Shown one piece after another: positions 1 to 57,550 of a DNA stretch of 57,550 bases. Position numbers and translations under genes: made by a program. Positions within the stretch are counted from its first letter, which is position 1, and each line of letters begins with the position of its first letter. The notes below the pieces were generated by a model. The model saw nothing but the letters and a program-made list of their open reading frames with translations, had not been told where the DNA came from and did no database searches. This stretch comes from Candidatus Dojkabacteria bacterium (GTDB lineage: Bacteria > Patescibacteriota > Dojkabacteria > JAFGLO01): the NCBI GenBank assembly GCA_016927995.1, contig JAFGLO010000001.1, forward strand, positions 1 through 57,550. The letters run 5' to 3'.

Positions 1-11
1 ATATATATATA
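1..11. repeat. (AT)n dinucleotide run truncated by the window edge
   Basis: atatatatata at positions 1-11, 34 nt upstream of the ATG at 46. The architecture matches the (TA)10 upstream of the ORF at 22196. Confidence 0.5.
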
Positions 12-45
12 ATAGCGCAATTTAGGTAAATTTAGCTATATACAA

Positions 46-600
46 ATGCCAAAAGTCGACTTCAGTCAGTTTTTAATGCGAGCCGAGCCCACAGAAACCA
101 GTCCTTCTAGTCCCGACTCACCTAGAAGACCAAGTTCTGGACAAATAATAAAATTCGTTACTGATCAACTTCGAGATCCAAAGAATCGTCCAAATAATGT
201 ACTGCTTGCATTACCACCTGAGCAAAGTGTAGGCCCGACTGTAGCTACTATAAATAGAGAACAGAACATTATCGAACAACAAGAGTACGCTCTATCATCA
301 TATTTTGGAATGAGCACAGCATTTCCCACGGTAGAGAATAGTTTGGTGTGGAAGTCACAAGAGTCCTATTCTCTTGTGATGGGTATTTTATGGCAAATGT
401 TTGATCAAAATGAACCACAAGTAGATGATGGATTTATTTATCCATTACGTTGGAAATGTACAAGCGACAATCCCAACCTTGAGTTAAGAGAAGTTCAGGC
501 CGCTATTCTTAAGACAATGCATACACTTTATAATGCATCACCGCCGGAAAACAATCAAACAAGTATTGAAATGATCGGACTTCCACCTAGAGCAGCTTAA
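46..600 (+). CDS. hypothetical protein
   Basis: 184-aa ORF with an ATG start and a Pro/Ser-rich N-terminus. I recognise no motif. Confidence 0.4.
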   Translation: MPKVDFSQFLMRAEPTETSPSSPDSPRRPSSGQIIKFVTDQLRDPKNRPNNVLLALPPEQSVGPTVATINREQNIIEQQEYALSSYFGMSTAFPTVENSLVWKSQESYSLVMGILWQMFDQNEPQVDDGFIYPLRWKCTSDNPNLELREVQAAILKTMHTLYNASPPENNQTSIEMIGLPPRAA

Positions 601-614
601 TAAATTCAATCCCC

Positions 615-1997
615 CTACGCTCCCGCCCTTAAAAGCTCCTTCAGATTCTTAAGCCCGATAACACCGGCAGGAGATTTAGTCGAACCCTTGGTAACTTTAA
701 TGTCTGCATAAGCAGAAGTATAAAACTTTTTATAACCTATTTTTTTCATAGCATTAACCCGCTTTGAAAGCATGTCGGGAGCACGCACAATTCCGCTAAG
801 CGAAATCTCCCCTGAAAAAATCGCATCTTTTGGAATAATCTTCCCCTTAAGCGATGAAATAATAGCAACGGCAGTAGCAAGGTCAATATAAGGCTCTTTA
901 ACAAAGAGCCCGCCGGCAATATTTACAAAAATATCGTACTTACCAAGCGGAAGTCTAAGCACTTTTGAAAGCACGGCCACAATGATTTCAAGCCGCTGTT
1001 TAGTTATTCCATGGGCCATTCTACGTGGCATTTGATAAACGGATTCAACCACCAACCCTTGCACTTCAACAGCCAAAACCCTGCTACCTTCAAGAATTGA
1101 GGCCATAACACTACCTGCGGTATTCTCACCAACTGCAGCAAAAATGTTAAATGTATTATCGATATCGGAAAAGCCTGATTCTTTCATTTCTAAAAGACCA
1201 ACTTCCATAGTTGAACCAAACCTGTTTTTGGCTGCCCTAAGCACACGCACGGTACTATTGGGAAGAGATTCCAGATATAAAACAGCATCAACCATATGTT
1301 CGACAAGTTTGGGCCCAGCAGTAAAACCGTCTTTAGTAACCTGCCCAACAATTACCGAAATAATACCCTTTTCCCTTGTGGCTTGCACAATTTTACTGCA
1401 CACAATCCGAGATTGGCTTACCCCACCGGGTATACCTGTAGACTCGTCGGACGATAGTGCCTGAAGTGAGTCCCATACAACCAGTTGACCGGTCTTGGGT
1501 TTAATTTTTGAAATGATTTCTTCAACGCTGCGCCCTTCAACAAGCTTTACGTCCTCGGGTAATTTTTTACCGGCAATTCGTTCTATCCGTTTGGCAACCT
1601 GGGTAAGACTTTCCTCTGCCGTAACATAATACCCGCCACCCTTTTGAGAAAGCAAACTGGCTAGTGCAAGCGTAGATTTACCAATACCCGGCTCACCGCT
1701 TAAAAGCACTGCAGATGCCGATACAAATCCTCCACCCAAAACAAGATCAAATTCGGAAAATCCACTTGAGGTTCTAATATCGGTAGACAAGTCAACGTCA
1801 GCAACACTTTTTACTGTAGCCTTGCGGGCGCCAGCCTTTGTACTTTTGGTAGCATCGGCCGTAAGCCGGCCACTGCCTTCACTTTCACTCTCGGAAAATG
1901 GAGTCAATGTACCCCATGCACCACACGCTTGGCATTTGCCTGTCCATCCAAGACTTTCGGCTCCGCATTCTGTGCAAACGTAGATATCTTTTTTCAT
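615..1997 (-). CDS. radA: DNA repair protein RadA/Sms
   Basis: N-terminal zinc ribbon CTECGAESLGWTGKCQACGAWG, Walker A GEPGIGKST, KNRFG motif, and a Lon-like C-terminal domain. 460 aa is the typical length. Confidence 0.95.
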   Translation of the reverse strand: MKKDIYVCTECGAESLGWTGKCQACGAWGTLTPFSESESEGSGRLTADATKSTKAGARKATVKSVADVDLSTDIRTSSGFSEFDLVLGGGFVSASAVLLSGEPGIGKSTLALASLLSQKGGGYYVTAEESLTQVAKRIERIAGKKLPEDVKLVEGRSVEEIISKIKPKTGQLVVWDSLQALSSDESTGIPGGVSQSRIVCSKIVQATREKGIISVIVGQVTKDGFTAGPKLVEHMVDAVLYLESLPNSTVRVLRAAKNRFGSTMEVGLLEMKESGFSDIDNTFNIFAAVGENTAGSVMASILEGSRVLAVEVQGLVVESVYQMPRRMAHGITKQRLEIIVAVLSKVLRLPLGKYDIFVNIAGGLFVKEPYIDLATAVAIISSLKGKIIPKDAIFSGEISLSGIVRAPDMLSKRVNAMKKIGYKKFYTSAYADIKVTKGSTKSPAGVIGLKNLKELLRAGA

Positions 1998-2017
1998 TTG
2001 GTTGGTTGTTAGTTATT

Positions 2018-2045
2018 CGTAGGGACAGGTTTTAACCTGTCTTTA
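2018..2045. repeat. REP-like palindromic repeat, degenerate copy
   Basis: cgtagggacaggttttaacctgtcttta. The stem pairs fully on the plus strand if G-U pairs are allowed. It shares the CGTAGGGACAGG arm with the other copies. Confidence 0.7.
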
Positions 2046-2135
2046 ATACCAACCAATGTTATCAGATTACAAGGATATATTTAAGGGGCCAATATTCACA
2101 TGATGACAAAATTGCCAATTACAAATCGGGAAAAC

Positions 2136-2163
2136 AGAGACAAGTTAAAAACTTGTCCCTACG
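2136..2163. repeat. REP-like palindromic repeat, degenerate copy, inverted relative to 2018-2045
   Basis: agagacaagttaaaaacttgtccctacg. Its reverse complement, cgtagggacaagtttttaacttgtctct, matches the family arm. Confidence 0.7.
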
Positions 2164-2191
2164 GCTACGGCATTTCGTCAACGGTGACCCG

Positions 2192-4738
2192 TTATCCGGT
2201 TGAATTCACGGTAACTCGTCCCCTATCGACCGTAATTGGCAATTCAACCCGCTTTGACCCAATTGGCGAACCATTTTCAATAATATAATCAGCAATAACG
2301 GTTTCAAGATTCCGCTGAATGGCCCTTCGCAAAGGTCTTGCGCCATATTCCTGATCAAACCCTTCCTTTAAAAGAAGCTTTCGCACTTTATCGTCAATTT
2401 TTACTTTGATCCACTGATCGGCAAGTCTTTCATTAAATTCTTTAACCAAAATGTCGATAATTTTACCAACCTCGGGCTTTGTAAGCGGCTTAAACACTAA
2501 AATCTCGTCGAGTCTGTTTAAAAGTTCGGGCTTTAAATAAGCCTTAAGTTCCGAAAGAAGCTTCTCCTTTACACTTTCGTAGTCCCACTCGGGCTTTTCG
2601 TCTTCCAGTGCCTTAAAGCCCACGGTTCCACCAACTTTAAGCTGATCAATTCCCACATTAGAAGTTAATATAATAACAGTGTTTTTAAAGCTCACCTTAT
2701 TACCCTTGCCATCGGTAACATGACCATATTCCAAAACCTGAAGCAAAATATTAAGAACGTCTTCATGTGCTTTTTCTATTTCATCGAACAATACAACAGA
2801 GTAAGGATTATTCTTGACTTTTTCCGTAAGCTGGCCACCCTCTTTATACCCAACATACCCCGGAGGAGACCCAATAAGTTTGCTCACACTGTGCATTTCC
2901 ATAAGTTCACTCATATCAATCTGAATCAGCCGATCGCTATCACCAAATAACTCTGTTGCCAAACTCTTGGCTAGTTCAGTTTTACCAACACCTGTAGGGC
3001 CTAAAAACAAAAATGAAGCCCATGGACGCTCTGCATCGGAAATACCGGTCCGTCCACGTTTTATAGCCTCGGAAACACGTTTAACTGCCTCGGCTTGCCC
3101 AATAACCCGTTTTGATAATACTCTATCTAAGTTTTTAAGCGCGGATGACTCTTTTGTAGTTAATGTGGACACAGGAATTCCTGTCCAGTCGGAGATTACA
3201 CTTCGAATCACATCCTGAGTAACAACTTTTATGTTTTTAACACTTTTATCCTTTTGAACCTTAAGCTCTGTCATATATTTTTTCATATTTTCTTCCATCA
3301 CACGCAGATTTTGAGCAGCCAACAAATCCCCTTTATTTATTGCCTCTTCTTTTTCCAGAATAAGCTTTCTAAAATCCTCCTCAACCACTCCAAGATTGGT
3401 CTTCTGTTCTGCAATTATTTTTACTGTTGCACAAGACTCGTCCAAAAGATCAATTGCTTTATCGGGCAAGTTACGGTCACTTACATACCTATCGGACAAC
3501 CTAACGGCAGCTTCAACTGCTTCTTTTTCAATTTTTACCTTATGATGATTCTCCAAGAGATCCGATAATTTTGTTAAAATCCCAACAGATTGCTTAACAG
3601 AGGGCTCGTCAATAAATACCGGTTGGAACCGCCTATTAAAAGCTGTATCATCCTCGAAAATACTTCGGAATGCGGCTGTTGTGGTAACTCCAATGCAACG
3701 GATTTGACCGCTTGTAAGCTCGGGCTTTAAAATGCTTGCAATATCTGATCCACCTGAAGAAGCTGAACCCGCAGACAAAAGTGTGTGAATATCGTCGAAG
3801 AACAAGATAACATTAGGACTTCGTTGAGCAAATTTAAGGATTGCCATAACCTTTTCCTCAACATCACCCCGCATATTACTACCTGCAACAATTTTATTGG
3901 CATTAATTCGAAATACTCTAAAGTCCTTAAGTGATACCGGTACCATATTTTGAGAAATCCGCTGAGCCAGCCCCTCAATTAATGTCGTTTTACCAACACC
4001 GGGTTCACCTACAATAAGTGCATTGTTCTTTTTGCGCCTTGCTAGAATATTTACAAGTTTTTCAAGCTCGACCTCGCGACCAATTAAAGGATCAAGCTTT
4101 CCTTTTTCGGCAAGTAGGGTTAGGTCATCGCCAAAGGCTCTAAGCACTGGTGGAATCTTGCCATCCCCCGGAGCTTTTCCTGTTAGAATCCCTTCGGGAT
4201 ATGAAATAAAATCCAAAACCAATCTTTTTGCCGACTGCTCGCTTATACCAAGTTCGGAAAGTTTGTTAACAAGTTTGGTTTTACGTTTAAGTGAGGCCAG
4301 AAACAGATGCTCGGTTCCAACGTAAATATGATTAAACTGACGTGCGATTCTATATGCGTCAACAAGCAGATCTTTTATCTCGTTGGATATTACTATTGAT
4401 TCCGAGGCTTTAGGTATCTTCTTGGCTATCTCAGCAAAATCTATGGACACGGCTGTATATCCCCAAAGCAGTTTTTCTTTATCGAACCCTATGGCAGAAA
4501 GCATGCGCGATACAATACTGTTGGGATTTACTACAACAGCACGAATAATATCATCTATCGAAATTTCTTTCCGCTTTCCATGAATAGCAAATAAACTAGC
4601 AATATAGAAAGAAATCAAGGCATTGTTACTTAATCGATTAAACGGATTTACCTCTCTAGGTCTTAGCGCCATTTTAGCAATGTCAATTAATAAGTGCCAA
4701 GATATTGTAACATACGTAGGGATAGATTTTAAACCCAC
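2192..4738 (-). CDS. clpC: ATP-dependent Clp protease ATP-binding subunit (ClpC/ClpA class, two AAA+ modules)
   Basis: Two Walker A motifs (GEPGVGKTT and GPTGVGKTE), a Clp-N-like N-terminus, a short middle domain and a VGF tripeptide that may form the ClpP-docking loop. The true start may be the internal Met at 4672 (MALRPREV...). Confidence 0.85.
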   Translation of the reverse strand: MGLKSIPTYVTISWHLLIDIAKMALRPREVNPFNRLSNNALISFYIASLFAIHGKRKEISIDDIIRAVVVNPNSIVSRMLSAIGFDKEKLLWGYTAVSIDFAEIAKKIPKASESIVISNEIKDLLVDAYRIARQFNHIYVGTEHLFLASLKRKTKLVNKLSELGISEQSAKRLVLDFISYPEGILTGKAPGDGKIPPVLRAFGDDLTLLAEKGKLDPLIGREVELEKLVNILARRKKNNALIVGEPGVGKTTLIEGLAQRISQNMVPVSLKDFRVFRINANKIVAGSNMRGDVEEKVMAILKFAQRSPNVILFFDDIHTLLSAGSASSGGSDIASILKPELTSGQIRCIGVTTTAAFRSIFEDDTAFNRRFQPVFIDEPSVKQSVGILTKLSDLLENHHKVKIEKEAVEAAVRLSDRYVSDRNLPDKAIDLLDESCATVKIIAEQKTNLGVVEEDFRKLILEKEEAINKGDLLAAQNLRVMEENMKKYMTELKVQKDKSVKNIKVVTQDVIRSVISDWTGIPVSTLTTKESSALKNLDRVLSKRVIGQAEAVKRVSEAIKRGRTGISDAERPWASFLFLGPTGVGKTELAKSLATELFGDSDRLIQIDMSELMEMHSVSKLIGSPPGYVGYKEGGQLTEKVKNNPYSVVLFDEIEKAHEDVLNILLQVLEYGHVTDGKGNKVSFKNTVIILTSNVGIDQLKVGGTVGFKALEDEKPEWDYESVKEKLLSELKAYLKPELLNRLDEILVFKPLTKPEVGKIIDILVKEFNERLADQWIKVKIDDKVRKLLLKEGFDQEYGARPLRRAIQRNLETVIADYIIENGSPIGSKRVELPITVDRGRVTVNSTG

Positions 4739-4775
4739 CCTTTACATAACAATTGCAAGCAAAAGACTTGAGCGT

Positions 4776-5960
4776 TTACGCCAACCCCAGCTCTCCTAGT
4801 TTGTCCTTTTCCTTCTGGTCGGGTTTCTCGTTAATACGCTTTAAGCTTAAACGTAAGTGACGTTCTGTTGAAGAAATTGAAAGAATTTTAACTTTTATTT
4901 TATCGCCTTCTTTAACAAAATCGTTTATATCCTTGACAAGATCATATGAAACTTCCGAGATGTGAACGAGTCCGTTTAAGCCTTCTCCTATTCGTACAAA
5001 GAAACCATAATCGACAATCTTTTGAACCTCACCATCGACAATATCACCTACTTTATATTTGGCAATCGCCTGTGACCATGGATCCTTTTGAAGTCGCTTA
5101 ACGCTATATGCTACACGTTTTCCACCCTCGGTAATGTCGATTACCAAAACCTTTATCTTGTCACCGACTTTAAACAGTTTTCCGGTGTCCTCGACTTTAT
5201 CCCATGAAAGTTCCGAGAGGTGAACAAGTCCTTCAACTCCTTGCGCATTTACAAAAATTCCGTAAGGAGTTATTCCACTTACCTGGGCATCTAATGTATC
5301 ACCAATTTTCATTTTTCTTAAGGTGTTCTCGCGAAGCTTAATATCACGCTCCTGAGTTACCATCTTTTCGGAAAGGATAATTTTGTTCTTTTCAATATCA
5401 AGTTCGATAATTCGAACTTTCATTTTTTCACCAACAAGATCTGCAAGATTCCCTTGAACACGCTGGGAGATATCCTTACCCATGAGTTTTTTGCCATCGG
5501 CATAAATTCGACCGGCATCAACCTGAGAAGTTGGAATAAATCCACGGATCCCGCCCTCTATCTCACAGATAAGTCCACCATTATTAGCCTCGACAACATC
5601 AACCTCGATAATACTGTTATCCTTTCGTGCAGTTTTAAGATCGAGCCAGCGCTTTGCCTTATCTGTCCTACGTAATGACAAAACAAGCATTCCGTCGGGA
5701 TCTTCTGGAGTAACAACGTACACCAAAACAGGATCACCTGCCGAAAGCTTTTTAACATCGATAAGTTCACTTTTAAGCTCACGCCCCGTAATAACACCTT
5801 CGGACTTCCATCCGACATCGACAAGTACAGCACTCGGAGCAATTTCCACTACTGTACCTTCTATTATTTCACCCTTCTTGGGAACCTTTAAGGTCTCAAT
5901 TTCCTTGAGTAGTTCTCCAAAATCGGTGGTAGTTTTTATATTTGTTGCCATATTATGCAA
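4776..5960 (-). CDS. rpsA: 30S ribosomal protein S1 (multiple S1/OB repeats)
   Basis: Repeated S1-domain signature (G..v.G.V..i...G.fV.i) occurs several times across 394 aa. The start may be the Met at 5951. Confidence 0.85.
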   Translation of the reverse strand: MHNMATNIKTTTDFGELLKEIETLKVPKKGEIIEGTVVEIAPSAVLVDVGWKSEGVITGRELKSELIDVKKLSAGDPVLVYVVTPEDPDGMLVLSLRRTDKAKRWLDLKTARKDNSIIEVDVVEANNGGLICEIEGGIRGFIPTSQVDAGRIYADGKKLMGKDISQRVQGNLADLVGEKMKVRIIELDIEKNKIILSEKMVTQERDIKLRENTLRKMKIGDTLDAQVSGITPYGIFVNAQGVEGLVHLSELSWDKVEDTGKLFKVGDKIKVLVIDITEGGKRVAYSVKRLQKDPWSQAIAKYKVGDIVDGEVQKIVDYGFFVRIGEGLNGLVHISEVSYDLVKDINDFVKEGDKIKVKILSISSTERHLRLSLKRINEKPDQKEKDKLGELGLA

Positions 5961-6058
5961 CCTCCTTGTTTTTTACGCCTATGGCGTATATCTCGGTAGT
6001 ATAATATAAGTGAACAAGAAGTGCAAGCATCGTGCAAAGCGAATGTGCAGACCCGCTA

Positions 6059-7771
6059 CTACTCTGTCGCGCGAAGTGATAATACTATTTGGTCATAGAT
6101 AGCAAGTTCAGAATCTGGGGGAGTTGAGCTAAAGTACATAGAAACGTCAGCAGCCTGTATACTTCCAGCTTCCTCTTCAAGCACAAAGAGAGTTGTTTCA
6201 AATATTTTATCAACAACGGCGTTTGAAGAATCACCAGAACACCAACATTGTGGATCGAACGTTGATTCATCACAGGTTTTGGGGCCGTGGCACATTGCTA
6301 TATAATTCACATAACCGTGGAAATCAGCCCCTTTTATTCTCAAAAGATTTTGATTCCAGAGAGTTCCGATATTCACGTTAGAAGATAAATCTGATATTTC
6401 AGGAAATCCACCAGCACCTAACCCAGAGGCGAGCTTAATAACCAGCTCGGAGGTAGGAGCGGATATCGTTAACGTAGCAATATAGCCTTCGACTTCATTA
6501 TTTTCGCTAACAGACCAGTCGGACGGATAATCGAAACAGATTTGAGGACTTTCGGAACAATATGTAACCCAATTTGCGCTTGCATCAGGTTTTTTCTGAT
6601 ACATCTTTATTACGGCACCTTGCAAAAGTCTTATGTAACCATGTCCTGTAGCAACACCCATATCCTGTACTTGGGCAGCTGTAGCGGATATTTTTACTGT
6701 GTCACCAACAGCTAAATCGTTAAATATTTGAAACTTCGACTTATCGGTATTCGCAACTAAAAGATGTAAAGCTGTAGAACCAGTTTGCCCTACAGGATTA
6801 AACGCAACATAGTCACTTGAGCCGTTGTAATTAACGTCCACGTAGGTTGCCAATATACTTATATCTATACCATCAACCAGCTTAAAATAATGGTTCCCGG
6901 CAGCGACACCAGCCTCTTCATAGGCACCGGAGATTATATAAGCAATTCCCGCATTATAAGGATAAACTAAAGGGAAATTGGGAAGCTCTGAAGCTTCGAG
7001 TAAATAATGATTACAATAGGACAATTCGTAATTACAGGTATAAAAATCTATAAACTCCTTATTGGATCCATGATATCCACCCATAACCGTATACAGGTTG
7101 GTAATTTGGTCAAGTTGTATCTCCCCGTTACTCTGGATTCCACCACCTTCGGTTCGCAGGATTATCTGATCGATAACCGAGAGTGTATCGTCAATGTCAG
7201 AAACGGAGCTAAAGCTTACGTACGCACCACCAACCGGAGCAAACTCAGGACCACCGGATGAGCACGGAGCTCTAATTTCCGGAAAAAGTTCATTTGGAAC
7301 ACATTCAGATTCAGGAAGAAGTCTCTTATACCATGCCTGATACTTATATTTAGGGTCGGAAGGATTATCGTTTTCGACCATCTTGGTTCTGATAAGCGAT
7401 CCTTCTAATACTGTAAATCCCTCATCAACATTTGATGGATACGCCTCACCATAACTCTGTCCAATTGTTAATATTGCACTCTCATAGGAAATAGTATAGT
7501 TACAAAAATTCTCCTGTGTAACAGTTGCACCTTCAGGTACTGCCAAATCTAAATACCAACCAGTACCATATACATCACTGCAGGTAAAATGTTCGATATT
7601 GTATGTGACTACATCTTCGTTTGTTTCCTCTTTGGAGGGCTCTTTTTTGCCTAAAAATGGTAACTCGTGACCGGTTGCTACGTAAACTGCAACTCCCAAT
7701 ATAGATAGTGTAAGCACTGATATACTTCCATAAAGAAGTATAGGCTTTATTTTCTGCCAGTTAAGTTTCAT
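6059..7771 (-). CDS. hypothetical membrane-anchored or secreted Cys-rich protein
   Basis: 570-aa ORF with an N-terminal hydrophobic anchor (ILLYGSISVLTLSILGVAVYVATG) and many Cys residues. No enzymatic motif recognised. Confidence 0.5.
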   Translation of the reverse strand: MKLNWQKIKPILLYGSISVLTLSILGVAVYVATGHELPFLGKKEPSKEETNEDVVTYNIEHFTCSDVYGTGWYLDLAVPEGATVTQENFCNYTISYESAILTIGQSYGEAYPSNVDEGFTVLEGSLIRTKMVENDNPSDPKYKYQAWYKRLLPESECVPNELFPEIRAPCSSGGPEFAPVGGAYVSFSSVSDIDDTLSVIDQIILRTEGGGIQSNGEIQLDQITNLYTVMGGYHGSNKEFIDFYTCNYELSYCNHYLLEASELPNFPLVYPYNAGIAYIISGAYEEAGVAAGNHYFKLVDGIDISILATYVDVNYNGSSDYVAFNPVGQTGSTALHLLVANTDKSKFQIFNDLAVGDTVKISATAAQVQDMGVATGHGYIRLLQGAVIKMYQKKPDASANWVTYCSESPQICFDYPSDWSVSENNEVEGYIATLTISAPTSELVIKLASGLGAGGFPEISDLSSNVNIGTLWNQNLLRIKGADFHGYVNYIAMCHGPKTCDESTFDPQCWCSGDSSNAVVDKIFETTLFVLEEEAGSIQAADVSMYFSSTPPDSELAIYDQIVLSLRATE

Positions 7772-7873
7772 AACATGTAATGTTAAATTAAACAGGCGCT
7801 AATTTAGTATACGCAAATTCGTCAGAAAAGGTAACTACCTCATATTAGTAATATTTGGTAGACTAAATACAAG

Positions 7874-9751
7874 ATGAAAAGAATTGATTCCATAATAGCA
7901 CTAATTTTGGTTATTACTGCCACTGTTCCTTTTATCTTACTACTTACCCTTAAAGAGAATACCCCCATAAAACAAGATGTATTGGGAACCGGCGGGGTCA
8001 CCTACTACGTATCAACCACCGGAGACGATAATAATACCGGAACCCGTGAGTTACCTTGGCGTACCATCAACAAGGCAGCGAATTATACCGGACTTAATCC
8101 CGGTGACACGGTTTGCATTCTGCCCGGGGATTATGCCGAAGAAGTAAGACCGGGTAGAAGTGGCGTACAAGGAGCAAGAATTGTTTTCAGTCCCTGTGAA
8201 GGTGGTACTGTCCGAATTGGTAAGTTTCTGTTAAATAACATCTCCTATATAGAAATAACTGGATTTGAATTTGTCCAAAGCCTTACAAATGATTCATGGG
8301 AACATTTTGCCATTCAAATTAAAAATAACAGTAATTATAATCTAATAAAATCAGTAAAAATTCATGATTTTGAAGATTGGTTTGGAATTAAAATTCACGG
8401 ACAAAACCCGATAGGAAACATCGTTGAAACTAGCCAAATCTGGAATATGAGATCACTCCCATATACCGATGTTCACGGAATAATGATATCAAATGATAAA
8501 AACTCGAAAATTCAAAATAACAGCATTTGGAATATCGAAGGAGACTGCATACAAACATATCCACCTGACTCTCTCTCCGACAAAGGAAACACATATATCC
8601 TTAATAATCACCTCTATGTAGAAGATTCATTCGCTATAGGCGCCGAAAACGCAATAGATATAAAGCAGGCTTCGCAGACAGGAACCTTTCTAGTAAGTGG
8701 CAATATAATTCATGGATTTAGGCCACACGATGCTTCTATTGGAGGGTCCGGAGGCGGAGGCGGAAGTGCAATTGTTATTCATCAAGATTATTCGGATAAT
8801 ATAACACTAAACGGCAACTATATATACAATTGTTACAAGGCCATCTGGATTGCAAAAGACTACGCATACTCAAACATAAAGATTCAAAACAATATTATTT
8901 CAAATATCAAAGCCCATCCCTGGTCTATTGCCGGAGAAACCTATGCAATTATGTTTTATGGAAATCTAAACAATATTATTGTCGAAAATAACACCTTTCT
9001 AGACACAACAACCTCGATGTACTTTATGCCATCCCTTTCCATGAATAACTCGTATTTGCGAAACAATCTTTTTTATAATGCCGGTACAATCGGTGGATCA
9101 AATAAATTTACAAGTGTCTCAAACAATGCATGGTTTAATACAACAGGTACACTGCCTGGGGCAAACGACATAACTGGTAGTAATCTGGGGCTTGTAAATT
9201 TTGTGTACTCCATTCCAGGAACAAGTGTATCTATTCCTGCAGGAACAACCGCTTCAAGTGCGGTAATAAACAAAGGAATAGCAACTTCACTAACGACCGA
9301 TTTTTTGTCTCATACGAGAGATTCCGTTTTTGATATTGGAGCAATTGAATATATAGCACCAGCTACACCCGAAAATCCGAATCCTCCACCCGAAAATCCG
9401 AATTCTAACGATCAAGAAACAAATAATGCTAACCAAGGAGAAGACGTAGATACAACACAAGACCAGGAAGCAACACCGGATAAAGAGAACTCAAATGAAA
9501 CGGGAATAAGTGAAGAAGCAAATTCGACCAGTGGCGACAACAATTTTATATACCCAATCTTAGAAATACAAGAAACAATTAAAAAAGTAGCTACAGAGAG
9601 TAACTGGACTAGATTTGGGGTTGCAAGTGGTGTTACAGTGAGTGTTTATTCGGGACTATGGCTTTTAGCAGTTAAACTTAACCTTCCTCGGCATTTTACC
9701 TTTGTGCTTTTTAGAAAAGAAAGGAAATCTGATTCGTGGGATTGGAGCTAA
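7874..9751 (+). CDS. surface protein with right-handed parallel beta-helix (pectate-lyase-like) repeats and a C-terminal anchor
   Basis: N-terminal signal/anchor followed by YYVSTTGDDNNTGT...PWRTINKA, typical of beta-helix proteins, and periodic N.I/N.. repeats. A PENPNPP/PENPNSN low-complexity linker (21-bp tandem repeat near 9365-9406) precedes a C-terminal TM segment. Confidence 0.6.
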   Translation: MKRIDSIIALILVITATVPFILLLTLKENTPIKQDVLGTGGVTYYVSTTGDDNNTGTRELPWRTINKAANYTGLNPGDTVCILPGDYAEEVRPGRSGVQGARIVFSPCEGGTVRIGKFLLNNISYIEITGFEFVQSLTNDSWEHFAIQIKNNSNYNLIKSVKIHDFEDWFGIKIHGQNPIGNIVETSQIWNMRSLPYTDVHGIMISNDKNSKIQNNSIWNIEGDCIQTYPPDSLSDKGNTYILNNHLYVEDSFAIGAENAIDIKQASQTGTFLVSGNIIHGFRPHDASIGGSGGGGGSAIVIHQDYSDNITLNGNYIYNCYKAIWIAKDYAYSNIKIQNNIISNIKAHPWSIAGETYAIMFYGNLNNIIVENNTFLDTTTSMYFMPSLSMNNSYLRNNLFYNAGTIGGSNKFTSVSNNAWFNTTGTLPGANDITGSNLGLVNFVYSIPGTSVSIPAGTTASSAVINKGIATSLTTDFLSHTRDSVFDIGAIEYIAPATPENPNPPPENPNSNDQETNNANQGEDVDTTQDQEATPDKENSNETGISEEANSTSGDNNFIYPILEIQETIKKVATESNWTRFGVASGVTVSVYSGLWLLAVKLNLPRHFTFVLFRKERKSDSWDWS

Positions 9752-9793
9752 GAATATTGCGTGATACTCTTGTTTCCCTGTATAATACTTTAT

Positions 9794-9865
9794 GCGGGTA
9801 TAGTATAACGGTTATTATGTTGGTTTTCCAAACCAAGGATACGGGTTCGACTCCCGTTGCCCGCT
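9794..9865 (+). tRNA. tRNA-Gly (anticodon UCC)
   Basis: Cloverleaf folded by hand. Acceptor GCGGGTA/TGCCCGC, anticodon stem TTGGT/ACCAA with loop TT-TCC-AA, T arm ACGGG-TTCGACT-CCCGT. No encoded CCA, and the D stem is weak (U13-U22 mismatch). Confidence 0.9.
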
Positions 9866-9934
9866 TATGAGCGTTTTGACGAGCCCCGCGAAGGCAAAAA
9901 TATCATAAACGGCAATCTGCCTTCTTTCATTAGC

Positions 9935-11320
9935 TTACTCCTTGCTGACAACCTTCCTCAACTTCTTGTGATAACTTTTAGCAAAACGGTGGGCTTCGTC
10001 ACGAAGATTTCGCAAATGACTGTACCACTCTTCCCTTCTATCAGGCCTTATTACCCGCCAGTTTAAAGGTCCACTCAAGTTTTCCATAACAAAGTAATCG
10101 TGAGGCTTAAAAATTCCAACTACTTTTACGGTTTTCCATAAATTATGATATTCCTTCTTTTGGACATCCTTGGGAACCTTTAACAATAATTCCTTAACGG
10201 CTTCAAGTACTTTACCAACCTGACCTTTTCCACCATCAATAAGAAGAATTTTAGGCACCGGCCAATCGGGGTGGTTAAGCCTACGCTTTAAAACCTCTTT
10301 CATCATGTGAAAATCACTAATACCCTTGGTATATTTAATCCGAAACTTTCTATAGCTGCTTTTGTCGAGCTGACCGTTTGTAGATACAACCATTGATCCA
10401 GTTGCCCATTCTCCCATGATGTTTGAAATATCATAACATTCGACCCTGAATGGCTGCGAATTCTCAACGTCAAACCCCTTTGAAATTCCTTTTACTCTGG
10501 AGTTACGGATATCTTCAATAAGGTTTGGATTATCTTCATATTCATAAGGTGTAACACGTGTGTACGAAAATGATTCAAGCTCTTTAATGTGTTCGTTAAC
10601 TGTTTTTGCGTTTTCATATTGTTCCTTGTTTGAATAATATTTACGTTTTCTCTCTAATTCAGCCATATAGCTACTATATCCACTTTTAAGAATCTTTCTA
10701 ATGCGTGAAACATTAGTTCTGTTTTCCAGAAGCCCTTCTTTGCGTGCACATGGACCTGTACACAAGCCAATCTCACCATACAAACAAGGACGGTTTAATC
10801 GTTGATATTTTCTAAACTTGCTTTGACTACAATTTCTATACGGAAAAACATGACGAATAAGCCTAAGCACATTATTCACAATATTCCCCTGAGGATAAGG
10901 CCCGTAATACTTAGCTCCCTTATACCTTTTTTCATGGGTACTTCCGACCGATGCAATAACCTCCGGCTTACCATTAATCTCTTCCTTTAAATTTTGAATG
11001 AATATATGCTTATAACCCTTGCCGTCTTTGCCCATACTGTTGTAGTGTGGCATGTACTTTTTAATGAGGTTAGCTTCAAGAATAAATGCCTCTAGCTCGT
11101 TACGAACCTCGATAAATTCGATGTAAGATATTTCGGCAACAAGGGCAGTGGTTTTTTCACCTAAGGCATCCTTACTTGTAAAGTATGAACTAACCCTGTT
11201 TCTAAGAGATTTCGCTTTACCTACATATATGACTTTTTTCGCGGAATTGCGATAAATATAAACACCCGGCTCTCGTGGAAGAATTGATTTATTTTTTATA
11301 ATTTCTGAGGCTTTGTACAC
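9935..11320 (-). CDS. uvrC: excinuclease ABC subunit C, short form lacking the C-terminal (HhH)2 domain
   Basis: GIY-YIG N-terminus (GVYIYRN...VIYVGKAKSLRNRVSSYF), a UVR-like helix (ELERKRKYYSNKEQYENAKTVNEHIKELE) and a central endonuclease region ending RDEAHRFA. The ORF stops at 461 aa. Confidence 0.85.
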   Translation of the reverse strand: MYKASEIIKNKSILPREPGVYIYRNSAKKVIYVGKAKSLRNRVSSYFTSKDALGEKTTALVAEISYIEFIEVRNELEAFILEANLIKKYMPHYNSMGKDGKGYKHIFIQNLKEEINGKPEVIASVGSTHEKRYKGAKYYGPYPQGNIVNNVLRLIRHVFPYRNCSQSKFRKYQRLNRPCLYGEIGLCTGPCARKEGLLENRTNVSRIRKILKSGYSSYMAELERKRKYYSNKEQYENAKTVNEHIKELESFSYTRVTPYEYEDNPNLIEDIRNSRVKGISKGFDVENSQPFRVECYDISNIMGEWATGSMVVSTNGQLDKSSYRKFRIKYTKGISDFHMMKEVLKRRLNHPDWPVPKILLIDGGKGQVGKVLEAVKELLLKVPKDVQKKEYHNLWKTVKVVGIFKPHDYFVMENLSGPLNWRVIRPDRREEWYSHLRNLRDEAHRFAKSYHKKLRKVVSKE

Positions 11321-11435
11321 GAAATATTATAACAACAAACTATTACAAAATCCTCCTTACAAGATTAAAGGATAATATGAATAATGAATTTAAACATTAT
11401 GTATTTAAACGTGGTAAACTTATCATAACAATAAT

Positions 11436-12836
11436 ATGACACTTGCCAACGTGAAAAATATTTACAAAGACAAGACTGTTCTCATCTTTGGGCTTGGATT
11501 AAACGACGGTGGCTTGGGAATGGTAGACTTCTTTGTAAACCAAGACGCAAAGGTAACAATAACCGATGGGAAGAAAGAGGAGGAACTTAAACCAACCCTT
11601 AAAAAGCTGGCAAAATATAAAGACAAAATTACCTATCACTTGGGTGGACACATAGATGCCGACTTTACGGAAAATGACATAATCGTCCGAAATCCCGCAA
11701 TAAAACGTGATAACCCCTACCTTGAAATTGCTCGCAAAGCTAAAAGAGAGATTATTATGGAGCTTGCACTGTTTCACCAACTTACCCCCTGCCCGATTAT
11801 CGGAATTACAGGAACCCGCGGTAAATCTACAACCACCACCCTTATTTATGAAATTCTTAAAACAACACTTGGCGAAAAAGTACTTTTAGGTGGAAATATT
11901 GGAAAAAGCGCAATGCGAGAGCTTCCTAAGTTAACACTTGATAATTTAGCCGTTTTAGAGATTTCAAGTTTTCAGCTGGATGGTATGGGTGAATCCAAGG
12001 TGTCACCACATATAGCCGTAGTAACAAACCTATACCCTGATCACCTAAATTGGCATACAGATATGCAAGATTATATAGAAACAAAGAAAAACATTGTACG
12101 CTATCAGAAACCTTCGGATATTGCGGTAATAAACATTGACAACGAAATAACAAAGACATTTGTAGACATTGCACAAAGCAAAGTAATCACGTTTTCGTTG
12201 ATCGAACATGCCGCCAACTATTACCTTGATAAATCGCTAACCCTTTTTGAGAATGGTAAACCATTACTTAGCCTTAAAACTGCGTCACTCGAAGGCATTC
12301 ACAACCTTTACAACATGGTATGTGCCATTGCAACAACCCGTATTTACGACATTCCTGTGTCAAATATCCTAAACGTAATCGAGAGTTTCACTGGTGTAGA
12401 AGGCAGGCAACAGCTTGTTCGGGAACTTAACGGTATTAAAATTTACAACGATACCACAGCAACTTCACTTGAAGCCATGGAGGCAATGTTAGATACGCTT
12501 GGTCCAAAGTACCCTAAAAAGATAATCATGCTTGCAGGTGGTGTAGACAAAGGGTTTGACTACTCAAAACTTTCGGGAAAATTTGGAAAGTACCTTAAAA
12601 AAGTAATTCTTTTGGAAGGAACCGCATCGGAAAAGTTGGCTTTGGAACTTGAGAAGCTGGAAATTCCCACCGAAAAATACTTTAACAACTTTGAAACAGC
12701 AATAAAAACCGCTTACAAAACTGCACAACCCGGCGACGTTATGATATTATGTCCCGGAGCCGCTAGTTTTAACATGTTTGCAAACGAATTCGACAGAGGC
12801 GCAAAGTTTAATAAAGTTGTAGAAAAACTTATTTAA
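11436..12836 (+). CDS. murD: UDP-N-acetylmuramoylalanine--D-glutamate ligase
   Basis: N-terminal Rossmann-like VLIFGLGLNDGG, P-loop GITGTRGKSTT, and NDTTATS matching the MurD-type DSKATN motif. Confidence 0.9.
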   Translation: MTLANVKNIYKDKTVLIFGLGLNDGGLGMVDFFVNQDAKVTITDGKKEEELKPTLKKLAKYKDKITYHLGGHIDADFTENDIIVRNPAIKRDNPYLEIARKAKREIIMELALFHQLTPCPIIGITGTRGKSTTTTLIYEILKTTLGEKVLLGGNIGKSAMRELPKLTLDNLAVLEISSFQLDGMGESKVSPHIAVVTNLYPDHLNWHTDMQDYIETKKNIVRYQKPSDIAVINIDNEITKTFVDIAQSKVITFSLIEHAANYYLDKSLTLFENGKPLLSLKTASLEGIHNLYNMVCAIATTRIYDIPVSNILNVIESFTGVEGRQQLVRELNGIKIYNDTTATSLEAMEAMLDTLGPKYPKKIIMLAGGVDKGFDYSKLSGKFGKYLKKVILLEGTASEKLALELEKLEIPTEKYFNNFETAIKTAYKTAQPGDVMILCPGAASFNMFANEFDRGAKFNKVVEKLI

Positions 12837-12846
12837 ATAGTCCAAA

Positions 12847-14232
12847 ATGTTAACACGCGAAGAGATTAAAACCTTCGATCTTCGGAAAGTAAATAAAATT
12901 CATCTTATAGGAATATCGTCCCCATTTAATAGCTTTTGTGCAACAAAGCTTCTGAGCATGAATAAAATCGTTACCGCTTCCGAAATCGGCACTGACGACG
13001 TTGAGCTGAAATATTGGACAGATAAAGGTATTGCATACCCCGGGGGGCATAATGAAAAATACATAACACCAGAAATTGATCTAGTAGTTTATCCCAATGG
13101 ACCAATACCGGGAAACCCCGAATGTGAAAAAACAGAAAAGTTAGGAATCCCTGCAATAACGGTTGGACAACTCACCGGTATTTTAACAAAGGACCTAAAA
13201 GTAATAGCAATTGCGGGAACTCACGGCAAGTCCACTACTACGGCACTTGCAACTTGGCTACTGTGGCAACTTGACCAGGAACCAAACTACGTAATTGGCG
13301 GTAAAGGCGATGTAATTCTTGATGTAAACAAAAATTGGAACGTTAACCCTGAAAGTAAATATTTCATAGTTGAAGCGTGTGAATACAAGCGGCAATTTTT
13401 GGACAGGGCCCCTAGCCCATTTATCTCCGTGATCACTCATATTGACCTTGATCATACTGACTATTACAAAGATCAGTCCGATTATAACGATGCTTTTGTG
13501 GAATTTTTGGGAAATACCAAAGATACAGTAATAATTGACAAGGATGGGAAAAATGAATCGCAGGTAGTTAAAACTCTATTGGAATCAGAAATCTCGGCAG
13601 AAATTATTGATGTAAACGAAAACTCTAAGATAGCCCACAAAATATCAACAAACCTAATTGGCGAATTTAACAAGCAAAACATCCTAAGAGCATATACTTT
13701 AGGAAAAGCTCTTAACTTCCCGCATAAACAAATTGCAAAAGCAATATCATCTTTTCCTGGAATAGCAGGTAGACTTGAATGGGTCGGTACAGTTAACGGA
13801 TCACCGATTTACAAGGACTATGCACATAATCCGCAAAAGGTAGAATCCTGCATTACTGCGGTAAAAGCAGAATTTCCCGACAAAAAACTTGTGTTTGTTT
13901 TTCAACCTCATAGCCACGAGCGAACCTACACATTTAAAAAGGAATTTGCTGTGGCGCTAAGCAAGGCCGATACAGTACTTTTACCCAATATTTACTCTCC
14001 TACCCGTGAAACAGTTGAACAAAGAAACCTTATATCTGCAGATGATTTTGCAAGATTTGTGAACAGCACGTTAGAAACTGATAAAATTTTGTATACAAAG
14101 ACACTTGAGAAAACGGCGGCAGCTATACAAAAAGAAGCAGAAATCACTGACTGTGCAATTGTTTTGGCAAGCGCAGGCGACCTTTACAAGATAATTCCAT
14201 TGCTAAGATTAAATAAAACCTCTCATGACTAA
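12847..14232 (+). CDS. murC: UDP-N-acetylmuramate--L-alanine ligase
   Basis: MurC-type N-domain, P-loop IAGTHGKSTTT, and KDYAHNP matching the MurC DYAHHP motif. Confidence 0.85.
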   Translation: MLTREEIKTFDLRKVNKIHLIGISSPFNSFCATKLLSMNKIVTASEIGTDDVELKYWTDKGIAYPGGHNEKYITPEIDLVVYPNGPIPGNPECEKTEKLGIPAITVGQLTGILTKDLKVIAIAGTHGKSTTTALATWLLWQLDQEPNYVIGGKGDVILDVNKNWNVNPESKYFIVEACEYKRQFLDRAPSPFISVITHIDLDHTDYYKDQSDYNDAFVEFLGNTKDTVIIDKDGKNESQVVKTLLESEISAEIIDVNENSKIAHKISTNLIGEFNKQNILRAYTLGKALNFPHKQIAKAISSFPGIAGRLEWVGTVNGSPIYKDYAHNPQKVESCITAVKAEFPDKKLVFVFQPHSHERTYTFKKEFAVALSKADTVLLPNIYSPTRETVEQRNLISADDFARFVNSTLETDKILYTKTLEKTAAAIQKEAEITDCAIVLASAGDLYKIIPLLRLNKTSHD

Positions 14233-15844
14233 AATTCCTTACTCTAACCTTGGAAAAATAGTATGCGTTGGAATCGGTGGCGGCGGGCTTTTTTATATTG
14301 CACAGTTTCTACACTTGAACGGAAATACGCTTAAAGGTTTTGACATTGCAAAAAGTGACAATACTAAAGCACTTGAAAAACTGGGAATTTCAATTGAATA
14401 CAAAAACCCAACTGCAGCAGACTTAAAACCGGCAGATACAGTTGTATACTCAAAAGCCGTGCCAAACGACCTTCTAAAGCTAATTTCCAGCTCAGGCAAA
14501 ACCCTTTTAGAGGTCGGTGAGTTTTTTGACCAAGTGACACTTGATTACGAAGCCGGAAACCTTACTAAGTCCGAGAAAGAAAACTTTATTAAAGCCGATA
14601 TCGCCCCACTTTATCAGATCGATTGCTCAAAAATGAAGTACGTTGGAATAACAGGTACCGATGGCAAAACCACGACTAGCACAATGATTTATCATATTCT
14701 CAAGGAGGCTGGACATAAGCCCGGACTTATTTCAACTGTTTCTGCTCACATAGGCAACTTAGAAGTTGACACTGGTTTTCACGTTACCACCCCACCTCAG
14801 CAGGACATTTATAAATTCCTAAAGAAAATGGAAGCAGAAGGCTGTACTCATGCAATACTTGAATGTACTTCACATGGACTTGCTATGGGCCGGCTTGCGG
14901 GGCTTAATTTTGACGTAGTTGCTTATACAAATATTACAAGCGAACACCTAGACTATCATGGAACCTGGGATAACTTATTTACCGCAAAGGCAAGGCTTAT
15001 CACACGGCATCTTAAAAAAGACGGCAAAGTGGTTATAAATAAAGACGATACAAAGTCATATAAGAAATTTTTAGAAATCGTTACTAATCCTACTATCTAT
15101 AGCAAGGAATCGGAAGCTACTATATTTGCAGCAGATATTCTGGCGACTCAATCAGACATTTCTTATGTGCTTAATCGCAAGGATGATTCAGCTAAAACCA
15201 AAATTCAAATTAATCTGCTTGGGGAATACAATGTAAGTAATAGCTTGGCTGCTCTGGGAGTTACTAATTCGTTAGGAGTTGCCGATAAAATGGCCGCGAA
15301 AGCACTTGAAAACTTTGTAACAGTAGCCGGCAGAATGCAGGTTTTAAAGAAATCCCCTTTCATGGTGATTGTTGACTTTGCGCATACTCCAAACGGGCTT
15401 TTAAACTCACTTACTGCAGCAAAAGCAATGATTAAAAAGGGCTCAGGCGGTCTGCTAATATCGGTATTTGGCTGTGCAGGCAAGCGTGACCCCAGAAAGC
15501 GTTATCCTATGGGTAAAATCTCGGGTGAACTCGCAGATATTACGATTATAACCGCAGAAGACCCAAGAACAGAGAGTTTAAAAACAATTAACGACGAAAT
15601 AGAAAGTGGCTGGAACAATGGAATAGAAAACAGAGCAAAAAACCAAGGCAAGCCCCAGCTTTTAAGATTTGACGATGAAACTAAAAATGTAAAAGTCCGA
15701 CAGAATGCAATTAAAAAAGCACTGGAAATTGCAAAACCCGAAGATGTTATGATTATCTGCGGAAAAGCCCACGAGCAAAGCCTTTGTTTTGGGAATACAG
15801 AGTATCCTTGGAATGATATTGTTGAAACAATGAAATTAATTTAG
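14225..15844 (+). CDS. murE: Mur ligase, MurE-like (meso-DAP- or L-Lys-adding enzyme) with a MurC-type N-terminal domain
   Basis: P-loop GITGTDGKTTT at residue 141, VDFAHTPNGL (MurE DYAHTP motif), GCAGKRDPRKRYPMG and TAEDPRTE (MurE DNPR motif). The start overlaps the murC stop (ATGA). Confidence 0.75.
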   Translation: MTKIPYSNLGKIVCVGIGGGGLFYIAQFLHLNGNTLKGFDIAKSDNTKALEKLGISIEYKNPTAADLKPADTVVYSKAVPNDLLKLISSSGKTLLEVGEFFDQVTLDYEAGNLTKSEKENFIKADIAPLYQIDCSKMKYVGITGTDGKTTTSTMIYHILKEAGHKPGLISTVSAHIGNLEVDTGFHVTTPPQQDIYKFLKKMEAEGCTHAILECTSHGLAMGRLAGLNFDVVAYTNITSEHLDYHGTWDNLFTAKARLITRHLKKDGKVVINKDDTKSYKKFLEIVTNPTIYSKESEATIFAADILATQSDISYVLNRKDDSAKTKIQINLLGEYNVSNSLAALGVTNSLGVADKMAAKALENFVTVAGRMQVLKKSPFMVIVDFAHTPNGLLNSLTAAKAMIKKGSGGLLISVFGCAGKRDPRKRYPMGKISGELADITIITAEDPRTESLKTINDEIESGWNNGIENRAKNQGKPQLLRFDDETKNVKVRQNAIKKALEIAKPEDVMIICGKAHEQSLCFGNTEYPWNDIVETMKLI

Positions 15845-15855
15845 AGAGTGTCATT

Positions 15856-17220
15856 ATGAATTTGCTAGTTAAAGAACTAAAAACTGACTTTTCTTCTTGG
15901 ATATTCCAAAACATTGATCTTGAAACAACAATTTCCCAAATAAGCACAGATACAAGAACAATAAAGCCTGGAGAGTTTTTTATTCCAATTAAAGGAGAAA
16001 ACTTCGACGGTCATAATTTTATAGCGGATGCAATATCAAAAGGGGCTGTAGGCGCAATGTGCAAGGCTGATCATCCTATCATTCAAAAACTTGAAAAGAA
16101 AACCCCATTACTTATTGTTCCATCAATAGAAGAGGGTCTTAAAGGGATCGCAAACACACTTCGGAAGAAAATTAAAGCCCAAATTATAGGAATAACTGGG
16201 AGTACAGGTAAAACCACAACACGGGAACTTTTGTTATCAGTCCTTTCACAGAGTCATAAAGTGCTTGGATCTACAGGAGGTATAAATACTACTTGGGGAA
16301 ATATTAGATATCTATTTGATTATACAGATGAGGATTTTATTGTTCTCGAAATTGCAATGGATCGAATGGGTGAAATAAAATGGCAGTGCGAAGCTATGCT
16401 TCCCGACATTGTCACAATTTTAAACATTGGTGAAGTTCATGCTGGACCACTTGGAGGTGTTGAGAATGTAATAAAAGCAAAAAAGGAAATGGCCGATTAT
16501 TCAGTTACTTATCAGAAGCCTATTGTACTAAATATTGACGACGAGAAGATCTCAAGCTTCACAGATTCTGTGAACACCAAAGTTATTTCTGTCGCCACTC
16601 AAAAGTCCGCTGATTATACTGGAAAAGAAATTAGCCTTACTGAATCCGGAACAAAGTTTATCATCTATACACAAAACCAAACATTTCCCGTTACATTAAA
16701 AATATTTGGCGAAGGCTATGTATATAACGCATTAACTGTTGCCGCAATTTGTAGAGAACTTAAGTTATCTTGGGAAGAGATACAAGCTGGACTTGAGAGG
16801 TTTAGTGGATTTGAAAATAGGTTCCAGATAATAAACCCCACCCCATATATCACAATTGTCAACGATGCATATAATGCAAATCCTCAATCGATGAATATGA
16901 GTATAGCCACTTTTGTTGAATTATTTGGTACAAAGTCTGGACAAAAAATCGCCTTCTTGGGGCAAATGAGCGAACTTGGAGAACGTGCAGAATCCACCCA
17001 CAAAGAACTCGGAGAACTCGTGAAGACATCTAGATTCGATAAGATTTTTTACATTGGAGACTATTTCGAACACTTTGACGTTGGAAAAAAGTTAGAAACG
17101 ATCGAAACTGCAAAGAGTGAATATCAAAAGATAATCGAAGCCGCATCAAAAGATAATCCTGTATATATTTTAGTCAAAGGAAGTCACAGCACTGGTCTAT
17201 ACACTCTTACTACAGGCTAA
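15856..17220 (+). CDS. murF: UDP-N-acetylmuramoyl-tripeptide--D-alanyl-D-alanine ligase
   Basis: ISTDTRTIKPGEFFIPIKGENFDGHNFI, P-loop GITGSTGKTTT, and NDAYNANP (MurF signature). Confidence 0.9.
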   Translation: MNLLVKELKTDFSSWIFQNIDLETTISQISTDTRTIKPGEFFIPIKGENFDGHNFIADAISKGAVGAMCKADHPIIQKLEKKTPLLIVPSIEEGLKGIANTLRKKIKAQIIGITGSTGKTTTRELLLSVLSQSHKVLGSTGGINTTWGNIRYLFDYTDEDFIVLEIAMDRMGEIKWQCEAMLPDIVTILNIGEVHAGPLGGVENVIKAKKEMADYSVTYQKPIVLNIDDEKISSFTDSVNTKVISVATQKSADYTGKEISLTESGTKFIIYTQNQTFPVTLKIFGEGYVYNALTVAAICRELKLSWEEIQAGLERFSGFENRFQIINPTPYITIVNDAYNANPQSMNMSIATFVELFGTKSGQKIAFLGQMSELGERAESTHKELGELVKTSRFDKIFYIGDYFEHFDVGKKLETIETAKSEYQKIIEAASKDNPVYILVKGSHSTGLYTLTTG

Positions 17221-18182
17221 TCTCCAATTATCCCAATTTCGGGCTCCAGCCCCACACCAAACCTATCCTTAACCTGCTCGGAAACAAGTTCCATAAGCCT
17301 TAATACATCATCGGAAGTGGCATTGCCCGAATAATTAACAATAAAATTTGCATGTTTTTCCGAAACCATTGCACCACCAACGGAAAGCCCCTTTAGCCCA
17401 GCCTTGTCAATAAGCACACCGGCAGGAACAACAGGCATTGGCTCAGTCTTTATAAAGTCTTTTAGCTCAGATTGACAGGTGGCATCAAGCCGTTCCCACG
17501 GCACATTTTTAAAAACACTACCACAACTTGGATATTCCAAAGGTTGCTTTTCTCTACGAGCTTTCTGAATTTCAAGCGACTTTCCCATTACTTCCTCGAG
17601 TTCTGCCACCTTTAGCAAGAACGTAGCTTCTGCAATAAAGACCTTTTCCGCGTTACCTTTAAATCCACTACCTCTATATTCAAACTTACACTCCTTGTTT
17701 GAATAAATTGTCTGGTTTCCGCTTGGAATATTTACTCCTATAATAGATTTAACTATATCTTTTATTTCACTACCAAAGCACCCAGAGTTACCAACAACAG
17801 CTCCACCTACAGTCCCCGGTAACCCTACAGCCCACTCGAGCCCGGAAAGTCCGGCTTTTGAACACGAAAGGGACAACTTTGAAATACTTACTCCCGAACC
17901 AACTGTTACTTCTGCTCCATTAATCTCAATCCGCTTAAGTTTATTTAGAATAACAAGCCCCGAAAACCCTTTATCCGAAAACAAAACATTAGATCCACCG
18001 CCTAATATAAACACCTTTTCCAAGGGAATATTTTCTTTTTCACAAATTCTTTTCCACTCAGAAAGAACTTGGGCAAGCTCGTCAACAGTGGTTACTTCCG
18101 AAAAGTACTTGGCAGCACCTCCAATTTTGTAATATGTATAGGGTTTTATAGGAACATTTCGAGAAATCATGACTCCTCCCAT
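17217..18182 (-). CDS. murB: UDP-N-acetylenolpyruvoylglucosamine reductase
   Basis: YTYYKIGGAAKYF, GGGSNVLF, and a C-terminal MurB-like region. The likely true start is the ATG at 18170, which forms an ATGA overlap with the murA stop. Confidence 0.9.
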   Translation of the reverse strand: MGGVMISRNVPIKPYTYYKIGGAAKYFSEVTTVDELAQVLSEWKRICEKENIPLEKVFILGGGSNVLFSDKGFSGLVILNKLKRIEINGAEVTVGSGVSISKLSLSCSKAGLSGLEWAVGLPGTVGGAVVGNSGCFGSEIKDIVKSIIGVNIPSGNQTIYSNKECKFEYRGSGFKGNAEKVFIAEATFLLKVAELEEVMGKSLEIQKARREKQPLEYPSCGSVFKNVPWERLDATCQSELKDFIKTEPMPVVPAGVLIDKAGLKGLSVGGAMVSEKHANFIVNYSGNATSDDVLRLMELVSEQVKDRFGVGLEPEIGIIGD

Positions 18183-19462
18183 TCAACCTTTCCACCTAAA
18201 CTATTAAGTTTTTCCACAAAGTTTGGATGCGCACGCTTTATAACATCGGCATTTTTAATAACGGTTTCACCTTCTATTGTTGCAGCAACCATGTAAAGTG
18301 CAACAGTGGCACGAATAATGTCGGGCGCATTAATTACCGCAGGATGAAGCTTTTTGCCACCCCAGATAATTGCCCGATGTGGATCACATAAAACAACCTG
18401 AGCACCAAGCTTTTGGAGTTCAGGCAACCACATAAACGATCCCTCGTAGACTTTATTCCAAAACATCATTTGACCCTTTGCTTTTGTTGCAAGTGCCATC
18501 ATAAGATGTAAAAGATCAGCAGGGAAATATGGCCACGGGGCCGCCTCTATTTTTGTAAGCATGTTTTCTGTATACCCTTGCTCAATTACTAACTTTTGGT
18601 TTGGTGCAACATGTGCTGTGTTCCCTTCATAATCAATGTCTATTCCAAGTTTTTTGAATGCACGTTGAATTAACATAAAATGCTTCGGCACGGCATCAGT
18701 TACCCATACTTCACCACCCGTCATAGCTCCAAGTGCAAGAAATGTTGTGATTTCATGATGGTCTGAACCAATTGTGTACTCGGTTCCAGATAGCTTTTCT
18801 ACTCCCTCTACAACTAGTTTAGAAGATCCAATCCCGGAAATTTTAGCGCCCATCTGAGTTAAAAATACGCAAAGCTCCTGAACATGAGGTTCACTCGCTG
18901 CATTCATAAGCATAGATTCATTCTTTGCCAAGGAAGCAGCCATTAAAAATGTTTCTGTTGCGGTAACCGCCATATAATCAAACCAATACGAACCACCTGG
19001 GAATCTTCCATCGATTTTAATATCGAATTCACCCCATTCCACATTAACATCGGCACCAAGTGCTTTCATGACCTCAAAATGTGGATCCAACTCACGGATT
19101 CCAAGCGAACACCCACCAATTGTAGATGGCAACTTAACATTTTTAAGCCGCTGCACCATAGGGGCTAACAAAAGTACCGAGCCACGCAGACCCATAGGCA
19201 GTGCATCGGCTCCATTTGATCCTACAGCTCTATTATTTATGGTCATATCGCCTTTTTGTATGTCCCACTCTATTTTGGATCCAAGCGCACGCATGCTCTC
19301 AACAATTTTATGCATATCGATAATGTCGGGAACGTTGTGAAGAATTACATCTTCATCTGTTAAAAGTGATGCACAGATTATTGGCAAGGCCGCGTTTTTA
19401 TTACCCGCAGGGGTTATTTTACCGGAGAGTTTATTACCACCCGAAACGATAAGATCGGCCAT
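18167..19462 (-). CDS. murA: UDP-N-acetylglucosamine 1-carboxyvinyltransferase
   Basis: MADLIVSGGNKLSGKITPAGNKNAALPI is the classic MurA N-terminus. Length is 431 aa. Confidence 0.95.
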   Translation of the reverse strand: MADLIVSGGNKLSGKITPAGNKNAALPIICASLLTDEDVILHNVPDIIDMHKIVESMRALGSKIEWDIQKGDMTINNRAVGSNGADALPMGLRGSVLLLAPMVQRLKNVKLPSTIGGCSLGIRELDPHFEVMKALGADVNVEWGEFDIKIDGRFPGGSYWFDYMAVTATETFLMAASLAKNESMLMNAASEPHVQELCVFLTQMGAKISGIGSSKLVVEGVEKLSGTEYTIGSDHHEITTFLALGAMTGGEVWVTDAVPKHFMLIQRAFKKLGIDIDYEGNTAHVAPNQKLVIEQGYTENMLTKIEAAPWPYFPADLLHLMMALATKAKGQMMFWNKVYEGSFMWLPELQKLGAQVVLCDPHRAIIWGGKKLHPAVINAPDIIRATVALYMVAATIEGETVIKNADVIKRAHPNFVEKLNSLGGKVEWEES

Positions 19463-19525
19463 CGTTAATTGTCTTAATTTATGGTTGCATAATTTATTAT
19501 ATCAAAATATCTGTATCGAAATATC

Positions 19526-19553
19526 AGGGGTGCGGGTTTAAACCGACCCTTAC
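19526..19553. repeat. REP-like palindromic repeat, imperfect copy
   Basis: aggggtgcgggtttaaaccgacccttac has the GTTTAAAC centre and GGG/CCC arms with two bulges. It overlaps the stop codon of the upstream membrane-protein gene. Confidence 0.6.
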
Positions 19554-20737
19554 TTAATAATTAATTCATCCATTCCAACAACAAGCTCTTTTACAACCCC
19601 CTTTAGAGTTATCTGACCCAATGGAAACCTTATTCTTTCACCGTTTTCATTAGTCAACATAAACACATCACCCGAATTAGTAACAAGGCAGTTGCCCGAA
19701 ACAGAGCCGCAAGCGCAAAGATATATCTCCCCTGAAAATTCCTCTCCACTGCCATCTATCTGCTCATAAAAGTCGGCACTTAGAAACTCGTCATTTCGGT
19801 TAAAATCGATCTTAATCATTGAGCCGGCAGCAACCGTAAACACAATCAAAAGGCTTATCATTGCTTTCCAGAACAGGCTTTCTCTTGCCTTAACTCCCGC
19901 TACCAAAGGAACGTAACCCTCTCTCGGATATTTAAAAAGTCCTTGTGTAAACACATAAAACACAAAAAGCTCAAAGGCAAATGGAATGTACCCCAAATAC
20001 CCAAGTAGCGGCATTTCAAAAATCTTTAAGAATCCAACATATGGAACTTCATACACCCACTTAGGATCGGCTCTAAAATTCCACATTTCCCAGAAAAATC
20101 CACACACAAGCATTGATAATCCCAAGTAAAACGCTCTTGTCCAATCGGCTTTCATTGCATCCTTTGTTAGGCTGTCGCGTCCCATCCAGAAGTTTATAGG
20201 GTCAAGAATAAAAAATCCTATCATCCACAAAAACGGAAAAAAGTAGTTTGGCCAAATTGATACAAGTGCAACTGCAACAATACCTACTACAAAAAATGTG
20301 GTTGGTGTTTCCTTTGACAACTTTATCCACTTTATTTTCTTCCCCAAGACATTAAATGACTTTAACAATCCACTTATCTCAAAGGCCGCAGGAATTAGCG
20401 TAGAAAAAAAGAGCGACCCGAGAAGCTTCGACTCCCAAACCGAGAGTGGTTTGGAACTTAAGTAATACCAGTTTTTTGTTGACGGAACCATAATTTCAAA
20501 TATCCACCAGAATAGCGCTGATAGTAAAAATAAAAAGAAAAATGATCTTATATTTTTTGACATCAAAGATTCTCCGCTCTTTGCGTAGTTAAGCCCATCA
20601 AGGATAAGAATAAACCCAAACCAAAGCGGGAAAAACATGTAGTAGCAAAATGGCCTTAGATGAGTCCATGAAATAATCCATGCGGTAACATTAAGCAAAA
20701 GTCCAATATAAAACCAAAACGGTAAGCGCTTTTTCAT
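19550..20737 (-). CDS. hypothetical polytopic membrane protein with a C-terminal soluble domain
   Basis: 395 aa with about 9-10 hydrophobic segments rich in F/W/L, followed by a roughly 90-aa hydrophilic tail. No motif recognised. Confidence 0.5.
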   Translation of the reverse strand: MKKRLPFWFYIGLLLNVTAWIISWTHLRPFCYYMFFPLWFGFILILDGLNYAKSGESLMSKNIRSFFFLFLLSALFWWIFEIMVPSTKNWYYLSSKPLSVWESKLLGSLFFSTLIPAAFEISGLLKSFNVLGKKIKWIKLSKETPTTFFVVGIVAVALVSIWPNYFFPFLWMIGFFILDPINFWMGRDSLTKDAMKADWTRAFYLGLSMLVCGFFWEMWNFRADPKWVYEVPYVGFLKIFEMPLLGYLGYIPFAFELFVFYVFTQGLFKYPREGYVPLVAGVKARESLFWKAMISLLIVFTVAAGSMIKIDFNRNDEFLSADFYEQIDGSGEEFSGEIYLCACGSVSGNCLVTNSGDVFMLTNENGERIRFPLGQITLKGVVKELVVGMDELIIK

Positions 20738-20907
20738 AATTTATAAGTATACAGGAAACTGGAAATTGTGAGTAGTAAACATTAAATTACCATTTGCCTG
20801 GATGATGCATAAGATTTCCCTGTTCGTCAAAATAAAACTCAGGTTGAATACTAACAAACTCAGCAAGCGATGCATCCCCCTTCCAGTGACTAGGCTCTAA
20901 GAGCTCC

Positions 20908-22056
20908 CTACCAAAATCCGTACGGGCAAACTCTAACGATTTTGCTCAACCCCATTACTGGAAAAAATGGACTTCCTGTGCTCGATCCAAACATAGATAT
21001 ACCCGCAACTGCAATTCCACACAAGATTGCAAATACATTTAATGAATTTGTTTCTTTGCTATTTTGAACAACAACGAGTCGCTGGTCAGGATCAATCCTT
21101 CGAATAAGATTTATCATATGTTTGTAAAGCCATCCTTCTGATGCTTTGGAAAAAACACCTTCATACCAATCTCTCTCCCCACCGATATCTTGGGCAGCAT
21201 CAATATCTGTTTCCAAAAATCCGGGAGGCTGATCCAACTCTCCGTTGACAGGAAGAGTTATAAGGTGACCATTGCCAGGAAACAGATACGTCCAATTCTC
21301 CATAAACCGAAATATCTCATAGATCCTTCCCATGCAGAGGTCTAACGGAAGATTAAGTGCCTGAGCTAAGAGAGTCCCCTGATAAACAATCGTGGACAAA
21401 AACCCCCTGTCCCCAAGCACAGTAAGCGGGACCCTTTCCCCACGTAACAGAGGACCAATATGATAACTTGAATGCCCAGTCAGTCCTTCTACGCAAGCAA
21501 GTCTTGAAAAACAACTATTGTCTACCACTACTTCGTCATTAAGTTCAAGTGGACCATACCCATCGGCCAGAAGTCCTTGCGCCTTTTTAGCTACCGCCAG
21601 GTGCAAGCCATTTCTACCAATCATAAAAGCGATAAGCTGCAACATGGGGTTGGTCAATCCGGCTTTTGTCACTGTCCTAAAGACTTGGCCTCTTTTAACT
21701 CCCAGATAGTCAGCGATCTCATCATCTATCGGTATTTTAGGTGGATCCTGTGTAACAAAAATATAAGGGAGTACACCATTTCCAATTTCGTCCAAGGTGG
21801 CTGCACTACCTAAAACCGTAGCCCTGGGCAAAAGCTCCATTAACGAGGATTTGCCCCCACCCGTTGGACCATCTACAGTAAATACTGAGAAATCAAACCG
21901 ACACATTACGTCTGGAACTGTATATATGGAGCGTATGAGCCCCTTGTTGACTAGCTCAAAAACAAACGCTTGAACATCACCTTCTCTAAAAGCGGTCTCA
22001 AAGAAATCAAGATCTATTGTTTCACCTGGTCTAATACCCCCCCTTGCGTTTGTCAT
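20908..22056 (-). CDS. P-loop nucleoside/nucleotide-kinase-like protein (TMPK/dNK superfamily-like) with a C-terminal hydrophobic segment
   Basis: Walker A VDGPTGGGKSS and LGDRGFLSTIVYQG, which resembles the DRxxxSxxAYQ motif of thymidylate and deoxynucleoside kinases. At 382 aa it is far longer than a TMPK. There is a C-terminal TM-like stretch, VFAILCGIAVAGISMF. Confidence 0.4.
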   Translation of the reverse strand: MTNARGGIRPGETIDLDFFETAFREGDVQAFVFELVNKGLIRSIYTVPDVMCRFDFSVFTVDGPTGGGKSSLMELLPRATVLGSAATLDEIGNGVLPYIFVTQDPPKIPIDDEIADYLGVKRGQVFRTVTKAGLTNPMLQLIAFMIGRNGLHLAVAKKAQGLLADGYGPLELNDEVVVDNSCFSRLACVEGLTGHSSYHIGPLLRGERVPLTVLGDRGFLSTIVYQGTLLAQALNLPLDLCMGRIYEIFRFMENWTYLFPGNGHLITLPVNGELDQPPGFLETDIDAAQDIGGERDWYEGVFSKASEGWLYKHMINLIRRIDPDQRLVVVQNSKETNSLNVFAILCGIAVAGISMFGSSTGSPFFPVMGLSKIVRVCPYGFW

Positions 22057-22133
22057 TCAAAGTTGTGATTACATTATAAGACAAGGGCAATTGGTGAGAT
22101 TATAACATAGCATTATGCAAATAACATTTTTGA

Positions 22134-22162
22134 TTGACACACTATATATATATATATATATA
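22134..22162 (+). promoter_or_regulatory. candidate sigma70-type promoter with the (TA)10 tract as spacer and -10
   Basis: Perfect TTGACA at 22134-22139. Exactly 17 nt downstream lies TATATA (22157-22162), the last three units of the TA tract. The ATG is at 22196. Confidence 0.3.
22143..22162. repeat. (TA)10 dinucleotide microsatellite
   Basis: 20 nt of perfect TA repeats lie in the 139-bp divergent intergenic region between 22056 and 22196. Confidence 0.95.
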
Positions 22163-22195
22163 CTTGATAAATACTAACTTTTTACATTTTCGCAA

Positions 22196-22636
22196 ATGAG
22201 ACTAGTAGAACAATCAGCTCAGTCAATAATAGATACAGAATTTCCAGACTTTGAAGGCGAGAAAAAACGCGGCTTAGTTTATGGATTACGCTTAGTAGAC
22301 ACGGAGCTCTCTTTAGAGCAAAAAATACACTTGAAAGCACCCGAAATTTCAATTAACCTTAGTAGGAACATGCTTGCTGCTCTCACACGACTAAAAGATG
22401 AAGCGATAACTCCAGACAATGGACCTTTTAATCCAGATTTTTTTCAGGGAAGTAATACGGCCGCTGTTTTAGGTGAACGATTTCTCAAAGAAGGTAAGCA
22501 CCCTGATTCAGATAAAACCCAAAGACTTTCAATATTAAGGATTCTCCTACTGGATATTAGTAAAACATTAGACCCGGATCGCTCTATTGAAACGGAAATA
22601 AACGAAGGTATAGACGCTAAAATGTTAAGTAAATAA
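22196..22636 (+). CDS. hypothetical protein
   Basis: 146-aa ORF with an ATG start and no recognisable motif. Its 3' end overlaps the uvrA 3' end by 12 nt (convergent). Confidence 0.4.
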   Translation: MRLVEQSAQSIIDTEFPDFEGEKKRGLVYGLRLVDTELSLEQKIHLKAPEISINLSRNMLAALTRLKDEAITPDNGPFNPDFFQGSNTAAVLGERFLKEGKHPDSDKTQRLSILRILLLDISKTLDPDRSIETEINEGIDAKMLSK

Positions 22637-25576
22637 CATCTTCCCAGTCCAGCTTTCCTTACAACTCTTTAACCCCTTTAAATCCCCCTGATACAAAATG
22701 TTTCCACCCTCGTCACCACCTTCTGGCCCAATATCAATAATGTAATCGGCAAGCTTAATAAAGTCCAAATTGTGTTCGATAACTACTACAGTATCACCCC
22801 TTGCAACAAGCGTCTTTAGCACCACCAGTAGATTTTCCATATCGGCAAAATGAAGCCCTGTTGTAGGCTCGTCAAGAATATAAATGGTACGCCCAAATGT
22901 TTTTCTATCAAGCTCCGAAGCAAGTTTAACCCGCTGTGCCTCACCACCTGATAAAAGCGGCGCAGGTTGACCAAGTTTCATATACGAAAGTCCTACGTCC
23001 TTCATAAGCGAAAGTTTCTCACGAATATTAGGATGAGCATCAAAAAAGTTAATACCCTCTTCAATAGACATATCTAAAACATCTGCAATATTCTTGTCTC
23101 GATAACTAACATCCAAAACCTCCTTGATATAACGCTTTCCGTGACACACCTCACAATCAACATAAACATCCGGCATAAACTGCATTTCAATTTTAATTTG
23201 ACCTTCACCTTTACACGCTTCACACCTACCACCCCGCAAGTTAAAGCTAAATCTGCTTTTGTTAAACCCACGAACTTTAGCGTCCCTGGTAAGCGCAAAA
23301 ACTTCACGAATGTCATCAAACACTTTTGTATATGTTGCAGGATTGCTCCTTGGAGTACGTCCAATTGGAGATTGATCAACAAAAACAACTCTATCAAGCT
23401 TTCCATACCCCGATATCTGTTTGTATACACCAGTATTGTCAACATTTCGGTATCCAAGCGATTCCTTAAGTGCGGGAAGCAATGTCTCGATAATAAGTGA
23501 ACTTTTCCCTGATCCCGAAACGCCTGTTACACAAGTAAATTTTCCAAAAGGAATTTCAACATCTACACCCTTCAGATTATTAGTCTTTGCCCCTTCCAAT
23601 ACAATCATTGCATTACTGTCATGTTCAAATGTTGAATCCTCATTAATTTGGGACTTAATTATCCGTTCAACATTACGCTTAACATCCTCAATTCCGGAAA
23701 GATACGGACCGGTAACGGAACTCTTATTACCCATAATTTCTTTCGGGGAACCCTCTGCTATAACTTTTCCTCCATGAACACCTGCTCCCGGGCCAAAATC
23801 AACGATATGATCTGCGCTTAGAATTGTATCTTTATCATGCTCGACCACAATAACTGTATTCCCCAACTCCCTAAGATTTAAAAGTGTATTTACAAGCCGA
23901 TGCTGATCTCTTGCATGAAGTCCTATCGAAGGCTCATCTAAAACATATAAAACACCGGTTAGACCAGTACCTATTTGGCTGGCAAGTCGAATTCGCTGTG
24001 ATTCACCGCCCGAGAGAGTAATAGAGGAACGATCTAGAGTTAAATACGATAATCCAACGTCTAAAAGAAACTTGGCTCTAGCCGAAATTTCTTTAAGCAC
24101 ACTTTGTGCAATTGCACGCCCCTGGGTATCTAGCTTTTCCGGCAAATTTACAATATGTTCGTAAAATACATCTATTGGGTAAGCCGTGATTTCGGCAATA
24201 TTTTTGCCATCAATTGTGACCATCCGAATCTCTTTTTTAAGCCTTGTGCCTTCACAAGTTTCACAGGGAATACTTGTCATATACTGTTCAATTTCACGCC
24301 TTATGTAGTCCGAACTTGTTTGGGCATATCTACGCTCTAAATTAGGAATAAGCCCTTCAAACTTTGAATTATACTGCCGCTCTTCATCTAAATCCTTTCT
24401 GTAAAATGTGATTCTAAAAATCTCTTTACCTGTTCCATATAATATTTTGTCTAGTTTTTCTTTTGGAATTTTGCCTACGGCATTTTTAAGCGGAATCTCA
24501 TATCGTTTTGCAATTTCTAAAAGCACAGACATTGTCCAACTATCGGGACTAAGCTTTGCATAAGGAATAATCCCCCCATCCAAAACCGACTTATTTGGAT
24601 CAAGAAGCTTACGCTCGTCGATCCGCCTTATAAATCCTAATCCCGTACAAACAGGACAGGCACCGTGCGGAGAGTTAAACGAGAAGTGTCTAGGTTCAAA
24701 TTCAGGAAGAGAGAGAGAGCATTTTCGGCAGGTTCTGCTTGTACTGTAATCAATTTCTTTAAGATAATTTGGGGAATCAGGAAACATTTGGGTTTTGTCC
24801 CCTACAGGAAGTACCCTTATAAACTTACTTTCTATTTTTAGTGCATTGTCAACAGCTTGGAAAAGCTTTGATCTTAGGTCTTTTTCGTCCTCCTTAAGGG
24901 TAAATTCGTAAATGTCAAAATCATCGGTTATTACCTCAAGCGTGTGCCGTTTGTTCTTGTCAGGTACCGGGATTGCCTCCATAAGATTGTATAGAATCCC
25001 GTCAAGTCGAACCTTTTCCCACCCCTGCTTTTTAAGCGATTTAAATAATGCGGAGTACTCACCTTTTTTATCCACAATCGGAACAGCTACTATGCTAAAT
25101 TTGTAACCAAAGCGATCTGAATCTTTATCGGTTTTTAAGGTATCTTTTGCCGCAGTTAAGATGTTATCAATAATCTGATCAACTGTTTGAGGCTTAAGCT
25201 CGTCACCGCAAATTGGACAGTGCGCAATACCTATTTTGGAATACAAAAGCCTTAAGTAATCATATATTTCGGTAGTGGTACCAACCGTTGAACGTGGATT
25301 GTGCGAAACGGTTTTTTGGTCAATTGCTATTGCGGGTGAAAGTCCATCAATTCTATCTACATCGGGCTTTTTAAGTACACCTAAAAACTGTCTTGCATAC
25401 GAACTTAAACTTTCCACGTATCTTCGCTGGCCTTCAGCATAAATTACATCCATTGCCAAAGATGATTTACCGGAACCCGAAAGTCCTGTAAATACAATAA
25501 GTTTATCCTTTGGAATTGAAACCGTTATGTCCTTTAAATTGTTTTCACGTGCACCGTGAACAGTAAGTGTATTCAT
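22625..25576 (-). CDS. uvrA: excinuclease ABC subunit A
   Basis: Two ABC modules (GLSGSGKSS and GVSGSGKSS), LSGGE signatures and zinc-finger Cys clusters. 983 aa is the canonical length. Confidence 0.97.
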
Positions 25577-25659
25577 AATTTGCTATGGGGAGAATATATC
25601 AGAAAGACAGGTTATCAATCAATTTGTCTAACTGGCCTGCGGGACAATTATACACGAAA

Positions 25660-25992
25660 TCGTAGGGACAGGTCTAGACCGACACATACAATTGTAAAGA
25701 TATATAAGATATGAAATCAGGGACACTGGACTGATGGTCTATACTGCGTGCGGGTGTTAAGTATTACTTAAGTTTTAGAGCTTACGTATAGTGAGTTAAA
25801 GTAACATCAGGACGGCTTATGACTTCGTTAGGACTCTTTGTTACATTGGAAATCCAATGATGGATTTGCAAGGAGTAGATCTACAACATGCAATCTTGTC
25901 GATCTTTGCACACACCCGCACACCCATTTTGTGAATCAACCATCAGGTAAGTGTTCCACAATACCCATGTCGGTCTAGACCTGTCCCTACGA
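25660..25992. other. rod-like nested-helix element (candidate structured ncRNA or MITE) flanked by a split REP-like palindrome
   Basis: Four nested helices: 24-25 bp perfect (25661-25684 / 25968-25991); 8 bp (25720-25727 / 25950-25957); 8 bp (25731-25738 / 25939-25946); 10 bp (25748-25757 / 25912-25921). There is also an internal hairpin, 25850-25856 / 25861-25867. No credible ORF. Confidence 0.6.
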
Positions 25993-26021
25993 AGGATTGA
26001 ATAATTATTGTATACTAGCGA

Positions 26022-26582
26022 ATGGCCAAAATATTTGTATTTAGACATACAGAAACACTTGATAACAGAAACCATATTTTTTCTGGTCATCGTGATGTGC
26101 CAATAACAGAAGAAGGTGCAAAAGATGCAAAAAAGCTTGCAAATCGTCTAAAATCCGAAAAAATACACTACGCCTTTTGCTCTCCAATGATTCGAACCCG
26201 ACAAACCCTTAAGATAGTACTAAAATATCATCCCAACGTAATAACCTGTCTTGATCCAAGAATATCCGAGCGTAGCTATGGTCTGTTGCAAGGCAAAAAT
26301 AAGGACAAATTTGCAAAACTTGCCTACCCGCTCTTTAAGCTTTTTCACCGATCGTTGCATTTTCCGGTTATGGGTGGCGAAAGCCTCAGTACCGTCCGAA
26401 AAAGAACCCTCCCATTTGCAGCCGAAATCGAGGACTTGACACTAAAAACTGGCAGAAATATAGTAATCTGTGCTCATGGTAATTCGATCAGAGGGATTCG
26501 TGAACACTTTGAGCGCCTTCCCCCAAGTCAATTTAACAAGATTGAAACAAGAGTCGGGCAACTATTTGTATATACGGTTTGA
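26022..26582 (+). CDS. histidine phosphatase family protein (phosphoglycerate-mutase-like, branch 1)
   Basis: N-terminal FVFRHTETLDN (a variant of the RHGE catalytic motif) and a later CAHGNSIRG (second catalytic His). 186 aa, TGA stop. Confidence 0.7.
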   Translation: MAKIFVFRHTETLDNRNHIFSGHRDVPITEEGAKDAKKLANRLKSEKIHYAFCSPMIRTRQTLKIVLKYHPNVITCLDPRISERSYGLLQGKNKDKFAKLAYPLFKLFHRSLHFPVMGGESLSTVRKRTLPFAAEIEDLTLKTGRNIVICAHGNSIRGIREHFERLPPSQFNKIETRVGQLFVYTV

Positions 26583-26630
26583 CTATAAACCTGACCGATC
26601 AACATATTTCCATTGTTATGTCGTAGCGAA

Positions 26631-28673
26631 TCAACTATCCAACTTTTTTATCAAATCCCTAATTTCAATGGCCCTTTCAAAATCCAAAGCATCAGCTGCA
26701 CGCTTCATTTCCATACGAAATTGTTTTTTTACACTAGATCGATCCTTTCTTGACGAAACTTTGTACGTAGCAACCATTACATCGATATCGGCACCCACAG
26801 GCTTAACAACTTTTGTTCCCTTTTCTTCAACCTTGGGTAATATTCTTTCACGTACGTCCTTTTCAATTCCCTTCGGAATAATTCCGTGCTCTTTGTTGTA
26901 TTTGAGTTGGATTTCACGTCTACGCTCCACCTCACCAATTGCAGCTTTCATACTTTTTGTTATCTGATCAGCATACATAATCACTTTTCCGTCAACATTA
27001 CGTGCAGCACGTCCCATTGTTTGAATTAGACTTGTTTTTGATCTTAAGAAACCTTCCTTGTCGGCATCCAAAACTGCAACAAGCGAGACTTCCGGTAGAT
27101 CCAGACCTTCCCTAAGTAGATTAATCCCAACTAAGACATCATATTCACCTTTTCGAAGATCGTTAAGAATATCGGAACGTTCGAGTGTATCAATATCGGA
27201 ATGAAGATACGTAACCTTAATTTTAAGATCGGCCAAATACTTTGAAAGCTCTTCCGCCATACGCTTAGTGAGCGTTGTCACAAGCACGCGTTTCCCACGA
27301 CTAATTACAGTTTGAATTTCGGCTAATAAGTCTTTTACCTGCCCATTTGCCGGTCGAATAACTACTTCCGGATCAACAAGCCCGGTTGGTCTAATGAATT
27401 GTTCGACAACATTGTCTGTCCCGGCAAGTTGAAGTTCATACAGATCAGGAGTTGCGGACATATAAATCGTGTAACCTTGTCGCTCCCTAAATTCATCAAA
27501 CTTAAGTGGGCGATTATCCATTGCTGTTGGCAATCTAAATCCATAATCGATAAGAACTTTCTTTCGAGCTTGGTCGCCATTGTACATACCTCTAACTTGA
27601 GGAAGTGTAATATGTGATTCGTCAACAATCAAAAGAAAATCTTCGCCAAAATATTCCAAAAGTGTATATGGCGGTTCTCCTAAGGTCCTTCCGTCAAAAT
27701 ATATTGAGTAATTCTCAATTCCACTGCAATATCCGACTTCTTTGATCATCTCGATATCGTATGTTACCTTTTGTTTAATTCTGTTCGCTTCCAGAATCAT
27801 TCCCCTGTCTTGAAAATATTTGACTCGCTTCTCCATATCTTCCTGGATTCGATTTATCGGACCCATTATCTTCGAATAGTCGTATACATGATGCTTGGCC
27901 GGAAAAACAACGATTTGATTAATTAACCCATCTTTCAAGAATCCCCCAAGCATTGGCAACCGTGACGCAAAATCTAAAAGCTCGTTACCCGTTAATGGAT
28001 CGAATATTTTAATACCCACCAGGGTATTCCCGTTTATAACAAATCGGATACCAATGTCGGCATATGCAGGCCACACGTCTATATTCCCACCTCTTACCCT
28101 AAAGGTGCCCCGTTGAAAATCGAATTCGTTTCTCTCGTAAAGAAGGGAAACCAAATGCTCGGACACCTCCTGCTGCGTACACTTCATTCCCACGTTAAAT
28201 GACTGCATTGCCCGTTTATATTCTTCGGGCGATCCAATATTGTATATACAGGAAACAGAAGCAACCACAATTACATCACTGCGTGTTAAAAGCGCCGCAG
28301 TTGCAGCATGCCTTAACTTATCGATCTCTTCGTTGATATCTGCATCTTTTTCTATATATAGGTCTCTTTGTGGAATATATGCCTCCGGCTGATAATAATC
28401 ATAATAACTTACAAAATACTGCACAGCATTGTTAGGAAAAAATTCCTTAAATTCCTGGTACAGTTGGGCGGCAAGTGTTTTATTGTGCGAAAGCACAAGT
28501 GTAGGTTTATTAACCTCTGCAATTACATTGGCCACTGTGAAGGTTTTACCACTTCCCGTTACTCCAAGCAGCACTTGATCCCGATGGGCCTGCTTAATTC
28601 CATCGAGTAGCTTTTTTATAGCACCGGGCTGGTCTCCTGAGGGCTTGTAATCGGATACAAGTTGGAAATTCAT
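26631..28673 (-). CDS. uvrB: excinuclease ABC subunit B
   Basis: GVTGSGKT Walker A, DESH box, helicase C motifs, and a C-terminal UVR domain (ALDFERAIEIRDLIKKL). 680 aa. Confidence 0.97.
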   Translation of the reverse strand: MNFQLVSDYKPSGDQPGAIKKLLDGIKQAHRDQVLLGVTGSGKTFTVANVIAEVNKPTLVLSHNKTLAAQLYQEFKEFFPNNAVQYFVSYYDYYQPEAYIPQRDLYIEKDADINEEIDKLRHAATAALLTRSDVIVVASVSCIYNIGSPEEYKRAMQSFNVGMKCTQQEVSEHLVSLLYERNEFDFQRGTFRVRGGNIDVWPAYADIGIRFVINGNTLVGIKIFDPLTGNELLDFASRLPMLGGFLKDGLINQIVVFPAKHHVYDYSKIMGPINRIQEDMEKRVKYFQDRGMILEANRIKQKVTYDIEMIKEVGYCSGIENYSIYFDGRTLGEPPYTLLEYFGEDFLLIVDESHITLPQVRGMYNGDQARKKVLIDYGFRLPTAMDNRPLKFDEFRERQGYTIYMSATPDLYELQLAGTDNVVEQFIRPTGLVDPEVVIRPANGQVKDLLAEIQTVISRGKRVLVTTLTKRMAEELSKYLADLKIKVTYLHSDIDTLERSDILNDLRKGEYDVLVGINLLREGLDLPEVSLVAVLDADKEGFLRSKTSLIQTMGRAARNVDGKVIMYADQITKSMKAAIGEVERRREIQLKYNKEHGIIPKGIEKDVRERILPKVEEKGTKVVKPVGADIDVMVATYKVSSRKDRSSVKKQFRMEMKRAADALDFERAIEIRDLIKKLDS

Positions 28674-28710
28674 GAATCAATTATACCCTATGCGATAACG
28701 TCATGTCGAT

Positions 28711-28739
28711 GTAGGGGTCGGTTTAAACCCGTCCCTACG
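28711..28739. repeat. REP-like palindromic repeat
   Basis: gtaggggtcggtttaaacccgtccctacg has 14-nt arms around GTTTAAAC with two G-U pairs and one mismatch. It is immediately followed by (GTAAGAA)3 at 28739-28759. Confidence 0.8.
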
Positions 28740-28760
28740 TAAGAAGTAAGAAGTAAGAAG

Positions 28761-30821
28761 TTATTTGGTGTCCCACCTATATACCCCATCCCAATCATCG
28801 GGAAAATGATTATTCCTTATTCGTTCAATTAATGCTTTTGCTGCTCCATCATACTTTAATAGCTTAAAAACCTTAATTGCATCATTGAATTTTCCGGATT
28901 GATATAACCTAAGACCCTCTACATAAGCCCGTCTTAATATCACGTTTCGCCTTGTGTTAAACATAGGTTCAAAGATTTTAATTGACCTATTCTTTCCTTT
29001 AACAAGTATTTCGTCGATTTGTCTAAATATGATTGCGTCATGACTAACACAATCCTTTACCGTTTCCGTTACTAAAATCGGAACATTATATTTCTTTGTT
29101 AAACCTTCCACCCTCGAAGCAACATTAACATTGTCTCCGATTACGGTATAATCAAATCTGACTTTACTGCCAATGTTTCCTACAACCATGGGCCCGGTAT
29201 GCAATCCAATGCCAATTCGTATTTCTACCCCGTGCTTATTCTCATCATTGAATCGCTTTAAAGTATCAACCATTTGCATTGCTGTCACCACCGCCTTTAG
29301 GCAATGTTTTTCATCGAATACCGGAGCATTCCATATTGCCATTATGCAATCCCCTATATATTTATCGATTGTCCCGTCATTTTTTATTATTATCTTACTC
29401 ATTGTGTCTAAATAGTCATTTGTCAGACTTACTAATCTTTCCGGTGCTATCTCCTCGGATATGGTGGAAAATTCACGTATATCATTAAACATTACAGTCA
29501 TTATACGTTCTTCACCACCAAGGTTTAATTCTTGTTTGCTTCTCATTATTTTTTTTAAGAGATCTATATTCAGATAGCACGAAAACGCCTTTCTAATGAA
29601 AGAGTTTTCCAAGTAAGCCTTGGCTGAATTAAAAAATGTGAAGTAAACATATGTTGTAAATATTAATAATGAACCCTGAACAAAATACCATCCGCAACCA
29701 TAACAAGAGCACAGTATTCCTAAAAGGTTAAACCCCAGAAAAAAAGTAATCCAGAGCCATAATGATTTAAAGAAGTTTCGGCCTTCAGTTAACCTTGCGA
29801 CTACAAGAAGTACTACAACAAGCGAAAGACTAAAAAGCAGATATGAAGGATATACAATAAATGATTCCCTTAAAAACGCATTTATATAGGAAGCAAAAAT
29901 ATAAATCTCGGGAAACCCCTTACCATTTACGTTTACAACATGATCATCCAAAAAGGCATTTACCCCTGTTGTCATAGTTCCCACAAGCACTATTTTGTCT
30001 TTGAAGGTATTCTGATCAAATTTGTCCTCAAGAACGTCTACAAAACTCACCGTCTTAAATTCATTTTTTGGAAAAATCGGCATAAACACATTGTCGAGTT
30101 TCTTACCCGAACTTAATGTTATTCCATTTGAACAAGTTGCCTGCCCCACCTCGTCTTGATATTTGCGAAACACTGCATATGCCAAACTTTCGTTACACTC
30201 CGATCCGACCTGGGTCGCTATAGTTCCTCTCCGAACCCGCCCATCGGCATCTATTGGAATATTTGAATAACCGTATGTAATATTTTCGCCCGAAATCGTT
30301 GGATTCACGATTGTATCTTGGAAAATCCTCGAAGCAAAAACCAAATCATAATCTACCGAAGTTAAGATCTCATTAACAAGATAGTCATCTGCCGTTTCAT
30401 TAAACATTAATAGATCAAAAGCAACTACTTTGGGTGAATATTGTGAAAGTTTCTGTACCAATGTCGAATACAAACTTTTATCTAACGGCCACTGATTAAT
30501 TATTTCAAGTGATTTGTCATCGATTCCAATTATCACAATTTCGTCACCAGGTTCATTTTTGACCTGTAATGAATCCCCCAAAAAACTGTTAATCTGCTCT
30601 ACAAAGTGGATATTAGTTAACAAGTAAACGAAAACCGCAACAATAACTATATGTATATATAAAGCATGCTCTTTTGAGAATTGGATAAATTTGGTCCACC
30701 ACTTATTGGGATGTCCGTTGTTAACCTGGATCTTTTTCATTCTCATCCTGTAAAAAATCACTAACGAATACTTTCTGTTCGCCCGGAAAACCAACCTACT
30801 GCTTACACTCAATGTTAACAA
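28761..30821 (-). CDS. CHASE2 sensor domain-containing class III adenylate/guanylate cyclase
   Basis: The N-terminal TM and extracytoplasmic region plus a block of 3-4 TM helices fits the CHASE2 layout. Cyclase core motifs: TVMFNDIREFSTISE, KYIGDCIMAIWNAP, GLHTGPMVVGNIG, YTVIGDNVNVASRVEG. The start is more likely Met-26/28 (30746 or 30740). Confidence 0.8.
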   Translation of the reverse strand: MLTLSVSSRLVFRANRKYSLVIFYRMRMKKIQVNNGHPNKWWTKFIQFSKEHALYIHIVIVAVFVYLLTNIHFVEQINSFLGDSLQVKNEPGDEIVIIGIDDKSLEIINQWPLDKSLYSTLVQKLSQYSPKVVAFDLLMFNETADDYLVNEILTSVDYDLVFASRIFQDTIVNPTISGENITYGYSNIPIDADGRVRRGTIATQVGSECNESLAYAVFRKYQDEVGQATCSNGITLSSGKKLDNVFMPIFPKNEFKTVSFVDVLEDKFDQNTFKDKIVLVGTMTTGVNAFLDDHVVNVNGKGFPEIYIFASYINAFLRESFIVYPSYLLFSLSLVVVLLVVARLTEGRNFFKSLWLWITFFLGFNLLGILCSCYGCGWYFVQGSLLIFTTYVYFTFFNSAKAYLENSFIRKAFSCYLNIDLLKKIMRSKQELNLGGEERIMTVMFNDIREFSTISEEIAPERLVSLTNDYLDTMSKIIIKNDGTIDKYIGDCIMAIWNAPVFDEKHCLKAVVTAMQMVDTLKRFNDENKHGVEIRIGIGLHTGPMVVGNIGSKVRFDYTVIGDNVNVASRVEGLTKKYNVPILVTETVKDCVSHDAIIFRQIDEILVKGKNRSIKIFEPMFNTRRNVILRRAYVEGLRLYQSGKFNDAIKVFKLLKYDGAAKALIERIRNNHFPDDWDGVYRWDTK

Positions 30822-30923
30822 CCGATATTACCATATCAATGTATACAACGATTATTAACAGGTGTCAAATCTCATTATCAGTTAATGAATCGCAGGATTA
30901 ATGTTAGTGACAGATTACAATAT

Positions 30924-31880
30924 TTACTTCTTTTTATTCTTGAAAAATTGAATAAAATACTCCGCCACGGTAAATATATTTACAATTACAAGAAGTGATA
31001 TCCCTATCCCTACATAACCCAAAGTGACAGCCGATACTATCAGATCGGTAGTACTTACAGTTGCGTTCTGTAATATTTCATTGCTCAGCTTCATCTCATC
31101 CACAAGTTGATAGTGAAATGTATGAAAAGTATATAAAATGGCAGGAATGGTACTCACCAAATTATGCAACGAATGAAACAAAACTCCCCATAAAAATCCC
31201 TGTCTTACTCTTATATACGAAAGGGCTATCCCAACAACCAATTGGGGCAAAATAATTATTGGTGCAAGATACCAAACCGACGATAGGTTATCAAAATTTG
31301 TTAGATGGACAAGTCCAAACAAAAGTATGGAACTATAAAGTAAAACCCCATAAAATCTGCTATAAAATTTCTCCAACCTTTTACCCAATGTAGTCTTAGT
31401 TAAAGTCAAGTAACTTATTACAGCTACCGCAATTAAAAATCCCAAAAATGACAAAAGTCCTTTAAACGATACAACCGAAAATAGCCAATCCGGGACAAAG
31501 GGCAAGTTATAAAACCCTACCAAGCTTAAAATCGATAAAATCACAAAGGGGACTGATATCGAAAGCCCCAACGCAGAGTATCTTAAAAAAAGCCTAAAGC
31601 TTGCCTCTTCAAAAACCGGTGCAAAAACTACACTAAAAAAGATAAACATAGGCAACGAGGTTTCATCAAACAGTTTACCTACGGCATGATCGTCAAGACT
31701 ATACGAAAATAATGAAAGGGTCAAAACTACTATTACACCCAAGATTATTGTTAGTGCATACTGAAGCGCAAATACTCTAACAAACCGCCATATTTTCAAG
31801 GTTATTGGTTCTGCCGCTTTTTCAGGCGAAGGTAATCTTAAAAAGTCTACCAAGTCGGCAATTAGTGATTTACTCATCAA
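30924..31880 (-). CDS. CPBP family intramembrane glutamic endopeptidase (CAAX protease/Abi-like)
   Basis: Polytopic membrane protein with FEEASFR (EExxxR motif) and FHSLHN (HxxxN/H motif). Confidence 0.7.
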   Translation of the reverse strand: MMSKSLIADLVDFLRLPSPEKAAEPITLKIWRFVRVFALQYALTIILGVIVVLTLSLFSYSLDDHAVGKLFDETSLPMFIFFSVVFAPVFEEASFRLFLRYSALGLSISVPFVILSILSLVGFYNLPFVPDWLFSVVSFKGLLSFLGFLIAVAVISYLTLTKTTLGKRLEKFYSRFYGVLLYSSILLFGLVHLTNFDNLSSVWYLAPIIILPQLVVGIALSYIRVRQGFLWGVLFHSLHNLVSTIPAILYTFHTFHYQLVDEMKLSNEILQNATVSTTDLIVSAVTLGYVGIGISLLVIVNIFTVAEYFIQFFKNKKK

Positions 31881-31981
31881 AATTTCTCTTAATTATATTC
31901 CGTGGGTAAGTATACACTAGCTATTGTACAAGTACCACTTTTCGGCTAGAATTCCTTTAATAAGTTAATCACACTTATGTA

Positions 31982-32746
31982 ATGAAAATATCTTGTATTG
32001 TTCCTGTTTACAATAATTCTACTACAGTAGAACATGTCCTCTCGGTTTTAACAAATATTCAAGATATATCCGAAGTGATTGCTGTGGATGATAAATCAAC
32101 AGACAACTCGTTAAAAAAAATAAAATCTTTTATAAAAAACAAAAAACCTAGAAATTTCATTTTTTTAAAACATCCGAAGAATAAAGGAAAGGGTGCCGGT
32201 CTTGTTACGGGGTCAAATAGAGCAACTGGAGACGTTCTGTTATTTTGTGATGCAGACTTATCGAAGTTATGTACATCGCATATTCAAGCAATGATAGACA
32301 AATTTAAAGAAGGTCATGATATGGTCATAGCTGCACGGAGTGATGACACAAACGGAAGAGATCCAATAACTCAGTTCCTTGCAACTGTATCCGGAGAAAG
32401 AATTTTTTACCGAAAAAACATAGAGGAATACTTTGACCTTATCGCTCAAATGGGAAACGGAATTGAACAAATAACAAACTTTGCTCACAAAGACAAAGAT
32501 GTGGAAATAATAGTATCACGAGATATCGGTCACGTACTCAAATACGAGCGAGGAAGACCACTTGAGTGGATATGGGAATACATTCAGGAGATCTGGCAAC
32601 TTATTAGAACCGATGCCAAGTTAAAGAAACGTCTTTTGGTAAGCGGTTGCCTTACCCTCGGTAGCATAATTGCTGGGCTTTTTAGCTTTTGGTACTTTAA
32701 AACAAGGAAGAAAAACAAAACAACCAAAACCCAGAATAACCCATAA
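31982..32746 (+). CDS. family 2 glycosyltransferase with a C-terminal TM anchor
   Basis: CIVPVYNN, AVDDKSTDNS and FCDADL (DxD) are classic GT2 motifs. A C-terminal hydrophobic helix follows. Confidence 0.8.
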   Translation: MKISCIVPVYNNSTTVEHVLSVLTNIQDISEVIAVDDKSTDNSLKKIKSFIKNKKPRNFIFLKHPKNKGKGAGLVTGSNRATGDVLLFCDADLSKLCTSHIQAMIDKFKEGHDMVIAARSDDTNGRDPITQFLATVSGERIFYRKNIEEYFDLIAQMGNGIEQITNFAHKDKDVEIIVSRDIGHVLKYERGRPLEWIWEYIQEIWQLIRTDAKLKKRLLVSGCLTLGSIIAGLFSFWYFKTRKKNKTTKTQNNP

Positions 32747-32830
32747 CAAGAACGTCAAAATTTAGCTGGCACATTAATCAACACGACTCACTCGTGACTT
32801 TACCTGCGTTACTATAGTAATATATAGACT

Positions 32831-34057
32831 ATGAGAAAAATTTTAGCCGTCACATTCGTTGCATTATCAACAATATTTTCATTCTCTTTTCCGATAACCC
32901 CAACATATGCCCATAACAAAAATCTAAGCGAGAGACAGCAGGCATATATAACAGCTGTTGAAACACTAAGAAGCCAATACAGCGAACTTGACCCCATACA
33001 CATTGAGGAAAATCTCGATCTTTCATTTTGGGAATATCTTACTTTTCGTGAATACGAAGTATCAAAAACGGAAATTTCTAGAAAAGACATTTACTATTTC
33101 CACGAAGAAGAGCTTCTTTTTGCAGAAATGAGTAAGCATGAAAACAATAAGGTACTTCTAGAAGAAAAGTTCTATGTTGACATTTTTACCTATTTAAAGG
33201 CTGTACTTCCCCAGGAGATTTGGACAGAGATCGGTTCATTACACTTTTTTTCAGACGGACAATATGGAATTGTTGCCACAACCATGATAATAGACGAGAA
33301 TCCAACCCAGATTGAGCTGTCCATAGATGTACTGGATTTTATTTATAATGTTATACAAAACTCAGAAGACAATTATCTTTCTACACTCGTGCATGAGAGT
33401 GCTCATGTATTAAGCCTATCTGAAACCCAGCTTCTAAACCTTGATACCAGACCATGGAACCATCACCAGATAGAACAGTGGGAAGAAACAGAACGAAACA
33501 ATTGTTCAACAAAATACTTAACCCTTGGTTGCGCGGCCGAGGATTCATATGCATACGCATTTTATTCGGAATTTTGGGCTAATAACTACACCGATAGACC
33601 GGAAATTCTTTCAACATGGGATGAGTATAAAGAATATTTATCAATATATCCCAATGATTTTGTATCATCATATGCAACAAGAGAACTCGAAGAAGACTTT
33701 GCCGAAAGCTTTATGTATTACGTACTTGGCACAACACCGATAAACAATGAAGTTATGTGTAAAAAAATCCTGTTTTTTAACAAATTCAAAGAACTCAAGA
33801 AGATTCGAGCCGAATTCAGGGAAATATCTCAAGTATCCGGAGAGCCGGAATATATTTATAACATTTGTGGAAGTAGCAAACAATCAAAAACTGACTATTC
33901 TACAACCACAATGGCAAGCTACACGGATTCAACAGAACTATCACAAAATATTGGGTTTAACCTGTTTGACCTGCTTACAGCTTCAACACTTGTTGTTACA
34001 AGTATATTGTTATGGATTGTCAATCTTGCCTGGTTTAGATGGGTGGTAAAAAAGTAA
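32831..34057 (+). CDS. secreted/anchored putative zinc metallopeptidase
   Basis: Signal-like N-terminus, HExxH (LVHESAHVL), a downstream EEDFAESF as a possible third zinc ligand region, and a C-terminal TM helix. Confidence 0.5.
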   Translation: MRKILAVTFVALSTIFSFSFPITPTYAHNKNLSERQQAYITAVETLRSQYSELDPIHIEENLDLSFWEYLTFREYEVSKTEISRKDIYYFHEEELLFAEMSKHENNKVLLEEKFYVDIFTYLKAVLPQEIWTEIGSLHFFSDGQYGIVATTMIIDENPTQIELSIDVLDFIYNVIQNSEDNYLSTLVHESAHVLSLSETQLLNLDTRPWNHHQIEQWEETERNNCSTKYLTLGCAAEDSYAYAFYSEFWANNYTDRPEILSTWDEYKEYLSIYPNDFVSSYATRELEEDFAESFMYYVLGTTPINNEVMCKKILFFNKFKELKKIRAEFREISQVSGEPEYIYNICGSSKQSKTDYSTTTMASYTDSTELSQNIGFNLFDLLTASTLVVTSILLWIVNLAWFRWVVKK

Positions 34058-34086
34058 AAAGAGTTCCTTGGTAAACTAAGTTGTTG

Positions 34087-34232
34087 CCCCTGCCCCTAGC
34101 CCTTAGGGTAAAATCAGATGTCCCCGTGTGTACCGCCAGCTGTACTTAGTACTACTAGAAACTAGGTAAAATCTGTGAAATCAACGGGCATTGTCAACTA
34201 GCTGATTTTACCCTAAGGGCTAGGGGCAGGGG
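34087..34232. repeat. 31-bp perfect inverted repeat flanking an 84-nt spacer (long hairpin or MITE-like element)
   Basis: cccctgcccctagcccttagggtaaaatcag (34087-34117) is the exact reverse complement of 34202-34232. The element is GC-rich in an AT-rich gap between convergent genes. Confidence 0.9.
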
Positions 34233-34278
34233 CTATGGGCAGAGACAACAACTGTACAAGTAACAATTAACTACTCGG

Positions 34279-34974
34279 TTATTCTAACAACCCTAAAATA
34301 TAATTGTACTCGGCGACTTCATCGGCATAAGCCTGATCATATAATGAGGTGTCAGCTACTTCAAATCCGTTACCTATTCTAAAGTACTTACAACCAAAAA
34401 TAAATGTTGGAACGTATCCGCCACTATAGTTAACGTACAGTGTCTCGTATTCCGAGGGGATTTCGACAGTCTGTCCACTTATTGTATCAATAACTGTTGC
34501 GTTGCCTTGGTTATCGTAGGAATATTCATAGTGATGGACAGCATATTTGTTCGAATTATCCCGTGCCCAGTTATCAAAGGTTTCTTTTATCCAGGTACAA
34601 TGTGGACACGAACTTGTTGAAAACAAAAGTACAACCGGTTTGCCGTCTTCATAACAAACCGCTGCAGATTCGTTTACCATTGGTTTATTTGTCGAGGACG
34701 ACTCAATTGTAGGATAAGTAACCGTTTCATTGTTTGTATTATCCGTTGTTGTCTCTGCCCCCTTAACGTCGCTATTAACAGTTAATCCACCGGAATCTTT
34801 AATACTTTTAAGTGTATCGTTAATTGGACCCACCGAAAATACGATTGCTGCACCAATTATTATTGATCCCAATAAAATTGCCGCCGGAGTCAAAAGTTGA
34901 ATTGCTTCATCGGACACAGAAACTTCGAACACTTCGTCAGTTTTGGCCGACTTTGGGGATTGTGTTTTCGCCAT
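34279..34974 (-). CDS. membrane-anchored thioredoxin-fold thiol-disulfide oxidoreductase
   Basis: One N-terminal TM helix and a CPHC active-site motif in LLFSTSSCPHCTWIKETF. Confidence 0.6.
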   Translation of the reverse strand: MAKTQSPKSAKTDEVFEVSVSDEAIQLLTPAAILLGSIIIGAAIVFSVGPINDTLKSIKDSGGLTVNSDVKGAETTTDNTNNETVTYPTIESSSTNKPMVNESAAVCYEDGKPVVLLFSTSSCPHCTWIKETFDNWARDNSNKYAVHHYEYSYDNQGNATVIDTISGQTVEIPSEYETLYVNYSGGYVPTFIFGCKYFRIGNGFEVADTSLYDQAYADEVAEYNYILGLLE

Positions 34975-35119
34975 TTTGGAATAATTGAAAGATTATTTTA
35001 TCAAACCTGATTATAGCACACTAAAAAATCTTTGGGTGAAGTATCTGTCACCAAGCCCTGTTTACTCCATGCATGCTTTTAATGTATACTGAAATATATC
35101 TAAAGTTACAAAAATAAAA

Positions 35120-35416
35120 ATGTCAGAAATACCAGCCATCTACTGGATGATTATTATCGCAGTCTTAACAGCAAGTATAGTAACGTTAATCCTTTACCTT
35201 GCACTAAGTGCAAAAGAACTTGCAAAAACCATGTCCACACTAAACAAAACCATGGAAGAAGCTAATAACGTTGTAATCTCAGCGCAAAAGATTGTTTCGG
35301 CAGTAGAAGTAAAAATATCAAGCATATTGGAGACGCTTGAACAAATAAATAATATCATTAGATCTCCCCTTTCTCTTGTAGAAAGGTTCTTCTCTCGATT
35401 TAATAAATCTAAATAA
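35120..35416 (+). CDS. small membrane protein, DUF948-like
   Basis: 98 aa with an N-terminal TM helix followed by a coiled-coil. Pairing with a YtxH-like gene is typical for this family. Confidence 0.45.
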   Translation: MSEIPAIYWMIIIAVLTASIVTLILYLALSAKELAKTMSTLNKTMEEANNVVISAQKIVSAVEVKISSILETLEQINNIIRSPLSLVERFFSRFNKSK

Positions 35417-35433
35417 GTTATTATTATAAAAAA

Positions 35434-35751
35434 ATGAAGCGACAGGGTCCAATTAGTGGTGCGCTATTTCTATTCGGGGCTGTAGTGGGTGCACTAGCCG
35501 GTGTAACGGCAGGAATTTTACTTGCTCCAAAATCAGGAAAGGAAACTCGCGAAGACATAAAAAGAAAAACAAAGGAACTTAAAACCAAGTTCGACACTCA
35601 AGTTGCTCCAAAGTTTAAAAAGAAAATAACGGAAATTAAAACAAAATTTAACAAAGACATTATTCCATCGGTGAAAAAGAAAGTTGCAACTGTTCAAAAG
35701 GATGTAACCGAGTTTTTTTCCGAAAAGAAACCTAAACCGGCGAAAAAGTAA
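35434..35751 (+). CDS. YtxH-like general stress protein
   Basis: GALAGVTAGILLAPKSGKETREDIKRK matches the YtxH signature (LLAPKSG.ETR). Lys-rich tail. Confidence 0.65.
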   Translation: MKRQGPISGALFLFGAVVGALAGVTAGILLAPKSGKETREDIKRKTKELKTKFDTQVAPKFKKKITEIKTKFNKDIIPSVKKKVATVQKDVTEFFSEKKPKPAKK

Positions 35752-35754
35752 GAC

Positions 35755-36813
35755 GTGATAACTGTTCTGCTTTCCGGAGGGATCGATAGTTTTGTTGCTG
35801 CATTCCTACTTTTGAAGGCAAAAGTCCGCATTACGGCATTACACTTCGTTATAGACGACAAAGACCTTTCCATAAAAATTGATAAAAGTAAGGAAACAGA
35901 ATATCTCTGCAAAAAGCTTGATATCCCATTAGAAATTATTGATGTAACAAAAGAATTCCGAACACAAGTAATAGATGACTTTGTTACCGGATATAAGACA
36001 GGTAAAACCCCAAACCCCTGCATAGTTTGCAATAAGGCAATTAAATTCGGTTGTTTACGAAAATTTACAGAAGGTGAAATTGCAACCGGTCACTATGTAA
36101 ATCTTAAAAAAGATAAAAATCATGCAATTATACGAAAACACAAAGATCATTCACACGATCAAGCATACTTTCTTTATAGAATACCTTACGATATCCTTAA
36201 AAAAACAATCTTTCCGCTTTCCGATATGTCAAAAAATGAAGTTATTGAACTTGGCAGACTTCTAGATTACAGCCAGCCTATCAGCTCTTCTACCTACCAT
36301 GGCAGCACAGACCTCTGCTTTACTTCAAACGATAAACTTTACCAATTTCTAGGTCAATTTATTCCCAATAAAGTTGGCGACATCCGTGATATCGTAGATA
36401 ATAAAGTTGTCGGAGAACATGACGGACTGTGGAAATATACAATTGGTCAAAGGAAGGGGATCGGGATTGGAGGAACCGGACCATACTTTGTTGTTAAGAA
36501 GGATCATAACTCAAACACCTTGTGGGTATCAAACCAACTACTAAGTCAGAATTTGTTGACCTCGAATATATCAATAAGAGACATAAACATTTTGCATCCC
36601 GACTATCTTAACCAGTCAAAGTTTGAAGCACTTATGCAGCACAGATATCAGTCAGCTCATGCCCCCGCAACAATCGAAATATCTGGAAAAACTGCAACTG
36701 TAACCGCCAAGTCAAATATTAAAGCACCAACACCGGGGCAGTCTGCTGTTTTTTATACTAAGCAGGGCGATTTGATTGGTGGCGGCATAATTACAATGGA
36801 CAAGTTTCATTAA
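35755..36813 (+). CDS. mnmA: tRNA-specific 2-thiouridylase MnmA
   Basis: GTG start, PP-loop LLSGGIDS, NPCIVCN catalytic Cys region, and a C-terminal beta-barrel region ending PGQSAVFY. 352 aa. Confidence 0.85.
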   Translation: MITVLLSGGIDSFVAAFLLLKAKVRITALHFVIDDKDLSIKIDKSKETEYLCKKLDIPLEIIDVTKEFRTQVIDDFVTGYKTGKTPNPCIVCNKAIKFGCLRKFTEGEIATGHYVNLKKDKNHAIIRKHKDHSHDQAYFLYRIPYDILKKTIFPLSDMSKNEVIELGRLLDYSQPISSSTYHGSTDLCFTSNDKLYQFLGQFIPNKVGDIRDIVDNKVVGEHDGLWKYTIGQRKGIGIGGTGPYFVVKKDHNSNTLWVSNQLLSQNLLTSNISIRDINILHPDYLNQSKFEALMQHRYQSAHAPATIEISGKTATVTAKSNIKAPTPGQSAVFYTKQGDLIGGGIITMDKFH

Positions 36814-36912
36814 TATACTAATCTGTTGCCCAGTATGTTCTCAGAGAACCCTTTATCTGTTTTGCCTTTGTGTTAAAGCTTGCCACTTCTCTCATAGGTA
36901 TCTTCCGGAGGA

Positions 36913-39018
36913 TTACTTCACTGCTTTCCCAACCATTGCTTGTTTAATAGAGAAACTGTATCTGCCGGTTTCGTCGATTTTTATAAGCTTTGCTTCTACC
37001 TTATCACCCAGTTTGGCAATAGTTCCGGGATCCTTAACGAACCCATCAGACATTTCCGAGACGTGTACAAGTCCCGACGCCCCATTATCAAGTTCAATAA
37101 ATACTCCAAATTCGGCAACTTTTACAACTTTTGCGGAATATATTTTGTTTAACTCTAACTCCCCTACCAGTCCATCGACCAATTCCTGTGCCCGCTTGAC
37201 CTTTTCCGAATCAAGTCCGAAAATCCTGACGGTACCGTCTTCGTCAATATCTATATCTGTTTCAGTTTCCTCGGTTATTTTCTTAATATTTTTACCACCG
37301 GGTCCAATAAGTTCACCAATTTTACCTGGATTTATCTTTACAACTTCAAATCTTGGAGCGCTCTTGGGTAATTCTTTTCTGGGTTCCGGTATTGTTGATT
37401 TGAGTAAATCGATAACTTGCATTCTGCCCGTTTCCGCAACTTCCAAAGCTTCTGCTAAAACATTAACCGGAATGCTTTTGGCTTTGTTGTCCAGCTGGAT
37501 TGCCGTTATACCATCAACTGTTCCGGTAACCTTAAAGTCCATCTTTGCGTAATGATCTTCATTATCTTCAATATCGAGAATTAACTGATACTTTGAAAAA
37601 TCATCTTCTGCAATTAAACCAACTGTTATTCCACCTACATGTTTTTTAATTGGAACACCTGCATCCATAAGCGCAAGTGTTGATCCGCAGGTTGATGCCA
37701 TTGAGGTTGAGCCTGCCGACATTAAAACTTCTGAAACAACACGTATTGCGTAAGGAAATTTTTCACTGGAAGGAAGTACCGGAAGCAATGCCTTTTCGGC
37801 AAGTGCCCCGTGTCCAAGCTCTCTTCTACCCGGCATGTAGTTAAATCTACCTGCCTCACCATAACAAAACGGATAAGCATTGTAATGATGCATATATCTC
37901 TTGTTCTCCTCACCTTCCATTCCCTCTATTATTTGGGAACTATCACTGGAAGCAAGGGTTACAATACTAAGCACTTGGGTTCCGCCTCGATTAAACAAAC
38001 CGGACCCGTGTACTCTTGGAATCAGTCCAACTTCTCCCGAAAGACTGCGGATTTCGTCAAATTTTCTGCCACTTACACGTTCCTGCTTATTTAATGCAAA
38101 ATCCTTAAGGATGTTTGTACATGCGACTTCAACGGCAGTTGTAATTGCATCTTTAGAATACTTTCCTTCGTACGATTTGGTAAGTTCATCTATAAATGCA
38201 GCTTCGGCCGGCCTTCTAATTCTTTGATTTCTGATTCGCATATTTTCAACAAGCTTATCTGTATGATTCTTCTGAATCTGGTCGACCAATTCCGTAACCG
38301 CACTTTGGTCTGTAAATTCAAATTTAGGTTCGCCAATCTCTTTCTGAAGTTCTCTTTGAAACTTAACAAACTCTACACTTTCTTTGGCGATCATTTGTAA
38401 AGCTTCAGTCACAACATCGTTTTTGACTTCGTATGCATCGGCATCAACCATTACAATACCCTCACCGTCGGAACTGGCAACAATGTTTACATGGTCAGGA
38501 TCTTCTACTGTTCCATCAATTGGATTGTTCTTAAAGGTAATTTTTAAATTACCCTCTTCTCGCATAACTCTAAATCCGGCAATAGGTCCGTCAAACGGGA
38601 TGTCGGAAATCATTAGTGCAAGAGAGGTTGTGTTTATTGCAACAATTAACGGATCATATTTTTCATCATATGAAAGAACATTTACCATAACCTGAACCTC
38701 GGATTTTGTGAATCCGGCAGGAAATAATGGTCGAATTGATCTGTCTATCATACGTGCATTTAAAATCGCTTCAGTTGAAGGAAACCTTTCTCTTTTTACA
38801 TATCTTGATCCGGAAATCATTCCACTTGCATAAAATTTTTCAAGATATTCAATTGTGAGTGGGAAAAATGGAGATTCCAAATTTTCCGGTCCTCTTATTA
38901 CTGAAACAAGCACAGTGGTATCGCCCATTTGACCTATAACACTTGCACTTGCATATTCGGCAACTTTACCTATCTTAAAGGTCAGCTTTGCCCCAGCTAA
39001 ATCTATTGTTTTTTCCAT
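36913..39018 (-). CDS. pnp: polyribonucleotide nucleotidyltransferase (PNPase)
   Basis: Two RNase PH-like domains, with KH (GKIGELIGPGGKNIKKI) and S1 (GVFIELDNGASGLVHVSE) domains at the C-terminus. 701 aa, downstream of rpsO. Confidence 0.95.
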   Translation of the reverse strand: MEKTIDLAGAKLTFKIGKVAEYASASVIGQMGDTTVLVSVIRGPENLESPFFPLTIEYLEKFYASGMISGSRYVKRERFPSTEAILNARMIDRSIRPLFPAGFTKSEVQVMVNVLSYDEKYDPLIVAINTTSLALMISDIPFDGPIAGFRVMREEGNLKITFKNNPIDGTVEDPDHVNIVASSDGEGIVMVDADAYEVKNDVVTEALQMIAKESVEFVKFQRELQKEIGEPKFEFTDQSAVTELVDQIQKNHTDKLVENMRIRNQRIRRPAEAAFIDELTKSYEGKYSKDAITTAVEVACTNILKDFALNKQERVSGRKFDEIRSLSGEVGLIPRVHGSGLFNRGGTQVLSIVTLASSDSSQIIEGMEGEENKRYMHHYNAYPFCYGEAGRFNYMPGRRELGHGALAEKALLPVLPSSEKFPYAIRVVSEVLMSAGSTSMASTCGSTLALMDAGVPIKKHVGGITVGLIAEDDFSKYQLILDIEDNEDHYAKMDFKVTGTVDGITAIQLDNKAKSIPVNVLAEALEVAETGRMQVIDLLKSTIPEPRKELPKSAPRFEVVKINPGKIGELIGPGGKNIKKITEETETDIDIDEDGTVRIFGLDSEKVKRAQELVDGLVGELELNKIYSAKVVKVAEFGVFIELDNGASGLVHVSEMSDGFVKDPGTIAKLGDKVEAKLIKIDETGRYSFSIKQAMVGKAVK

Positions 39019-39108
39019 AAAACAAAATTAAAAATAATATAAACAACTGAAAACAGTTGATAATCAACATTAAGGTTTGTGTAACAAAAGGTGTTTATAG
39101 AAAGAAGT

Positions 39109-39375
39109 TTACTTTAAAGAAAGTTTTTTTACAATGGCATCGTAGCGCTTTTCATCAAGGCGTTTTAGATACTTAAGCATTCTTCTTCGCTTTCCTACGA
39201 GCTTAAGAAGTCCCCTTCGGGAATGCTTATCTTTCTTATTCTTTAATAAGTGTTCAGTAAGTCGCTTGACTCTTTCAGTAAATATAGCAATCTGAACTTC
39301 CGGAGATCCGGTATCTTTTTGATTCTGTGAAAAATCCGAGATTATTCCGTCCTTTTCAACCGATGTTAATGCCAT
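39109..39375 (-). CDS. rpsO: 30S ribosomal protein S15
   Basis: 88 aa with [21 protein letters not shown]...[23 protein letters not shown], the canonical S15 sequence. Confidence 0.95.
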
Positions 39376-39441
39376 TTCCTTACAAAAACTAATTAACTAA
39401 TTATATTCCAGCTTATCACATAGAATACCCTGATGTAAAGT

Positions 39442-40836
39442 CTACTTGGAGTCTTTGGCGGATGTTCCGCTTACCAGTGGAGGCGGTGTTATGAGCCCAC
39501 CGGAATTCTTTGATTCCCCGGATTTCCCCTTGGGTTCATTATTATGATCCGCTTCCTGTTTAGGCTTTTCTTCATCTTTTGAGGAAGAATCTGACTCAAC
39601 CTTCTCTGACTTCATTTCAGGTTGACTGCTATTATACTTCTCTGTTGCCGAAATTTCAACCCCTAATATTGATTTGATATTAGAAAGAAGTTCCTTCTCT
39701 ACGGTCGAAACCAACCTGTCCTTTGCAACAAACACTGTCCTATATTTGTCACCCCCCATTGTATAGTTACCAACAATCTCTTTGGCATTTAAGTTTCTAT
39801 CGTTAACTTCTAAAACTCCTTTAACTTCTTTTTCATATTCATATAGTACAAAGGCGATTTTATGGTTTGCGGCAATATTGAAAATTGTTTTCCCACCCAT
39901 ATCAACATCTGAAACAAAACCTATGGCATTCTTAATCTCCGACTTATTAACAACACTCCAGTAAACTCCTGACTTTTCATCATTTTTCATATTTTTCATG
40001 ATTATCCGTTGCAATTCAACAGCTCCCTTTTGATAAAACATGTAAATATCGGAAAATGCCTGTTTAATATTACCCCCAACAGAAGAAAGTTCAGAAATAA
40101 CACCGGCAGCACCATCGGGAACTTCACCAATCTGCATTATTTGAATACTTGATAAAACACCTTCGGTTAAGCTTGCCACTATATTTTTGACCTTCTCGGT
40201 ATCCTTACTTGAAAACACATTTAATCGTTTAGCAAAATAATAAACAACAACACTAATTGGAACACCTTCTTCACCCACCTTAAGGTTTCCAAATATCTGA
40301 TTTCCCGAAAGATTATTAAAGTTTACAACCGAGGCATCCTGAAACAAGTACTCCGACTGAGAATAGATCGGGTCAAGCCATGAAAGATTTCGACAACCGA
40401 AAACAACAACACTATCATAATCGGCACCTGCTTTGTTAAACGAGACACGACTAAAATCGAATTTACCTTTAAGTGGTGTTATGTAAAGGAAAAGGTCCTC
40501 ACCGTCATCATCCCACTTAATTCTGTCAATTTCGGCACCCGACTCATCGGCATAGTTAATTTTTATTATATACTTTGTCTTTGCAAGCTTTGTAGTGTAG
40601 GTGATACCATATCGCTCTAGAAGCTTTTTATATTTTGCGGATACCTCCTTGTTAAAAACAATATCAACCGTATTCTGGTAAGCCTCCTCCACAATACTTT
40701 TAAAGGCAATCATACCTGAAATGGTATCGTAATCTACGTCATTCCGCAAAACTAAAAGAATCTTTTTTCCTTTGCCTAGTTCGTTAAAATATGAAAATAG
40801 CTGATCTACCTGAGAGTTATTCATAAAGGGTTGCAA
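39442..40836 (-). CDS. hypothetical protein, possibly a degenerate DHH/DHHA1 (NrnA-like) fold, with an acidic/Lys-rich disordered tail
   Basis: Position downstream of pnp-rpsO and weak resemblance to DHH motif I (NDVDYDTISG) and the DHHA1 GGG motif (MGGDKY). The catalytic His residues are not evident. Confidence 0.3.
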   Translation of the reverse strand: MQPFMNNSQVDQLFSYFNELGKGKKILLVLRNDVDYDTISGMIAFKSIVEEAYQNTVDIVFNKEVSAKYKKLLERYGITYTTKLAKTKYIIKINYADESGAEIDRIKWDDDGEDLFLYITPLKGKFDFSRVSFNKAGADYDSVVVFGCRNLSWLDPIYSQSEYLFQDASVVNFNNLSGNQIFGNLKVGEEGVPISVVVYYFAKRLNVFSSKDTEKVKNIVASLTEGVLSSIQIMQIGEVPDGAAGVISELSSVGGNIKQAFSDIYMFYQKGAVELQRIIMKNMKNDEKSGVYWSVVNKSEIKNAIGFVSDVDMGGKTIFNIAANHKIAFVLYEYEKEVKGVLEVNDRNLNAKEIVGNYTMGGDKYRTVFVAKDRLVSTVEKELLSNIKSILGVEISATEKYNSSQPEMKSEKVESDSSSKDEEKPKQEADHNNEPKGKSGESKNSGGLITPPPLVSGTSAKDSK

Positions 40837-40909
40837 TAAATTATAACTACAGGCAGTTTGGTTTTTAAGTATATCCTATATAGATAGTCGATGCAATACT
40901 ATCAGTTAC

Positions 40910-42814
40910 TTACTGCTTTATCTCAAAGATTATGCGCTTAACATTGAATGGAAAATGCTTTATTCTTTCAAGGTAATTTTCGGGAATATATTTTACTTCG
41001 GCAGTTCTTGACATATGGGGCAACTTATCAAGGTATGCAATTCCTTGAGAAAACGAAAGTCCCTTAAGCTCCTGGGCAATTTTTTCTTTATCAAGTGTGG
41101 TAACCATTATGCCGTGAGCCTCAAGTGAAAGAATTATATCTCCCCCACTAACCTCTTTTACAGAGACTTCAAAATAATATTCCGATGACAAATTCATTTG
41201 AAATGCATCATTTGCTTCACCTGAAATAACCTTTTGTTCATAGTCGTTACGCAAAACACTTTGAATCATTGAATCTAGTTCGTCGTCGTTGTAGTAAACA
41301 GCTGTACCACCCATGCTAACCGTTACATTTACAATTGAGCCTTCCGATCCGATTGGAATATCGGTTGAAAACCTTTCCACCCCTTCACCCGGCGCCGGTT
41401 CAAAGACAATTGAGTCTTCTACCAGTACCCATCCGTCATTTTTGTGTAGGTCTATAAATTTTGTTTTTAATTGGGATTTTAGGTCATTCTCCAACTCTAC
41501 ACCTAATGTGGTTACATCATTTTCACCAACCGTAGTTACTTCACGTTTACTTCCACCTGAAATTCCTGAAACAGTCTGTCCTTCAAGCTCTGAAAATCCC
41601 TGAATGACAAATCTGGATCCAGAGGGAAGATTATAACCTTCCCCAAGTGCAACCGCCCTAATATTTACCGTGGCGGAGCCCTTGGTGGTTCCTTCAATAG
41701 TTGTCGTTTGTCTTGGAACCGTTACAGAATCAACAGTTCCGTATTGCAAGGCTCCTGAAGTAATTGTTGTACCTGCAGGAACCGTTACATTATCTTCACT
41801 TGAGTTATATAGCGTTACCACGCCATTTGCATAATCCCCAACCTCCGAACGGGCTGTTGTACTAGCGCTATCCGAAGTTTTTAAAGCTTTTTCGTCTAAA
41901 TAACTTTCGGTTTTACTTGAAAGTATGTATGTTTTATCGGCATGATTAATCACGATTCCGTTAGTATCATCCCTTGCTATTATTTCGCCGGTAAAACTAA
42001 CGTCAACATTTTGGGGATAAAGTGTAATTACAACCTTGGGTAATAAAAAATAGTAATACAAGAACCAAAGTACCCCTACCAAAACACCGATTGCGATACC
42101 GATTACTAAAAGCTTATTCTCCAGAAGTTTTTTAAAATCAAAGGTTCCGCTAAGTTTCTCAAACCGTTCGCGTATACCTCCCCTTTTTACAAAAACCTCT
42201 TGACCATCCTTTGTACCTGTTGCTATTACCGCACCATGAAGTTTTGAAAAATCTATACCTATTATTTTGTTCTTCTTTAGGTCCGGTTTACCTACCGATG
42301 TAGCAGCAGACGGTGTGGAAACATTAGTGACATCATCTTGTAATGTGTTAATATCTGATCCGACAGCAAACGAGAATGTACCTTCCTTACGAATTTCCGG
42401 TGTAGATGTAGCTGATACCGCTGAACCAACTAATGAAGGAATTTTAGAATCAGCTAAAATGTTAACGGGTTGGGAAGCTTTGTCGGCAGTTGAACTTACC
42501 TCTAATTTCTTCGTTTCACTAGAAGGCATAGGTTCATTCCACGATTTACTGCTTAACAATGTTTCGTCCTTTACGCAGGTAATGCCAAGTTTTTCGCATA
42601 GAGGAAATGTTGCAACGTCTTTTGTTAAGATAACAAGTCTTTTTCCTGATTCAACGGCCTTTTCTCGCAAAAGATCGATACTAACCAGGCTTGAACTGAT
42701 ATCTGATCCCTCCTCGAATACCAAAAGCAGCTTGTCGGATTTACTCGAAGCAATCTTTTTGACAACTGAAGTCAAAAGATCTTTTTTCTCGACAAGTATC
42801 TTATCAACGGTCAT
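40910..42814 (-). CDS. hypothetical single-pass membrane protein with a large extracytoplasmic domain
   Basis: 634-aa ORF with a TM helix (LLVIGIAIGVLVGVLWFLYYYFLL) near residue 240. It abuts the upstream FtsA-like gene (stop/start adjacent at 42814/42815). Confidence 0.4.
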   Translation of the reverse strand: MTVDKILVEKKDLLTSVVKKIASSKSDKLLLVFEEGSDISSSLVSIDLLREKAVESGKRLVILTKDVATFPLCEKLGITCVKDETLLSSKSWNEPMPSSETKKLEVSSTADKASQPVNILADSKIPSLVGSAVSATSTPEIRKEGTFSFAVGSDINTLQDDVTNVSTPSAATSVGKPDLKKNKIIGIDFSKLHGAVIATGTKDGQEVFVKRGGIRERFEKLSGTFDFKKLLENKLLVIGIAIGVLVGVLWFLYYYFLLPKVVITLYPQNVDVSFTGEIIARDDTNGIVINHADKTYILSSKTESYLDEKALKTSDSASTTARSEVGDYANGVVTLYNSSEDNVTVPAGTTITSGALQYGTVDSVTVPRQTTTIEGTTKGSATVNIRAVALGEGYNLPSGSRFVIQGFSELEGQTVSGISGGSKREVTTVGENDVTTLGVELENDLKSQLKTKFIDLHKNDGWVLVEDSIVFEPAPGEGVERFSTDIPIGSEGSIVNVTVSMGGTAVYYNDDELDSMIQSVLRNDYEQKVISGEANDAFQMNLSSEYYFEVSVKEVSGGDIILSLEAHGIMVTTLDKEKIAQELKGLSFSQGIAYLDKLPHMSRTAEVKYIPENYLERIKHFPFNVKRIIFEIKQ

Positions 42815-44095
42815 CTACATTTTCATACTCAAATGATTTTGCGGGTTCTTATAGATATCCCAAGCGTATCTTGCGATTGCAACCGGCGTAACATCTATTG
42901 CCGATTTTAATTTCTCGGTTTTGTCTATGCAGTCACTAAGCGCAACGGGCGTAATTATAACTGCTTTAGGATGTTTAATAAATGGTATATATTTCTTCCA
43001 TGGATAGGTAAGAATTATCTCTTTGATATCGGGTAGCAAGCTCCCGCCGCCACACAGATAAATATCAGATGGCATCTGTTCGATATCGGTAAATTGTGAA
43101 AGCGCGATACGAACTCCATCTGCCCAAAGTGAAGCATCTTCTGCCACAATGGCCTTAACCTCTTTAGCTATTGTTTTTTCTAGTGAGCCTTCGGAATATT
43201 TTATCTTTCGCTTTTCCGCAAAACGATATTCAAGATTCATTGACTTGGCTATACTTTCGGTAAAGATTCGACCGCCAAAAGCAAACATATAACTATTAAC
43301 TAATGTACCTTTCTGGACTACGGCTATGTCTGACGTTCCTCCACCTACATCAATAAAGATCCCGTCAAATTCAATGCTATCTGCACCCTTAAAGGCCTTT
43401 GCAATTGAAAAAGGTTGCGCAACTATTGAGATAACCTCCAGGTTCAAACGTTTTATGACGGATATTATTGCTTCTACAAAAGTATACGGCGCAAAAACAG
43501 CATTAAAATAAAGCTTCATAAGTTTACCCCGGAGACCCGCCATTCTGGAAACACGTACTGCTCCAATTTCTACTGCAGTAAGATCTACGTGAAGCGGAAC
43601 AACATCTTCCCTGCTTACATTAAGCCGCCTGGAAAGATCATCAATTCCGCTAAGAATGACATTCTCACGAACATTACTTATTATTGACTCTTCTTCGTCC
43701 TCGGTAATCTCTAGGGTTGCATTGTTTTCCCGATCATAGGTAACCATTACCGGCTCGCCACTAACCATTTCACCGGCAATTCCCAAGATTATATACCTTG
43801 GAAGCTGTTCAACCGTAGCACCGGCTTTTACAAGATCGGAAACCAAATCGTTATATACAAGCTGAAGATTATCAGTTACCGTTTCAATATTTTGGATAAT
43901 TCCACTGCGCATAGCATGATGCTGTTGCCAAACCCTCGAGGATTTAATAATTTCTACGCCAGATTCGGTTACTTTACACAAAAGACCTTTTAAAACCTCA
44001 GTACCTATGTCGACGGCAATGTAAAGGTCACCCAACGTTAGATTTCGTGGCTGCTCTTTCTTAAATAGTTTGTCAAAAAAAGGAATATTTACCAT
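42815..44095 (-). CDS. ftsA: actin-fold ATPase, FtsA-like (FtsA/PilM family)
   Basis: Phosphate-1 motif AVDIGTE, phosphate-2 FIDVGGGTSDIAVV, and adenosine motif YLCGGGSLLPDI. 426 aa. Confidence 0.65.
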   Translation of the reverse strand: MVNIPFFDKLFKKEQPRNLTLGDLYIAVDIGTEVLKGLLCKVTESGVEIIKSSRVWQQHHAMRSGIIQNIETVTDNLQLVYNDLVSDLVKAGATVEQLPRYIILGIAGEMVSGEPVMVTYDRENNATLEITEDEEESIISNVRENVILSGIDDLSRRLNVSREDVVPLHVDLTAVEIGAVRVSRMAGLRGKLMKLYFNAVFAPYTFVEAIISVIKRLNLEVISIVAQPFSIAKAFKGADSIEFDGIFIDVGGGTSDIAVVQKGTLVNSYMFAFGGRIFTESIAKSMNLEYRFAEKRKIKYSEGSLEKTIAKEVKAIVAEDASLWADGVRIALSQFTDIEQMPSDIYLCGGGSLLPDIKEIILTYPWKKYIPFIKHPKAVIITPVALSDCIDKTEKLKSAIDVTPVAIARYAWDIYKNPQNHLSMKM

Positions 44096-44151
44096 GTGAG
44101 CAGTATATCAAATTGTACTCACTAATTGTATCATATATTTAATCGTATGGA

Positions 44152-44185
44152 TTCGTAGGGACGGGTTTAAACCTGTCCCTACGAA
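44152..44185. repeat. REP-like palindromic repeat, best copy (34-nt palindrome)
   Basis: ttcgtagggacgggtttaaacctgtccctacgaa is self-complementary over its whole length except for one G-U position. Confidence 0.9.
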
Positions 44186-44235
44186 ATATGCATGAATTGT
44201 ATATACATCAAACCAATGTGATAAAATTATAATAT

Positions 44236-44308
44236 GCGGTGGTAGTTCAGTTGGTAGAATATCTGCTTCCCAAGCAGGAGGTCGCGAGTTCGAGCCTCGT
44301 CCACCGCT
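44236..44308 (+). tRNA. tRNA-Gly (anticodon CCC)
   Basis: Hand-folded cloverleaf. Acceptor GCGGTGG/CCACCGC, D arm GTTC..GAAT, anticodon stem TCTGC/GCAGG with loop TT-CCC-AA, T arm GCGAG-TTCGAGC-CTCGT. No encoded CCA. Confidence 0.9.
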
Positions 44309-44321
44309 AATGACTTGCAAC

Positions 44322-45515
44322 TCAAACAATATCTTTATTAATATCTAAGAACTCTTTTTCTCCTGCCAGAACTTGCTTCATGTATTCCATTTGATTTCCG
44401 GAGGCACGTAAAGCAAACCCCTGATCACCACTAAAATAGAGTTTAAAGTTCGAGGTGTAGAACCTTATTACATGCTGAAATATCTGATTTACAAATCCGG
44501 CATAAAATTGATTTGCATTTTCCAAACTAAACTCAGTGGGATTAGTATCCCTAATCCCTTCAAGCAATGCTCTGTAGTTTTTGATATTGACATTTATATT
44601 GCTAATTGCAGATTCCTCGGAACATCCCTCAACAGCCGTTCTTAGTGCAGCACCAACATCCAATGCTCTAGGTCCTTTCCAAACCGTATCCATATCTATA
44701 ATTGCAATTGGGATTTTATTATCATTGCAAACATAATTTGCTGCTTTTGCATCTCCATGCCAAACCCCAGATGTACTATTCTTAACCAACTTCCAGCGTA
44801 AATTCTCTCTATCGAAGTTGTTCGTAATAAAATCTTCTATAGATGAATCTCCTTTATTTCTTTTGTTTTTCAGGATAATCTGCAAATCGTTATAATACTT
44901 ATCGAAATCATAGTAACCAGGTAAAGGATCCATTAAGTATTCTTCCACCCCACTTGCCTCCTCCCAAAACTTTGCAAGCAATTTTCCGGCAACATAACAC
45001 TGAGAGGAATCACTAAAACTCTTTGTACAGATACCGGGAATATACTCATTTACACGTAAACACGATTTCCTTATTTTACCATTCTTGTCTAGCCAATTTG
45101 TTAAAACAACTACGTTGCCTTTATTTGTTAACCTTTGCCATACTAGTCCCTCTCTGGCTTTCATTTTATCTAGGCCAGAAGTTAATCGTTTATTAAAAAT
45201 ATGAGCTCTAACATTGTGGGCATTACATAGTAAAGCCTTGGGATTAAATACTTTCTCATTTACAAATTGAACCACATACTGTTTAATCACGCCACTTTCT
45301 TCATCTTCAGCTGTTACTATTGATGTGTCATTAATAAGCCCTCCATCGGGATCTACTGGATCACCAATAAGTTTAAGTCCCCAATATCGCTTCAACGACC
45401 CAGCTAATTTAAAATCTTTTGCAGAAGTAGAATCCTTTTCTGACTTGACCTTGGAAATATAACTTCTTTCATAATCCTCGGTTGAAACAGATGGAGATGG
45501 TATCAAAGTGGTCAT
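44322..45515 (-). CDS. phosphotransferase family protein (APH/choline-kinase-like protein-kinase fold)
   Basis: Catalytic loop VWHGDAKAANYV (HGDxxxxN) followed by IAIIDMDTV (DxD metal site). Confidence 0.55.
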   Translation of the reverse strand: MTTLIPSPSVSTEDYERSYISKVKSEKDSTSAKDFKLAGSLKRYWGLKLIGDPVDPDGGLINDTSIVTAEDEESGVIKQYVVQFVNEKVFNPKALLCNAHNVRAHIFNKRLTSGLDKMKAREGLVWQRLTNKGNVVVLTNWLDKNGKIRKSCLRVNEYIPGICTKSFSDSSQCYVAGKLLAKFWEEASGVEEYLMDPLPGYYDFDKYYNDLQIILKNKRNKGDSSIEDFITNNFDRENLRWKLVKNSTSGVWHGDAKAANYVCNDNKIPIAIIDMDTVWKGPRALDVGAALRTAVEGCSEESAISNINVNIKNYRALLEGIRDTNPTEFSLENANQFYAGFVNQIFQHVIRFYTSNFKLYFSGDQGFALRASGNQMEYMKQVLAGEKEFLDINKDIV

Positions 45516-45582
45516 ATAGTATCAGCTATAATTAATGGTTAATTATATACCGCAATACCCCATAAAAGACAACCTAACACCC

Positions 45583-46323
45583 TTAATCTACAACTGTTCC
45601 AACAAAACTCTCTTGCATAAACATGTTTTTAAGGTTTCGAATGTCCGGTCCAAGTACAATAAAGCTAAGCCCATTTTCATGAGCAGTTTTAGCTGCAATA
45701 GGATCAATTGGCCAACTAGCGCCAGGTTTATGCTGTGTTACACCATCAATAATTTTAGAGTAACTGTCCCAGGTTAAGTGACTTATTCGCTCTGCATCTT
45801 TATATTTGGTAGGATTCTTGTTGTAAACTCCATCAACGTTTTTTATACTTACTATCCTGCTTGCCGAAAGTCGCATTGCAAGCATTACCGCATTCATGTC
45901 TGTACTGCTTTCATGTCTATGTCCTCCACATGCTAAAAATATAGGTTTTTCTTCGAAGGAATACTTCTTGTTAACAAACTTAAAAAGTTGCAGGTAATCA
46001 TCGAGTGCCACAATATGTTCACTACAAATATCCGAAAGAAATGCCTGAACAACTGTAGCATTCATTAGCGTTGCCACAATACCTACTCTATGTCGATGAA
46101 TATCATCAGCTCCAAGGTCTAAAAGCTCGTTACCGTATTGTCTTGCAAGGTAACCGCCGCCAACGGTTATAGCAAATTTATAACCGATATTGATCATTGG
46201 AAGAAGAATTTCTTTTTTAAGTTCACGAATAAACCTATGATTAATTGCCCTGTCCGAAGCCGGTGAAATTACCGATCCTCCAAGCTTAAGCACAATTACC
46301 TTGCTATCCATAAAGTGAGGCAA
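45583..46323 (-). CDS. pyrH: amino-acid-kinase-fold protein, most like archaeal-type UMP kinase
   Basis: VLKLGGSVISP, TVGGGYLARQY, STDMNAVMLA, NVDGVYNKNP and a C-terminal GTVV fit the PyrH pattern. Isopentenyl-phosphate kinase cannot be excluded by eye. Confidence 0.55.
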   Translation of the reverse strand: MPHFMDSKVIVLKLGGSVISPASDRAINHRFIRELKKEILLPMINIGYKFAITVGGGYLARQYGNELLDLGADDIHRHRVGIVATLMNATVVQAFLSDICSEHIVALDDYLQLFKFVNKKYSFEEKPIFLACGGHRHESSTDMNAVMLAMRLSASRIVSIKNVDGVYNKNPTKYKDAERISHLTWDSYSKIIDGVTQHKPGASWPIDPIAAKTAHENGLSFIVLGPDIRNLKNMFMQESFVGTVVD

Positions 46324-46402
46324 TTAAATTAACCCATATTTCATTATATCCCTTAGAAGCAGGTTTGTAACCACCCCTACCTAATTGATCGTGATATAAT
46401 AA

Positions 46403-47108
46403 TTGATCATGGATCCGGAAATATTAATAGAGGACAACAGAATAAAACTTGCACGGATTCTTAACAAGTTCGATAACCCAATAGCCAAATATCCCAAATT
46501 TGGCGTGTGGACATACTTACTTGATTCCGAAGATGGCATAATTGTGTTTGATCCAGGTCCACGATATAAAGTCTTTTCCATAAGAAAGAAAGAGACTTAT
46601 AACGCCGAACGGACAATTGAGGCGGTAGAACATTTATTCCCCCAAAAGCCAATTACCCAGATTCTATTCTCACACTACCATGTAGATCATGCAGAAGCAG
46701 CACCACACCTTCAGTATCTGGCCTTGAAAAAATTCGGACTATTACCTTCATGAGAAAGAATACGAACCCAAACGTCTAGCAAAAGTAATAAATACGAATA
46801 TAGATAAAATGTTTAAAAAATCCGGTTATCCAATCTGGCGTTTTGGCGGATTTGTACAGGATAATGAACAAATTGGAAATACTGAATTTAGAGCAGTTCA
46901 TGCTCCCGGACATACCACCGGAAACATCTCACTTATAAGCACCCACTACAAAACAATAATTACCGGCTGGTGGATTGAGGGTAAATATAAACCACTTGTC
47001 GGACTTGTACAAAGAATTGCCGATGAAGACAGAAAAGACTATCCGACCACAATCGCCCGTATTAAAAAACCAGGATTTAAATATTACTATTATCATCCAA
47101 ATATATAA
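46403..47108 (+). pseudogene. MBL-fold metallo-hydrolase interrupted by a +1 frameshift
   Basis: The first ORF carries HYHVDH (HxHxDH) and the second carries AVHAPGHTTGN. The second frame is open back to 46724, so the two frames overlap only across the A6 run at 46727-46732. Confidence 0.7.
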
Positions 47109-47213
47109 CCAAGGACAAGTTTCAAGTCTGTATAAAAAACTTTATTACCAGGTTACAAACCAATCCCTACACGATATAATCAAATCACATAAATTCAATC
47201 TAAAAAAATCTGC

Positions 47214-48725
47214 ATGAAGATTACATTTGTATATCCGGATTTTGAATATAGGGAAACTACAACAGGTTGGCTTGTTGAAAAGGGTGGATGGTACCATGAA
47301 GGGTTGGCCCAACTTGGTTCGATTGCAGAAGAAGCTAATTGGGAAGCCGATCTTATTCATCTTATGGAACCAACCACAGAAGAAAAATTTAAGGCTGAAA
47401 TCAAAAATCGTAAACCGGATGTCGTCGGATTTTCGCTACGTGTTGGGGCCTCTGAATATTCAAAACGCCTTGTGAAATGGGTAAAAGAAGTAAATCCCAA
47501 AATAATAATTACACTGGGCGCTTATTTCCCCACAATGGAGCCGGAACAAGCTATTTCCTGGCCGGAGGTTTCTATAATATTCATTGGTGAATCAGAAGTC
47601 TCGATGGCATATTTCCTGAATAAAGTTGCTGCCGGAAAATCATTTTCCGATACTCCCAGTACGTGGGTAAAAACAACCTCCACCAAAGGAAAAACTAAAA
47701 TTATAAAAAATCCGGTTGGTCCTCTGGTAGAGGACCTTGACACGTTACCTCTTCCCAAATTCGACATATTTGATTTCGAAAAGCTTATTGGAGCAAAACT
47801 AAAAGTGGCACTTGCCGGAATGACCCGTGGTTGTCCTTATAACTGTACCTACTGTTGGAACAACATCGCTCGAAAACTTTATCCCAACAAAGAAAAATAC
47901 GTACGATTCAGATCCCCGGAAAACGGAATCGCCTACATGAAAAAACTTATTAAGACTTATCCCGGAGCTAAACGAATACGCTTCACCGATGACATTTGGC
48001 CCGTCTATACGGAATGGTCAAGAAAACTTAAAGACTTATATATCAAAGAGATTAACCTACCCTTCGAGTGCAACTATAGGGCAAATCTCTTTAACGAAGA
48101 CAAAGCAAAAATTCTTAAAGAAATGGGATGTGCGGGTATTTATTTTGGAGTTGAATCCGGTGATGAATATATTAGAAACTCAATATTTAAGAGAATGTTA
48201 GAAGAAAAAGATATGCAGAAAGCCTTTGATCTCTGTCACAAACACGGCATAAAGACATATGCATACAACATTATAGGTGCTCCATATGAAAACATGAAAA
48301 CTGCACTTGCTACTGTCAAACTTAACGCAAGGTTAGGATCAGATACAATGTTTTTTGCCATATATTCACCTTATGGCGGAACTGATCTTGAGAGAATGGC
48401 AGTGGAAGCAGGCTTTTTTGATCCTAGTAAGCCACTTGATCCTGACGTAAATATAATAATGCCTGATTTCAATTACAATCAAATAAAATTTGCGGCACTC
48501 TATGCAAAGTTTTTTGTTAGGCTTTATCAGTTTGCATTTAAGCTTCCCGGATTTTTAAAACCCTTTATGGAAAAGATCTTGGACAAGATATGGCTTGCAA
48601 AGTGGTTACCCTACCATTTCTTAACAAAGCTTATGGTCTGGTATAATGCAAGTATTTTAAGACTGAAGATATTTATAAAGAAAAATATGACACCACTTTA
48701 CTTCTTCCTTAAAAAATTCCAATAA
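47214..48725 (+). CDS. B12-binding-domain radical SAM protein (class B rSAM)
   Basis: N-terminal Rossmann-like, cobalamin-domain-like region. The CxxxCxxC cluster motif lies in TRGCPYNCTYCWN, followed by GVESGDE. The C-terminus is hydrophobic/amphipathic. Confidence 0.8.
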   Translation: MKITFVYPDFEYRETTTGWLVEKGGWYHEGLAQLGSIAEEANWEADLIHLMEPTTEEKFKAEIKNRKPDVVGFSLRVGASEYSKRLVKWVKEVNPKIIITLGAYFPTMEPEQAISWPEVSIIFIGESEVSMAYFLNKVAAGKSFSDTPSTWVKTTSTKGKTKIIKNPVGPLVEDLDTLPLPKFDIFDFEKLIGAKLKVALAGMTRGCPYNCTYCWNNIARKLYPNKEKYVRFRSPENGIAYMKKLIKTYPGAKRIRFTDDIWPVYTEWSRKLKDLYIKEINLPFECNYRANLFNEDKAKILKEMGCAGIYFGVESGDEYIRNSIFKRMLEEKDMQKAFDLCHKHGIKTYAYNIIGAPYENMKTALATVKLNARLGSDTMFFAIYSPYGGTDLERMAVEAGFFDPSKPLDPDVNIIMPDFNYNQIKFAALYAKFFVRLYQFAFKLPGFLKPFMEKILDKIWLAKWLPYHFLTKLMVWYNASILRLKIFIKKNMTPLYFFLKKFQ

Positions 48726-48740
48726 ATTTAACACACACTC

Positions 48741-50051
48741 ATGGAAAATAAAAAAAACCTTATATTCAGCATACTTGGAATTATTCTTGTTCTGCTTTTG
48801 GGCGTATGCGGAGAAATCGGTTACATTAGCTACGAATTAATAAGAACGTATAGGTCATCCGAATACGCAGAGCTTGCTCTTAAGTCGGAAAAGAAAACCG
48901 ATCCCAATAACATTATCGCAGTTCCAACAACGCCCGAAGAATTACGTGCCGGATTTATGGAAGTTGCCGAACAAACTAGTAAACTACGAGAACTTCCATA
49001 TAATGAGAGTGATGTTTTGTTTCAATTTATATCAGAGTCCGAGTTAAGAGCCAAAATGGAGTCGGAAGATCCCTCAATGGAGGAAGATGCAGGTCTTGGT
49101 GACGATGACCTTTTGTGGAAAGCCTTTCGAGTAATTCCATACGAGATGAATCTAACCGAAGTTCTAAAAGAGTATTACACGCAAGAGGTTTTGGGATTTT
49201 ATGACCAAACCGAAAGTAAGTTTTATATTGTGTCAGATATTCCCAAGTTAACATTGGACAACAAAGTTACAATCTCCCATGAATTCACACATTTTTTACA
49301 AGACAAGGCGTTTAATTTTGACGCGATAGAAGCAACTATCGACCCAATGGTTGAAGGAAATGAAGATATTTACCAAGCGTATTTAGCGCTTGTAGAAGGT
49401 GATGCAACCTTAACAATGTTTTTTTACCTTCAGTCTCTTGGCATCAAGGCCTATGAAGAATATCTATCCGACATCGGATCTTCTGATATTGACATTAAAA
49501 TACCAAGAATAATCGAAGAATCTATAGGGTTCCAATATAATAGCGGAATGCTTTTCACACTTTGGCTTTATCAGGAAACTTATGATTTCTCATTAATAAA
49601 TGCGGCATTTAGTAATATTCCAAGTTCAACTGAACAAATTTTACATCCTGAAAAATATCTAGGAGCCGATCGTGATGATCCAACCCCCGTTACAATTACA
49701 GCCTCAGAGCTTTCAATAATGGAAACAACACTCGGTACAGGATTTAGGCAGGTTTACACGAAATACTCAATCGGCGAACTCGATACAATGTTAATTCTTC
49801 AAGACTTCATGGATGACGAAATTGCCAAAGAAGCAGCTGCAGGTTGGGACGGTAACGCAACTGCATTCTATTTAAAAGATGAAACCCACGAATACAGTAT
49901 ATACTGGAAATCTGTATGGGATTCCGTTTCAGAAGCTCATGAGTTTTTGGATGCTATAGATATTTATACCGAAGAAGCAGGTCATTCTAGTGTAAACACT
50001 AAGCTCGATGGCACTGTTACTCATGTTCTGATTTATGGTGATCTCAACTAG
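48741..50051 (+). CDS. membrane-anchored hypothetical protein with an HExxH zinc-peptidase motif
   Basis: N-terminal TM helix and ISHEFTHFLQD (HExxH). No other motif recognised. Confidence 0.45.
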   Translation: MENKKNLIFSILGIILVLLLGVCGEIGYISYELIRTYRSSEYAELALKSEKKTDPNNIIAVPTTPEELRAGFMEVAEQTSKLRELPYNESDVLFQFISESELRAKMESEDPSMEEDAGLGDDDLLWKAFRVIPYEMNLTEVLKEYYTQEVLGFYDQTESKFYIVSDIPKLTLDNKVTISHEFTHFLQDKAFNFDAIEATIDPMVEGNEDIYQAYLALVEGDATLTMFFYLQSLGIKAYEEYLSDIGSSDIDIKIPRIIEESIGFQYNSGMLFTLWLYQETYDFSLINAAFSNIPSSTEQILHPEKYLGADRDDPTPVTITASELSIMETTLGTGFRQVYTKYSIGELDTMLILQDFMDDEIAKEAAAGWDGNATAFYLKDETHEYSIYWKSVWDSVSEAHEFLDAIDIYTEEAGHSSVNTKLDGTVTHVLIYGDLN

Positions 50052-50092
50052 AGTGAAATTTTAAGAGTAGTTGTGTATAATTATAATGTTTG

Positions 50093-50166
50093 GCCAGGAT
50101 AGCTCAGTTGGTTAGAGCACGGGACTCATAAGCCCGGGGTCGTGGGTTCGATTCCCACTCCTGGTA
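50093..50166 (+). tRNA. tRNA with CAU anticodon (elongator Met or lysidine-dependent Ile2; not initiator-like)
   Basis: Acceptor GCCAGGA/TCCTGGT (G1-U72), D arm GCTC-AGTTGGTTA-GAGC, anticodon loop CT-CAT-AA, T arm GTGGG-TTCGATT-CCCAC. C11-G24 and an A31-G39 mismatch argue against an initiator. Confidence 0.85.
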
Positions 50167-50329
50167 GTATTGTTTAGTTCTTTAATACTGACTCCAGGAG
50201 TGGGATATACCCTTCACTTGATCCTTATTCGTTTGACTAACGTCAAACTGCTTAAGCCGAGTACGGTATATCTCGGCTTCTCCTGGGAGTTTTACGGTTC
50301 ACGTAAAGGTTTTACTTTGCACAAAGAGA

Positions 50330-51529
50330 ATGACAGCCCACGAATATCTTAAAACAACAATTTCCTTCTGGAAATACAAAGGATCAAAATACACGAAAAT
50401 TCTTAAGGAAAGGCTTGCCACCTTATATAGTTCCGCTAAAGAGATTTTTATATATGAAAACGGGCGGACTGCACTATATGAATACCTTAAATCGCTAAAC
50501 CTTCCAAAGGGCTCAAATGTTGCCGTAACAGGATTTACCTGTAACGCGGTAATCAACCCTATTCTTTGGCTCGGATTAAACCCTTTATATATTGACATAG
50601 ATCCCAATACGCTAAATATGGATCCAGCAGATCTTCGTAAAAAGATAAATCCCGATACTAAAGTTATTATTGCCCAGCACAGCTTTGGGAATATGGCCGA
50701 TATGGACTCAATTCTTGAAATTGCAAAGGCAAACAACATAAAGGTCATTGAGGATTGTGCACATGCGTTAGGTATCAAAAAAAACGGTAAACTGCTAGGA
50801 AGCTTTGGAGATGCAGCTATGTTAAGCTTTGGAATTGAAAAAATTCTTTCAACAAGGGTCGGCGGCGCCTTAGTCGTAAACAAAACTTACAATCCTTCGA
50901 TAAACAACGGATATCAAACCCTAAATGAGGTTAGCTATCTTGATACATTTCTTTGGCTAATAAATCCATTAATTTGGGTATTGATTAGAAAGCTTGGCAC
51001 ACTAGGATCCAAGTTGGCAAAGCTGTTAAGATCCTTAGGAATTATCAATATGGGGTTTAATAATGATGAACTTAAGGGGAAAAAGCCACACAAATACCCA
51101 AGAAAATTATCAAATGCTCTATCAATGGTGGTAGTCAAGGAGCTTGATCAGCTTACCGACAACCTTGACCACCGAACCCTGATTTCCAACATTTATGAGA
51201 ATAAAATTTCGAATAACAAAATACAAACACTGCGGCTCAAAAACCATGCATTTGTTAAATTCCCAATTATCATGGAAAGTTCCCAAGAAAAAGATCGCAT
51301 TGAATCGCTTCTTGTTAAGAATCGTGTTCCCATAAAGGACTGGTACAGCAAGGTTGTTTATCCATCAAAAGTTAACCTAAACGCAATGAAATATGTAAAC
51401 GGAACCTGTCCTGTTGCCGAATCCATAACAAAACGAATTCTAAACCTGCCTACCGGAAAAGGTATTATGGTAGAATATGCGGAATCAATTGTTAGACTTT
51501 TAAACAATAATGATAGTTTCAGAAATTAA
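50330..51529 (+). CDS. DegT/DnrJ/EryC1/StrS family PLP-dependent sugar aminotransferase
   Basis: VAVTGFTCNAV, IIAQHSFGN, EDCAHALG and SFGIEKILS (PLP-lysine region) fit the family pattern. The long ORF on the opposite strand is a shadow. Confidence 0.75.
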   Translation: MTAHEYLKTTISFWKYKGSKYTKILKERLATLYSSAKEIFIYENGRTALYEYLKSLNLPKGSNVAVTGFTCNAVINPILWLGLNPLYIDIDPNTLNMDPADLRKKINPDTKVIIAQHSFGNMADMDSILEIAKANNIKVIEDCAHALGIKKNGKLLGSFGDAAMLSFGIEKILSTRVGGALVVNKTYNPSINNGYQTLNEVSYLDTFLWLINPLIWVLIRKLGTLGSKLAKLLRSLGIINMGFNNDELKGKKPHKYPRKLSNALSMVVVKELDQLTDNLDHRTLISNIYENKISNNKIQTLRLKNHAFVKFPIIMESSQEKDRIESLLVKNRVPIKDWYSKVVYPSKVNLNAMKYVNGTCPVAESITKRILNLPTGKGIMVEYAESIVRLLNNNDSFRN

Positions 51530-52541
51530 AGACCGCTCTACCTGGGACGAGTTCTTGCGGAATTGTTCATACAACTATTTTTTGCAAACGTGGGAGTGGG
51601 GTGATTTCAACGAACTAATGGGTACAAAAGTCTTTAGACTTGGATTTTACGATAACAGTAAACTTGTTGCTGTCTGTCTTGGATTGGAAATTAAGTCCAG
51701 ATTTGGAAACTATATTTATTGCCCCCGTGGCCCAATATTAGAATGGGAAAACGAGAAAACAAGAACCGATGTTATCACCACTTTGGTAGATTTCTTTAAA
51801 ACCAAGGGTTACTTTTCACTAAGGATCGACCCTGCCATTAAAGAATCAAGCACCGAGATCACATCAACCATTAGGTCAACCGGCTTTGTAGATGCAGTAA
51901 ACTTTATACAGGTAGAAAGGTCATGGATGCTCGATATTAATGGCAAGTCGGACGATGAGCTTTTTTCTGGAATGCGTAAAAATACCAGGTATTACATTAG
52001 ACGTGCTCAAAAGCTGGGCGTAACCGTAAGAGTATCCGACAAACTTGAAGATCTTGATACGTTCATAAACATGATCAATCAAATGTCCAAGCGAAAAAAC
52101 TTCCATGCACTTCCATCTGAATATTTTAGGAACCAGTTTAATATTCTAAACAAGGCAGGTATGCAAAAGGTGATTGTTGCTGAATACAAGGGTAAAACCA
52201 TAGCAACAGCCCTTATCGTCTTTTACGGAAACGAGGGTTCATACCTGCACGCCGCTTCATCAGAAGAAAACGGATCACTTCAGGCCCCTTACCTTTTACA
52301 ATGGGAGGCAATAAAACACGCTCGAAGCGTTGGGCTTTCTCGCTATAATTTTTGGGGTGTTGTAAAAGACTCCGATTATCACCCAGGACACCCCGGTTTT
52401 GGTTACAGCAACTTTAAAAAAGGATTTGGCGGCTACCTGGAAGTTTACATGCGTACAAAGGATTATGTGTATAAACCCTTTCAGTACAATCTTTTTAAGA
52501 TTCAGGAGCTCTATCGGTTAACACAAAAAAAGGGAGTTTAA
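51510..52541 (+). CDS. FemAB-family aminoacyl-tRNA-dependent peptidoglycan peptide-bridge transferase
   Basis: FLQTWEWGDF, MRKNTRYYIRRAQKLGV and YLHAASS...APYLLQWEAIKHA are typical FemX/FemAB motifs. The gene overlaps the upstream gene by 20 nt. Confidence 0.8.
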   Translation: MIVSEIKDRSTWDEFLRNCSYNYFLQTWEWGDFNELMGTKVFRLGFYDNSKLVAVCLGLEIKSRFGNYIYCPRGPILEWENEKTRTDVITTLVDFFKTKGYFSLRIDPAIKESSTEITSTIRSTGFVDAVNFIQVERSWMLDINGKSDDELFSGMRKNTRYYIRRAQKLGVTVRVSDKLEDLDTFINMINQMSKRKNFHALPSEYFRNQFNILNKAGMQKVIVAEYKGKTIATALIVFYGNEGSYLHAASSEENGSLQAPYLLQWEAIKHARSVGLSRYNFWGVVKDSDYHPGHPGFGYSNFKKGFGGYLEVYMRTKDYVYKPFQYNLFKIQELYRLTQKKGV

Positions 52542-52598
52542 CCTACAGCACTAATTGACACAACCGTAATCCCCACCTATTATTAGGTACAGTCTAAT

Positions 52599-53111
52599 TT
52601 GTTTTTACTACTTGTGGCAAAACCAACAAAACACGCACCGACAATTTGCACAATCCTAAGCGTACTGGCGGTAATCGGCATAATATTAAGCGTCATTCTT
52701 AAAAGTCCGCTACCCGTAATTTTCTTGCTACTGCCAACAATTGTCTATGAAGTGTATAGAACCGAGGGTGAATCAACCAAAACATCGTCGATTATTATCT
52801 TGATTGTTCTTATTCTTGAACTAGTACTTATTATTTTTAAGATTGACGTTGATCTTGCCAAACTTTTGGGACAGGAAAGTCAATATATTGCAGGATACGA
52901 GATACCCCTGGGAACCTTAACGGTAATCGGACCAACGGTTATGGCAATTCTTTCAGTGATTTTGTTTACCCGCACACGCGGGGTATTTACAAAATGGCTT
53001 GCCGTAAATATATTTATTGGATCATTTGCAATTATTTATTCACTCAACTCGGAAGCCGTTCAGGCATTATTAAAGATTGCAATTCAGAAGGTACTAGAAA
53101 ATATATCCTAA
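52599..53111 (+). CDS. hypothetical membrane protein (about 5 TM)
   Basis: 170-aa hydrophobic ORF with a non-ATG (TTG) start in the track, so the start is uncertain. Confidence 0.4.
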   Translation: MFLLLVAKPTKHAPTICTILSVLAVIGIILSVILKSPLPVIFLLLPTIVYEVYRTEGESTKTSSIIILIVLILELVLIIFKIDVDLAKLLGQESQYIAGYEIPLGTLTVIGPTVMAILSVILFTRTRGVFTKWLAVNIFIGSFAIIYSLNSEAVQALLKIAIQKVLENIS

Positions 53112-53188
53112 AAGCGCTAATCGAAACTAGGTCGCAATTGAAATCTTGGTTTTGCAGCAAGCAACGTTAATATTGTATTTTTCCTTGA

Positions 53189-53779
53189 TTACTTTTTGGT
53201 CGAGGTCTTTTTTGTAACCTTTTTAGCCGACGTTGACTTTGTCTTTTTCTCGGTTTTCTTGGCCGGTTTGCGTTTTATAATAATTGTTTCGGAGGAAATC
53301 TCTTTTGATGAATCTTTAATAGCTTCATCAACACTTTTATTCGAGGGTTTCTTTGAAACATTTGCCGATAACAGTTTTAATATCTTGTCGAGTTTTTCAC
53401 TTATTGAGTTAAGCTGACCACTTGTTTCACCGGATTGTGGCCTATTCCCGCCTGAACTACCTCTTGACCAATCCCTACGTCCACCGTCACCACCTGATCT
53501 ATCATCGAAACGACGATCTCTGCCACCGAAGGAACTTCTAAAACTGCCTCTGTCGGAATCAGGTCTTTTGTTGGAAAAACATTCGCTACAATATACAGGC
53601 TTGTCACCTGATGGATTAAAAGGAACCTTACATTCCTTTCCACACTCTGCACAAATAGCGGAATGCATGGTTACAGGACCGGAACTTCTTCGGCCACCTC
53701 CCCTAGAAAATCGATCACCTCCGGATCTATTTCCGCCACTAAAACGACCACGGCCACCACTTCTATTAAAATCTCTCAT
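53189..53779 (-). CDS. RGG-rich protein with a CxxC-x17-CxxC zinc ribbon and a Lys-rich tail (probable nucleic-acid binding)
   Basis: N- and mid-region RGG/GGR repeats, CAECGKECKVPFNPSGDKPVYCSECF, and a C-terminal KKTEKKTKSTSAKKVTKKTSTKK. Confidence 0.55.
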   Translation of the reverse strand: MRDFNRSGGRGRFSGGNRSGGDRFSRGGGRRSSGPVTMHSAICAECGKECKVPFNPSGDKPVYCSECFSNKRPDSDRGSFRSSFGGRDRRFDDRSGGDGGRRDWSRGSSGGNRPQSGETSGQLNSISEKLDKILKLLSANVSKKPSNKSVDEAIKDSSKEISSETIIIKRKPAKKTEKKTKSTSAKKVTKKTSTKK

Positions 53780-53943
53780 CTTTTTTTATCGTAAACTTAA
53801 TGATACATTTTGCAGTATATGCTTTATTTGCATAAAAAACAAGACCTGTTGAAAATTTTGTGGGGATTAACACAGGGTAAACAAAGTGAATCTTAAAGTC
53901 CAAAGATCCATCTTTTTCATGTTTTTCATAATTGCTATCCAAA

Positions 53944-54717
53944 CTAGACTACTTCTTTAATAAACTTTTCAAAAGTTTTTTCGGACATTAATTCATGTGT
54001 TTTGAATTCTCCATTGTAATAAATCCCCAATGTTCCAAAAGGGCTTCCCTTTAATTGTGCTTCCTTATAATCTTTTAGGTGATTAACATTACAAGGAATC
54101 TTCCTACTTCTACAAATGTTTGATAACAACTCCACATATTCTTCCATGAATGGACACTGATTTGAGTAAATAAAAGTAAACCCCTCTTTATCATCACAAT
54201 TTCCTTGTTTTGCGTTTTTCGTAAATTCGGGATTCTGAGCGTTTTTATTAAACTTTAATGCTAGAAGTTCAAAGTAAGGTGGGGCAGAATCAATAACTTC
54301 AAATCCTTTATGTAGATAAAACCTTTTATCCGTCAAGAACGGTTTTACTTTTGTGCTACTAACAACCACAATTCCATCCATCTTTCTCTTTTTTGCATCA
54401 TTTATACATTCATTTAATAATTCTGTTGAGATACCCTTCCCTTTGAACTTTCCTGAAACCCACAAACAATTAATGACCATAAAGTTTTTTCCAATTATTG
54501 GTTTCCATGCTTTTTCAATTGGCATGTACTCAATAAAAATTTTCCCTCTATCATTTAGTCTTTTGAAAACTAAACCATCTTTGAACCTTTCTTTCATCCA
54601 GTTCTTTTTTGTTAAGGCTCTGCTTTGATTAGCTTTATCATTTCCAATAGCACAACAAATATGCTCTTGATCTATGTTATTTTGATCAACTGTAATGATT
54701 TTAACCGTATTTTCCAT
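53944..54717 (-). CDS. GNAT N-acetyltransferase with a YoaP-like C-terminal domain
   Basis: GNAT acetyl-CoA motif VSGKFKGKGISTELLNECI. The overall layout and N-terminus (IDQEHICCAIG...) resemble Bacillus YoaP-type proteins. Confidence 0.65.
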   Translation of the reverse strand: MENTVKIITVDQNNIDQEHICCAIGNDKANQSRALTKKNWMKERFKDGLVFKRLNDRGKIFIEYMPIEKAWKPIIGKNFMVINCLWVSGKFKGKGISTELLNECINDAKKRKMDGIVVVSSTKVKPFLTDKRFYLHKGFEVIDSAPPYFELLALKFNKNAQNPEFTKNAKQGNCDDKEGFTFIYSNQCPFMEEYVELLSNICRSRKIPCNVNHLKDYKEAQLKGSPFGTLGIYYNGEFKTHELMSEKTFEKFIKEVV

Positions 54718-55215
54718 TTATAGATTAACTTCAAAAATAAGTTTGGTTATTTCCTGGGTAAAGGTCTTAACATTATCCGTTGCAATATTAAAAAGTTTTT
54801 CACAATCATCATAATTCACTTTGTCGAATAACCTTTCTTTTAAAACATAATCGAATCTATTTGGATCCGGAGACATTGTATATTTGTGCTTTACCTTAAT
54901 TAATTTGCCGTGGTAACTGATCTGTATCTTACGATTCATTCCGGACAGCCAAATTTCATATTCAAACTTGTCGTGTATAAAGGCAATAACAAATTTCAAA
55001 CCTTTTGATTGTAATGCATCACTTGAAAACTGAAAGTAAGAATAATCCATATTATTTTCAACAATATTTCCTGTAAATTTATACTCAGTTAAATTATCGG
55101 CTAAGTATGTTCTAAAGCCTCTAAAGAATTTAACAAATTCCTGATATCCCTTTTGCAGATTAGTGGTTTGAATAATTTTCTTATAGTCTTCTATAAATTT
55201 TGTGTTGATTTTCAT
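54718..55215 (-). CDS. hypothetical protein
   Basis: 165-aa ORF packed with no gap against its neighbours. No motif recognised. Confidence 0.4.
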   Translation of the reverse strand: MKINTKFIEDYKKIIQTTNLQKGYQEFVKFFRGFRTYLADNLTEYKFTGNIVENNMDYSYFQFSSDALQSKGLKFVIAFIHDKFEYEIWLSGMNRKIQISYHGKLIKVKHKYTMSPDPNRFDYVLKERLFDKVNYDDCEKLFNIATDNVKTFTQEITKLIFEVNL

Positions 55216-55682
55216 TAAGAAATGCTACTTTTTTCCCAAGAAATTAATCTTTTACCAAGCTCCTTTAAAGCACCACTTTTAATTACGATAGCTTCCATTT
55301 CGAATACGGATGCATACATATTCAATAAGGCAAGAACATCTAGAACCGAACGATATCCGGATAACCCAGAGACATCGATATACATCTTATTAAAGTTAAT
55401 ATCGAAGGATTGTGCCCGTTTAATGTCGTATACATCAAGTGTTTCGAAGTGAATTTCCGGATACATTTTCCGGGCACGTTCAATACACTTTGGGCTAATA
55501 TCGGTTGCAATAAGTTGAGAGCATTTTGGATAGATAAGCTTAGAAGTTGTTCCCCATTCGCAACCTATCTCAAGCACTTTGTCTTTTTCTGAAACATAAG
55601 TACTTATTGATTCACGATATTCTTCAACCCCTCGTGTTCCCACGAAGAGCGTTCTTAGTTTGTATTGCTTTTCATTTGCCAT
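55215..55682 (-). CDS. small class I SAM-dependent methyltransferase
   Basis: Motif I VLEIGCEWGTT, followed by an acidic residue in LIATDIS (motif II). 155 aa. Confidence 0.6.
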   Translation of the reverse strand: MANEKQYKLRTLFVGTRGVEEYRESISTYVSEKDKVLEIGCEWGTTSKLIYPKCSQLIATDISPKCIERARKMYPEIHFETLDVYDIKRAQSFDINFNKMYIDVSGLSGYRSVLDVLALLNMYASVFEMEAIVIKSGALKELGKRLISWEKSSIS

Positions 55683-55707
55683 AATTTTGTCAATAAACTA
55701 TTCTTGA

Positions 55708-56358
55708 CTATCGAAGCTCTTTATTAAAACCGTACATATACGATAGTATAAAAATATAGATTTCCAAAGAAAAAATGTTGATTCTCTCGGTAACACCTAA
55801 AATATTCCAATTATTAGAAAGGACTATGGGATTAAGCAGACCGGACAAAGCGATTAGTATAGCAAATCCCAACGTTATATAACCAATTTTTTTCATTTTG
55901 TCTTTTTTTAAATATCCATAGGACAAAAGAAACATTGATGTAAGAACCAAGATAACTATAGCAACGGTTACAAATATATGCATAAGATTACTAAATGTCA
56001 TTTCTGCTTTATTTCCTTCCAAAGGGAATAAAGAGTATCCAATGTTTGATATAATCATTAATATTAAAAAGAAAACATATCCCAATTGGGTAATCTTACT
56101 ATACTTTTCTTCACGGGATTTCATAATCATGCCAATAAAAAAGATAATTGCGCAAATGCCCGAAAAAATTGAAAACATTGATAGCAATTCTGCATTTGGA
56201 GCTCCTCGGGCTGTTAGAGAGCTAATATCGGTTGTAATCCAATTATATTCTTTCCAAAGATATTGACCTAAGAAGACATGTATAAAATAAAGTAAAACAC
56301 TAACCATGCCTAGTTTCAAAATTATTTTTTTTGTTACTCCTCTCTGAATGCTTACCAT
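55708..56358 (-). CDS. hypothetical integral membrane protein (about 6 TM, DUF998-like)
   Basis: 216-aa ORF with six evenly spaced hydrophobic helices. Confidence 0.45.
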   Translation of the reverse strand: MVSIQRGVTKKIILKLGMVSVLLYFIHVFLGQYLWKEYNWITTDISSLTARGAPNAELLSMFSIFSGICAIIFFIGMIMKSREEKYSKITQLGYVFFLILMIISNIGYSLFPLEGNKAEMTFSNLMHIFVTVAIVILVLTSMFLLSYGYLKKDKMKKIGYITLGFAILIALSGLLNPIVLSNNWNILGVTERINIFSLEIYIFILSYMYGFNKELR

Positions 56359-56441
56359 TTTCTATTCTACACTAAAAAAACGTTTTTCAGAATTGCGTCT
56401 AATCTCAATATTCCCTACCCAGCCTAACTGACCCCTCATTA

Positions 56442-56474
56442 TTTATATTTTTTACATTGTTTATATTTTTTACA
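56442..56474. repeat. tandem direct repeat, 15/15 nt at 18-nt period
   Basis: tttatattttttaca occurs at 56442-56456 and again at 56460-56474, in the 412-bp region upstream of the 55708-56358 gene. Confidence 0.8.
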
Positions 56475-56713
56475 AAGTCGCGGTTTTGACATTAAACTTT
56501 TCAAAAATCTGAGGTTTCCAAAGAACAGAGCCGATTTTGAATCAACTCTCTCATCAACATATGTCAGATACTATCACGCCTATGATTGAATCTCCAATCG
56601 GTCTATAAGAGGAATTGCTTAACTGGTTAAAACAGGACTATCGCTTGAAATCTTAGCTAAGCTTTAGGTAACTTTCCCGATATTGTTAAGTAAACGATAT
56701 TTGATTAATTTTT

Positions 56714-56748
56714 TATAAAAAAAGAGGTAGTCAATATAACTACCTCTT
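56714..56748 (-). terminator. rho-independent terminator of the 56771-57460 gene
   Basis: On the minus strand a 9-10 bp stem (agaggtagt / actacctct, 56723-56731 / 56739-56747) with a 7-nt loop is followed by T7 (plus-strand A run 56717-56723). It lies 23 nt after the stop codon. Confidence 0.75.
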
Positions 56749-56770
56749 CTAATTCACGTTGGTTTTGGGA

Positions 56771-57460
56771 TTAGTTATTTCCCTGTTGCTGAATCCCTTG
56801 ATCAGTAACGTTTTGCTCATTGTTCGAATCATTGTTTTGATTCTGATTTTTCTCTTGTTCTTGATTATATTGTGTCCCATCATTTTTGTTATGCTCTTGT
56901 TCAGTTTCTTGAATTTTGACTCCTGTCTCATCTTCGAAATTCTTTATCTGATTTCGAGTTTCTTCTGAATACTTATTCTGAACTTGTTTTAATCCCTCAG
57001 AATTTGAGTTATCTCCATTTGATTTCAGTTTTATTTGTATTTTGTTCATCGTTTCCTCGTGAATCTGAAATTTTGCCTGTAATTTTTCCATTACCTGCTG
57101 TTGCTCCTGGGTTTGAAGCTTGTTTTCTATTCTCAATTGATTCATTTCCTGAAATCTTTCCTGCAGTCTTAGTTGTTGTGCTTCTACCTCAGAAATTGAT
57201 TCTGAAACAGCTTCGGAATTATCGCCTTCACTTAATTTCTCCAACTCGAGAATTCTTTCATCCATGATTGCCATTTCCAGTTCAGCTTTGTTTACTAGAG
57301 AGGATGTGAATGTTCTTTGAACACTTTCCACGGTTTTATCTAAACCGTAAAGAAAATCACCTGGATTAGCAGAATCAGAAGCATAAATTGTACCTGTTCC
57401 TGCTCCAAGTGTTGCAACTATCGATACAATCGATATTATTACTTTGAGTTTTGGATTCAT
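56771..57460 (-). CDS. secreted Gln/Asn/Glu-rich coiled-coil protein (DUF5667-like N-terminus)
   Basis: Signal/anchor peptide, then PGDFLYGLDKTVE (resembles the DUF5667 motif), then a long Q/E/N-rich low-complexity helix. Confidence 0.45.
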   Translation of the reverse strand: MNPKLKVIISIVSIVATLGAGTGTIYASDSANPGDFLYGLDKTVESVQRTFTSSLVNKAELEMAIMDERILELEKLSEGDNSEAVSESISEVEAQQLRLQERFQEMNQLRIENKLQTQEQQQVMEKLQAKFQIHEETMNKIQIKLKSNGDNSNSEGLKQVQNKYSEETRNQIKNFEDETGVKIQETEQEHNKNDGTQYNQEQEKNQNQNNDSNNEQNVTDQGIQQQGNN

Positions 57461-57550
57461 ATTAGACAGTTTTAATAAATTAAATATATCCCAAAAGCTA
57501 TTACGTATTTTGGGTTCAGAAGTTACAAAACTATCAAAATGTTCAATAAC

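Follow-up and report, generated by a model that had tools for sequence, protein, structure and literature searches.

A rod-like intergenic element of Candidatus Dojkabacteria is probably a REP palindrome split at its centre by non-coding DNA

What kind of element builds the long nested-helix structure that lies between the divergent uvrA (22625-25576, minus strand) and histidine phosphatase (26022-26582, plus strand) genes of this Candidatus Dojkabacteria contig: an RNA gene, a relic related to CRISPR, or a piece of inserted DNA? Upon analyzing the whole 57.5-kb stretch in which it resides (57,550 nt, referred to as the window), we found that the feature most likely represents the scar of a DNA insertion or a small mobile element rather than an RNA gene or a CRISPR-related one. 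The two genes are separated by 445 bp, which, as the original prediction had claimed, is the longest intergenic gap of the window, followed by gaps of 423 and 412 bp, and inverted repeats comparable to the one described here were absent from both of these. The perfect 24-bp inverted repeat that had been noticed in the gap was found at the expected positions (left and right arms in Table 1) and was reproduced by no shuffle of the window. Since the same sequence is present, identical over 5.2 kb, in an independently assembled Logan contig (run SRR13394437), a misassembly is unlikely and was rejected.

The whole unit is 331 bp long and consists of the two 24-bp arms and a 283-nt interior between them. 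Each arm carries a 10-nt centre, GGTCTAGACC, of which the window holds these two copies only (0.02 expected), and the two copies may represent either a target-site duplication or the shared core of a recombination event. The insert between the two centres has a genome-like G+C content of 39%, and six-frame translation revealed stop codons in all six frames, which agrees with the earlier remark that no credible ORF is present. That the interior is a decayed RAYT (REP-associated tyrosine transposase) gene or some other pseudogene was rejected on the same ground and because tblastn gave only the REP-encoded peptide.

Table 1. Positions of the split palindrome, its internal features and the related palindromes of the window
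Feature	Position	Strand	Sequence or description
Left arm	25661-25684		CGTAGGGACAGGTCTAGACCGACA; REP left half CGTAGGGACA, 10-nt centre GGTCTAGACC and 4 nt GACA (non-REP)
Left centre copy	25671-25680		GGTCTAGACC; direct repeat, spacing 301
Non-coding insert	25681-25971		291 nt, or a 301-nt unit with one centre counted; ends GACA...TGTC
Inner helix pair I2, left side	25720-25738		GGGACACT..CTGATGGT; 19 nt, 79% complementary to 25939-25957
10-bp perfect helix, left side	25748-25757		GTGCGGGTGT
Central core	25758-25911		154 nt; local hairpins, e.g. 25846-25871; structure at chance
Stretch like SpCas9 single-guide repeat/anti-repeat	25772-25804	+	33 nt; judged a chance resemblance
10-bp perfect helix, right side	25912-25921		ACACCCGCAC
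Inner helix pair I2, right side	25939-25957		Partner 25720-25738
Right arm	25968-25991		TGTC, centre GGTCTAGACC and REP right half TGTCCCTACG
Right centre copy	25972-25981		GGTCTAGACC; direct repeat, spacing 301
Outward promoter-like site	25647-25676	-	TAGACC-18-TATAAT, facing uvrA; 10/12 consensus matches only
Outward promoter-like site, mirror image	25976-26005	+	TAGACC-18-AATAAT, facing phosphatase (ATG 26022); 9/12, consensus match only
REP dimer	2016-2165		Between clpC and radA; pair of units in inverted orientation, separated by 93 nt, each forming a hairpin
Near-intact resident REP copy	28711-28739		38 nt upstream of uvrB
Intact resident REP copy	44152-44185		TTCGTAGGGACGGGTTTAAACCTGTCCCTACGAA; within a 140-bp divergent intergenic spacer

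Joining of the two arms produces a 28-30-nt palindrome, CGTAGGGACAGGTCTAGACCTGTCCCTACG, carrying at its start the GTAG tag that marks the main REP superfamily (PMC3733652). This palindrome family occupies six intergenic sites in the 57.5 kb of the window, among them the copies in Table 1 and decayed ones near 4714 and 19533. The centres of the resident copies are all composed of T and A only, five being GGTTTAAACC or close variants of it, together with the AGTTAAAAACTT that the 2016-2165 doublet has in its right arm, and the centre of the split arms (GGTCTAGACC, containing TCTAGA) differs from every one of them. Therefore, the original description of the arms as the genome's own REP-like palindrome holds for the family to which they belong, but not for the centre. 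To survey the palindrome more widely, its half CGTAGGGACNGGTNTARACC was used as a query against GTDB species genomes and JGI metagenomes. The full palindrome, GTAGGGACAGGTCTAGACCTGTCCCTAC, with which the first 20 nt of the left arm are identical, was found intact and nearly invariant in about 68 of the fetched low-G+C loci, which belong to Magasanikbacteria, Kuenenbacteria, Doudnabacteria, Parcubacteria, Paceibacter, unclassified Patescibacteria and others, with as many as seven matches in a single MAG (MNVC01; six in JAMDAY01). Matches in high-G+C genomes were discarded as conserved coding sequence or chance. Separated arms appeared in none of about 110 palindrome-carrying loci, where insertions at the axis were short only (19-nt).

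In several of these CPR loci (L176, L239, L230, L133 and others), the palindrome flanks a gene for a protein of about 200 aa, and it also occurs within the RAYT reading frame itself. The product carries an HUH motif (PNHVHG) and a C-terminal tyrosine region, matches the NCBIfam model REP_Tyr_transpos in two stretches (E = 3e-16), and has the E. coli TnpArep structure 4ER8 as its best PDB match. Because the palindrome flanks or lies inside RAYT genes elsewhere in CPR and starts with GTAG, it was assigned to the GTAG-type REPs, multi-copy and mostly extragenic palindromic units of 20-40 bp with a terminal GTAG tag, and the arms, judged by their sequence, are the halves of such a RAYT-associated REP. 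This link to RAYT accounts for the palindromes better than an operator of a DNA-repair regulon, a candidate that was rejected: the palindromes do lie upstream of uvrA, uvrB, radA and clpC, but murA and an ftsA-like gene are preceded by them as well, and uvrC is not. Within the 57.5-kb window, a Pfam domain search over about 38 ORFs found no RAYT, IS110-type or other transposase gene and no Cas, IscB or TnpB domain.

Compared with the GTAG REP/RAYT (TnpA-REP) systems in the literature (Bertels & Rainey 2011, PMC3116915; Di Nocera 2013, PMC3733652; Messing 2012, PMC3479197; Nunvar 2010), the arms agree in being halves of a multi-copy, intergenic palindrome of the size and start given above, and in that this palindrome flanks, in other CPR contigs, a Y1 HUH transposase matching REP_Tyr_transpos. 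Unlike classical REPs, which are mostly lineage-specific, the CPR REP is a perfect palindrome that is nearly identical over several CPR classes and is also found inside the RAYT reading frame, and the copy at the uvrA/phosphatase locus is split by 291 nt. Our literature search found no paper on REP/RAYT systems in CPR. One near-invariant GTAG-type REP that many CPR classes have in common, along with a RAYT that contains this REP in its reading frame, is the more notable by-product of this analysis, and such a CPR-wide system would bear on how REP/RAYT pairs spread and persist.

How the palindrome at this locus may have come to be divided is suggested by the order of its parts. If the REP is written as a-b-C-b'-a', where a is CGTAGG, b is GACA and C is GGTCTAGACC, the locus reads a-b-C-b ... 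b'-C-b'-a'. Removal of 301 nt, that is, the insert and one centre, so that 25680 is joined to 25982, restores the canonical CGTAGGGACAGGTCTAGACCTGTCCCTACG exactly, and the rebuilt sequence is identical to intact copies elsewhere (e.g. L212). The spacer would then measure 144 bp, comparable to the 140-bp spacer around the intact REP at 44152. Given this exact restoration, insertion at the axis is the best reading of the anatomy, and the original proposal of about 290 nt inserted at the palindrome centre with duplication of the centre is thus supported, as is its identification of the arms as palindrome halves; the recreated palindrome occurs intact in many other genomes. Moreover, neither arm alone forms a REP hairpin, in contrast to the units of the true dimer at 2016-2165, which argues for one split unit rather than two units. 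Splitting of a palindrome automatically yields both the 24-bp inverted repeat and the 10-bp direct repeat, and beyond these only GACA and TGTC are complementary. With moderate confidence, we therefore regard the rod as a REP palindrome that was split at its exact centre by about 290 nt of non-coding DNA, through insertion or integration at the DNA level on the REP axis.

The course of events under this axis insertion would be as follows. The starting point would be a single GTAG-tagged REP, CGTAGGGACAGGTCTAGACCTGTCCCTACG, in a divergent uvrA/phosphatase spacer of roughly 144 bp, with ...GAAATCGTAGGGACAGGTCTAGACCTGTCCCTACGAAGG... as the predicted join of the empty site. About 291 bp of non-coding DNA would then have entered the REP exactly on its symmetry axis, leaving GGTCTAGACC on both sides. 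This may have happened by a staggered cut with a 10-bp target duplication or, in a formally equivalent way, through a 301-bp circle (TGTC-core-GACA) that recombined conservatively with the REP (GACA-core-TGTC), in the manner of attB x attP -> attL + attR. The predicted junction of the circle is an 18-bp palindrome, TGTC-GGTCTAGACC-GACA, contained in the longer sequence CCCATGTCGGTCTAGACCGACACATAC. Since the target is palindromic, its separated halves make the perfect 24-bp inverted repeat, hence the appearance of a rod. We infer that the insert may be a small element that does not move autonomously and was brought here in trans by a RAYT or a REP-targeting recombinase, and that in single-stranded DNA the arms could re-form the REP stem recognized by such an enzyme. 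A more specific version, which we consider possible but rather unlikely, takes the insert as a protein-free mobile circle of about 301 bp that integrates at the axis of the CPR-wide REP through the shared 10-bp core, with an enzyme supplied in trans, either the RAYT that has this REP in its own gene or a recombinase that is guided to REPs by RNA. Were this true, one could call the element a 'REP with cargo' that parasitizes a REP/RAYT system in ultra-small CPR genomes.

Folding statistics were used to see which parts of the unit make up the rod. For the element as a whole, folding gives z ~ -9 on both strands, as RNA or as DNA, and as single-stranded DNA it forms one long hairpin (dG -69 kcal/mol, z = -9.5); the arms dominate this score. 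Without them, the 283-nt interior gives z = -3.7 on the plus and -2.3 on the minus strand, and the central 154 nt, including the core hairpin whose presence we could confirm at 25846-25871, are the same as shuffles (z = -1.09 and -1.01, respectively). Perfect nested helices with 7 bp or more sum to 25 bp, a total matched by 5 of 1000 dinucleotide shuffles (p about 0.005), and a helix of at least 10 bp appears in 4.5% of shuffles. Of the three inner helices that had been described, those at 25731-38/25939-46 (8 bp) and 25748-57/25912-21 (10 bp) are perfect, while that at 25720-27/25950-57 consists of seven Watson-Crick pairs and one G-T rather than eight perfect pairs. The rod is thus made of the arms and two or three sub-terminal helices round an unremarkable core. 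An insertion of plain filler DNA leaves the inner helices, which exceed chance, unexplained. The left side of helix I2 contains AGGGACA, which is also found in the REP arm, and this helix, sharing AGGGACA/TGTTCC with the REP, could speculatively derive from a REP that was split earlier.

These values also bear on the readings that invoke RNA. A gene in the divergent spacer for a rod-like structured non-coding RNA of about 300-330 nt, with the REP halves as its closing helix, would fit the somewhat better folding of the interior on the plus strand, the G-U nature of some plus-strand pairs and the weak promoter-like site GGGACA-16-TACAAT, the sole inward one, that is aimed at the interior. Nevertheless, that site would start transcription inside the closing helix and give an RNA without the left arm, no terminator-like site was found at the element, and the helix that closes the rod is a REP-derived duplex, perfect over 24 bp. 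The Rfam 15 covariance models, including those of 6S, SRP, RNase P, tmRNA, tracrRNA and omega/bridge RNAs, gave no match at the gathering threshold, and even at E up to 10 the hits were sub-threshold chance ones only; no homologue was present in 838 kb of CPR loci or in phage and plasmid collections. We consequently regard an RNA gene as unlikely. The suggestion of a novel structured ncRNA was not supported, as the core is no better than shuffles, the only strong helix is REP-derived DNA and Rfam gave no match. The remark that the element was not recognized as RNase P, tmRNA, SRP or 6S RNA agrees with the same models. Far less probable still is a remnant or relative of a Cas9 tracrRNA, an IscB/TnpB omega-RNA or an IS110 bridge RNA, that is, a guide-RNA scaffold stranded without its protein gene. 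The gttttagagct (25772-82) and agttaaagt (25794-802) stretches that prompted the comparison with type II CRISPR are present, the 33-nt similarity to the SpCas9 scaffold reaches 11/11 at GTTTTAGAGCT and 7/7 at AGTTAAA, a bulged duplex can be drawn, and IS110-type elements do target REPs and have non-coding modules that can move alone (PMC12288879, PMC11208160). However, the local alignment score of 29 exceeds the 25-26 of the window background by just 3-4 points (shuffle p = 0.0005 per element, or about 0.17 such matches expected per window), and the similarity ends before the nexus and terminal hairpins. A CRISPR array is absent from the window, as are ORFs longer than 1000 aa and Cas9, IscB, TnpB or DEDD domains, the tracrRNA model does not match, and the CRISPR-class Rfam scores are below their cut-offs (22.5 bits vs 42 for CRISPR-DR17; 16 vs 37 for CRISPR-DR2), so that the proposed CRISPR resemblance was not sustained.

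The main rival to axis insertion, to which we assign a low but appreciable probability, is a REPIN-like unit with an oversized spacer, in which the whole 331-bp hairpin would be mobile, copied by a RAYT that recognizes the REP stem re-formed in single-stranded DNA, and would have arrived in one piece. The canonical TCTAGA centre of the arms, set against the T/A-only centres of all resident REPs, is in its favor and means that the whole unit, arms included, might have arrived together; the single long DNA hairpin, the enrichment of collinear inner helices, the genuine dimer at 2016-2165 and the REP dimers with structured spacers on record (PMC3733652) point the same way. Against it, the spacer of 283 nt compares with the usual 20-100 nt (PMC3733652), the arms lack their own hairpins, one copy is known, the window has no RAYT gene, and the rebuilding of a perfect single REP by excision at the duplicated centre is not required by a REPIN. 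It is also improbable that two independent REP remnants merely bracket ordinary promoter DNA, with coincidental inner helices. REPs are common in the intergenic regions of the window, and insertions and decay between dimer partners have been recorded (PMC3733652), but both remnants would have to be truncated at the identical position, to share a centre type absent elsewhere in the window and to be perfectly complementary over 24 nt that include 4 non-REP nucleotides, and the observed nested-helix total is reached by just 0.5% of shuffles.

Axis insertion, the preferred reading, was further compared with known systems. One precedent is ISRm22, which enters REPs on the axis of palindromy and is flanked there by a direct repeat of symmetric sequence (Tobes & Pareja 2006, PMC1525189), and as in insertions of this type, the REP here is broken into two flanking fragments with an axis-centred direct repeat and can be restored by removing the insert and one repeat. 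Unlike such IS elements, the insert has no transposase gene, is only 291 nt long and is known from a single copy, and its duplication measures 10 bp, compared with 2-6 bp in the described IS-into-REP cases (PMC1525189). An insertion on the REP axis with a 10-bp duplication and 4-bp terminal complementarity fits no IS family that we can name, which counts against this reading. Another precedent is ssr9, the non-coding module of ISPpu9 (IS110 family), which moves alone into REPs via minicircles in trans and has an end that mimics the target palindrome (Pares-Guillen 2025, PMC12288879). Similarly, the element is a small non-coding unit alone in a REP, and its predicted junction, TGTC-GGTCTAGACC-GACA, resembles the target REP. 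Nevertheless, the recombination core of ISPpu9 is 2 nt, compared with the 10-nt repeated core here, the ISPpu9 genome has a DEDD recombinase and several copies, neither of which was seen here, and no sequence similarity to ssr9 exists; the absence of a DEDD gene from the window, the 10-nt core and the lack of an RNA model match thus set the insert apart from modules of the IS110/IS1111 type.

As for other repeat families, two inverted REP-derived arms that fold into one long hairpin are shared with REPINs and BIME-like dimers. REPINs are defined by two complete inverted REPs, a short conserved spacer and a replicating population, while the element has half-unit arms, the long spacer noted above and one copy in all collections searched. 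With MITEs such as Correia and ERIC, it shares its short, non-coding nature, terminal inverted repeats, a possible target duplication and an intergenic position next to promoters. Unlike in MITEs, however, the palindromic nature of the target accounts for the terminal repeats, the element lacks a known parent IS, and no second copy was found in the window, the 838 kb of loci, the GTDB genomes (searched with the junction only) or IMG/VR.

In all the data that we could reach, the insert is single-copy, and its mobility is therefore putative. Neither the window nor 838 kb of fetched CPR loci yielded a second copy by BLASTN or nhmmer, and BLASTN found no match in phage or plasmid collections, on which account a phage or plasmid origin was rejected; no protein or DNA homologue was found in any of these collections. 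Neither the left junction of the insert, GGGACAGGTCTAGACCGACA, nor the predicted circle junction, TGTCGGTCTAGACCGACA, had a match among 185,579 GTDB species genomes, and the circle junction and three 18-22-nt words of the interior had none in IMG/VR. A GTDB scan with the helix-4 pattern returned chance matches in GC-rich genomes only. By its UvrA, the source organism is a CPR bacterium nearest to Dojkabacteria, with just 62-66% identity to the available sequences. The closest UvrA homologues that were fetched are 66% and 64% identical and the closest phosphatase homologues 61-57%; none of the fetched closest relatives has the uvrA/phosphatase arrangement or the palindrome, and no synteny was observed.

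A rod is the expected product of any insertion into a palindrome, so that a false lead is removed here, and the rod gives no reason to list a new RNA class or a CRISPR relic. If the insert is mobile, it would represent a very small element specific for the REP axis in a lineage with tiny, repeat-poor genomes. A replication origin or terminus at the locus was rejected, as no GC-skew switch occurs there. The outward promoter-like sites in Table 1 overlap the unit from both sides, and the -35-like hexamer of the uvrA-facing site falls in the left arm. The sole likely effect of the insert on its host would be to provide -35-like parts for these two putative outward promoters.

The 28-nt REP, a short GTAG-type palindrome whose two halves form the arms of the window element, was almost invariant in several classes of CPR bacteria (Patescibacteria), including Magasanikbacteria, Kuenenbacteria, Doudnabacteria, Parcubacteria and Paceibacter, among the genome and metagenome loci fetched with the half-palindrome (L132-L240). 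Since REPs are usually lineage-specific, such near-invariance across classes is unusual, and a literature search turned up no publication describing REP/RAYT systems in these bacteria. The GTAGGGACAGGTC..GACCTGTCCCTAC palindrome flanks genes resembling the REP-associated tyrosine transposase (RAYT) in these bacteria, and an extra copy occupies the part of the reading frame that separates the HUH motif from the C-terminal tyrosine region. This in-gene copy is translated in different frames by lineage, giving GRDRSRPVPT, VGRGLDLSLRL or VGTGLKPVPT, and is therefore conserved as DNA and not as protein.

At four loci, REP variants have a GC-rich hairpin of ~19 nt (CCACCCTAGGCGGAC...) inserted precisely at the axis of the palindrome, with no duplication; insertion at this point is thus tolerated in other genomes as well. 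In two metagenome contigs, a module of ~180-240 nt, 96% identical between them, lies between REPs; it combines a strong promoter-like site (TTGACA-17-TATATT) with a small hairpin and may represent an sRNA gene adjoining RAYT.

Coordinates of REP copies, RAYT-like genes and other repeat features (window, or fetched locus)
Feature	Locus	Positions	Remark
REP dimer	window	2016-2165	between clpC and radA; two inverted units, 93 nt apart
Tandem repeat	window	28739-28761	(GTAAGAA) x 3.3
Inverted repeat	window	34086-34233	32 bp, perfect; 84-nt spacer
RAYT-like gene with palindrome	L176	818-1861	RAYT ORF 872-1480
RAYT-like gene with palindrome	L239	1290-1969	
RAYT-like gene with palindrome	L230	1-495	
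RAYT-like gene with palindrome	L133	489-1013	
RAYT-like genes with palindrome, further loci	L152, L134, L188, L190, L197		
Axis-insertion REP variant	L240	986-1032	
Axis-insertion REP variant	L239	about 470-510	
Axis-insertion REP variant	L189	about 5468	
Axis-insertion REP variant	L176	1560-1600	
Inter-REP module	L189	4835-5074	
Inter-REP module	L176	1603-1783	

Within the window, REP copies were found just upstream of radA, clpC, uvrA and uvrB (copies at 2016, 4714, 25661 and 28711), a noticeable bias toward repair and stress genes. A regulon reading was nevertheless not adopted, since murA and an ftsA-like gene also have upstream copies and uvrC has none. The REP dimer folds as a single long hairpin (DNA z = -3.2), with each unit also having a hairpin of its own (GACAGGTTTTAACCTGTC and GACAAGTTAAAAACTTGTC), and the tandem repeat directly abuts the copy upstream of uvrB.

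The source organism of the window is an isolated CPR lineage; in a set of 5.8 billion proteins, the nearest UvrA shares 66% identity and the nearest phosphatase 61%, and the sole other sighting is one 5.2-kb Logan contig (SRR13394437). The window also holds a perfect inverted repeat (GCCCCTGCCCCTAGCCCTTAGGGTAAAATCAG) between convergent genes, unrelated in sequence to REP; this repeat may represent a further hairpin or MITE-like element, or else a terminator acting in both directions.
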